NCBI GenBank assembly: GCA_964016885.1
Contig: CAXHJY010000126.1
Coordinates: 1-64,000 of the forward strand
Reading direction: 5' to 3'
Length of the DNA stretch: 64,000 nucleotides
Source of the DNA: Eledone cirrhosa
Taxonomy: Eukaryota
The notes beneath the pieces are model-generated. The model worked only from the letters and a program-made list of their open reading frames with translations, ran no database searches and was not told the DNA's origin. The position numbers and the translations under genes are program-made. Each line of letters opens with the position of its first letter. Position 1 is the first letter of the stretch. Below, one piece after another: positions 1 through 64,000 of this stretch.

Positions 1-353
1 TATCCGTTGCCTTCAGATAATATTTCAGAAACCCCACCCCTTTCTCCATCTCTACTCTTTCTCTGTCTCTTTCCTTCTTTGTTTCTCTACTTGTCACTCT
101 CCACGCAAATTTCTTGCTCCCTGTAGCTTCTCTCTACGTCAGAATAGTCTGCCCTTTCTTGGATTAAAAAAAACTGCGTATGTGTTTATGGCTATATGTG
201 TGCCTATGTATATTTTTCCCATAGATGAATACTTTTTCACATGAACTCACACGGTAAGTATATATATATATATAGGCATATATGGACACATATATGGGCA
301 TATATATATATATACACACACACACACATGAATATATATATATATATGGGTAC

Positions 354-386
<33 letters not shown>

Positions 387-767
387 GAAGCATATATTTG
401 CATATATAAATATATATATATTCATACGTTTATATATATATATATATACATATATATATAAATATATATACAAGCATGGATGTGCATATATATATATATA
501 CACATACATTAGTATAAACATATACAGACGCTCTCACACATATAAACAGACAATTTTAACATATAAAGATAGAATTGTGTATCCCTATACGTGTAGTAGG
601 TGTATGTATGTGCGTAGATGTGTCTATGTGTGTGTGTAGATGTGTCTATGTGTGTGTGTTTCCTCATTCCATTATTTCCATATTGATTCAATGTAACGAA
701 GAATTAATATATTTGTTTTTTATTTCTTATTTTTCACTTAAATATATATAACGACTATAAAACGTAT

Positions 768-770
768 CTA

Positions 771-809
<39 letters not shown>

Positions 810-887
810 GTGTGTGTGTGGGTGTGTGCGTGTATATATATAAATGTGTATGTGTGTATGTGTGTATATATGTGTGTATATGTGCGT

Positions 888-972
<85 letters not shown>

Positions 973-993
973 CTGTGTATATATATATATATA
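768..993. repeat. Compound (TA)n/(TG)n microsatellite
   Basis: Runs directly visible; similar (CA)n/(TA)n at 2111-2213, (TG)n at 10500-10577 and 57368-57464, (TC)n at 62324-62404. Confidence 0.95.
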
Positions 994-2106
994 TGTGTGC
1001 GTGTGTGATGTATTATCAATGTCGGGTGTATGAATATTTCATACAATTTTATATGTAGATACTTTCAAAATGGTGGAAACATATCTAGATATATTTTCTC
1101 TCAAAACTTCTAAATTACACTCAGATTCTCAGATTTTGAACATCATTACTAAGTGGTTTTTGAAAACGTTATGTATTTTCTAGTAATCTGAAAGGCATTT
1201 ATGAGAAAGGAAGTAAAAAAAAAGCCTACTACACAATAACTGTAATAACATAATAGTAATAATAATAATAATAATGATAATAATATGATCATAATAATAA
1301 TAATAATAATAACAACAGCAACACCGAGAAAACAATTACAGAAAAAATTTATACGATCGAAAAATGAAATCATTGTTTCCGAGCTCATTGTCGTTTTTAT
1401 TGATCCGAAAAATATTTCGTTACAAAATTAGAAGAGAAGTTGACAATTTCAGAAGCTCAAAATTACCTATATTTTTATGTCACTCTGCAAGTCATTTCCG
1501 ATTAACCATTTCTTTCACCCACGCTGCCACTCCTTTTAACTTTTATTCTTTCTTCGAGAGAGCCAGCCAATTGCTTCCCCTTCACCCTCTTTTTCTCTGC
1601 TGTTCTACTCTTTCATCAGTTTCTCTAAATTGTCTTCAGTGAATTCTACAAAAACACTTGAGTTTATAGCGAGATTACTTAAATTGGTCGAAAATGGTGT
1701 AGAATTTCCACGGATCTCCATTCATATTCTGTGTTAAGACTATCTAATCTCAGTAGATGAACTATTAAAGAGAAAATGAGAAACTAGAAAAATCGGTTTT
1801 TCATAAAAAAAAGTAATAATAAATTATAAAAGAAATAAATAAACAAATGTGATCTTGAATGAATTTTTCTTAACAATTACATTTTTACCAGTATGATTCT
1901 GTTTTATTTCGCTGTATGTATTCTGGTTATTTCATTAATGCTAATTTCGTTCAGAGCACACCGGATTTTAAGACCTTAGGCAAATAACTCCATTAAAGTT
2001 TCGAGAGATTGAGTTTAACGATACATACGAATGTATATATGCATTTAAGTATATATTCACATATAAATGTAGAAACACAAACACACCCGCACCTAACCTC
2101 ACATAT

Positions 2107-2217
<111 letters not shown>

Positions 2218-3029
2218 GAGAGGGGTTAAATGTTTGCATTGCATTTTCAATACTATACCTTCTTAATCTGAGTCTGTTTCAGTGATCAAATTTATAAGTT
2301 ATACCTGGGATTGAAATCACAATAATATATGACAAATCCTATTAGAATTCCATCTTCGATTATGATGAAAGTTATTTATTTTTTCGACAAATATTTATTA
2401 TTCAAAATTATAAAAACCTCATAGTAGTATTACCTACGATTTTTTTTTTATTAAATATGGTCACTAACGGGTTAAGATAAGTAAGTAAATATGTAAGTAA
2501 GCCGAGGCAGTTATAGCAACGTAGCATGAGAACTGTGCTACTGAAAGTTGGGAAAGGAACAAAGAATCATCAAATAATATTTTCTTTTAGAATCGGCAAG
2601 AAGTCCTATTGAGGCTTTTTCTCGACTCTGTTAATAACATTATTCTTTTGACAGGAAAATGAAGTTATAGAATAATCTGTGATATTGTTCCAGAAACAAT
2701 GATGCTATACAAATCAATAATGTTCTGTAGAGTTGCGGGATAAATATGACCTGCAAGAGAAACAACCACTGCTGATCTGAAAACTAAACTAGAAAAAATA
2801 TTCCTGTAGTTGTGTACTAATTATCTCATGTATAAATCGATGAAACATAGTGCAGTAACTCTGTAGGGCATGTTCTTCTTATACGTAACCGACTTGTTGT
2901 TGCTCTTGTTATGGCACTAGTCTGCTATAGTTAGGCAGAACTATAATCAAAAGCGTTCCATCCATGACAAGTCTGTTTCTTTTTCTTCCAATCATATTTT
3001 TTCGAGAAATAGTAAAAAACTTGTCGACT

Positions 3030-3850
3030 CTTCTGTTCATAATCTTCATGAACAGGATTGACATGTGCAGCCGAGTCTGAATCAGCATCAGAGTTGTCGG
3101 ATGTAGGATCAGTCGGCTGGAATTTTTAGACGGTCTGGTACTACTTAACTTCCCAGAAGGTTATCTCCAATATGTACTTGATAGGGTTGCTGCTAGGTAC
3201 TGCACGGCAGGAAGTAAAATCAGTGTTACGAAAACTAAGATATCCGTCCTCTCAAAGATGCAGTGCATGTTACATCTGAGTGGAGTTCCTCTGAAGCTGT
3301 CAGAGAAATTCAAGTATCTTGGGGCCGTTTACACGAGTAATGGAAGGCAGGAGCTGAAATAAATGCAAGAATTACTGAAGCTGATGTAGTAATGTGCCAG
3401 AAGAAGGGAGATAAGTGTAAAAGCCATACTATCTAACTAAATTCAGTATTCCTGCCAACCCTTATCTATGGTCATGAATCTTGGTCAATGACCGAAAAAA
3501 TAAGATCGTAAATACAAGCGGCCGAGTTCCTCCGAAGAGTTTTTGGAGTAATATTACATTCCGTAGCTCAGATATCAGAGAACCGTTACAGGTAGAGCAG
3601 CTAATTCTCTAAATTGAGAGGTCACACCTCCGATACTACGGACATGGGGTTAGAATGTCTCAGGAAAGAATTGTTGGACGGATTTTACGGTCAAAACCAA
3701 CCAGCAAGAGACCCAAACAGAACAAAATGGTTGCATAATATTCACGAGTTCAGCTGGTCTCATTTAGGGTTCCAGCCGGATTCAATGGTGACAGGACCTG
3801 TTTGAATGCGTGCTTGAGAACTCTTCCCCCTAGAACCTCACATGAATAAG
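3030..3850 (+). mobile_element. Decayed RTE-clade LINE, 3' part of RT region
   Basis: Frameshifted motifs by manual translation: LFIIFMNRI, KFKYLG, LIYGHESW, IQAAE-FLRR, RYYGHGVRM. Confidence 0.75.
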
Positions 3851-4001
3851 TAAGCAAAGAAATAGAAAATGATGTGATTCTGAATACAGGCACACTACGC
3901 AAAATCTGGGCAAGTGTCTTCTTCTAGAACTTCGGGTTAACTAATGCCAAGTGAGTGGAATTTGGTTGACGGATTCTGTAGAAGCCGTCACCCCTCATAT
4001 A

Positions 4002-4040
<39 letters not shown>

Positions 4041-4046
<6 letters not shown>

Positions 4047-4329
4047 GTGAGGTTTTTTTTACAAATTGAAAAATAACCGAGGTGTCCTACACGAGTGAAA
4101 GTATAAAGAAAAAGAGATGAAATCGAAAATGCAACTGGAGTCTTATTTTTTTTTTAAATATATATTTTTATTTGGTTCCTTTACCGGTTTCGCAGTTCTT
4201 CTGCTTTTCAAAAGGTGAGTTGAAAAGCAGAAGAACTGCGAAACCGGTAAAGGAACCAAATAAATATATATATTTTTTAAAAAAATAAGACTCCAGTTGC
4301 ATTTTCGATTTCATCTCTTTTTCTTTATA
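4041..4329. mobile_element. (TA)n-flanked fold-back non-coding PLE-type insert, HHR family A
   Basis: Near-perfect inverted arms 4102-4211 and 4220-4329, unique tail 4041-4101, (TA)n on both sides. Confidence 0.8.
4178..4215 (-). ncRNA. Minimal type-I hammerhead ribozyme, U3-A8 core variant
   Basis: Minus strand: cctt TTGAAAA gcag-aagaa-ctgc GAAA ccgg TA aagg. Stem I cctt/aagg, stem II gcag/ctgc, palindromic stem III ACCGGT. Confidence 0.7.
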
Positions 4330-4342
4330 TATATATATATAT

Positions 4343-4521
4343 AATTGTTTCTACTTTTGGCACAAGGCCAGCAATTACCCAGTGCATTACTGGTACTTTA
4401 TTTTATCGACCCCGTAAGGATGAAAGGCAAAGTTAACCTCGGCGAGATTTGAACTCAGAATGGCAAGGACCGTAACTATGCGTCAAAGCATGGCGTCCGA
4501 CTCTCTACCGATACTGCCAAT
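4343..4521 (-). mobile_element. tRNA-derived SINE with Meta-type central domain
   Basis: Reverse complement has A-box-like TGGCAGTATCGG, B box GAGTTCAAATC and GCCTTTCATCCTTACGGGGTCGATAAAATAAAGTACCAG; many copies in window. Confidence 0.85.
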
Positions 4522-7145
4522 ATTTTGTATAATCTTCAGCTTGTGCCCACTATTGATAATACAAAATGGATGAGAGATAATCTCTTGGATAAAACATTAA
4601 TCTACCACATTAAGATTTTCCCACAAGAACAGTTGAACCTGACACTCACGTCAACGAATCATTCGTAAAATTATCAGTACTGACGTTTATTTAAATAGTT
4701 TGGGCCATTTACATATTGTTTCCTGGCCACATACAAAACATAGGAAAGGATATGAAACCACCTACCTCTTAACTAGATAACCATTATCTTCCCTATCACC
4801 CCATTTTCAAATTTATTTAAAATTTCAATCTTTTTCAGACCACTGTTAGCAAATGATTAGTGTTTTCATTAGCTCTTTAAATATTTGTCATTTTGCAATC
4901 TGACTTTCACAACCACAGAAGTAATAATCTCTTTCTATGTATTGTGTACATATAATGTACACAATACTTTAGTTTATATTTAGATAATAATAATGTCGGT
5001 ATCAGAGAGCTATCCGATAAAACCTACTGTCATGCTTCCGGTGAATATGACGAGAACGAAACATATTTTCTTACCTGATTTCGAGATGCCATTCTAATCC
5101 TGAATTTCAAAGATATTCTACATAACATAGGTTGGATATCACAGCCCAGTAAACTTTATTAATATTAGAGTGTGCATGTTACCTGTCACAGGAAATGGGA
5201 CCATGTCGTTGTTTCTTTTCAGTTAAATAACAACTGAATCAAAGAAGACTATTCTATTTTTCAAACGTGAAGTTCCATTGATCAATAGTTTTAACAATAT
5301 ATCATATAAGCCAATCAACTCGAAAACTACATAGCCTTAATGTAACCAAAATAACTCCATTTACAATTCAAGATACAAATAATTTATTGAGCATGCAATG
5401 CAATAAATCCCCAAATATCCATTTAGTTGCATATTTCACTAGCAATTTGCATTAATAAGAACAGTGTGTGAAAATACTAAAGAGAAAACAACCAAAAAAC
5501 TCTATATCAGTAATAGTAATAAAAGATATAGTAATGATTATTGTTTTACATTTATTGCTGTTTGAACATACTATTGATTTGCGTTGAATGTTGCATGAGT
5601 GAATTTATTGTGGCGCACCACAAAAGGTTCTATATTTAGGACACGGAAAATTAGATGAGTTGAAATTCCTGCTTTTCTCAGAAGATTTAAAATTGTAAAT
5701 GAAACAAAATCTCTTCTTCTGGAGATTGAGATGTTGTACTCCAAATCTTATTTCTACTGTACCGTACTCACCGCTCGAAACGTAAAAAGATATGGAAAAA
5801 TAGAAGTCTAAACTCTACATAAACAATTCAAATTGACATACTTTGAAAGAACTCATTTTAATAGTTTACAGTTGATATTCTAGTGAATTCTGTCACTTAT
5901 AACGAATCTCTTATTAAACAGGCAAGAGTATAATTAATCTTAACGGGCTATACATGAACTAATATATAAAGAACTGATAAGAAACTACCTTGAGCATCAT
6001 TTAAAATAGGGATTGGAACTTATAACTTCATCTATTAATCTTTATTTCTCCATTTTATTTTGTTTAGTTGTTATATGTTACCACAAAGTAAGCATGTCTA
6101 CTATTAAAATAGAATCAATCAGCTACTAGTGTTATCTTTGTATACCATGTCTCACCCTCAACTTTCACACAAAATTATCAGTTATTGACATTCCTGCTTC
6201 TCAACATGTTTCCATACTCTCATTTGACGATAATCAACCCACACTATTCTCTTCCTTTTTATGATTATGATCATCACCTGTTGATGACCAGAATCAACCA
6301 AATGGGTTTCTTTTGTTCTTCCTCATACTTGGATTATAACAGCTACGGGCTTAACTCTCTTTCATAAAGATGACTTACTAACTTAATTAGTTAAATTCAA
6401 ATTCATCTAAGGTTCTGTATAATAAATATTTTGTCTTTAATGTTTCCATATTAATTGTTATAAGTTAATAATTAGATAACCTCCATAAAACCATTACAAT
6501 TCAAATAGTCATTAACTCTTTGATCTTATACGGCTTCCGCTGTAGCTCTCATTTCAAATATGGAGATCATTCTCCACTGCCGCACAAAGTTGCGGTAATT
6601 GACAAGGGGCTCTACTGAAAGTTAAAAATGATCAAAGATTTCTGCATATTTGACATTATCAAAATACCCTGATAGTAAACCAAGTGCAAACACTAGTTCA
6701 GTATCATCGCTACTATTTGTTACATATTATACATCTAATGTAAAAGGTCTCTAGTGTCATCGAATTAGAACACTGAAGCAAGTAATCATGAATAAATGCT
6801 TGTAATTTTCTCTACTATTCAAAATGACGGTACTAGAAGTACATAAAACTGCATTTGCAGACGACTGGAGAACTTACTAGTCGAAACGTAATTCTGTTAC
6901 AGTGAAATCTACAGAGGATATATATATATTAATTGCCAAGAAATATATAAAGGTATCTGTTTCTTCCTTATATTGATTGTCATCTCTCTTGCCGCTAATC
7001 ATTAAGTGAATATTGTCGAATGAGGCTATGGAAGAAAACAGCCACCACGATGGATCACAATGGACATTAGCTATTGCTTTCTCTCCCAGAGAAATGTCTC
7101 TTTATAGTATACTGTCAAACTAATATTAACAAGAATAACAAGAAT

Positions 7146-7343
7146 AATTGTTTCTATTTTAGGCACAAAGCCAGCAATTAAATAAACTCCAGTGCATTAC
7201 TGGTGCTTTATTTTATTGAACCCGTATGAATGAAAAGCAAAGCTAACCTCAGTGGAATTTGAAATCAGAACGTAAATGGCTGTAACTCTATGTCGCGAAG
7301 CATGGTGTCCGACGCTCTACCGATACTGCCAATCCACCGCCCA
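7146..7343 (-). mobile_element. Meta-type SINE copy
   Basis: Homologous to 4343-4521 over its length. Confidence 0.8.
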
Positions 7344-7446
7344 ATAATTATAATAATAATGACAGGACTAGGAAAACACTTGGCAAGAAAAGGAAATAAA
7401 ACTGACGGAATAGGAAAAATATGAACAATAATGATAATAATATATA

Positions 7447-7534
7447 TTTATTTGCCACAAGGGCGCAGAATGACGGGGATATTACAAGAGCATGTTACAT
7501 AGTGTGGGGTTATAGGGAAATCGGATTAATTAAA

Positions 7535-7578
<44 letters not shown>

Positions 7579-7975
7579 TACATGATGAAACAGTCCTGAT
7601 ACAAGGAAGTTTCCAGACGGCTACCCTTTCTCCCATACATTTTTTTCTGACAAACATTCTTGCTCTGTTTGCTAACACACTCCTAACGTTTCGCCACAGA
7701 CACTCATCTTTTAAAGACATCCCTCTCTACCTTTACCAAGTGTAACTTTAAAAGGCCGATGAGAACTTGACCGAGCAGAAAAATGTCTGCACTCAATCCT
7801 CTCAACTACATCGACCACATGACATCTTTCGCCATAGCCACCAACCAGAAGAAAACTGTTTGTTTATCCCTGATGAAGGATAGAGGTTGGTAACCTTGAC
7901 GATGGATTCACTCGATAATCGGATCCATTCAACGCACGTAAGAAGCTCTTCAGGCACAATGATACATTTCATCGT
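7447..7975 (-). mobile_element. Decayed 3' fragment of a Tx1-like LINE related to 32007-35162
   Basis: Minus-strand WIRLSSESIV..FFWLVAMAKDVMW..LRGL matches [27 protein letters not shown]; 3' end gcccttgtggcaaataaa matches gccctagtggcaaataaa. Confidence 0.8.
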
Positions 7976-9107
7976 TGGACAATGTTGATGAAATGTTTTA
8001 TGTTTGAATTTAATTCTAGTACGATTATGATGAATATTTCAGTTAGTATGCAGAGTTTGCTTAACCAGCCGAAATTCTGTTCATTTGTTCAGCTTTTTCT
8101 AACATTAGTTAGAATATGATTGCATAATTATAGCTAACGTAGAAAAATAGAAAGAAAATACATCCTTCGTGAAAATAGCTTTGATTCATGAGAATCACTC
8201 TGTTATGTATTTTGACAGTCGGAACAGGTAAACATACACTGAAAGCTGTTATCTACGAAAATGAAACGATCAGTTTAAGAAAATTTTCACTTGAGCTGGC
8301 ATTGAGTTTAACTTATTTTGCATTAACTGATTTCTTTCTTCGCATTTCGTTAAACTCAAAATTTGGATATCATACAGAACAAATGAGCAAAGTGAAAATA
8401 AAGCCCGTTGGTTTTAAAAAGCAAAAGAAAATAAATTTCAGAAGGACCTGAAGGACCTAATAATATTCCATTAATATAAAAATAAGGACATTTCATATTG
8501 GTAATATAATTTTCATTTCATATTGGTAATATAATTACAAATTTTAGCTTACAAGTTACTGGAATGGTGATCTCATATCACATTCTTACTGCTGAATGAT
8601 ATGTTAAATTTTATTTTGACAATTATATACTCTTTTTTTACGTACAAATAAAAACTGCCCTTGTGATAATACTTTTATTTAAGCAATTCTTTTTTGGAAT
8701 ACAAAGATGGTTAAGCAAAACTTCAGAATGTCATACATTTGACACAGGCATAGTTGTGTGTTTAGAGTGGGCACGTTGCCATCGTAAGGTACTGAGTTTG
8801 ATTGGGCAAGTATCGTTTACTATAGCCTTGGACAGACCCAATCGTTGTAATTGAAATTAGATACGATGATTTGTTCTAACTTTCATGAGGTATATTTAAC
8901 TGTCGTCAAATTTAACTACCGAGCCGCAAAGAAATAATTAATTTGTTTAAAATTATATAGTAGATAGATTGAATATTAGTTTTTAATTTTAAAAGATTTA
9001 CATGCGAGTCAAAAGATTATACACGTTTTCTTCCATTTAATAAATTGTTCTCTTTATTATTGCTCTCTTTATCAAAATGATCTTAAATTACACCTATGTG
9101 AAAATAC

Positions 9108-9172
9108 CGATCCACGGAAACATGGTCCGGCATGAAGCCGGTCCGTGGTATAAAAGAATTTGGAGACCACTG
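9108..9172. mobile_element. Right-end remnant of a hAT/Charlie-like DNA transposon
   Basis: ccggtccgtggtataaaagaatttggagaccactg followed by ctctaaa; left end not recognised. Confidence 0.4.
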
Positions 9173-10495
9173 CTCTAAAAGGCATTACGAAATAGTCACG
9201 AGCTCCTCCCGTTCTCTACTGACTAAGTTATAAAAACAAAACAAAGAGTATGAACTTTATAAACTAGAATACTGAGAACGTTGGGCGGAAAATTGGCAGA
9301 TTTAGATTAAATTAAATACTGTATTGCTTCTGGCTTTCTGCGATCTAATTCAAATGCTACCCAGCTCAATTTTGTCTTTCGTCGTTCGGGATTGATAAAT
9401 GAAGTACCAGTCCAGGGTGTTGAATTGATTGGAATGTTAGATTGTCGGACAGGAGGCCATGCAAGAGATATTCCAGTTCTGTGCCTTCTGAGTACAAATC
9501 CCGCCTCATGTTATCGTACATAGAGGCCCCAGTCCTAACACGTTCCTATGAAATATAACCACATAGAGAGCTGATTATACTTACACACGCGTAAGCTGTA
9601 GCAACAACAACTACAACATGAAACATTTAACATGCTTGCTTGATATTATATTTTATGTTTCACCTACATTATATCAATATATATTTCCCTTTCTCTAATT
9701 TGATGACCTATGAATTTCCACAACGAATTTCCATTTTAGCTAGACCATTGAGAATTTCCGTTTTCATTTTCTTTTCTTTCTTGTTTATCATTGCTGTTAT
9801 TGAGATGCGCTAATTAGAGACACACTGTCATATATTGCCTCTTCTTCAGGACAAAATAAATTACCTTTCCCTCTTCTTTTTTTTCTTTTCATTTTCCTTT
9901 TCTTTCTTTTTTTGTGCTTTTGTTTCGTTTTGTTAGAAAACAACACGCTATACAGCAAAGAGTTGGAACACAATAAATTGCTAAATGTACCTTATAGTTC
10001 TCACTTGGTATTTTATCGTTGCTGTCTAACTGAAAAGCATATATTCATATGTTAATATTTCATCACAGCCAAACTTCTTAGCGTCAAATTATTCATTAAA
10101 TCTGGGAGATTCGTCGAATCTTGTTTTACTGATTAACTGTTGAAAATTTGTTGCAACGTTTCCGCTTTAGCAAGCTTATTCTCTCACTTGCTAATTGAGC
10201 CACGAAACTAAGTTACTGAACTAATTGAAGCCTCTTCTTTGTTCATTATTACACTCATATCCTTTTGGCTCTAACAAATAAAATCTCCTTCACACGCGCA
10301 TATATTGTTTTCTGTGTATTTATACAATTATATATATATATATATACACACATATATATATATATGTGTGTGTGTGTGTGGAGGGGATATGGAAAGAGAG
10401 AGAGAGTGAGTGTATGTACGTATGTATATATATATATATATATGTTTGTGTGTGTGTGTGGAGGGGATAGGGAAAGAGAGAGAGAGTGAGTGTAT

Positions 10496-10586
<91 letters not shown>

Positions 10587-11272
10587 CGCATTGGCCTCTG
10601 TTTTATTTGTTTCTGTGTCTATCTGCGTGCGTGTTTTTGTGCTAGGTTGTAATTATCCATATGAAGATGCTACAAATGAAAACGTGTTGAGTATAGAGTT
10701 CACAGCAAACATTGAAGCGAAAAATATCTTTACTTTTATATCATTCCTTTTTATTGAAACTTTCGCCGACATTTTATGGTCATTTCTTTTATTTCTTCGC
10801 CATGAGTTGATATATCGATATTGGGAGGAAAATATAAAGCAAAGTCATTTGTGAGTCTCTCTTTTCAAGAATTTATTTTTCAAAATAGACGATTCCTGCA
10901 ACTTTTGATTTGATTATTTTACCTGACAGTTTCTACATGCCATCCTTTCTAGAATTCAAGAAATAAGTACCAATGGAGTACTGGAGTATATTTAATCATC
11001 TTTACTTTGTAACTACTATATATCATTATAAGTTATTTAAAAGGTATTGGTGGTTGAAGTGAATAAGCGAGAGTCCAAAATATATGATAGTGCAGTACCT
11101 ATATGAACACAACCACAAGGATATGGTCCGAACGTGAAAGAGCCGAACTCCCACTGTCATCGCCTCCATCTCTCTCGCCCCTCGCCCCCCTCCAATCTCT
11201 AGGTATGGTGAGCAAATGGGGTTCCACGTGCTGGCCTCCCCACAGCCCCGGCAGATAGAATGTAGAAGCACA

Positions 11273-11395
11273 CACAAGGCCAACAATTTTACTGATACTT
11301 CCTTTTATCGACCCCGTAAGGATGAAAGGCATAGCTAACCTCTGCAGGATTTGAACTCAGAACGCAAAAGGCCGTAACTCTATGCTACACAAATA
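11273..11395 (-). mobile_element. Partial Meta-type SINE
   Basis: ttttatcgaccccgtaaggatgaaaggc...gatttgaactcagaacg; other partial copies at ~11673-11782(+), 12565-12690(-), 16080-16240(+). Confidence 0.7.
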
Positions 11396-13245
11396 TCATA
11401 CCAAGTACTTGACGGGTAATTATTTTATTAACCACGGAAGGATGAAAGTGACGTTGCAGGAATTAAACTTTGAATGTTAAGATACGTGACTGCTTAACTC
11501 AATTTATATGATTCGGCGTCCTATTATTTCCACCTACATACCACACTCCTTTATGTACTTAATGAGTGTATTGAAATAAATACCAGTAACACACTGCAGT
11601 CAATTTAATGGACTTTTCCTTCTCTCAAAATGTTTGGCCTTGTGCCTGAATCAGAAACCATTATTGTTACAAGGGCAGTGGATTGGCGATATCGGTAAAA
11701 CATCGGACAGCATGCTCTACGGCGTAGAGTTATGGCCATTTACGTTCTGATTTCGCCGAAATTAGATTTGCCTTTCATCCTGAGATTGCTAGTTCGATTC
11801 CCGGACCGGGCCATGTGTTATGTCTTTGAGCAAGACACTTTATTTCACGTTGCTCTATCTCTGCCAGAAGTTACGACCGCTACATAGTATCAGCAATGGA
11901 AAGACCAATGGAAACATAATTTCTTTGGTTGATTTGACGAGTCCCACCCCATACGGTAAGTGGATAAGATCTGGGATATTATCGATCGTTTCCGAAAGAA
12001 AAAGGAGTTTATTTTCTATACCTAGAGTATACAGGCTTCCTTATTATCTCGCGTTGAAAACTAAAATCAGTACGTGGACGAATGAAAGTACGTAAATATT
12101 GCCAGGAGTTAAAAGCCGACTCCCTATCATTGCTAGCAAAGACTAATCAGGAATTTAACAAATGCGCATCTTCCGAGACAAGAACTGATAGTATGTTATG
12201 TTGTATATATTTTGTCTTGTTGATTTATAGATTTTAACAGTCAACTAAACGTCCGTTCTTTATCCGAAAAGATATGTACTGCGTTCATTAATATACTGAT
12301 ATATTCATAACACGAATACAACTTGTATTGCTTACTATATATTGGTGGGTATATTCACATGTCTATCCACGAAGATATAGACGTCAATCTCTAAAGATTT
12401 GCATACATCTGTATAAATCTTGTGTACCTATATCAGAGATCAGACTTAGTTTGACAATACATTGCTTCTCAAATCACAAATTTAATCTTTGCTTTGACAA
12501 AGGTATTTCAAAAACAAACTGGTTGAAAACGTTGCTGTCATATTTCGTATGAAATTTAATAATAATAAGGATTTCTGATTTAGGAGCAAGGCCAACAATT
12601 TTGGGGTGGAAAAAGTCGATTATATCGACCCAGTACGTTACTGGTGCTTTACTTTATCGACCCCGTAAAGATGAAAGGTAAAGCTGGCGTAATTATTAAC
12701 GCAGTAATATGTTTTACGGCAGATGAGGAATACATTCTCATTATGTCTGTCTGTGTGTGTGTAATATATTTATGTGCAACTTATTTTTTTTCTTACAAAC
12801 CTTTCAACCCCCTTAACCTTAATACCCAACACCTCTTCCTATAATCTGCTCTGTCATATATTTTCTATTACACACTAAACATTCTCCCTTTATCCTGTCG
12901 CAAACTCGTTAATACATTCACGCTTACATACAAATCAGTTAGATTATTTACACGTACACAATATGAACTCCAACATATATACACACGTTTACATTTAATC
13001 ATACACTCACACATACAAATCCACACATCTCACGGTCATACGCTAACACTGCCAGATACTTTACACACACACACACAACATAACTTCAACGCATATATAA
13101 TGTACACTCATTTCCAACTTATATTCACTCACACATACTAGTCCACTACTACATACCACAAGAATATATGCATAACACACTAACTTTGCTACTTTACCTT
13201 AAAAAAACACACACACACACCTTTAAACATACACATACTCACACA

Positions 13246-13755
13246 AGGGCCTTGTTTCAGGGAGGTACCAGGTGACAAGTCCCCCCCCCCCCACACACAC
13301 ACACACACACTTTTTCAAACGTCTATGTTTTATTTTTTGTTTATTTGATATAATAAATTCTTTTTAAGCTTATTTTTTTATATCTGAACTTCACTTGAAT
13401 ATATAAAATTTAATTAGCGTAAAATGTTACTTATGTGATAACGTTTTATTTATTCGACAAATTTCAATTCGGTTATATAATGTTTGCAATAAGAAAAAGA
13501 TAAAGAAGGAGGGGGAAAAAATTAAATAACGAAAGTAAGGAAAAGGTTTAAGGGAAGGGAGAAAGGCAATGTCTAAATAAAAGAAGAGGAAAAAAAACTG
13601 TGTGGAAACTTAAGAATGAATATCAAACAGTACTAAAATAAAACAAACAAACAAATGAGATAGGGTCCGGCAATTTATGCTCCTTTAAGAATCAACAGAT
13701 GTTGGTTTGTTCCCCTCCCCATATACACACATTTTTAAGGCAAACGAGGCCCCTG
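13246..13755. mobile_element. hAT-type MITE (~510 bp)
   Basis: TIRs agggccttgttt / aaacgaggcccctg; identical 8-bp TSD ctcacaca at 13238-13245 and 13756-13763. Confidence 0.7.
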
Positions 13756-15442
13756 CTCACACATATATCGACATTAATTCTCACACATTTCACTTTGCGT
13801 TCCAAATTCGTTACCAAGACTACCTAACGGTTTGTCTTCTTTACACTCTATATTTTCGTTTTTTTTCTTCTGTACTTTAATTGGACTACCTTTCATTTTC
13901 TACATCTTCCTTTGTGATCCTCTTTCTCTTCTTGTACTCCTGAAGAAGGGCTAAAGCTTGACACGTCAAACTTTCTTTCCCCTTTATCACATAAAGCATG
14001 AAACTAATAAGACTGCTTTGAACCTCTGTTGTTTCCTTGAACTGTGTATATATATTTATATGTGTGTGTGTGTCTATTAATTTATTTATGTATATATGTG
14101 TATGCGTGTTCATAGATGATTATAATTATACAGATATAAGACAAAGATGGGATGGTGACAGTAAGCATAACCATTATATCGTATAGATAATAAATCATTA
14201 TTTTACTAAGTTATTTTATTAATTTTTCATTTATTCTACATTACTATTGTAAGATTCACTCGTGAATTTCATATTACATTATCTGATAGCCTAATAGAAA
14301 TGGCAACCAGGCTGATATCTGTTACAAGTAGATGATGGTCATGTTTAACCTCAAGTTGAAATTCCTCTTGAAAATATTATGAAGGCGTGATATTAACCTC
14401 TCCGACCTGTCAAATTACCCACCAATTGCCCTCATCGCAAACATGTCCATAGTGACACGACGAGATTATAGTTGTACGTTTTCTATAACACTTTTTACTT
14501 TCATTCTCTTCTCAGCAACTATCAATATATATTTTGTATGTCGTGACCTTCTCTGACATACTCCCCTCGTTTACAAATTAATGGTCACTTGCCATCATTA
14601 ACCTTAGAAACACCAGAAAACCTTTCAGAAGTATTTGACCTAAAAAAAATCCTAGTTAAGCACCCTATCTAAAACGTCATATGAACAAATGTCCGGCCCC
14701 TTTCCTAAGTATGACAGCTTCTGTAGATAAAACCTTCCCTTTCTCCGATACCTACAGACCTGGACATTTTTTCAAGCCATGTCACCACTTGAAAATGTCT
14801 CTCTCCTTTACACTGGTCACCTATTATTATCATTTCCAACTCTAGACCATTGAACTATTTATTAACCATCACTCTGGTCATTTAGAACGTCTACAACCCC
14901 GGTTCTCAGATTACAGTCTTATTAGGTCCTGTTTTCAATGCTGCCCTTACTCTCTAGGAATAAGGACATTTGATATAGTCTATAACATAATCTAGTAATG
15001 TTTCAAAACACAGACATTACTCATCTACACAAATTGAATTGTTCCCTTACTGGCTTGTCAATTACAACGCCATATATATAATAAAATTATCTTTTATAAC
15101 CAGTTCTGTAAATTCCATAATAAGCCCATCATAAAACGCAGAGAATGAGTTTCTTTTTAGACTAAAATGTATGTATGACTATGTTTATATTGTTGGTGTT
15201 GAGTCGCTGCTGTTAAATGAGAAAATAATGCAACAGAATGACGTGATATTAGAATAATACCAAAATGGTAAACCAGATGATAGGTGTCTAGTTGCTGGAT
15301 TAGGTTTTAATGCTAAATGGTTTAGACTGATGAGTCGGCAGAAATAGGTACTCATTTCTGGCACTTCATATATCTGTACAGTTGAGCATTAAAATCTAAA
15401 CCAAGGCAATTATCGCTTTATATATATATATATATATATATA

Positions 15443-15700
15443 TTTATTATACTTATTCACATGACAGTCATCAACCAACCAAATTACTTTTCTAAAAACC
15501 TAGCATTTCGAGCCACTTTTTCCATATAAAACAGAAGTAACATTCGAACACCAACCAGATGCGAGAAAAACCACAAACCCTCCATCTCAATTCTACTTTT
15601 GAAAAGCACAAGAACTGCGAAACCGGTAAAGGAACCAAATAAATATTTTTTTTTTTTTAAAAGACTCCAGTTGCATTATCGATTTCATCTTTTTTCCTTA
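15443..15700 (+). mobile_element. (TA)n-flanked single-arm copy of HHR family A
   Basis: 15594-15700 matches 4220-4329 (TTGAAAA gcac-aagaa-ctgc GAAA ccgg TA aagg) and ends at the same internal point (ttttccttata). Confidence 0.7.
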
Positions 15701-17829
15701 TATATATATATATTTTGTCCTTTTGTTATATTAATCCCTCACATCGTTATATATTGCGTATAACAGCGGGACTCGAGAACCACACAACTTAGTCTATTAA
15801 AATAAACACTCCCATATATAACATACATTTCTATAAACTATACTATACTGACTCTGCCTGTCTAGATGTTAAGCATTAATGAATAATGAAATGCCTTAGA
15901 ATCTCATATGTAATTATGAGAAATTAAAATATTCACTATTTGGAATATCAGATTACAAATTTTAGATGTTTATTAAAAAATCATTACGAGAAGTTTTCTT
16001 CAAGGAGAAGTTGAATGATGAAAAGAAAAAATACAGTGGATCAAATATTGCATATATTAATATAAAAAAAAACATAAGTCTTTGGCAGCAATTGGCAAAG
16101 TTGTTAAAATGTATAATAGAATGTACTGTATTATTCGTTCCGGTTCTCTGCACCCTGAGTTCAAATCCCGCTTTATTGACTTTGCGTTTCATCCTTTCAG
16201 GATTGATAAAAAAAGGATCAATCCAGCACTGAAGTCGATTCTTCCTTTATATCTTTTTCTCTCTATCACACACTCTCTCTAGCACACACACACTCTCTCT
16301 CACTCTCCCCTTCTTTGGAAGAAATCGAATGTGTTTAAACCTGGAGAGGGATGGGCTCTGTCAGGGATTAAAATATCTAAGAAACACCATGTATGAAGAC
16401 GCCGCCCTTACAACCCCACCAGGTGTTACGGGTTCCTATCTACATAATAGGTTTACTATGAAACAAACTAAAAAGTGGTTATGTAAGAGGAAATGATACT
16501 TGCAAAAAGATTTAGGAAATCATGTTTAATATTGCATAGGATGTTCTGTTACTTTCCTATTAACTTCATTTGAAAAATGTGTGACAGATCTATAGTAGAA
16601 CTTTAATTAAGCATACATAGCATATCAACGAAGCACTCAATAAGTCGCGAAGTGAGCGCAGGATGCAATTGGAGGGTGAAAACTAACCTCAAACTGGAGA
16701 CTTGACCTGAATGTTTGCAGCAATTACGGTTCCCCTAAAGCACCCAAGTGTCAGATCGTATTGTTATCCCGGGTAACTGATTAAATTTACCACCTAAAGC
16801 GAAATGTGAACTCAGAAAGAACTGGAAACAATTACAGCAAGGTATCAATCTCACTAACAACTCCGCCAGTCCATTACCTTCAAAGATGACCCTGATGAGA
16901 TTTGAACTCAATAAATACCGCATGGCATTTCGTTCGGTGTCCTATAACTACAAATGCCTTTCTCTTGAATAGACATGTAATCAAAGGCGTCCCAATCGTG
17001 ACCATCTATTTTTTTTCTTTTCTTTTTGTTTGTTTTTTAGCATACCAGTATCTAATACTCTATATTAAAGTGTGTATTTATATGGAGATTTGGCTGCTAT
17101 TTCTTGCAGATAGATATACTAAAAGTAAAGCTTCAGAGTATTTATACGTAGGCAGCCTAGGCAGTAATGGGTAAGATTCTTATAATGGTTGAAGTGAAGC
17201 TTCGATGACCAGATAAAAACCATGGTGTTCAGGTATGTTATTCCTCAGGTACCATTGCCTCTGAGATGGGTTTCTATTCAAATAAATATTTGAATTTCGA
17301 AAATTAAGGTTGGAGATTTAATTAAAATGGAATGCAATCTAGAATATGATTAACACATAAATATTTCTTTGCTTTTAACTCTCAATGTTTCATATCCCGG
17401 CATCACAATAATCCAAAGTACGCAGGAAACAAGATTTTGAAAGAATCACTTAAGGTTTTATAATATTCAAGGCAATAGAATTAACAGATAATGATTTACT
17501 AAATTTAAAGTAATTGTATGAAACTGAGATCAGGTAAAATGTATAGTAAACTATTGCAGGAGGAAAGAACTGCTTAATATTTTATATGTAACAAAGCGAC
17601 TTCAGAATTCTTAACACTATCCTTTCAGATTTATTTTTCTAATTGCACACTCGTTCAAAGGTATTTTGTTAAGGAAGACAAGCATTTGCCCAACAAGTCT
17701 TCCATCAATGTTGCCGAGGAAAACGGCAGGGAGTGATATCACAGCTAAGCCCCATATTACAGCCAAACTGAGAACGTAAAGAATCGGAACAAATACTGGA
17801 AAGCATATTTGTTTAGCATTATAATAATT

Positions 17830-18019
17830 GGCGGTAGATTGGCAGTATCGGTAGAGCATCAGACACCATGCTTTGCAGCATAGAGTTGTGGCCCTTTGCG
17901 TTCTGAGTTCAAATCCCGTCGAGGCTAACTTTGCCTTTCATCCTTACGGGGTCGATAAAATAAAGTACCAGTAATGCACTGAGGTAATTGTTGGCCTTGT
18001 GCCAAAAGTAGAAACAATT
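17830..18019 (+). mobile_element. Full-length Meta-type SINE
   Basis: A box tggcagtatcgg, B box gagttcaaatccc, Meta core, tail ggccttgtgccaaaagtagaaac. Confidence 0.85.
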
Positions 18020-18559
18020 ATAATTGTGTCAATCCATCGATCTGTAGTGGTACTATATTTTATCGACCATACCAAGATAGATAAAAGGCAAAGTTGACCA
18101 TGGTGAAATTTATACTTAGAGCGTAATGAGTCTGAAACCAATTCCGCAAGTCATTTTCCACGACACATTAATGTTTCTATCAACTCGCATTAACATTTCT
18201 AATGAACTATCTAAATGTTTGGAATGGTAATACTCTTAGAATTTTGCCAGTTGTAAATCTCTTCTTAAGAAATGTAAATTGCAATAATATTTACATCCTC
18301 CCCCACGCATGACTGTCTGGTAAATGCGTTCGCTGATAGTCATCTATGATATGCACATAATATGAAACTGGATTCAAACTCAAAGGTAGTGAGATTCTTA
18401 TTCACTTTGACACTGGAAATAAATTTACTGTGGTAATCCCTTTTCAAAACTTTGAAGAATAATCACATAGTCCTCAAATATTTATAGAAATATTCTTCCT
18501 GAAATTTGAGATATATTTTTTTTATTTATCTTTGATAAATTAAGTAATAGGAATACGTC

Positions 18560-19325
18560 CCCTCTCTAGACTCCCTCCACCTGTAGTTATGCCACACTTC
18601 CTAACCCCCTTCCGTTCGTAATTTTGCCACCCTTTCTAGCCATGTTCCACCCGTAGTTATGCCACCCTTCCAAACCTCCCTCTGTCCGTTGTTATGCCAC
18701 TCTTTCCGTCCGTTGTTATGCCATCCTTTACAACCTCGCTCCGTCCCTAGGTATGCCACCATCTCTCGCCTCCCACCTCCCGTAGGTATGCCACCCTTTC
18801 TAGCCTTTGTCTTTCCGTAGGTATGCCAGCCTTCCTAGCCTCCATTTTTTTCGTAGGGTGGCACACTATGGCACTGCCGAGCTTGGGTTGCATACTATGG
18901 AGCTGGGGAGCTTCCGTGACACAGTATGGAAATATGGAGCTAAGGTGTCCCCTTGTGTCAATAGGAAGATAACGTGGACAAATATGGCTCTTTGGAACTA
19001 GAGTGCCGCACTATGGCACTTCGGAGCTAGGGCGACACAATATGGACTTGGGGAGCTTCAGTCACACTGTATGGAAATACGGAGTTAGGATGAACTCCTG
19101 TGGGAAAATATGGCACTTTTAATCTAGCGTGCCGCAGCATGACACTGCGGGGCTAGGGTGGCACACTTTGACACTGAGAAGCTTCAGTAAAATAGTATGG
19201 AAATATCAAACTAGGATGTCACAGTATGGCAATGGGGAGATAGGGTGGAAAAGTACGGCACGTCAGAGCTAGGGTGCCGCACTATGGCACTGCTAAGCTA
19301 GGGTGGCATACTATGGAGCTGGGGA
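18560..19325. repeat. Bipartite diverged minisatellite (~30-bp monomers in opposite orientations)
   Basis: Left units contain tatgccacc(c)tt; right units contain gagctagggtggcacactatggcactg and show ~130-bp higher-order repeats. Confidence 0.75.
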
Positions 19326-19403
19326 GTCACCAAGCTCCCTATGGTAATGGGTAGATAGTGTGGTAAAATATGGCATTTTGAAGATAGTAATAGTATTTAG
19401 ATA

Positions 19404-19592
19404 GCTTCTACTATAGGCACAAGGCCAGCAATTATGGGGTGGGGCGAGTCGATTAAATCGACTCCAGTGTATTACTGATACTTTATTTTTTCGACCACGT
19501 ATGGATGAAAAGCAAAGATAACGTCGGCGGGATTTGAACTCAGTGTAAAGGGCCATAACTATGCTGCAAAACATTGGTGTCCGATGCAATGC
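19404..19592 (-). mobile_element. Meta-type SINE copy
   Basis: Homologous to the other copies. Confidence 0.75.
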
Positions 19593-19788
19593 GTTGTTAA
19601 TAGACCAGTTATTCATTGACTGAGAAATTATTATTACCAGGAACTTATGATAAAACAAAAACATGTTACCTATAACTATTTTTAATGCACAAATGTTTTC
19701 AAAATGTGATCCATTAAATTCATAAGAAAAAACTTCATAGATATTAAATATAAATATACTTTTAATTGTATTGTGCAACACCACAGAC

Positions 19789-20697
19789 CAGGGGTGGGCA
19801 AACGTTTTGGATCGGGAGCCACATTGACTGGATCATGAACACCAGAGGGCAGCACCATTTATTATTGTATGTAGTATTGTATAGTACTAGATAGTTTGGC
19901 TGAAGATGTCACCAATGTGGTAGAGAATAGTATATTTAGAGAGTTATGTTTAGAGTGCTGTAATGTTGCCACGAGGAACCAGGTTTGGTAGAAAGATATG
20001 ATAGGAATATCGACAACGACTTTAGCTTGTTTTTACATTATTTATTAACAAAGGTTAAGAAGTGAATTAAGCTGGCCTGCCAAGAGAAATGAAATAATTC
20101 AATTAAGATTACAAGAAAAAATACGGTCGACTGGCTGAGGCGTTTGGCCAGGCCCGTAGTAATGTTGTGTCATTACATATTGTTTGTGCTTACGGAGCAA
20201 AAGAACAAGTGGTGTTTACCTTAGCATGATCAAGCTGCGAGTGTGAGTTTTCTCAAATCTTCGCGGGTTATTTCTCTCTCAGAACGCGTAGGGATACATC
20301 CTCTTCTCCTGGCGCTGATTGGCTGAGCTGAGCCAAATCACGCACAGAGAATGTATGTGAGCCCGCGGAATGTAGGTCACTACAATAGTATTGGATATAG
20401 TGTGCCAGTAACCTTACTTTTCTTCAGTTAGAATTTAGAAAATATAAAATATAAACTGCATCATTATAATACATAAATTAATGAAATGATTAAATACAAA
20501 AATCTTGAAAGAAAGTTTTCTTTTAATTTGTGTCTGTACATCACAAAACATTATTAAATATTATATACGACACATACATATACTAAAATGTGTTGATTTT
20601 AATATTTTTTTGTTAATTCACCGAATGCTTCCAAGTGCCGCACAAAACTCTTTGGCGGGCCGCATTTGGTCAGCGGGCCGTAGTTTGTCCACCCCTG
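19789..20697. mobile_element. Non-autonomous hAT (Charlie-like) DNA transposon
   Basis: TIRs caggggtgggcaaac / gtttgtccacccctg; 8-bp TSD ccacagac / ccatagac. Confidence 0.85.
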
Positions 20698-21734
20698 CCA
20701 TAGACTATAGATATTTAAAATTTAAGAATTGATCATTTATTTTATATGAATCATGTACATTTATATTTACTTGATTTCGATTTTAGCTTGTCCTACTCTT
20801 TTTATACGCTTTAACAGGTTTCAGTAATTAGACTTCGGCTCTGTTTGGGCACTTCTTTATAGATTTGTTGTTTGTGTAAACCAAAACTAGCAAATTCCTT
20901 GGATTTATGGAAAGTTGGTACGGCCTAAATTGCGCACTACTGCTTACTGCTGTAAATCATTCAATATGGTACTCAAGTGTGTCTGCTGTTTAATCCCATA
21001 CAACCATCTGAATAATAAGAGTTCCTAAGATTAACAGATGACCACATATTTTAAAGGTAGCTACACTTGATTTAATCAATCTCCATATACATGACTGGTA
21101 TATATATATTTTTTTATCGATTCTGAGAAGAAAAGGTGAGGTCTGTCTTGGAATGATTTGAACACAAAACTTCAAGCGACGTAGTATTTCAATGTATTTT
21201 GCTCGGTTCATTACTGATTCTACCTCTCTCTATTTCCATCTATTACAAAGATAATACCAACTTCTATTAGTATAACAGGAAATGGGAAACAACTTAATGA
21301 GAATAATGTACGGTATTTCAGAAATTTGTAGTCTTCAACAATTTCTATTGTCTCCGCATTAAATTGATTGACTCCCAGTTTAGAATTATTGTTAACCTCC
21401 TCATCTATAGTATTCTATATGGCAATAGCATACGAAGTCTTACTCGTCATTTCATCAGAGACTTATACAGTAGTTTTATGTAAAGTAAGAAGCCTCATGT
21501 GATATTTTAGTTTTATTAAAAGATGCAGTATTTATGGTCATTACTAACTCTCTATATCAAAATGGTGGTATGGACGCCGTTGATTATACATTTATTATCT
21601 GTAAGTCAGGAAATGAGAGGAGGGGAAATTCAGATTGAGTGTAACTGTTTTCGGGAGAAATGAAGTATTTAAATTAGTGCCGTCTAAGTGGATGTTGATG
21701 AGAGGAGGGTTACACAGCCAACTTCTTTAAAATA

Positions 21735-21880
21735 ACTGTTTCTACTTTAGGCACAAGGTCAGCAATTACCCAGTGCATTACTGGTACTTTATTTTATCGA
21801 CCCCGTAAGGATGAAAGGCAAAGTCAACCTCGGCGGGATTTGAACTCAGATCGTAAAGGGACGTAACTATGCTGGAAAGA
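21735..21880 (-). mobile_element. Meta-type SINE copy lacking its head
   Basis: Very similar to the reverse complement of 40184-40370. Confidence 0.8.
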
Positions 21881-22592
21881 ATAGTTTAAAATAACGGACG
21901 GCATTAAGAGTATAAATGATCAGAAACAGCTTGTGTGTTAAAAGGTGGTTGAAGTGTGGTCATAACGGAACCTTTAACAATCAGTTGATTTTGAATTTGG
22001 TTTAGAATATGTTTGTATGTAGTAATTGAGAGTGATTCTTGGTGATTCTGGCGGGTTAATGTTACTATTGAAAAATTGTAAGATGACTGCTAGAAATACA
22101 TGTTTAGGTAACGAAATTTTTTTTTTATCATATCTATCTCTAGTAACCCAAGGATGATTTTTTAGATTATCAGTAGAGAACCTCATAAGGCTCTTATTCC
22201 AGATGTTAGTATGACCGTACTGCTCGAAAAATTATATTTTATGACAAATTTGGGAATCAAATAAGTATTTTAATTAGTCAAAAGGACCGGGAATGATAAT
22301 TTACAATTTTTTCATATACCACGAAAAGAAAGTTTCATTTACGGATCTAACAACACTGAAGCCTTCAGACGTTATTATGATAAAAGCGAACCCAAGTTAC
22401 AAGTATTGGATAGATTCACAATGCTAGGGAATTTTTAGATTAGCATAACTTTACAAATATTCAAGGGTTGGGGTAGACTTCATTTAATGGATATCAGTTT
22501 AATATTTGTTGTTCTGCTATTTATCTTCATGTCTACAATTCACTGAGTGGACCTTTTGTCATGGCTCACTTTGTATTATTTAAGTATTGTAA

Positions 22593-22810
22593 GGGCGATG
22601 ATTGGCAGTATCGGTAGAGGCTTGGACGCCATGCTTTGCAGCATAGAGTTACATCCCTTTATGAACTGAGTTCAAATCCCACCGAGGTTAACTTTACCTT
22701 TCATCCTTACGGGGTCGATAAAATAAAGTACCAGCCACGCACTGGGTCGATTTAATCGACTTTCCTTCCCCAAAAATTGCTGGCCTTGTGCCTATATATA
22801 AGAAATCGTT
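22593..22810 (+). mobile_element. Full-length Meta-type SINE
   Basis: A and B boxes, Meta core, tail. Confidence 0.85.
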
Positions 22811-24044
22811 ATTTAAGTATTGTATTAAAGTGCATCGACTCAGTCCTACAACTCACTGTATCTACGACAGCATTTGAACTTAGTACTGCATTAGTAGGCT
22901 GTCGTACTCAAAGAAATGAATTATACATTTGAAATTATCTACAGTCTGTCTCAAGCACGGAGGGTCATTAAGTCGGTGTTTATCCCGGTCTCTTTTATGT
23001 TAAGCGACTGAGAATATATGAATCCCTCTCCTGGACAGGACGTCAGCCCTTCGAAGAGATAAACTCACAGCTACTGCAACTATGTATATAGGAACAACGT
23101 GGAATGGAGTATGTTTTCTCAAGAATGCAACCCTGTTAATGAATCGAATCCACGACATTGTGATTGTAAGTCTGGAACCCTAACCACTTCGCTATGCGCT
23201 TTCATTTACCATACTTACATTTAGTTAAGTTGGCTGAACTGCTGAGAGTTAACTATAAAAACTCTGTTGACACAGGCCCAATACCAGAGTACGAACCATT
23301 GTTTGTTCGTTCATCTACAGATGCGGATATCTGTGATTCCATATCAGATGAATAGGAAAATGAAAATTAGCTGCCAAGAAGAGAAGCGAAGTCTTTCACA
23401 ATCAGGTAGAATCATTTATATATGATATCGTGTGTCTCAAGTTAATATACAAGGCGTGGGTGAAACGATCACTTATTGGGATCGAAACGACGCTATCCAC
23501 AATCAAAGGATAATGCAATACATTAATTCATTAAGACATTAATATTCAAAAACTATCATCATCTCTTAAACTTCTTATGAAGTTGCTTGATCTGATACAT
23601 TAATATAAACTGTACTAATGTTATTGGTAGTACTTGGATGTCAGCTGCAGATTTATCAAAGATCTGCTGTATTATATTACATAATTTACTGAATTCTAAA
23701 AGATATTGATATTACATGGTCATGTTGAATATTCATTTTAGATTATTCGATTATCACTAACTGAATTATAATATCTACGACACGAGCTGTTGCAACGATC
23801 GAGTCGACTAATGAATTTTCTCTTTACATATATTATATATATCAACATATATGTTTCAAGTTCGTACTTTCTCACTGGCTCTGATCTGTTCCTCCACATA
23901 GTTAAGTATGGAATATCTTGATGAAGACAAAAGAGAGGAAGAGTCTGAATAAACGGAAGGAAAAATAACTTAGTGGCGAAGAAGAGACGTTTCTGAAAGA
24001 AAAACAAGGTGTGTGTGTGGTGTAGGGGTTTATTGTTTAATACT

Positions 24045-24476
24045 GGTTTCTTATATAGGCACAAGGCCAGCAAATTTGGGGGTGGGGAAAGTCGATTAAA
24101 TCGACCCCAGTACGTTGCTGGTGCTTTATTTTATCGACCTCGTAAAGATGAAAGGCAAAGTTAACCTTGGTGGGATTTGAACTCGGATCATAATAGGCCG
24201 TAACTCTATGCTGCAAAGCATGGCACCCGGCTCTCTAACGATACTGCCAATCCATCGCCCTGTTATGAGTTAATAAGGGTTTCTTATATAGGTAGAAGGC
24301 CAGCAATTCTCGGGGAGGGGGAAGTCGATTAAATCGACCCTAGTGCGTGACTGGTACTTTATTTTATCGACTCCGTAAGGATGAAAGGCAAAGTTAACCT
24401 CGGCGGGACTTGAACTTAGATCATAAAGGGCCGTAACACTTGCTGCAAAGCATGGCGTCCCGCCCTCTACCGCCCT
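24045..24476 (-). mobile_element. Two tandem Meta-type SINEs (24045-24262, 24278-24476)
   Basis: Both copies are followed by the same flank cgccctgttatgagttaataa. Confidence 0.85.
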
Positions 24477-25934
24477 GTTATGAGTTAATAATAACTGAAT
24501 GAATAGGGGAATCCGGAGATTTTCGCCTTCAGATAAAACATTAAAGGAGAAAGGATCCAATGAAAATCCTTCTCCATTTCTCTCGTTCAACATGCTAGAA
24601 AATGCAGCTAAAATTCCCTCAAATTACGAATCCGACTATCGGACGAGATTATCATGAAGGTAATCCTGCAGCCTTCCTGATCGGAAATGCAAACGATTTT
24701 CCTGTCTTATAGCTATGGCAAAACTGGTTGTAAAGCAGACACGAGTGAAAGAAATGAAGACAGATACATTTCTTTTCGGTCAAGCCCTCATCGATTTGAC
24801 ATGAGAGGGGAAAGAGAAATGTTGCAATCCAATAAACATACTGAAAGGTGGATGGGAAGAGTGAGCATGGTTCGTGTGAACGGACTTGCTCTGGGTGTAC
24901 GCCGGTAGACGATAGTTGAGAGAGGGTACTTGCCCTTAGTGGTCAGTTTGGACTAGGTTTTTACGGGTTCCTTCATTGTCCCTAGATAGCTAACCCACCT
25001 ATTAAAGGACAGTTTTTTTGTTGATATTTCCTTATTTGCGTCCCTTTCTTCATCTGGTTTCAAATATCGACTTAGACTTTTATCAAATAATCCGTTGCCT
25101 TGTGACTGTATTAGAAATCAATGACAGATAGTTTAAAAAATCGGTAGAGCGTCGAAAATATATATTGCGTTATTTAATAATGTATTTTAATGCTGAGGTC
25201 AACTTTGCCTGTCATCTTAACGAGGTCGATAAAATGAAGCATCAGTCAAGAGCGAGGGATCGATCTTAATGTCCGAAGGGTTAAGAAATTCGCTTCACAA
25301 ATATTAGGTCACTGATTCGATCCCAATGTCTGGCATTTTAAAGAATTGTCATTTACCATAACCTCGAGTCGCCTCTTGCTACGTGAGTGAAATTTCGCAG
25401 ATAAAAACTGTGTTGAAGCCTGCCGGATCGACTGTACTGTACCTATAACTGAAAGGGCTAGCCTTCTCATGCGCTTTGTCACACTGAATCTCTCTAAGAA
25501 CTTCGTTATAGTTGCACGTGTCTGCGGAATATTCAGCCGCTTACACGTTAGTATTACGATCAGGCTGTTCCAGTGTTCAAACAACCGGAGAATTATTGGT
25601 TGGAAACGAAAGAGGTCCAACAAGTTGAGGCAGATATAATCACGTTTAAATATCACCACACATTCAGAACTCATCGAGAAGTCGGCGCTCATCGGAGTAG
25701 AGAGTTTTAAGGTCTCCGCAATTAAATTAACTCGGTAATTGCCTTAAATATGTAATTACATCAACACTGTATTTAGTTTAGGGGTACTTCTTCGGTCCTG
25801 AAAATATCTGATGTGTCATGGGAGCTTTTATCTTCCTCATGTATAAAGCTTAAGAAAGAAATATTTCGCGGTTGATATTACCGCATAAATGCACCACTAT
25901 CTGAATCTAGTGTACAGGATGAGGAAGGCAACAA

Positions 25935-25990
<56 letters not shown>

Positions 25991-26676
25991 TTATATGTGT
26001 GTCTCTGTGTGAATGCGTATGTATATTTGTGTGTGTAGCATATTACACAATAGATCAGTTTAGGAAATTGCATACGATATTAATTAAGTATATTATAGAT
26101 GACGTCAAGAATTTAATATATCGTAGAACATATTAATACAATTAATCGTGCCGGGCTTGGTGTATTGTACGATATGTCATTTTAATTTATTGACATGTCA
26201 ATTTAACTTAAGGAATTATCTAATACCACTTTCCTCCTCACACCTCTATCCTGCTTTTTCTCTCACTGTCTCTTTCTCCCCACATTTCTCTGTTTCCGCC
26301 TCTCTCTCTTTCTCTTTCTATCTTTATCTTTCACGGTTTCTGTTCTCTCTCTCAATCTCTCTATTCCTCACTCTCTCTTCCTCACTCTCCCCCTCTATTC
26401 CGCACTCTCTCTTCCTCACTCTCTCCCTCTATTCCGCACTCTCTCTCTCCCTTTTCCTTTACCGTCCATGTAATTCGCACGACTATTTTGTTGTAATTTT
26501 CAATACAGTAATTCTCTACCGTTTACAGTATTTCGGATATACAAATAACAGACAGAACCCATTTAGAAAGTCAATATAATCGCTTTTGCACTCGACAGTC
26601 GCTATCATTTGACATAGGGAAACATTGGATAAGGAAGAAAACTAAATGATAAATGCTATATATATATATATAATAC

Positions 26677-26782
26677 ATATGCAGTATGTAAACGGTGATT
26701 AAGTAAGCAAAAGCATGTCTACCAGTGAGTCTAAGCTAACCACTCTTCCTAAAGTCTTACTTCACATGTCTATGACGTTCTC

Positions 26783-26828
<46 letters not shown>

Positions 26829-26930
26829 GTATGTAAGCGGTGATTAAGTAAGGAAAAGCATGTATACTAGTGAGTCTACGCAGACCACTCTTCCTAAAGT
26901 CTTACTCATATATCTGTGGTGTTCTCACTT
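26677..26930. repeat. ~110-bp tandem duplication with (TA)n spacer
   Basis: 26677-26788 vs 26822-26930 (atatgcagtatgtaa...gttctcacttt). Confidence 0.85.
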
Positions 26931-27453
26931 TCTCTCCCTCTTTGCTCTGTCATACTCCTATTCTTTTTCTCTTCGACTTCCCCCCATTCTCACCCCCCCC
27001 ATTCTCACCCCCCTCCCCCATTCTCTCCCTCAATAAATTTCATCGAAGTATTTTCTATATTTCTATATTTACTGTTATACTTGAATAAAGTCAAAATAGT
27101 CAGTTATTAAGTACATGCTCTGGAACTAGTTAATTAATTCTATTAACGTTTCTTCTTGTGGCTAGAGGGATTATAATCCCATTCTATTTTAGAAACATTA
27201 AATAAAAATATATTCATTCTTATTCTATATGGTGTCATACGTAATTATTATCATACACTAATTGTCAAATAACTATACTTTACCAATTGACGGTGAATTA
27301 GCAGAGTAATTAGAGAGTAGGGAACATTACTTGTGGTATTTCTTCTGGTTCTCTTCTCTCTGATTTCGAATCCTGCAGTGATCAAATTTTTCTTTCATAC
27401 TTTCGGGACTGTTTAAATGATATACGCGCAGTTCAATTGTTTGACACTAACAG

Positions 27454-27712
27454 AATGTCTTTCAATGCTTTTAAAAGGGGGTCACTCGATGGCAAACTTT
27501 CTGGGAAGGATTCCGATATGGAAATGGTTTCTTCATTTTCTACCGCCAGTGTCAGAGGTTTTGAAAACAGAAGAACCTTGGATGCTGAAGAATCTAATGA
27601 AACTAAAAGAGCAAGTGTAGCTCTAACTGTTCCAAAACTGACGACACCTAAACGAGCGAACATCCAATCCCTCAACTGTCAGACATCCGAAATTTATTGT
27701 AGGAAAATCTGA
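27454..27712 (+). CDS. Possible terminal coding exon of an unidentified host gene
   Basis: Non-repetitive open frame MSFNAFKRGSLDGK...SEIYCRKI* preceded by cactaacag (branch point and acceptor-like); no homology recognised. Confidence 0.25.
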
Positions 27713-28558
27713 ATTTTATTCTCATACAATTTATGGAGAATTGTGCATTTTTTCTGGTACACCCACCTATTCTTTAATACAGTTACATCTATGACCTGGT
27801 CAATGACAAGTTTTTTTTCTTTACAATGTTCTTACAACACATGGCGATTAACCTGTCGCTTTATGCTTGCCTGCTTGGATATCTGAAACGGCTACATGTT
27901 GATATAATTCTCAAATAGGCAAATAAATCCAAACGAATTCTATCAGCTTTTGTCTAGTAGTGACAAATCTTGGGAAAATGATGCTTCAATGAGAATTAGC
28001 AGATTTTTAACAGTGGGGGCTATATTAGTCTCATGTAGCATACAGATTGCATTTTTCATTAACACCAACCAGCTAATCAACATTGTAAAATGCATACGAG
28101 AACGGCTACAGGCAACCTCACGCAGTTTGCTGTCAGAAATTCAATCACAGATGTCTACTTTATTTACACATCAAAAGAAAGCAATACCTTCAAAATATTT
28201 CCGCATCAATTCAGAAAGCTTTCTTTGACAACAGGGAACCAGACTTGTTACGAAAAGAAGAAACTAGATGTTGATGATGGTGAAGTTAAGATTATGAAAA
28301 TCATGATGGTGAAAAAAAAAGAACACAACTAGATGGTTTCCGCATGAATGAGAGGAAAGTGGTGTAGTTGGGAAAGATGAAAGCAGTACAAACTTAAATG
28401 CACACATACATATACAAATGTGCACACACACATAAGAGTGCATGTAAACATGTATACTTATAAATGTATGTGCCTCTATAAGTATGAATAATATATATAT
28501 ATATATATATGTATAATATATATATGTATAATATATATATATGTATAATATATATATG

Positions 28559-28602
<44 letters not shown>

Positions 28603-28646
28603 AAGTTAAATAAAAGTCAAATGATTAAAATTTAGCTTCGTTTATT

Positions 28647-28701
28647 ACTGCTATATATATTTCGGTGACAGCCATCTTTGGCTGTGACCTCTTCAGGCAG
28701 T
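28647..28701 (-). ncRNA. Type-I hammerhead ribozyme
   Basis: actgc CTGAAGA ggtcacagcca-aaga-tggctgtcacc GAAA tatata TA gcagt; stems I and II pair, stem III palindrome ATATATAT. Confidence 0.85.
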
Positions 28702-28896
28702 TTGAATTAGTATGGTATAGACAAGTACATATGTTGTTGAGGTGTATAATATTGTCAATACTCTGATATGCCCAGTTCCTTGTTGGGTTGTTAATTCACT
28801 GAGAAACTGGAGTCATAGGAAATGAGGCATATCAGAGTATTGACAATATTATACACCTAAACAACATATGTACTTGTCTATACCATACTAATTCAA

Positions 28897-28951
28897 ACTG
28901 CCTGAAGATGTCACAGCCAAAGATGGCTGTCACTGAAATATATATAGCAGT
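28897..28951 (+). ncRNA. Type-I hammerhead ribozyme (right-arm copy)
   Basis: actgc CTGAAGA tgtcacagcca-aaga-tggctgtcact GAAA tatata TA gcagt. Confidence 0.8.
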
Positions 28952-29095
28952 AATAAACGAAGCTAAATTTTAATCATTTGACTTTTATTTAACTTTATTT
29001 TACACTAATCCGGAGTAACTAAACCAACCTGCGCACTTTGTCGAGTGCTCCAGCCTGCATACTGAGCTGTTGGTATACAACCAACAAATTCAAAA

Positions 29096-29097
<2 letters not shown>

Positions 29098-29142
<45 letters not shown>

Positions 29143-29252
29143 AATATATATATATATATATATATGTATAATATATATATATATATGTATAATATATATA
29201 TATATGTATAATATATATATATATATATATGTATAATATATATATATATATG

Positions 29253-29325
<73 letters not shown>

Positions 29326-29475
29326 AATATATATATATATATATATATATATGTATAATATATATATATATATATATATATATGTATAATATATATATAT
29401 ATATATATATATATGTATAATATATATATATATATGTATAATATGTATAATATATATATATATATGTATAATATG

Positions 29476-29511
<36 letters not shown>

Positions 29512-30016
29512 AATATATATATATATGTATAATATATATATATATATATATATATATGTATAATATATATATATATGTATAATATATATATATATATATA
29601 TGCATTATATATATATATGTATAATATATATATATATATATGCATTATATATATATATGTATAATATATATATATATATATATATGCATTATATATATAT
29701 ATGTATAATATATATATATATATATATGCATTATATATATATATGTATAATATATATATATATATATGCATTATATATATATATGTATAATATATATATA
29801 TATATATATATGCATTATATATATATATGTATAATATATATATATATATATGTATAATATATATATATATATATATGTATAATATATATATATATATGCA
29901 TTATATATATATATGTATAATATATATATATATATATGCATTATATATATATATGTATAATATATATATATATATATGCATTATATATATATATGTATAA
30001 TATATATATATATATG

Positions 30017-30077
<61 letters not shown>

Positions 30078-30278
30078 AATATATATATATATATGTATAA
30101 TATATATATATATATATATGTATAATATATATATATATATATATGTATAATATATATATATATATATATGTATAATATATATATATATATATATGTATAA
30201 TATATATATATATATATATGTATAATATATATATATATATATATATGTATAATATATATATATATATATATATATATG

Positions 30279-30320
<42 letters not shown>

Positions 30321-30367
30321 AATATATATATATATATATATATATATGTATAATATATATATATATG

Positions 30368-30440
<73 letters not shown>

Positions 30441-30535
30441 AATATATATATATATATATTATACATATATATATATATATATATATTATACATATATATA
30501 TGTATATATATATACAATGCATATATATATGTATA
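29098..30535. repeat. (TA)n array punctuated by TGTATAA / TGCATTA
   Basis: Directly visible. Confidence 0.95.
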
Positions 30536-30610
30536 TCACGATTTTTAGCCATTTTGAAATGAATTCTTGGCGCGATCGTTTTGGAAAATTTAATGTCTTG
30601 ATATGAGCGA

Positions 30611-30698
30611 GCTTCCTGAAGAATCCGGCGCTCGAGTTTATATAATTATTACATAATTATTGGATAACTCAAAACACGGACGAAACAATGGTAGAGGT
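30611..30698 (+). ncRNA. Type-I hammerhead with long stem II (family C), inside (TA)n-flanked insert 30536-30895
   Basis: gcttc CTGAAGA atccgg..gagtt..ataattat-tac-ataattat..aactc..cggac GAAA caatgg TA gaggt. Confidence 0.6.
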
Positions 30699-30899
30699 AT
30701 TTAAGTGTATTCTATTTTCTCCAAGTTTATTTTAAAACCTAATTCTGCTTAGTTGACAGTATCTAGGCGATTACGCTGTCGAAATATTCGATAAATATTC
30801 CACTACGGCCGACGCGAAGCGCTAGTTTTGGTTATTGGAGATTCCTTCATAGAAGCCTCATTCGTATAGCCTGGTCTATTCGATTTTTTATATAGTTAA

Positions 30900-30971
<72 letters not shown>

Positions 30972-31102
30972 TTATATATATATATATTTATATTTATATA
31001 TATATATATTTATATATATATTTATATATATATATATTTATATATATTTATATATATTTATATATATATTTATATATATTTATATATATTTATATATATT
31101 TT

Positions 31103-31135
<33 letters not shown>

Positions 31136-31260
31136 ATTTATTTATATATATATATATTTATATATAAATATATATATATATTTATATATAAATATATATA
31201 TATTTATATCTATATATATATATTTATATCTTTATATATATATAAATTTATATATATATT

Positions 31261-31325
<65 letters not shown>

Positions 31326-31340
31326 TTATATATATATATT

Positions 31341-31397
<57 letters not shown>

Positions 31398-31422
31398 TTA
31401 TATATATATTTATATTTATATA

Positions 31423-31473
<51 letters not shown>

Positions 31474-31486
31474 TTATATATATATA

Positions 31487-31530
<44 letters not shown>

Positions 31531-31532
<2 letters not shown>

Positions 31533-31730
31533 GGAACCAGTAAGACCCCGACAGCTGAGCTCAAGCCGTTTCGACGGCTAATTCTGGACAGAGTCCAGAA
31601 TTAGCCGTCGAAACGGCTTGAGCTCAGCTGTCGGGGTCTTACTGGTTCCTATTACCCACTCTACTACCTCAAGTATTGAGTACTTTGGTGCGTTATGGTC
31701 CACCTGGTTCCTTACCACATTTCCTTCGTT
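31531..31730. mobile_element. Perfect-hairpin insert with HHR 3' half, family D
   Basis: Perfect 60-bp stem 31530-31652 with loop aga; GAAA cggc-ttgagctca-gctg TC gggg; tail homologous to the reverse complement of 62124-62209. Confidence 0.8.
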
Positions 31731-31917
<187 letters not shown>

Positions 31918-31932
31918 ATATATTTATATATT

Positions 31933-31965
<33 letters not shown>

Positions 31966-31966
31966 T

Positions 31967-31999
<33 letters not shown>

Positions 32000-32006
32000 A
32001 TATATA

Positions 32007-35000
32007 TTCCGACTGCGCCAACCTGGACTTGGGCAAATCGTAGCGGATCATCTAGGTCGTACCTAGATAGGTTCTTAGTTAGAATTAAGGATAAGGACTT
32101 TTTAAGTTGTCCAAAAATGCGCATTGTTGGCTATTCAGACCACAAATTAGTGACCTGCATGGTCAACCTTGACAGAACTCATAGACAGGGCCCCGGTTAC
32201 TGGAAGCTCAACTTGTCCTTGCCGGCAAGTAGAGCCTACAGGAATCGGATTAGTACGTTAGTTAAGGAACGGTTGACTGGAGCGATCGTCAACAACAGGT
32301 GGTGGGTATCTCTAAAGAGAGAGATTAGAGTAGTCTCGATTGAATTTAGTAAGGTTCTAGCTGCGGATAGGAATAGGAAGGAAAGGGAGCTAATAGATAG
32401 AGTAGAAGAGGCAATTAGAAGCGGCGACGTGGCCAGAGTGCTAGCGTCGAGAACGGCTTTGAGCCAGTTTTTCGACGCGAAGCACGAAGGCTGCGTTGTC
32501 CGAAGTAAAATACGTGCTCTAGGGAACGAGGGGGCCAAAGCTGTTAGCTGGGCCCGCGTGACAGAGGCCAACAGTGGAACTAAATCCACCATCCGGTCTT
32601 TGCGAGACCTGGATGGACGGGCGATTCTTGAGCCTAAGCAGATGTGTGAGGCCTTTCAAAGGCACTTTGCCCGACTGTTCGGGAGGGGCGGGGAGCCGGT
32701 TGGGAACGTGGACTTCGGTCCATACCTCGACGGCCTGCCGCGCCTCTCGGACAGGGAGGCGAAGTCCTGCGAGGAGCCGATTTCGGCCGCTGAGATAGAG
32801 GACGTGCTGAGCCAATGCGGCAAACGCAAATCCCCGGGTCTCGATGGTCTTCCTTACGAATTATATCTAGCTATGCCGGACTTGTTCCCCGATCTCCTCG
32901 AGGTGGTCTACTGCAACTGGCAACAGAACGGGAGAATTCCCTGTACTGTGACCAAGGGCGTAGTCACGCTAGTGAGGAAGGACGAGAACAAGGGGGACGA
33001 AATAAGTAACTTCAGGCCCATAACACTGCTAAATACAGAGTTACAGATTTTGGCCAAGGTGCTAGCAAAGAGGTTGGCGCTTGTCGTGGGCAACCTGGTG
33101 GGAGATGCGCAGACATGCGCTATCCCGTCCAGGTCCATCCATGACAACCTCCACCTCATGCGATACATCATAGAGAGGGTTGGGAACGAACCCGGCTTTG
33201 GTGGGGCTCTGATCAACTTGGATCAATCTAAGGCGTTCGATAGGGTCGACCATGGTTACCTGGATGCGGTGCTAGCGGCGGCAGGCTTCGGACCCGTTTT
33301 CAGGGGCTGGATCACTGCTATGCACAGCAGCCGCATCTGCTCTAGGGTCAAGGTGAACGGCTACCTCTCGGAGCCGTTCAAAATCGCGCGGTCCATCCGA
33401 CAAGGGTGCCCTCTCTCCTCCCTTCTGTATGTGTTGACTCTAGAGCCACTACTGCGGAAGTTGGAGTTGTTGCAGGGCATCCCTTTGGAACCGGGATTGC
33501 GGAAAGCGGTGTCGGCCTACGCCGATGACGTGACAGTAATGGTGTCGACGGCCTCCGAAATCGAGGCGGTCGGCACCTTACTGGAGGAGTACGAAAAGTT
33601 CACAGGGGCTAAGCTGAACCGGGACAAGTCGATCGGTTTGCAACTCGGCACGTGGAGGGGCAGACCGAAGCCCTCCGATGGCGTCGTCGGACGCTGGACG
33701 GAGGGCCCGGTGAAGTTGCTCGGGGTCTGGTTCGGACCGGACCTCCAGGTGGAGAAAAACTGGGCGGAGGTTACGAACAGGGTGTTTGCACTGACCCAGA
33801 AGTGGGCCAGTTGCAAACTATCCCTGAAAGGTCGGGCGGAGGTGGCGAACACCTACATAGCGTCCGTCATCTACTACCGCCTGACCGTAGTGCCCTGCCC
33901 AAGGGAAACCCTCACCAAGATGGAGCGCGCGCTCTTCCAATTCCTTTGGAAGAGGCGGGCTCCTATGGTGAGGAGATCCATCTGCTGTCAACACCCTTCG
34001 AAAGGAGGGCTGGGGATGCCGTGGCTAATGATGCGTAAACACGCATTAAGGCTACGGCACATCTACGTATTCCTCACCGGACAACCGGTGTGGGCCTCGT
34101 TTGTAAGACGAACCTTTCCCAGACTCGTCTCACTCACCGAGCTGCAATCCTGGGTCAAGCAAAGACCGAGAAAACTGGGCGCCTGGCACACTGAGTGTGC
34201 CCAGGCGCTCACCGCCCTCTGGCAGGCGGATCCGGTTATCAGTGGAGACTCCACCGCAACATTCTATAGAGGGCTGGTACGCAGCAGGTGCGACGACGCC
34301 CTCGGAGAAGCCCTAGACATGGAGGAGGACGAACTGGCCAGCCTGTTCGGTAGGACATTCAGCCCGGGACCTATGGACAACTTCCAGAAGTCCCTGGCCT
34401 GGCAGTGCTACCGAGGGGCTTTACCCGTTCGAGAAAGGCTCTACAGACACGGGCGCCCGGGTAGGGACCCCGCCAAAAAGATCTGTCCCAGATGCGTGTG
34501 CGACGAGGAAACCGTTGCACACGCATTGGTACACTGCTCGGGCGTAGCCGATCTGTGGGGCTATGTCGAACAACTGCTGTCAAGGGTGGGACCGATCCGG
34601 TTGACCACCGAGTCTATTGTAATGATCAAGCCGCCTCCCCCCTTCAAAGATGAAGCAGAGGCGGTGTTTCTGTGCGTAATAGCCATGGCGAAAGAGGTTG
34701 TATGGTGGACGCGTCTGAAAGGACTGAGGTCAGGCACCTTTCTCTCTGGCCAACAACTGGTCCGTTTCTTCCGATATCATTTCGGAAGAAGGATCAGGAT
34801 GGAGAGAGAGGTGCTGCACCCCAGCCGTTTCTATGAAAGATGGGTGAAAGTGGCGAGAATGGCCCGTGTGAATGGGCCTTCACTCTACATCAGACTATAG
34901 GTGAGGAAGATGAAAGACCAAGGGAGCACCCCTTCTCTGTGCTCCTGAGGAGAAGGGTTGCACACTTTTTTCGGGGGTGTGTGCGACCCCCCAAGGCGCC

Positions 35001-35162
35001 TCCTCTCTATTGAGGATTTTGTTAAAAATTTTATTTTTTGTTATATCTTATTTTATTTTTATATTTTGTTATTGCCTCCTCCTTATTGAGGACGCCTTTT
35101 TGTGTAAACTCCCCCCTTTGTACTTGTCCCACTTTTGATGCCCTAGTGGCAAATAAAAGAAA
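32007..35162 (+). mobile_element. 5'-truncated Tx1/L1-clade non-LTR retrotransposon inserted in (TA)n
   Basis: GC-rich ORF2, structured 3' UTR, AATAAAAGAAA terminus running into (TA)n. Confidence 0.92.
32009..34900 (+). CDS. LINE ORF2 (C-terminal part of APE endonuclease, reverse transcriptase, C-terminal zinc finger), 5'-truncated
   Basis: SYLDRFLV and SDH (APE); [39 protein letters not shown] (RT); [18 protein letters not shown]. No internal stop. The I/Y N-terminus in the ORF track is microsatellite read-through. Confidence 0.93.
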
Positions 35163-35172
35163 TATATATATT

Positions 35173-35206
<34 letters not shown>

Positions 35207-35220
35207 TATATATATATATT

Positions 35221-35269
<49 letters not shown>

Positions 35270-35294
35270 GTATATATTTATATATATATATATT

Positions 35295-35369
<75 letters not shown>

Positions 35370-35382
35370 ATTTATATTTATG

Positions 35383-35455
<73 letters not shown>

Positions 35456-35518
35456 ATTTATATATATATATTTATATATATATATATTTATATATATATA
35501 TATTTATATATATATATT

Positions 35519-35654
<136 letters not shown>

Positions 35655-35668
35655 TATATATATATATT

Positions 35669-35702
<34 letters not shown>

Positions 35703-35866
35703 TATATATATATTTATATATATATATTTATATATATATATTTATATATTTATATATATATATATTTATATATATATATATTTATATATATATATATTTA
35801 TATATATTTATATATATATATATTTATATATATATATATTTATATATATTTATATATATATATATT

Positions 35867-35901
<35 letters not shown>

Positions 35902-35910
35902 TTATATATT

Positions 35911-35943
<33 letters not shown>

Positions 35944-36002
35944 TTATATATATATATATTTATATATATATATTTATATATATATATTTATATATATATA
36001 TT

Positions 36003-36071
<69 letters not shown>

Positions 36072-36174
36072 ATTTATATATATATATATTTATATATATA
36101 TATATTTATATATATATATATTTATATATATATATATTTATATATATATATATATTTATATATATGTATATATT

Positions 36175-36223
<49 letters not shown>

Positions 36224-36272
36224 TTATATATATATATATTTATATATATATATATTTATATATATATATATT

Positions 36273-36393
<121 letters not shown>

Positions 36394-36396
36394 ATT

Positions 36397-36447
<51 letters not shown>

Positions 36448-37041
36448 ATTTATATATATTTATATATATATATAAAATCAATAATAATGAGTTCAAATCT
36501 CAGGCGATCATTTACAATGAAATAGCTCGAAGAAAGACTATTCTGAGCCGTGTAATATAGGTTAACTCATTATTATTGATTTTACACTGCTCCTTCGTTG
36601 AGCTGATTTTAGCCCCATACAAACGGCTGTTATTTCTAGCAGCACGAGTATGTGGCTAGCTAGACACTGGATAACCGCATGAGGTTACCTCGTGCGCTAA
36701 ACAGTCTTCCTAAATATTTTGAAGTGGAACATACCAATTTTATAGTGCTTGCTGAGGAGATCAAAATGCGGTATTCCCTCCACTTTTTCATTATTCGAAA
36801 CATATTTGGATTTTAAGGTTTAAACCTGTCTACGGAACAGGTTTGATTTTGAAATTTAAATTTGTCCAAGCACCACGGCCATTGCCAATACAATTTGTTT
36901 TTGTTGATTTATGATGTATTATCTTAAGTCATGATAGGCAAACTGTAATATTAGTATATTTCTATCTAGCTAACTTGGTCATTTACAATACATACATAAA
37001 TATGAGGATTTGTTTATCAAATATATTGATTTGTGTGAACC

Positions 37042-37074
<33 letters not shown>

Positions 37075-37140
37075 CTATATATATATATTTATATATATAT
37101 ATATCATATATATATATATATATCATATATATATATATAT

Positions 37141-37181
<41 letters not shown>

Positions 37182-37221
37182 GATATTAAATAAATGGAAA
37201 CTATATTTATAAAACCATATT

Positions 37222-37287
37222 TATTTCATTATACATATTTCAGGGATATCATATTAACAATATGTTATGCCTTCTTCAGACAAAATA
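37222..37287 (-). ncRNA. Type-I hammerhead ribozyme (family E)
   Basis: tattttgt CTGAAGA aggcataacatatt-gtt-aatatgatatccct GAAA tatgta TA atgaaata. Confidence 0.75.
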
Positions 37288-37392
37288 CAATATAGGCAGT
37301 TTTATAAATAAATAGATTTGACATACCTTTCAACATCGACTTGCATTTGAAAAGTTGATTTGGCAGTAAAAATATTATGGACAGTTGTAAAC

Positions 37393-37423
<31 letters not shown>

Positions 37424-38583
37424 AAACGAAGAAAAACAAGAAATGCATGCAACTAAATAGAGAGAGATGGAATGATAGATAAAGAGAAGAACTTCATGTA
37501 AAGAAACAGAGAGAGATATATAGAGAGAGGAAATAGATAGAGATAGATAGAGATAGATAGAGAAAAGTAGGTAGTTGAACATCAGTTGAATGACGTATCA
37601 ATGATACATTTATTTATTTATTTATTTATTTAGCTCTAGTATTAATGTAAGGGAGATATATGTGGTTAGGAGAGAAAACAGCCGTTATATAGAGAGAAAA
37701 AATGAAAAGTAACCAGACATAGGCGAGGCAGAATTTAAAAATACTATGTTTCAATGTAGAAATATTAGTTCGTATAAAAACAGGCACTATAATGTAAATA
37801 TCAGTATTCTTGAATGAGACACGTATCTATAATGTGTGAAAAGTAATGATCATATGTCTAGTTTTAAAAATTCATATGTTTATATCATAACTATAAACAT
37901 CGATGTGAATTTAGGTGATCAGCTCTGCAAACTCCTATTTCACACGGAAAACATTCTCATTGTGCTATAAAAATTCAAGTATACATATATGTGTATATAT
38001 ACACATATATATAGAGTCTATATTAATTCTAACAATACTATTCTTGTCTTTACTCTACATGATTATCGATCAAGCAGAAATAGAGAACAGATTTCAATAT
38101 ATTAATAAAAATATCAGAAACAAAAAACAAAAATAATAATAAATAAATAAAACAGAAAACTAAAAAATATTAAATATTAAAAATAAAAATATTAAAAATA
38201 TAAAAAAAATTAAAATAATAAAAATAAAAACATAGTATGCCACGCAAATCGACCACAAAGATCAACCCTTCAAAGTTAATTGACAATATATTGCCAAGTT
38301 CGTTATAAGCATCAGAGTCAAAAACAGATAAAACCAAAAATTATTTACCAAATCCTGTCTAGCAGAAATCATTTCAAAAGTTTAGGATACCCATTTGGTC
38401 TACATATGTTCTTATATTTAATATAGAAGTTTATCTAGTGTAACATTTATTCGATATATTTGGAGCATCAACTTTTAGGGTAGTTTAATTATTCATGAAG
38501 AATGTTTAAAATAAAAATAAAAAGAAGAAATCGAAATATTTATCGGCTAGTTTCATAAATAATTACAAATCAAACTAAATATA

Positions 38584-39351
38584 CTACATTTTAAATTTAA
38601 ATTTATATTTAAAAGTTGAGTTCAATCTATGTCTGCAGCACCTGAATAAATTTGTCCGTAGATTAAGGGAATTTTTAGATTTTAGTATAAAGAATATCTC
38701 CTCCGCGCAGAGGTCACATGTCTCAGAGGATGAATTAAAAGGAATCCCTCTTGAGACTATATTCCAAGCCGTCGAATATCTAACGTTATCATGCCTAAGT
38801 TGCCAGAGTACGCCTGATAGTGCTGTTGAAGATTTTTTGCTTGGATCTGTGAAAGAATTCTTGTGGTTATTATAGCGAAGTTTAAATTCCGTCGATGTGG
38901 AACCAACGTAGTTAAAAGAATTAAAGTCCGTTTTAACGTTACAGTTGTATATTATATTTTTAACTAAGCAGTTGTTATTTAACGGACATTTAGATCTATC
39001 TCTACAGTTACATTTGTTAACTTGGATATTATTTATGCTATTATCGCTAGGTTTTAAGTTCCTATTATTTATTCTATTAATATTTTGTGCTAAATTTTTG
39101 GTGGATGAGTAGGTTAATTTTATAGTATGTCTATTGAAAATTGAGTGATACCTATGTGTTCTAGGGAAGCGATTATCAAGAGCTTTAAAAAATAGTTTAG
39201 CGATGTGGGTTTTAATGTTTAGTGAGAAAGTGGGGGCAAACCATATTATGTTCCTAGTTCTATTTCTTTTTTGGCTTTTGGAATTATTGCAATGCTTTCT
39301 AATATAGTTGTTAAGGTTGTGGCCATAATTAAAATCGTAAATATACTCCAA
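38584..39351 (-). CDS. PLE linker plus GIY-YIG endonuclease fragment
   Basis: RNIIWFAPTFS, CNCRDRSKCPLNNNC, NIIY..YVGST..FKLRYNNH, CDLCAEE, CCRH; paralogous to 44181-45770. Confidence 0.88.
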   Translation of the reverse strand: MEYIYDFNYGHNLNNYIRKHCNNSKSQKRNRTRNIIWFAPTFSLNIKTHIAKLFFKALDNRFPRTHRYHSIFNRHTIKLTYSSTKNLAQNINRINNRNLKPSDNSINNIQVNKCNCRDRSKCPLNNNCLVKNIIYNCNVKTDFNSFNYVGSTSTEFKLRYNNHKNSFTDPSKKSSTALSGVLWQLRHDNVRYSTAWNIVSRGIPFNSSSETCDLCAEEIFFILKSKNSLNLRTNLFRCCRHRLNSTFKYKFKFKM

Positions 39352-39435
39352 ATACTTGTTGAGTGCTTTTATATCAGTTATAAATATTTACTCGTTGTAA
39401 CCCAACAATTGCTAATACTATCTATCGGTCGCAAC

Positions 39436-39566
39436 TCCAGGTAGAAGGAGCAACATGAAATAAAGTGTCTTGCTCAAGGACATAACGCATCGCCTGGTCC
39501 AGGAATCGAACTCACAACCTTACGATTGCGAATCCAATTCTCTAACCACTCAGCCACACGCCTTCA
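39436..39566 (-). mobile_element. Second tRNA-derived SINE family (head and start of core)
   Basis: Reverse complement: A box TGGCTGAGTGG, B box GTTCGATTCC, then ccttgagcaagacactt. Related pieces at ~11785-11850 and 23085-23190. Confidence 0.75.
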
Positions 39567-39582
39567 CTATATATATATATAT

Positions 39583-39675
<93 letters not shown>

Positions 39676-40183
39676 ATATATATATATCATATATATATAT
39701 ATCATATATATATATATATATATATATATGATATATATATATATCATATATATATGATATATATATATATATATGATATATATATATATATATCATATAT
39801 ATGATATATATATATATATATATCATATATATGATATATATATATATATATATGATATATATCATATATATGATACATATATATCATATATATATATATA
39901 TGATATATATATATCATATATATATATATATATGATATATATATATATTATATATATATATATATATATGATATATATGATATATATATATATATGATAT
40001 ATATGATATATATGATATATATATATATATGATATATATATATATATGATATATATATATATATGATATATATATATATATCATATATATATATATATCA
40101 TATATGCAAAAGCACATGTATTAGGCTTGCGACAGATCAGTCTTAAGATTCTTATCTTAGGAGAAGTAACTATAATTTATCTA

Positions 40184-40370
40184 GGCGGTGGATTGGCAGT
40201 ATCGGTAGAGGGTCGGACGCCATGCTTTCCAGCATAGTTATGTCCCTTTACGATCTGAGTTCAAATCCGGCCGAGGTTGACTTTGCCTTTCATCCTTACG
40301 GGGTCGATAAAATAAAGTACCAGTAATGCACTGGGTAATTGCTGGCCTTGTGCCTAAAGTAGAAATAATT
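40184..40370 (+). mobile_element. Full-length Meta-type SINE ending in (TA)n
   Basis: A and B boxes, Meta core, tail. Confidence 0.88.
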
Positions 40371-40438
40371 ATATATATATATATATATATATAATATATG
40401 ATATATATATATATATATATATGAGATATATATATATG

Positions 40439-40476
<38 letters not shown>

Positions 40477-40858
40477 GCATTATATATATGATATATATAC
40501 ATATATATATGCATAATATATAAGTATATATATATATATATATACATAATATATAAGTATATATGATATATATATATGATATATATATATATATATATAT
40601 GCATTATATATATATATATATATATATGATATATATATATGCATAATATATATATATATGATATATATATGATATATATGATATATATATAATATATATG
40701 ATATATATATATATTATATATATATATATAATATATATATATATATATAATATATATGATATATATGATATATATGATATATATATATATATGCATAATA
40801 TATATATGATATATATATATATATGCATAATATATATATGATATATATATATATATGC

Positions 40859-40902
<44 letters not shown>

Positions 40903-41076
40903 TAATATATATACATATATATATATATATATTTATGCATAATATATATATATCATACATTTATATGCATAATATATATATATATGATATATATATGCAT
41001 AATATATACATATATATATATATGTATATATGCATAATATATATATATATATATATATGATATATATATATGCATA

Positions 41077-41135
<59 letters not shown>

Positions 41136-41139
41136 ATAT

Positions 41140-41826
41140 ATTTATCTGAATTATTGAGCCCTCTGCCTTCATGTCGGATTTGTTTATCGTAAATTCGTGA
41201 GCTGATTTTCCGATACTCGATTATTCTACTATATTTAGCTCTAGACATAGCTATTGACCAGTTAATTTTATTGTTCATTTGTTGTCGATTCTATTGAATG
41301 ATGAATAGCTCCTGTTTATTTTAACATGTCTATCGAGCACTCTTATTCGATATGTGTATTCCACATTACCGATTATTTTTCGCGAATATAGAGGTTATCT
41401 CCCTTGCTGGACTCCATGTGCGTCTAGCTATAGTTAACTTCCTTATTCGTCGGACATGACACGTTGATAAAGCATTCCGGTCCGTCCGCTCCCTAGATGT
41501 CTTATATATTTTTATGTGGGCTGATAGGGGGCGGATTAAGGAATTGCAGAAACCCAAGAAGCTAGATTTACCACCTTTCTAGTGGGTCCAGGTAAGTTTT
41601 TACATTCATATAAATTATTGATTTATTAATATTTTATCTGAGTGACCCGAAACTTCCTGGTCGTTATTTTTCGGCTGCAAGGGTGATTTTAGGCATAATC
41701 TTTGTGTGTTGGTATTTTAACGATAGTTATAGTTTTGATTTATCTGAATTATTGACCCTCTGCCTTCATGTCGGATTTGTTTATCGTAAATTCGTGAGCT
41801 GATTTTCCGATACTCGATTATTCTAT
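41140..41826. mobile_element. (TA)n-flanked non-coding insert with ~88-bp direct terminal repeats
   Basis: 41140-41228 is nearly identical to 41739-41826. Confidence 0.65.
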
Positions 41827-41848
41827 TATATATATATATATATGATAT

Positions 41849-41902
<54 letters not shown>

Positions 41903-42099
41903 ATATATATATATATATATGACATATATATATATATATATATATGACATATATATATATATATATATATGATATATATATATATATATATATGACATAT
42001 ATATATATATATATATATATGACATATATATATATATATATATATATGATATATATATATGGTATATATATATATATATATATGATATATATATATATA

Positions 42100-42138
<39 letters not shown>

Positions 42139-42191
42139 CTATATATATATATATATATATGATATATATATGATATATATATATATATATA

Positions 42192-42226
<35 letters not shown>

Positions 42227-42260
42227 ATATATATATATATATATGATATATATATATATA

Positions 42261-42315
<55 letters not shown>

Positions 42316-42417
42316 ATATATATATATATATCATATATATATATATATATGATATATATATATATATATATGATATATATATATATATATATGATATATA
42401 TATATATATATGATATG

Positions 42418-42453
<36 letters not shown>

Positions 42454-42758
42454 ATATATATGATATATATATGATATATGATATATATATATGATATATG
42501 ATATATATATATGATATATATATATATATATGATATATATATATATGATATATATATATGATATATGATATATGATATATGATATATATATATATATATA
42601 TATGATATATATATATGATATATATATATATGATATATATATATGATATATATATATATGATATATATATATGATATATATATATATATGATATATATAT
42701 ATGATATATGATATATATATATGATATATGATATATGATATATATATATATATATATG

Positions 42759-42789
<31 letters not shown>

Positions 42790-43113
42790 ATATATATATG
42801 ATATATATATATGATATATATATATATGATATATATATATGATATATATATATATATGATATATATATATATGATATATATATATATATATGATATATAT
42901 GTGATATATATATGATATATATATATGTGATATATATATGATATATATATATATATGTGATATATATATGATATATATATATGATATATATATATATACG
43001 TGATATATATATGATATATATATATGATATATATATATATATGTGATATATATATGATATATATATATGTTATATATAATATAAGATCAAAAGATGGTTA
43101 AAGGAGTTCCATA

Positions 43114-43184
43114 TATTTTATTATGCGCATTTCAAAAACAAACATCATCAAGCAATAATATTTGTGTTTTCATCAGATAAAACA
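43114..43184 (-). ncRNA. Type-I hammerhead ribozyme in PLE pLTR
   Basis: tgttttat CTGATGA aaacacaaatattatt..gatgatgtttgttttt GAAA tgcgca TA ataaaata; stem III palindrome ATGCGCAT. Confidence 0.85.
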
Positions 43185-44180
43185 GGAGAACATGATATGA
43201 AGGCTAAAAAACACTTGTGGATAGTGCAGTTTTAAATCAACATATGAAAAATGGTTTTAGATTGATGTGTGATATTGGGAAAAATATTTCATTTAGAGAG
43301 GGGGGGAAGGATGAAAGGGGAGGAGATGAGAGGGAGAGATGGGTGATAGAGAGAAAGAGATAGTTTTTATAACTGAGAGGAGATATATTTTTTACAAAGA
43401 GAGGTTGAAATCCGTTGGAAGATACTGTATAAATTAAAGATTTTGAAAATTAACGAAGGGAGGATATGTGCGAGGAAAAATATTTTATTTAGGGAGGGGG
43501 GGGGTGGAAAGGATGAAAAAAATGGGGGAGGAGATGAGAGTGAAGGTGGAGAGGGAGAGATGGGTGATAGAGAGAAATAGATAGTTTTTATAACTGAGAA
43601 AAAGATATATTGTTTTAATATAGAGAGGTTGGGAACCGTTGGAAGATAATGTATAAATTAAAGGAATTTGAAAATTAACGAAGGGAAATTATGTATGAAG
43701 ATAGAGAGAAAAAAATAATAATTGTGGGTGAATATTCTAACGTCAAAAGAAGAAATGTATGTATTGTGGCAATTTCAAAATTAGCGAAGAGAAAAATTGT
43801 TAAGGTTTGTGTGTAGAAGGATTTGAGAAAAATAATGTGAAGTTAAAGTTTGTATATGATATGTGGGAATAAAGAGTTAATATGTATTAATAATGAGTTC
43901 GTTGATGGGGAGAAAAAAATAATAATAATAATAAAATAAGGATGAAATTGAGATTAAAAAGATTTATGATAGAGAGAAAAAATAATAATGATTGCGGATG
44001 AATATTCAAATGACAAAAACAAATGCTATGATTTTACGAGAAGATAGAATGAGGGTAATGAGTAAACGAGTATTATAGAGTGTATAATGCCCTTTAAAGT
44101 AAGGTAGATGGGTATATTTTAAAGAGGTGTATGTATATGTGCCTTTGAGAAAAGATTCTAAATTGATAAAGAATTGAATA

Positions 44181-45770
44181 TTAACTGTATACTTTGTGAA
44201 AAGTTCTATGGAATTTATGCAGGCAGATAGAAAACAAATCTGAGCGTCTATTTATTATAGAATCTAGGTTAGAGATAATGGTAAATTTTTCATTTAGGCA
44301 GAGATTACAGATTTTAGATAGAGAGCTGTTCAAGTATGAGGATGCAGAAGAAATCTTCTTCCAAAAGATGGTATATTTAATGTTTTTGTCTTTTAAGGAC
44401 CATATGAGTTCTGAGAGAGCAGTGTTAGTTCTTTTAAGTTTGTATTTGAAAGATGAATGATGATTATAGAGACGAGCTTTAAAAGAGGTGGAAGTGGAGC
44501 CAAAATAGGTGAAGGAATTGGTGCTAGTTATAATTTTACATTCATAAATTAAGTTTTTATCGAGGCAATGGTTGTTGAGAGGACATTTATTTTTAATGCG
44601 GCAGTTGCAATTAGAGAGATTATTAATGAGTGATCTAGTGTTATCTATAGAAGGAATTGGATTGGAGAAGTTGTTTGCGATAGGAATAATAGGAATAATA
44701 GTTTCTTGATTTAGAGTTGCATTATGAACATATAGCGAAGTTGTGTTTGACGTTGTATTTGGGTTTACAGAAGTTAGCCTAGGGTTTACAATGACGTCGG
44801 GAGTACTATTACTGTTATTATGAAATTCAATATTGGAAGGAAGAGATTTAGTATTTAATATTTTGTTGTTGTGTTTAGAGATGATGTTGGAAATATTGGA
44901 GGATGTAGAATACGAAAATTTGATGGTGTGTTTGTTAAATATTTTACTATAGATATGTGAGGGAGGGAAGCATTTATTTAAGGCACTAAAAAATAATTTA
45001 GGAATATTGTTATTAATAGAGATGGAGAAAGGAGCATTATACCAGATTATGTTTTTGTATCTAGGTCTTTTATTAAAATTATTGGAATGGTTATGATTAA
45101 TTATTCTACTGTAAGTTTTTCTAGAATTTGTTTCTTTATTATATTTGATTTTATCTGGATAGCCGGCTTTAGAAAGTGCGTTATTATAGTAATTAGCGTT
45201 AGCATCAAAGATGTTTTTATTAGAAGATATGTTAGATATTCTATTTCCAATATTATTAACTATAGCATTCTTGATATTGGTAGGATGGTTAGATTTAAAG
45301 TTAACATAATTAAGGTTCTCATTTTTTCTATGGTAAGGGTAATATAGGCCAGTGTCAAGATTAAGAGATACATCCAAGAAATTAGCTAGTTTGATACTAT
45401 TATCAAATTCAATTTTTAGGTTATGTTGGTTAAAGAGATTACGTATATTGTTCTTAATAATATTAAGTTTAACTATATTGCAATTTAGGATAGTAAAGAG
45501 TCCATCGTCACGATAAATTCCACCGCGAAGTTGAGGAATTTTCCGACTCAAAGAGTTCAAAATGAAGATACCAATTAAATCAGTCAATTGGGATGAATCG
45601 GATGCTCCCATTGTGATGTCGAAGTTGTTAGAGGTATCGGCTCTGGTCCAATATTCGTTGTTGAACTCTAGGATGGTTTTACGTGCGGTGAGGATGATGT
45701 GAAGTTCATCTGTGGTGATGTCAGAATATTTAAGTGCGAAAGATAGAGCATTATTTATAAGCCAATTACT
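44181..45770 (-). CDS. PLE polyprotein, 5'-truncated: reverse transcriptase + GIY-YIG endonuclease
   Basis: ITMGASDS, IYRDDG, NFLDV, YHRK..HP (RT); CNCRIKNKCPLNNHC, LIY..YFGST..FKARLYNH, CNLCLNEK, CLH. The start codon in the track comes from the inversion junction. Confidence 0.92.
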   Translation of the reverse strand, partial: SNWLINNALSFALKYSDITTDELHIILTARKTILEFNNEYWTRADTSNNFDITMGASDSSQLTDLIGIFILNSLSRKIPQLRGGIYRDDGLFTILNCNIVKLNIIKNNIRNLFNQHNLKIEFDNSIKLANFLDVSLNLDTGLYYPYHRKNENLNYVNFKSNHPTNIKNAIVNNIGNRISNISSNKNIFDANANYYNNALSKAGYPDKIKYNKETNSRKTYSRIINHNHSNNFNKRPRYKNIIWYNAPFSISINNNIPKLFFSALNKCFPPSHIYSKIFNKHTIKFSYSTSSNISNIISKHNNKILNTKSLPSNIEFHNNSNSTPDVIVNPRLTSVNPNTTSNTTSLYVHNATLNQETIIPIIPIANNFSNPIPSIDNTRSLINNLSNCNCRIKNKCPLNNHCLDKNLIYECKIITSTNSFTYFGSTSTSFKARLYNHHSSFKYKLKRTNTALSELIWSLKDKNIKYTIFWKKISSASSYLNSSLSKICNLCLNEKFTIISNLDSIINRRSDLFSICLHKFHRTFHKVYS

Positions 45771-46589
45771 ATAATAACGCACTTTCTAAAGCCGGCTATC
45801 CAGATAAAATCAAATATAATAAAGAAGACAAATTCTAGAAAAACTTACAGTAGAATAATTAATCATAACCATTCCAATAATTTTAATAAAAGACCTAGAT
45901 ACAAAAACATAATCTGGTATAATGCTCCTTTCTCCATCTCTATTAATAACAATATTCCTAAATTATTTTTTAGTGCCTTAAATAAATGCTTCCTCCCCTC
46001 ACATATCTATAGTAAAATATTTAACAAACACACCATCAAATTTTCGTATTCTACATCCTCCAATATTTCCAACATCATCTCTAAACACAACAACAAAATA
46101 TTAAATACTAAATCTCTTCCTTCCAATATTGAATTTCATATAACTGAGAAAAAGATATATTAAAACAATATATCTTTTTCTCAGTTATAAAAACTATCTC
46201 TTTCTCTCTATCACCCATCTCTCCCTCTCCACCTTCACTCTCATCTCCTCCCCCCTTTTTTTCATCCTCCCCCCCCCCTCCCTAAATAAAATATTTTTCC
46301 TCGTACATATCCTCCCTTCGTTAATTTTCAAAATTTTTAATTTATACAGTATCTTCCAACGGTTTTCAACCTCTCTTTGTAAAAAATATATCTCCTCTCA
46401 GTTATAAAAACTATCTCTTTCTCTCTATCACCCATCTCTCCCTCTCATCTCCTCCCCTTTCATCCTTCCCCCCCTCTCTAAATAAAATATTTTTCCCAAT
46501 ATCACACATCAATCTAAAACCATTTTTCATATGTTGATTTAAAACTGCACTATCCACAAGTGTTTTTTAGCCTTCATATCATGTTCTCC

Positions 46590-46660
46590 TGTTTTATCTG
46601 ATGAAAACACAAATATTATTGCTTGATGATGTTTGTTTTTGAAATGCGCATAATAAAATA
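46590..46660 (+). ncRNA. Type-I hammerhead ribozyme (right pLTR copy)
   Basis: Reverse complement of 43114-43184. Confidence 0.85.
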
Positions 46661-46861
46661 TATGGAACTCCTTTAACCATCTTTTGATCTTATATTATGC
46701 ATACTCCAGTCCCACAAACTGTAGAGTGCTTCTTATCCGATATCTGCATTGCTTTATTGTACTACAATAAAACTCACCTCCTACATATGATATATATATA
46801 TATATATGTGATATATATATGATATATATATGTGATATATATATATATATGATATATATAT

Positions 46862-48115
46862 CTATCTATCTAGGGCTGGTAAAATTCCCGAGATCCATGG
46901 ACGAGTTCTCTCCAGCGGTCTCTGTCCCTCATTATCGCTGCCATGTCCTGCGTCTCCAACAGACCAGTGTTTGACCTTAGGGCATCAACATAGCGTTAAC
47001 CTTGGTCTTCCTCTTCTAGTGTGTCCATGTAGGGGCTCCCAAATAAGTACTGAGTGCAATGTCAATTCTGGATGTCGGGGAGCATGTCCAGCTAACCTCA
47101 GTCTCCACTGTGTCACTTTTGAGCTGACTTTTGGGATGCTCCCATACAGCTCTGAGTTTTTCATCCTCAGTGTATACTGATTAATGTTCAGAGCCATCCT
47201 CAGCATTCTCGTGTAGCACCCATCCACCATCTGAGTGAGTTTCTTGGTCAGTGTCCAAGTCTCAGACCCATACAGCAGCACAGACTCCACTACAGCAATG
47301 AAGAGGCGGATCTTCGGGTCTCTACGAAGGTCCGACTTCCACACCGATCTCAAGCTGTGGCACGCCGCCCAGGCCTTGCTCTTCCTCTCAACCACCTTCA
47401 CATCCTGATGCTGAGGATATATGATATATATATATATGATATATATATATATCTTCACTACCTTCAGAGAGGGTAGATCAACCACCAGTCACGTCCTGAT
47501 GCTGAGGAGGATATTAGAGGGAGCTAGAGCAAAGTGCCTTCCTGCGGTCATGGTTTTCATTGACTTTAGGAAGGCCTTTGATTCTGTGGACCGTTACTGC
47601 CTGATGAAGATCTTACAGGCTTATGGAATCCCCAAGAAGATAGTGGACCTGATATCACTGCTCTACACCAACACCAAAGCCCAAGTCATTACGCCTGATG
47701 GGATGACAGAGTTCTTTGAGATACTGGCTGGAGTGCTCCAGGGAGATACATTGGCTCCCTACCTTTTTGTCATCGTAGTGGACTATTGTATGCGCTTTGC
47801 ACTGGAGAAACACCAGGACTCTGGCTTTACTGTAGCACCGGCTCAGAGCAGGAGAGTTAGGGCGAAAAAGGTATCGGATGCTGAATTTGCCGACGACATA
47901 GTTTTGGTGACAAATACAGTGAAGGAGGCAGAGGATTTGATGCGGGAGGTTGAGACTGTGTCGATGAGTGTGGGGCTGAGAATGAATGAGACTAAAAAAA
48001 ATATCTGGTAGAGAATGTTGAGAAGCCAGAGGGGATCACTAATGTAGGCGGGAAGCCACTGGAATTGGTTGAGGACTTCTTGTATTTGGGAGCAAAGATT
48101 GGGAATACGGAAGAT
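46862..48115. mobile_element. 5'-truncated, internally inverted RTE-clade LINE
   Basis: Minus 46862-47395 is the 3' end (VLLYGSETW, RLRLAGH, RGRP, (TAGA)n tail). Plus 47452-48115 is RT (DFRKAFDSV, GVLQGDTLAP, FADD). Confidence 0.9.
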
Positions 48116-49092
48116 TTATATATATGATATAAATATATGATATATATATATGATATATATATATATGATATATATACATATATTATATATATGATATATA
48201 TATATATGATATATATATATATATGATATATATATATATATGATATATATGTGATATATATATGATATATATATGATATATATATATATGATATATATGT
48301 GATATATATATATGATATATATGTGATATATATATGATATATATATATGATATATATATATATATGTGATATATATATATATATATATGATATATATATA
48401 TGATATATATATATGATATATATATATGATATATATATATGATATATATATATGATATAAATATATGATATATATATATGATATATATATATATGATATA
48501 TATATATGATATATATATATATGATATATATATATGATATATATATATATGATAAATATATATGCATGATATATATATATATATATGATAAATATATATG
48601 CATGATATATATATATATATATGATAAATATATATGCATAATATATATATATATATATATATGATATATATGATATATGATATATATATATATATGATAA
48701 ATATATATGCATAATATATATATATGATATATATATATGATATATATATATATGATATATGCATAATATATATATATATATGATAAATATATATGCATAA
48801 TATTTACATATATATATATGATAGATATATATGCATAATATTTATATATATATTTATGATAAATATATATGCATTATATATATATATATTTATGATAAAT
48901 ATATATGCATAATATTTACATATATATATATGATAGATATATATGCATAATATTTATATATATATTTATGATAAATATATATGCATTATATATATATATA
49001 TTTATGATAAATATATATGCATTATATATATATATATATATGATATATATATATGCATAATATATATATATATATATGATATATATATATGC

Positions 49093-49301
<209 letters not shown>

Positions 49302-49303
49302 TA

Positions 49304-49336
<33 letters not shown>

Positions 49337-49366
49337 TGCATAATATATATATATGTATATATATGC

Positions 49367-49422
<56 letters not shown>

Positions 49423-49652
49423 GCATATATATATATATATATATATGATATATATATATGCATTATATATATATATGATATATATATATATATATGTGAT
49501 ATATATATGATATATATATATGATATATATATATGATATATATATATATATATGTGTGTGATATATATATGATATATATATGTGATATATATATATATAT
49601 GATATATATATGTGATATATATATATATATGATATATATATGTGATATATAT

Positions 49653-50391
49653 ATCTATCTATCTAGGGCTGGTAAAATTCCCGAGATCCATGGACGAGTT
49701 CTCTCCAGCGGTCTCTGTCCCTCATTATATATATATATGCATGTAGGGGCTCCCAAAGGAGTACTGAGTACAATGTCAACTCTGGATGTCGGTGAGCATG
49801 TCCAGCTAACCTCAGTCTCCTCTGTGTCTCTTTTGAGCTGAATTTTGGGATGCTCCCATACAGTTCTGAGTTTTTCATCCTCAGTGTATACTGATTAATG
49901 TTCAGATCCATCCTCAGCATTCTCGTGTAGCACCCATCCACCATCTGAGTGAGTTTCTTGGTCAGTGTCCAAGTCTCAGACCCATACAGCAGCACAGACT
50001 CCACTACAGCAATGAAGAGGCGGATTTTCAGGTCTCTACGAAGGTCCGACTTCCACACCGATCTCAAGCTGTGGCACGCCGCCCAGGCCTTGCTCTTCCT
50101 CTCAACCACATCATCTTCCGTATTCCCAATCTTTGCTCCCAAATACAGGAAGTCCTCAACCAGTTCCAGCGGCCTCCCGCCTACATTAGTGATCCCCTCT
50201 GGCTTCTCAACATTCTCTACCAGATATTTTGTTTGGACACACTGGAAGAGGAAGACCAAGGTTAACGTATGTTGATGCCCTAAGGACAGACACTGGTCTG
50301 TTGGAGATGCAGGATATGGCAGCGATAATGAGGGACAGAGACCGCTGGAGAGAACTCGTCCATGGATCTCGGGAATTTTACCCGCCTTAGA
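49653..50391. mobile_element. Second rearranged copy of the same RTE family
   Basis: Minus 49653-49726 and 49739-50232, then plus-strand 3' end 50234-50391; high identity to 46862-48115. Confidence 0.88.
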
Positions 50392-50455
50392 CATATATGC
50401 ATAATATATATATATATGCATAATATATATATATATATATGATATATATATATAC

Positions 50456-50499
<44 letters not shown>

Positions 50500-50570
50500 T
50501 AATATATATATATATATATATATGCATAATATATATATATATATATATATGCATAATATATATATATATA

Positions 50571-51906
50571 TCATAATCTATAAAGCTCAGTGTATTGTCA
50601 CATTTCTTTTTTATAGAAACCTACGATATAGAATTTCTTCAATTGAAATTTACAATTCAGTATTCGAAATAGCTTCGATTGGATCATGGCACATATATGA
50701 TTTTCAATTTCACCCACAATTACGCAAAAAATCAATAAAACTCAATATTTTACGATCGACCTCTCTCATTTCAACTGCTAAATTATTTCCATTACCCTTC
50801 AAAATCTATACAACTTCATACTTACTGCTACTTTCTCTTTCCAAGCTGAAACAACTATTCTTTTCATTTTACATTGTTCATGTTGATGGTGATACTGTCC
50901 GTTTTACTCTCTCACTCATACACTTTACAGACTAAACAACAAAACATTAGCCACATTAACGTACAATTTCGTTTATTCTAAATGTGAGTCTTCAAACTGA
51001 TTTATTTATTTGCAAACATACAAACACACACTCACATCAAATGAATAATTAAACTTTAAATCAATTTAACCCCGTGCCGGATTTCTAATCACACATACAC
51101 ACTTCATTAACAAATAAAAATTCTAATTTGCGACAATTATTTTCTTTCAATCGTAAAATCAAACGACATAATTATTTTCATTTTAGGTTGTTAATCTTCA
51201 TGTCGATAATACTACCCTTCCAATTCACATCATGTGAGTTAACAAATAATTTTTTAAAACACTATTCGCAGACTTCCTTAAACAACAAGATCAATTGCGT
51301 AGCCGGTATTCATTATGTAGCCGGTAAAGCTATGTAGCAGGTAAAAGGCTATGTAGTCAGTACGATGTTATATAGCATGAAAAGTTTATATAACCGGTAA
51401 ATGTTATGTCGCCGTTAGCATGTGTGTGTGTGTATGTGTATTACCGTCAATACACACGTGTGTGTGTGCGTTTTTCAATGTAGTTTTCGTTAACAATGAC
51501 GAGAGTACAATTCAATTTCTCATTCAATTTCTCATTCTTAACTGCTAGGGACGTTCACAGGTTCATTAAGTACTTTCAGTAAGGAATAAAAAATTAGGGA
51601 TTGAACACAAAACCACGACATAAACAGGCACCAACAAACGTTTTCTTTGTCCTGTCAAAGAGTGATTGATCCTATCCCTTTCACCTACGACCTCAGTTAG
51701 GTCAGGCGAAAGTCAAATAGACAGGGGATCACCTATGTAGGTACAAACCCTGCTGCGGTATGTCTATTTTTCTAGCTGCAACCATATTATATATACGGTA
51801 GTTAACATAGACCATGATACACCAGGCCTGCAAACCAAACGAGATGGAATATTCATTATAATACATCAGTTCCTCAGCCCCGAGCAGCGCCGGGCACTTC
51901 TGCTAG
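50571..51906 (+). mobile_element. Non-autonomous Helitron
   Basis: 5' A|TC; 3' hairpin cccg-agcagcgc-cggg then CTAG|T; no TSD; internal tatgtagccggtaaa-type repeats at 51296-51410. Confidence 0.75.
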
Positions 51907-56132
<4,226 letters not shown>

Positions 56133-56293
56133 TTCTTGTGTATAATGGTAGCTATGGTGCTTCCATAGGCGGTATGCCAAAATTAGCACTCAATATTCGG
56201 CGAAACAATTGTAACACGCAATAAATTGAGTCCAGATGCATCACTGATTTTTCGTTTTTTTATACTATATATATATATATATATAGATAGATA

Positions 56294-56886
56294 GATAAAA
56301 ACAAATAACGAAACGAAATTAAATTTCGTTTCGCTTCTAACTCACTTTTGTATGACTGACGCTTAAACAATTAAGTCAAAGTGTACATCTACATATGTAT
56401 ACGGAAGTATTAGTATGCATATAAATACACATATGTATACATATGTACATGTACCGAGCTTTTCACTAGACACTTTGCAGTGAGTGTCTAGCTAGTCTGT
56501 ATGTAAACACACAGACGAACCGGGTTTTAAAGTCATACGGGTTTTCAAGGAAACACACTTCCTCTATCCTCCAGAGAGCCAGACAGGAATATTGGACTAG
56601 TTTCGATGTTATTACATCTCATCAGCAATATATACCTATCTTCTGGCTTCTCCGGAGAATTGTAAAAGCACATATCGTTATATGCTTTTTCTATGAAAAT
56701 CAGTAGTGGGCAGACTAATTTGCATAGAACGTGAGTCATTGTACGCGCCGGTTCAGCGGAAACGATAAAAACAAATAACGAAACGAAATTAAATTTCGTT
56801 TCGCTTCTAACTCACTTTTGTATGACTTACGCTTAAACATACTAATACTTCCGTATACATATGTAGATGTACACTTTGACTTAATT
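56294..56886. mobile_element. (TA)n-flanked insert with direct and inverted terminal blocks
   Basis: Direct repeat 56294-56369 / 56764-56839; inverted repeat 56369-56418 / 56838-56886. Confidence 0.6.
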
Positions 56887-57364
56887 ATATATAGATAGAT
56901 ATGTATGTATTATATATATATATAGATATGTATGTATTATATATATATATATAGATATGTATGTATAATATATATATATATAGATAGATATGTATAATAT
57001 ATATATATATATAGATATGTATGTATAATATATATATATATATATATAGATATGTATGTATAATATATATATATATATATATAGATATGTATGTATAATA
57101 TATATATATATATATATAGATATGTATGTATAATATATATATATATATATATAGATATGTTTGTATAATATATATATATATAATATATATATATGTATGG
57201 TGTGTGTGTGTCGATGCAATGATAACAATAATTATACTGTTCTTACAAGTTAGGCTCCTGGCTGGGAATATTGTATTACAATTAATCCTATGCGTGAGCT
57301 CCAAATGAATTTATTGAGCAAATTGTAAATAAGGAGACCGAAATCACTGTATATCGATTTAAAC

Positions 57365-57433
<69 letters not shown>

Positions 57434-57819
57434 TGTGTGTGTCTGTGTGTGTGTGTGTGTGTGTTTAGAATGCCGCAGTATTTAAATTTAAAACATGCAA
57501 AGATTAACTAAATGAGCATTCAATATTGATGGGTAGGATTAAGATATTTATTATTTTTAAGCGGAAAAGTGGCAGTGACTTCGAATTTTGAGCTTCGTCG
57601 CTTCACCTAGCTGTATAGAAATATTTATACATATGTACTAATGGCCCACAGTATGTGAGATCAAAGGTTTTAAATATTTGATAAGAAAGGCGTACTAATC
57701 GAACCCGGTAATATTTAACTTAACAAAATTAAATTTTAATGTAACAGTTATACAATTATTAATTCTGTCGGATTTAAAAAAAGAGAAATTGTTAAATGAA
57801 CAAAACGTTTTTGCCAAGG

Positions 57820-58125
57820 CACCTTGCTCGAGTGAGCTGTGCGTTGTCATGATGCAGCTGCAAGTTTTGCGAGGCCTATTGATTCGGTCTCTTGCGCTGA
57901 ACTGTATCACAAAGTCGTCGTCGGAGTTCCTGAAAGTACTCTTTTGTAACTGTTTATCCTTTTAGTAAGTATTTATAATGCACAATAATCAAGGGAGTCG
58001 AACAATTCGCCACATGACGTGCTTTTGAAGGATTTGGTGATGAGGAATGCCACCTTTCTGATGACTTAAACTAAGTTTCTGGATTTTACCCGTACACCCA
58101 TGTCTTCTTGTCAGTTATCAGGATA
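57820..58125 (-). pseudogene. Decayed mariner (Tc1/mariner) transposase fragment
   Basis: ILITDKKTWVYG*NPET, IVHYKYL..TVTKEYFQELRRRLCDTVQRKRP..LQLHHDNA, matching the mariner motifs TGDETWVYGYDPET and LHHDNA. Confidence 0.8.
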
Positions 58126-58550
58126 TTTTTTGGCAGCGTGAACAAAGCGTAAATGTGAGAAGGGACACAGCACCTCGCGCGCTGGTTGCGTGACGGCAAC
58201 TGGCGCATCGAATGAAGTCTGTATGTGTGTATGAGTTGGATACAATTTAGTTTACAACATTTTGTTTCATAGAGTTTCATATATTTAGGCTATCCTTAGT
58301 GAATCCTTACACAATCCTCACACGTGAAAGTAGCATGAGAAATGCCAACCTTTCACTATCGAATTGACTCGAATTCACTAAGGGTTCCTTGTAGATATGA
58401 AACCTGAACTATCAAAATGGTGCAAAAATATCTATAAACAGCTTATTAAATATTTTCTTTAGACAAGATACTGAGTTCTTTTTTACGTTGTTCATTAAGT
58501 TACACCGCATACAAATACACACACACAATATATATATATATATATATATA

Positions 58551-59272
58551 GGAGGTGAGTTTTATTGTAGCACAATAAAGCAATGCAAATATCGGATAAG
58601 TAGCACTCTACAGTTTGTAGGACTGGAGTATAAATAATATAAGATCAAAAGATGGTTAAAAGAGTTCCAAGTATTTTATTATGCGTATTTCAAAAACAAA
58701 TATCATCATGGGATGATATCTGCGTTCTCATCAGATAAAATAGGGAGACATGATATGAAGCTTAAAAAACACTTGTGACCAGTGAAGTTTTAAATCAACA
58801 TATGAAAAATAAACTAAGATGGATATATGAGATTGGGAAAAAGTGAGGGGGGCTGGAAAAGGTAAGAGTAAAGGATGGTGGAGGAGGAGTATAAGAAGGA
58901 AGGATGAGAGAGGAGGAGAGATGGGTGATAGAGAGAGAGAGAGATAGTCTTTACAACTGAGAAAAAATATTGTCTCACAGAGAGAAATTTAAAAAGCCGT
59001 TGGAAGATAATAGATAATTTAAAAGATTTTGAAATTAAAAGTTAATGAGGTTTATGCATGAAGAAAAAGGAATTAAGAAAAGTATTAAATTAAGGTTTGT
59101 ATATTGAAGGGTTTAATAATATGTGCGAAGAAAAGAATTTATTAATATGTAGTCTTTATCATGTCTCCCTATTTTATCTGATGAGAACGCATATATCATC
59201 CCATGATGATATTTGTTTTTGAAATGCGCATAATAAAATACCTGGAACTCTTTTAACCATCTTTTGATCTTA
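58551..59272. mobile_element. Non-coding fold-back copy of PLE family F
   Basis: Diverged homolog of the 43080/46782 pLTR; inverted arms 58637-58755 and 59157-59272; HHRs at 58672-58742(-) and 59170-59240(+). Confidence 0.85.
59170..59240 (+). ncRNA. Type-I hammerhead ribozyme
   Basis: tattttat CTGATGA gaacgcatatatcatc-ccat-gatgatatttgttttt GAAA tgcgca TA ataaaata. Confidence 0.8.
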
Positions 59273-59295
59273 TATATATATATATATATATATAT

Positions 59296-59510
59296 AGTGG
59301 TAGAACACTGGAAGGTAATATCCGTAGTGGTAGAGCACTCAGTCCATGGGACGAGTTAGGTAGAAGTGGTTACACAACAGTTAGTTCGCCACACCGAGAA
59401 CAATTGATCAACCTTAGTGGATCCTCACCTCGTGATTACGAACTGAGGATCCGCTAAGGTGAAACAATTGTTCTCGGTATGGTGAACTAACTGTTGTGTA
59501 ACCACTTCTA
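59296..59510. mobile_element. (TA)n-flanked hairpin insert with HHR 3' half, family G
   Basis: Arms 59361-59427 and 59444-59510; GAAA caattg TT ctcggt with stem III palindrome ACAATTGT. Confidence 0.7.
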
Positions 59511-60371
59511 TATATATGCATATATATACATACACACATATACATATATACATATATACATATATATATACATATATATATATAATTTAAAAATCTAATG
59601 TATAAAAACGAGATTTACTTTTCAAATGAAAGAGAAGAAAACTACTAAGTAAAAATGACAAGTCATAAATATATAATAGAAGAAGCTGTCCATAGCGGGT
59701 GTATGTGATAGAATGGTAATGTGCTGTCTCCAGAAATCGCACACTAATAAATGATACTTAATACCATATAACACTACATAACTTAGAACCTAATGTAATT
59801 CTTTCGTATGTAAATAACAAGTGATTATACTGTCCTCACAATCACACACACACATAAGTACATATGTATGTATGTTTGTATGCAGGTATGTATGTATGCA
59901 TGTATGTATGTAAGCATGTATGTATGAATATATGTATATGCAGGTATGTATGTAAGTATGTATCTATTTATGTATATGTGTATGCAGGTGTGTATGAATA
60001 TAAATATGTATGCAGGTATGTATCCATGCGTGCGTTCCTGTATGTATTTCTTGTTTCGTATCTTCCACGCTGCAGCGCCCTGGATTCTAAATAGAAACAC
60101 GGCAGTGTTTATATATCTAATACTGTTGGTTGGTCTTTCTAACTGTGAGAATACGTAGAATATTCGTAAACTGAGAAGTTCTAATAAAACTGAAACATGC
60201 TCGCTGCTTTCACTTGCTTAATGACTATATATAATACCAATGCAGCTTATGAATAAAAGGCAAATTACGAATGTTTCAACGAATGAAAGGCAAAGACATC
60301 AGTGTGTTTTGAACATGGAACACAAAGAACCGGAATAAATACTACAGGGCCTTTCGTCCGACTCTCTAACG

Positions 60372-60620
60372 CAGTGGTTCCAAAACTGTTCATCGCGAGA
60401 TGTAACTAGATGCACTGCGAAAGATTACGTTTTCAGATGTGAAAAATACAAACTGAAATTCGTAAGAAACTCATATATAGTTGTCAAAATGGCAAACAAA
60501 TAATGCTTAGTAACAAAGTTTGCGAAAAATAACACGATCTGTCATTTATGGTAAAAAGTGCGCCAGCATATTTTTACTTTTTTAAAAATGCGTCGTGTAA
60601 AGAAAGTGTGGGAACAACTA
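60372..60620. mobile_element. hAT-type MITE inserted in a SINE remnant
   Basis: TIRs cagtggttccaaaact / agtgtgggaacaacta; imperfect TSD ctctaacg / ttctaact. Confidence 0.55.
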
Positions 60621-61737
60621 TTCTAACTCTTCTGCTTTTTTATCTGCCTTAGCATTTTGTTTATTTTAATCCTTTATTATCTGTTTTTAAGATCAACTAA
60701 AATGCCTATCAGTTTTCTGATTTACCACGCATGTAACTTTTGAATGCTCAGTCTGACTATTTAATACAGTGTCTGATCAACAAAAACTGCAGATTCATTG
60801 AGTCGCTTTGTACTGAAAGGTGCTAGTAATGCTTTTGAGAGATTCATAAATGACACAATTTTAGTTTGCGTCTGTATAAACTTGTTACGCTGATTTTTTT
60901 TTTTTTGGTAGGGGGAGGGTGCTGTTGTTTTTTCATCACAGCAATTGTTTTAACTTCAAGACAATCACTGATAAAAACCATTCCAACAACGATTGAATTT
61001 TATTTATGGGGGTATCAAGGGATTTTTAATCTAGCCTATATCTTCAAGATGGCGTTGGTCCGAATTTTGTAAAATGTGGCGTCTATGCCTATATAGTACG
61101 TCGAATCGCCATGTGAAGGCTCACTCAGTGGTTAATAAATATTTAACCATTTTAGTTGAGCAATGTTAGTGTCTGAAATATAAATCAGCTCCAGTGAGTT
61201 AATTGCATTTTGCTGTTTAGTCAGTAAAGGACGAGTAGTATCCAGAGCTTCCTAGACTGGTTAGGAGGGAGAGAGAACTATTTCTCAAAATTGAAACCTC
61301 TTTTGAATGTTTGCAACAGGATTAACCCCACTAAATATACCCAAGGACTATGCGGTGACTTTAAACTATGTGGCCGATTAAATCCATTACTCTATTCCAT
61401 AAACGACGGAGAGAAAGAAAGAGCACCTTGACGGACTAAATTATTTCTTAGGAAATAAAGTTTCTGTGGGAGAAATGCTAACAACTTCATATCATAAAAG
61501 CTGGATTTGTTACTAGAACAACTCCAAGGACAAACTGATGGGATATACAGTAGGAAACGGAAATAAATATATATCTCTTGGTTAGTGGATTATTGGAATC
61601 ATTAAAGTCCAGGACAAAAGGCTTTGCGATATTTTGTTGCAACCCTTTATGTTCCAAATTCAAATCCTGTAGTGGTTGACATTTCAGTTTTCTCTGTTCT
61701 TCTATGGTCAATGAACTAACTCCCAAAATGAACTGGG

Positions 61738-61781
<44 letters not shown>

Positions 61782-61782
<1 letters not shown>

Positions 61783-62102
61783 GAATATCTGTTGGTTGTT
61801 TACCGACACCTCAGTATGCAGGTAGGAGCATTCAACGAAGTGCGCAGGTTGGTTTGTTCACTCTGGAGTAATGTAAAATAAAATGCGTAAGTCAAACATA
61901 TTAAAGTTGGCTTCGTTTATTCCAATTCGCTGCTATATATATTTCAGTGACAGCCATTATTGGCTGTGACCTCATCAGGCGGTAAGTATTTAGGCAGAAA
62001 AAAACAGGAAAACATGATGTTGTAATGGGTTCTACCCTGTTAATTCATCGATATGTCCAGCTCCAGTGTGCGTTGTTAGTCCTCAAAGGAACTGGAATCA
62101 TA
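61782..62102 (-). mobile_element. Single-arm diverged copy of HHR family B
   Basis: Homologous to 28595-29097; HHR 61929-61983: accgc CTGATGA ggtcacagcca-ataa-tggctgtcact GAAA tatata TA gcagc. Confidence 0.8.
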
Positions 62103-62123
62103 AATATATATATATATATATAT

Positions 62124-62322
62124 AGAATAAAGAAAGTGTGGTAAGATACCAGGTGGACCATAACGCACCAGAGTACTCAATACTTAGAGTAGTAGAGTGG
62201 GTAATAGGAAAAGAGTCAGGACCCCGACGGCGGAGCTCCGGCCGTTTCGACAGCTAGATCCGAACTGTTCGGATCTAGCTGTCGAAACGGCCGGAGCTCA
62301 GCCGTCGGGGTCCTGACTCTTT
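62124..62322. mobile_element. Hairpin insert, family D (second, diverged copy)
   Basis: Near-perfect hairpin 62210-62322 centred on 62266; GAAA cggc-cggagctca-gccg TC gggg. Confidence 0.8.
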
Positions 62323-62325
62323 ATC

Positions 62326-62408
<83 letters not shown>

Positions 62409-64000
62409 GTGTATATATATATATATATATGGATTTTAGTCTTCAAATTTATTATTAATATATATATATATATATATATATATCTACACGTTCAAACATA
62501 TGCACATACACACGATATTCGTGCCTATGTCAGTTATGTTGCTGCAATAGGAGGTTTACTTTCCAATTACAAAGTTCTGGGTTCTAACCCTACATTTTTT
62601 GCTGTTAATAATTATTTCTCTAAAGTTATTTCCTGCATGTCATTGCTCATACATTTGATCCTGTATGTCATTTGTACATACATTTGATCCTGTATGTCAT
62701 TTGTACATACATGCTGAATATTTAAGTCATGATATTCTAGAAATAAAGTATCAAAATATAGTTTTCATCTTCATTCACTTCCACGTGTCAGTGAGGAATA
62801 TAAATTATAGTGTTTCTCTCATGCAAATCATTAATTTATCAAAACGACATTTCCCAGTTTGTATGATAGTTCATATATCCGGCAATCCTGGTATATATGT
62901 CATACCAATCTTGGACTCCAAAAATGAAATATGTTCAATGCTGTTGTAGTTGTTATTGGCGGGTACTCATCCACTAGTACTTAATATAACCAACAAGAAT
63001 TCGCCATCTGTAAGAAGCATTTATTAAACAATGAGAAATATAAAAGAACATATGTGTGTGCGTGTGCGCGTGAGTGTTTGCATGCGCGCACGTGTGTGTG
63101 TGTGCGCGCGCGCGTTTGTGGGGTGTAAATATGTGTATGAGTGAGAGTCAGAAAGAGAAATTAGTTCTCCACATAATGTTACATATTTCTTATTCTTACA
63201 TAATACCAACAAGCCCGACTATTTGCTTTTTACTGATGGTACTTAGAAACCTTGTTAAGATCTGAAATAACTCATATCCAAAATCTCAGCATAAAAGCAA
63301 AAATAATTATTAGTCTGCACTAGAGTGAGTGCATAGGCCTATATGTATGAGAAATATATGTATTTGATACTATTCTCATATTTTCTCACTTGTTTTCCTT
63401 CTTTTTTAACTCAAAGGAAACAAGAGAAATGTAACGGCACAAAAATCACAGGAAAAGTAATCATTCTTAAAATAAATATTGTTATTTTTCTAATTGAAAC
63501 CCGATAGTCTATGTCGGAATATAACATTTTAAGGTCACGTGTGCAAGATTTATTACAGCTACCATTTATGTTTATTTATTCTTTCATATTTGGTTTATGC
63601 TTGAAGTAAGAAAAAATGAAAGCAAATGCCTATATAATTATTTTTCTTTGCTCTGTGGGTACTTTTCAGGCAACTATCTGAATCCAACGCATATACATCT
63701 CGGTTTTATTTATGTATACAATTCAATATAAAACATAACACCATACGTATAATCAAATATTCTCAGGTATATAGACGCTGGTGAATTTTTCTGCCAACAG
63801 AGCATTGGAATAAATATCAATCTTCTCTTTTTTCCTCTATTTTCTTTCTGAATTCAATATCCTCAAGAAGTGCTTATTACCTGTTTTTCCTTCACCGACG
63901 CAAGTTAAGTTAATTCAAAGAACATAAAGATAATCAAGGACATTTCAGCCGAGCTCATCCTGTTTTATATTCAACCCTTTTCAAATGCGTTCATTTCTAA

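What the first reader, a model, noticed from the sequence alone, without database searches (positions are those of the whole stretch)
31530..31652. Inversion centre coincides with hammerhead stem II in independent insertions
Seen: two diverged family-D copies (31530-31652 and 62210-62322, opposite orientation) both fold back 17 nt upstream of the HHR GAAA (gacggctaattctggac-aga vs gacagctagatccgaac-t), and both lack CUGANGA. Family G (59361-59510) likewise has a 17-bp stem ending at GAAA. Inference: the long self-complementary stem II is the annealing or snap-back point that resolves integration. The result is a catalytically dead perfect hairpin, so the ribozyme fold would have a second, structural role in retrotransposition.
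Basis: partly seen in the sequence, partly recalled or inferred. Interest (0 to 1): 0.75.

Follow-up and report, generated by a model that had tools for sequence, protein, structure and literature searches.

The report
Penelope hairpins ending at RNA start
These DNA hairpins are tiny head-to-head insertions of a Penelope-type jumping gene, present in tens of thousands of copies, whose two arms stop at one shared spot that is likely the capped start of the element's RNA rather than a ribozyme stem, which would give a testable clue to how these elements copy themselves.

Summary
Family D is a Hydra-type Penelope-like element. In 100 sampled copies, 53 of 62 long arms and 49 of 55 inverted short arms that reach 35 nt upstream of the hammerhead cut stop within the next 11 nt. 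The stem II snap-back reading is not supported. The perfect 17-bp stem is produced by the inversion; native stem II is imperfect and the core is UUGANAA. Family G keeps its core and has a 3-bp stem II. Family H stops about 40 nt upstream of its ribozyme. Long copies cross an intact stem II in 20 of 21 cases, and short arms often run past long arms, so the arms are two separate cDNAs. The stop lies 29-30 nt behind a TATA box at an initiator-like A in D1 and H, often with an extra G, which points to the capped RNA 5' end. No RNA data were available, and one G control failed. The inverted-pLTR-plus-tail layout is published. I did not find the 5'-end stop in print, but this scan noted it earlier on other DNA.

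The parts
31533..31589 (-). Family D1 short arm: copy from the short start site (+17/+20 after the hammerhead cut) back to position -40; flanked by (TA)n
   Evidence: 70 of 71 inverted arms end at this site followed by TA
31590..31591 (.). Junction: two bases not matching the element; the G at 31591 sits directly before A-41 of the long arm (candidate cap-derived G, inferred)
   Evidence: sequence against non-inverted copies, which have T or C at -42
31592..31730 (+). Family D1 long arm: begins at A-41 (candidate transcription start), holds the 3' half of a type I hammerhead (GAAA 31610-31613, stem III, cut after 31632, stem I 3' strand 31633-31638) and the ~80-nt tail; flanked by (TA)n
62126..62266 (-). 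Family D2 long arm: begins at A-41 (62266), hammerhead cut after 62226, tail to about 62126, then (TA)n
62267..62322 (+). Family D2 short arm, from -40 to about +16; its outer end runs into (CT)n
59297..59433 (-). Family G long arm (tail plus hammerhead with a mutated core), ending at about -23 relative to G12
59435..59508 (+). Family G short arm with a complete minimal hammerhead (CTGAGGA 59443-59449, 3-bp stem II, GAAA 59461-59464); begins at A-26 relative to G12, preceded by a G at 59434 not found in either arm's template
4156..4275 (.). Family H hairpin core (comparison family): keeps core TTGAAAA at 4220-4226 and a 4-bp stem II; joined through 4 nt of microhomology, away from this family's hotspot; the insertion extends beyond these coordinates on both sides

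Best explanation
Each hairpin is one insertion of a Penelope-like element into (TA)n with a short and a long arm joined head to head, likely made as two separate cDNAs that ran off the capped 5' end of the element's RNA. Shown: the element is pLTR(3'UTR-hammerhead-tail)-5'UTR-ORF(RT, GIY-YIG); arms end outwardly at two fixed sites (+17/20 and +98) and stop inwardly at one narrow zone (-35..-45, edge near A-41); the arms stop independently of each other. Inferred: the enzyme extends both ends of the cut target from two internal start sites on the same RNA; the pLTR promoter starts that RNA at A-41, only 60 and 140 nt upstream of those sites; both cDNAs reach the cap, are trimmed by a few bases and are joined by end-joining with 0-6 nt of microhomology. 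In family D the start site happens to fall inside stem II, so the stub lacks the 5' core. Stem II has no part in the joining.
For: Stop zone: 53 of 62 long arms, 49 of 55 short arms; genome-wide 52,528 matches at -37..-20 against 2,427 at -84..-67 (the second motif misses diverged subfamilies). Two cDNAs: the short arm runs at least 10 nt past the long arm in 21 of 71 by script (clear cases L058, L130, L112, L117, L094); arms share 12 variable sites in 27 of 34 insertions against 34% between insertions, and L077 joins two different variants. Promoter geometry: TATTTAAA 29 nt before A-41 in D1 and TATAAAA 30 nt before A-62 in H, each with CCAAT upstream. Family H: 43 of 70 arms stop at -53..-63 from G12, outside the ribozyme, and 1 of 77 within core/stem II. 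Extra G between (TA)n and A-41: 27 of 51 against 4 of 52 background, p=4e-7; an untemplated 5' G is attributed to the cap in L1 (PMC9341517, passages). Both window D long arms begin exactly at A-41. In vitro, a Penelope protein extends both target strands and starts at two internal sites (PMC11167929, parts 1-2).
Against: No RNA 5'-end data. The G is not shown to be specific to A-41: the control at A-36 gave 3 of 7 (p=0.70 against A-41), and H gave 6 of 23 (p=0.06 against background). D2 stops at the same A-41 but has no TATA box 30 nt upstream. Family G has no sharp hotspot (0.019, 0.034, 0.021 per nt in three zones), only an edge near -62. Only 1 of 21 ORF-bearing copies that reach the upstream pLTR ends at the proposed start, so most long copies need a second template class or a strand transfer. 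TATA, CCAAT and initiator labels are my reading of recalled consensus motifs.
Confidence: 0.68

Rival explanations
1. Structure-coupled stall: the folded hammerhead (stem II, its loop contacts, or a protein bound there) halts reverse transcription near -41 on a longer RNA, and the two stalled cDNAs are then joined.
For: D1 and D2 differ in sequence but both stop about 5 nt beyond a stem II helix kept by compensatory changes; D2 lacks the TATA box; the G control did not single out A-41.
Against: Stops lie after the helix has been copied, not at its base; 20 of 21 long copies cross an intact hammerhead against 9 of 62 first-pass arms (Fisher p=2e-11); D2's stem is twice as stable (-19 to -22 against -9 to -10 kcal/mol) with the same stop; H and G stop elsewhere.
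Confidence: 0.13
2. One reading: a long self-complementary stem II lets one cDNA snap back and prime its own second strand (close to the self-priming idea in PMC3846280).
For: Arms are usually identical at variable sites (27 of 34); many centres are perfect or nearly perfect palindromes (gaps of -2..0 in 34 of 71).
Against: The perfect stem is absent from non-inverted copies; a snap-back of the long cDNA cannot give a short arm that reaches further 5' than the long arm (L058, L130, L112, L117); L077 has arms of two variants; non-inverted copies stop at the same place.
Confidence: 0.05
3. The 5' end at -41 is an uncapped processing end (nuclease or small-RNA-guided cut, or a splice site) rather than a transcription start.
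For: The -49..-40 sequence resembles a pyrimidine tract plus AG; D2 lacks a TATA box; G has a broad zone of ends.
Against: Non-inverted copies keep the AG and abut (TA)n directly, with no shared upstream exon; the G excess and the 29-30 nt TATA spacing in two unrelated families fit a capped start better. The ribozyme's own cut (+1) accounts for only a few ends (L036, L038, L242, L232).
Confidence: 0.1
4. The hairpin is itself a mobile unit (MITE-like or re-copied hairpin RNA), so the shared centre is inherited, or the hairpins are long-read assembly artefacts.
For: A few junction sequences recur (2 pairs among 24).
Against: 22 of 24 junctions are distinct; outer ends match the two start sites of ordinary copies; short-read contigs hold many different head-to-head joints and contigs that cross the fold centre.
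Confidence: 0.04

Closest known systems
Inverted-pLTR plus one-sided tail insertions of endonuclease-bearing PLEs (PMC8557442 Fig. 2 legend and passages; Pen2a_Av in PMC3846280, passages)
   Same: Head-to-head 5'-truncated inverted copy, tail on one arm only, palindrome or microhomology at the junction, partial tandems; a TATA plus initiator-like motif is noted in the Pen2a pLTR.
   Different: Here the stub is the majority product, the tail is about 80 nt rather than 30-40, and both arms stop at one family-specific position; PMC3846280 reads the junction palindromes as self-priming on an antisense template, which the asymmetric junctions here contradict.
Poseidon_Ac in vitro mechanism (PMC11167929, parts 1-2 of 4 read)
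   Same: Two internal start sites that define the tail; both target strands cut and extended; AT-rich targets; ribozyme cleavage not needed for insertion.
   Different: In the parts read it does not address where cDNAs stop in vivo or how inverted copies are joined; different PLE clade.
Hydra clade PLEs (PMC8557442 section 11)
   Same: RWR for RWK, DKT, CxCx5C linker, no CCHH, CxxC and CxH near the C-terminus, (TA)n targets, hammerhead in the pLTR.
   Different: Unit about 3.6 kb rather than under 3 kb; very high copy number; long stem II arm; no tree was built.
PLE hammerheads with the U3-A8 core (PMC4209133, passages)
   Same: Type I fold, U3:A8 in place of C3:G8, extra base after A9, palindromic loop III, and hammerhead pairs on opposite strands 100-700 bp apart.
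   Different: Stem II arm of 54-56 nt that appears to contain the promoter; most genomic copies hold only the 3' half.
Retroviral minus-strand strong-stop DNA, and L1 5' inversions by twin priming (recalled; L1 foldbacks and cap G seen in passages of PMC11702581 and PMC9341517)
   Same: Priming close to the RNA 5' end gives a short cDNA that ends at the cap; both target ends can be primed.
   Different: Target-primed, no tRNA primer; both arms copy the same RNA stretch, whereas twin priming copies different stretches; no strand transfer is shown here.

Membership tests
EN+ Penelope-like elements | Single ORF with RT and C-terminal GIY-YIG endonuclease | tested here: met
   710-aa reading frame in L131 with YRDD and VIY...YIG motifs; this copy has a frameshift near its N-terminus; Pfam gave no hit
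EN+ Penelope-like elements | Partial tandems forming pLTRs | tested here: met
   20 of 30 ORF-start copies are preceded by 3'UTR-hammerhead-tail
EN+ Penelope-like elements | Inverted 5'-truncated copy and one-sided tail | tested here: met
   71 of 100 long-tail loci have an adjacent inverted arm by script; 70 of 71 end at the short site
EN+ Penelope-like elements | Target-site duplication | tested here: inconclusive
   Insertions lie in (TA)n, where duplications cannot be read
Hydra clade | RWK, DKT, CxCx5C linker, no CCHH, CxxC and CxH motifs | tested here: met
   RWR, DKT, CNCPDRSIC, CNLC, CKH; one Cys only between VIY and YIG against PMC8557442 section 11
Hydra clade | (TA)n targets | tested here: met
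Hydra clade | Generally shorter than 3 kb | tested here: not met
   unit about 3.6 kb; the paper says 'generally', so this is a weak criterion
Hydra clade | Placement in the RT phylogeny | not tested
   no reference set was fetched and no tree built
Type I hammerhead ribozyme | Core CUGANGA/GAAA/NUH or a compensated 3-8 pair, with stems I-III | tested here: met
   U3:A8 cores in 38 of 44 non-inverted D copies matched, none CUGANGA; stems seen; the window D hairpins hold only the 3' half
Type I hammerhead ribozyme | Self-cleavage | not testable with these tools
   indirect only: L242 and L232 begin at or next to the cut site
Pol II transcription start (capped 5' end) | Capped RNA ends at the site | not testable with these tools
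   needs CAGE or 5' RACE
Pol II transcription start (capped 5' end) | Untemplated G at full-length cDNA ends, specific to the site | tested here: inconclusive
   enriched at A-41 (27 of 51 vs 4 of 52) but also 3 of 7 at A-36; 6 of 23 in H
Pol II transcription start (capped 5' end) | TATA box about 30 nt upstream | tested here: inconclusive
   present at 29 nt (D1) and 30 nt (H), absent in D2 and not evident in G
MITE or other mobile hairpin | Copies share one internal junction | tested here: not met
   22 distinct junctions in 24 hairpins

The most novel reading that the evidence does not exclude
Penelope-like elements make retrovirus-style strong-stop DNA: the enzyme starts 60 and 140 nt from the cap on both target ends, and the pLTR works as U3-R. 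When both strong-stop cDNAs are joined the result is a hairpin stub; when one jumps to the repeated 3' copy of R it rebuilds the pLTR, which would explain pLTR regeneration and partial tandems without a ribozyme. In family D the promoter sits inside stem II, so new transcripts carry only half a ribozyme at their 5' end.
Probability: 0.25. Interest if true: 0.8.

Novelty: new variant of a known kind. Interest (0 to 1): 0.45.

Why it matters
How PLEs form inverted ends and regenerate their promoter-bearing pLTR is described as unresolved in the papers read (PMC8557442, PMC2377424, PMC3846280, passages). Tens of thousands of stubs in one genome record where both cDNAs start and stop. If the stop is the cap, the inverted structure needs neither self-priming nor an antisense template, each family's transcription start can be read from DNA alone, and a strong-stop/strand-transfer step becomes testable with the existing in vitro system.

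Tried and rejected
DNA search of the own genome with the long arm returned nothing because common words are skipped; patterns were used instead. Rfam found no hammerhead at the three named sites; my CTGANGA scan missed D and H (U3:A8 core) and G (first stem II pair not standard). Pfam gave no hit on the ORF. The look-up of sequencing runs: no RNA holder listed. The first breakpoint mapping used one reference and cut diverged arms short; it was replaced, which still miss some inverted arms (L082, L092, L055, L085, L041 by eye), place a few arms wrongly because of internal deletions (L100, L078, L045, L046, L116) and count the two arms of one insertion (L071, L072) separately. The H and G tallies had duplicates and were redone. 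The A-36 control for the extra G was small (7) and is itself a pyrimidine-purine step inside the hotspot, so it neither confirms nor excludes specificity. Rejected: fixed cDNA length (short-arm spans are about 60, 110 and 150 nt in D, G, H); ribozyme cut as the main stop (few ends at +1); splice acceptor (the AG is kept). Literature searches did not return a paper reporting PLE junctions at the transcription start; no paper held 'strong-stop' together with 'pLTR'. The library lacks most subscription papers, and no supplements were opened (those of PMC8557442 and PMC11167929 may bear on junction positions).

Full report
Observation. The two family D hairpins are present as described: a 60-bp inverted repeat at 31530-31652 and a 56-bp one at 62210-62322, each centred 17-18 nt upstream of a hammerhead GAAA and without the 5' core. 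Each has one arm extended by about 80 nt and lies in (TA)n. Family G (59361-59510) differs from the description: it keeps CTGAGGA at 59443 with a 3-bp stem II. D positions below are counted from the hammerhead cut (+1 is the first base after it); G and H positions from G12 of GAAA.

What the element is. The 3' half of the D hammerhead matches 34,650 times in the 3-Gb genome and the tail 22,029 times. L131 holds a 710-aa frame with RT and C-terminal GIY-YIG motifs and the Hydra-clade marks RWR, DKT, CxCx5C, CxxC, CxH and no CCHH; Pfam gave no hit and no tree was built. ORF-start copies show the order 3'UTR, hammerhead, tail, 5'UTR, ATG, with a unit of about 3.6 kb. Non-inverted copies read ACCCC then UUGANAA (38 of 44 cores; none CUGANGA), the U3:A8 variant reported for PLE hammerheads (PMC4209133, passages). 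Native stem II is an imperfect 54-56-nt arm with a 6-bp helix in D1 and an 11-bp helix in D2. The perfect 17-bp stem in the window is therefore made by the inversion.

Breakpoints. I took the first 100 of 22,029 tail matches, all on contig C1 and chosen by a motif far from the junction. Long arms began downstream of the cut in 18, at -1..-34 in 20, at -35..-45 in 53, at -56 in 1, and ran on beyond -330 in 8. The stop rate is 0.130 per nt in the zone, 25 times the rate downstream and about 300 times the rate upstream. A script found an adjacent inverted arm in 71 of 100; 70 of the 71 end at the short site next to TA, and 49 of the 55 that reach -35 stop by -45. Genome-wide counts agree: 52,528 against 2,427 matches on either side of the zone, with the caveat that the upstream motif misses diverged subfamilies. 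In D2, none of 30 arms sampled at -36 reached the core, and 8 of 30 sampled at -47 did (by eye). Short-read contigs show many different head-to-head joints, contigs across the fold centre, and the largest listed set of loose ends at 31592, which is A-41.

Two cDNAs, not a snap-back. The short arm reaches at least 10 nt further 5' than the long arm in 21 of 71 by script; at least three of these are alignment artefacts, but L058, L130, L112, L117 and L094 are clear. A snap-back of the tail-bearing cDNA cannot produce this. Arms share 12 variable sites in 27 of 34 insertions against 34% between insertions, so both usually come from one RNA or source, and L077 joins two variants. Junctions are mostly unique (22 of 24). 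This fits the in vitro result that a Penelope protein extends both target strands from two internal start sites (PMC11167929, parts 1-2 of 4).

Stem II is not the stop. Of 30 ORF-start copies (the best-scoring of 40 scored matches, 956 candidates), 21 reach the upstream pLTR zone and 20 cross the whole hammerhead, against 9 of 62 on first passage (p=2e-11); four of the 20 look like two duplicated pairs. L249 ends at -40, and L242 and L232 begin at or next to the cut. In family H (13,227 matches), 43 of 70 arms stop at -53..-63, 33-43 nt upstream of the core, and 1 of 77 within core or stem II. Family G (5,470 matches; 73 arms) has a broad zone of ends and an edge near -62.

What the stop likely is. 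In D1 the edge is an A in TCAGTC or TTAGTC, 29 nt behind TATTTAAA; in H it is an A 30 nt behind TATAAAA; both have CCAAT upstream (motif names recalled). The D. virilis Penelope promoter lies in the pLTR (PMC2377424, passages). Among the first 100 of 610 copies that abut TA near A-41, 21 were a subfamily whose own sequence matched the pattern. Of the 51 with a pure ATATATAT flank and one junction base, 27 had G, 14 T, 5 C and 5 A (hand count), against G in 4 of 52 background sites. G is in neither the template nor the flank, and such a G is attributed to the cap in L1 (PMC9341517, passages). Against this: G also occurred in 3 of 7 at A-36 and only 6 of 23 in H; flush junctions with no extra base were the commonest form (44 of the 100 listed); D2 has no TATA box; G has no sharp peak. 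Both window D long arms begin exactly at A-41, the D1 copy with a G before it, and the window G copy has an unexplained G before A-26.

Model. Shown: element identity, two outer ends, one inner stop zone, independent arms, stops outside stem II in other families. Inferred: a pLTR promoter starts the RNA at A-41; the enzyme primes from both target ends 60 and 140 nt downstream, runs off the cap, and end-joining links the two cDNAs. Long and tandem copies would need read-through or circular RNA, or a jump from the stop to the 3' repeat; the 20 of 21 result requires one of these and does not choose among them.

Known and new. Inverted pLTRs with a one-sided tail are described (PMC8557442, passages and section 11; PMC3846280, passages, where they are read as self-priming). 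Eight library searches did not return a report of junctions at the transcription start. The retrozyme preprint 10.64898/2026.07.22.740005 was read only in part 1 of 5 and was not used. Earlier notes of this scan reached similar readings on other genomes (e1-9960851, e1-9585850, e1-9054004, e1-9316633). I had recorded the start-site reading before the look-up and tested it here; those notes are not counted as support.

Noticed in passing
listing (G000:C1, first 100 of 2,427 matches): About 40 of 100 intact D cores read CTGA(G/T)AA, a C3/A8 mismatch expected to impair cleavage, and many occur as head-to-head pairs; a lineage may have spread with a weakened ribozyme (hand count).
   Followed up: no
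L242, L232 (5' junctions); L036, L038, L086: A minority of arms begin at or next to the hammerhead cut site, including two that continue into the ORF; possible copies of ribozyme-cut RNA.
   Followed up: partly
L016/L017, L099, L119: Runs of 13-17 A/T at the junction next to -41..-44, suggesting slippage or tailing where the cDNA ends.
   Followed up: no
window 43176(-)/46598(+) and 58734(-)/59178(+): Two further head-to-head pairs of a CTGATGA hammerhead-like family, 3.4 kb and 0.44 kb apart.
   Followed up: no
window 61978(-), 28696(-), 56573-56643(-), 37279(-): Other hammerhead-like cores; 56573-56643 scores 34.2 bits on Rfam HH9 (below the gathering score); 61978 and 28696 have a long stem II.
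   Followed up: no
window 46139-46189: A 23-bp inverted repeat with a 5-nt centre, lying between the 43176/46598 pair; not assigned.
   Followed up: no
L012, L235, L352 about -105..-95 from the cut: The palindrome CCATATATGG is kept just upstream of stem I in both D1 and D2 although neighbouring sequence differs.
   Followed up: no
L166, L170 (family G, about -75..-50 from G12): GCGCATGCGC-like and CTTCCTG motifs upstream of the family G edge, resembling TATA-less promoter elements (labels recalled).
   Followed up: no
L071/L072, L047: Rare head-to-head insertions in which both arms carry the long tail.
   Followed up: no
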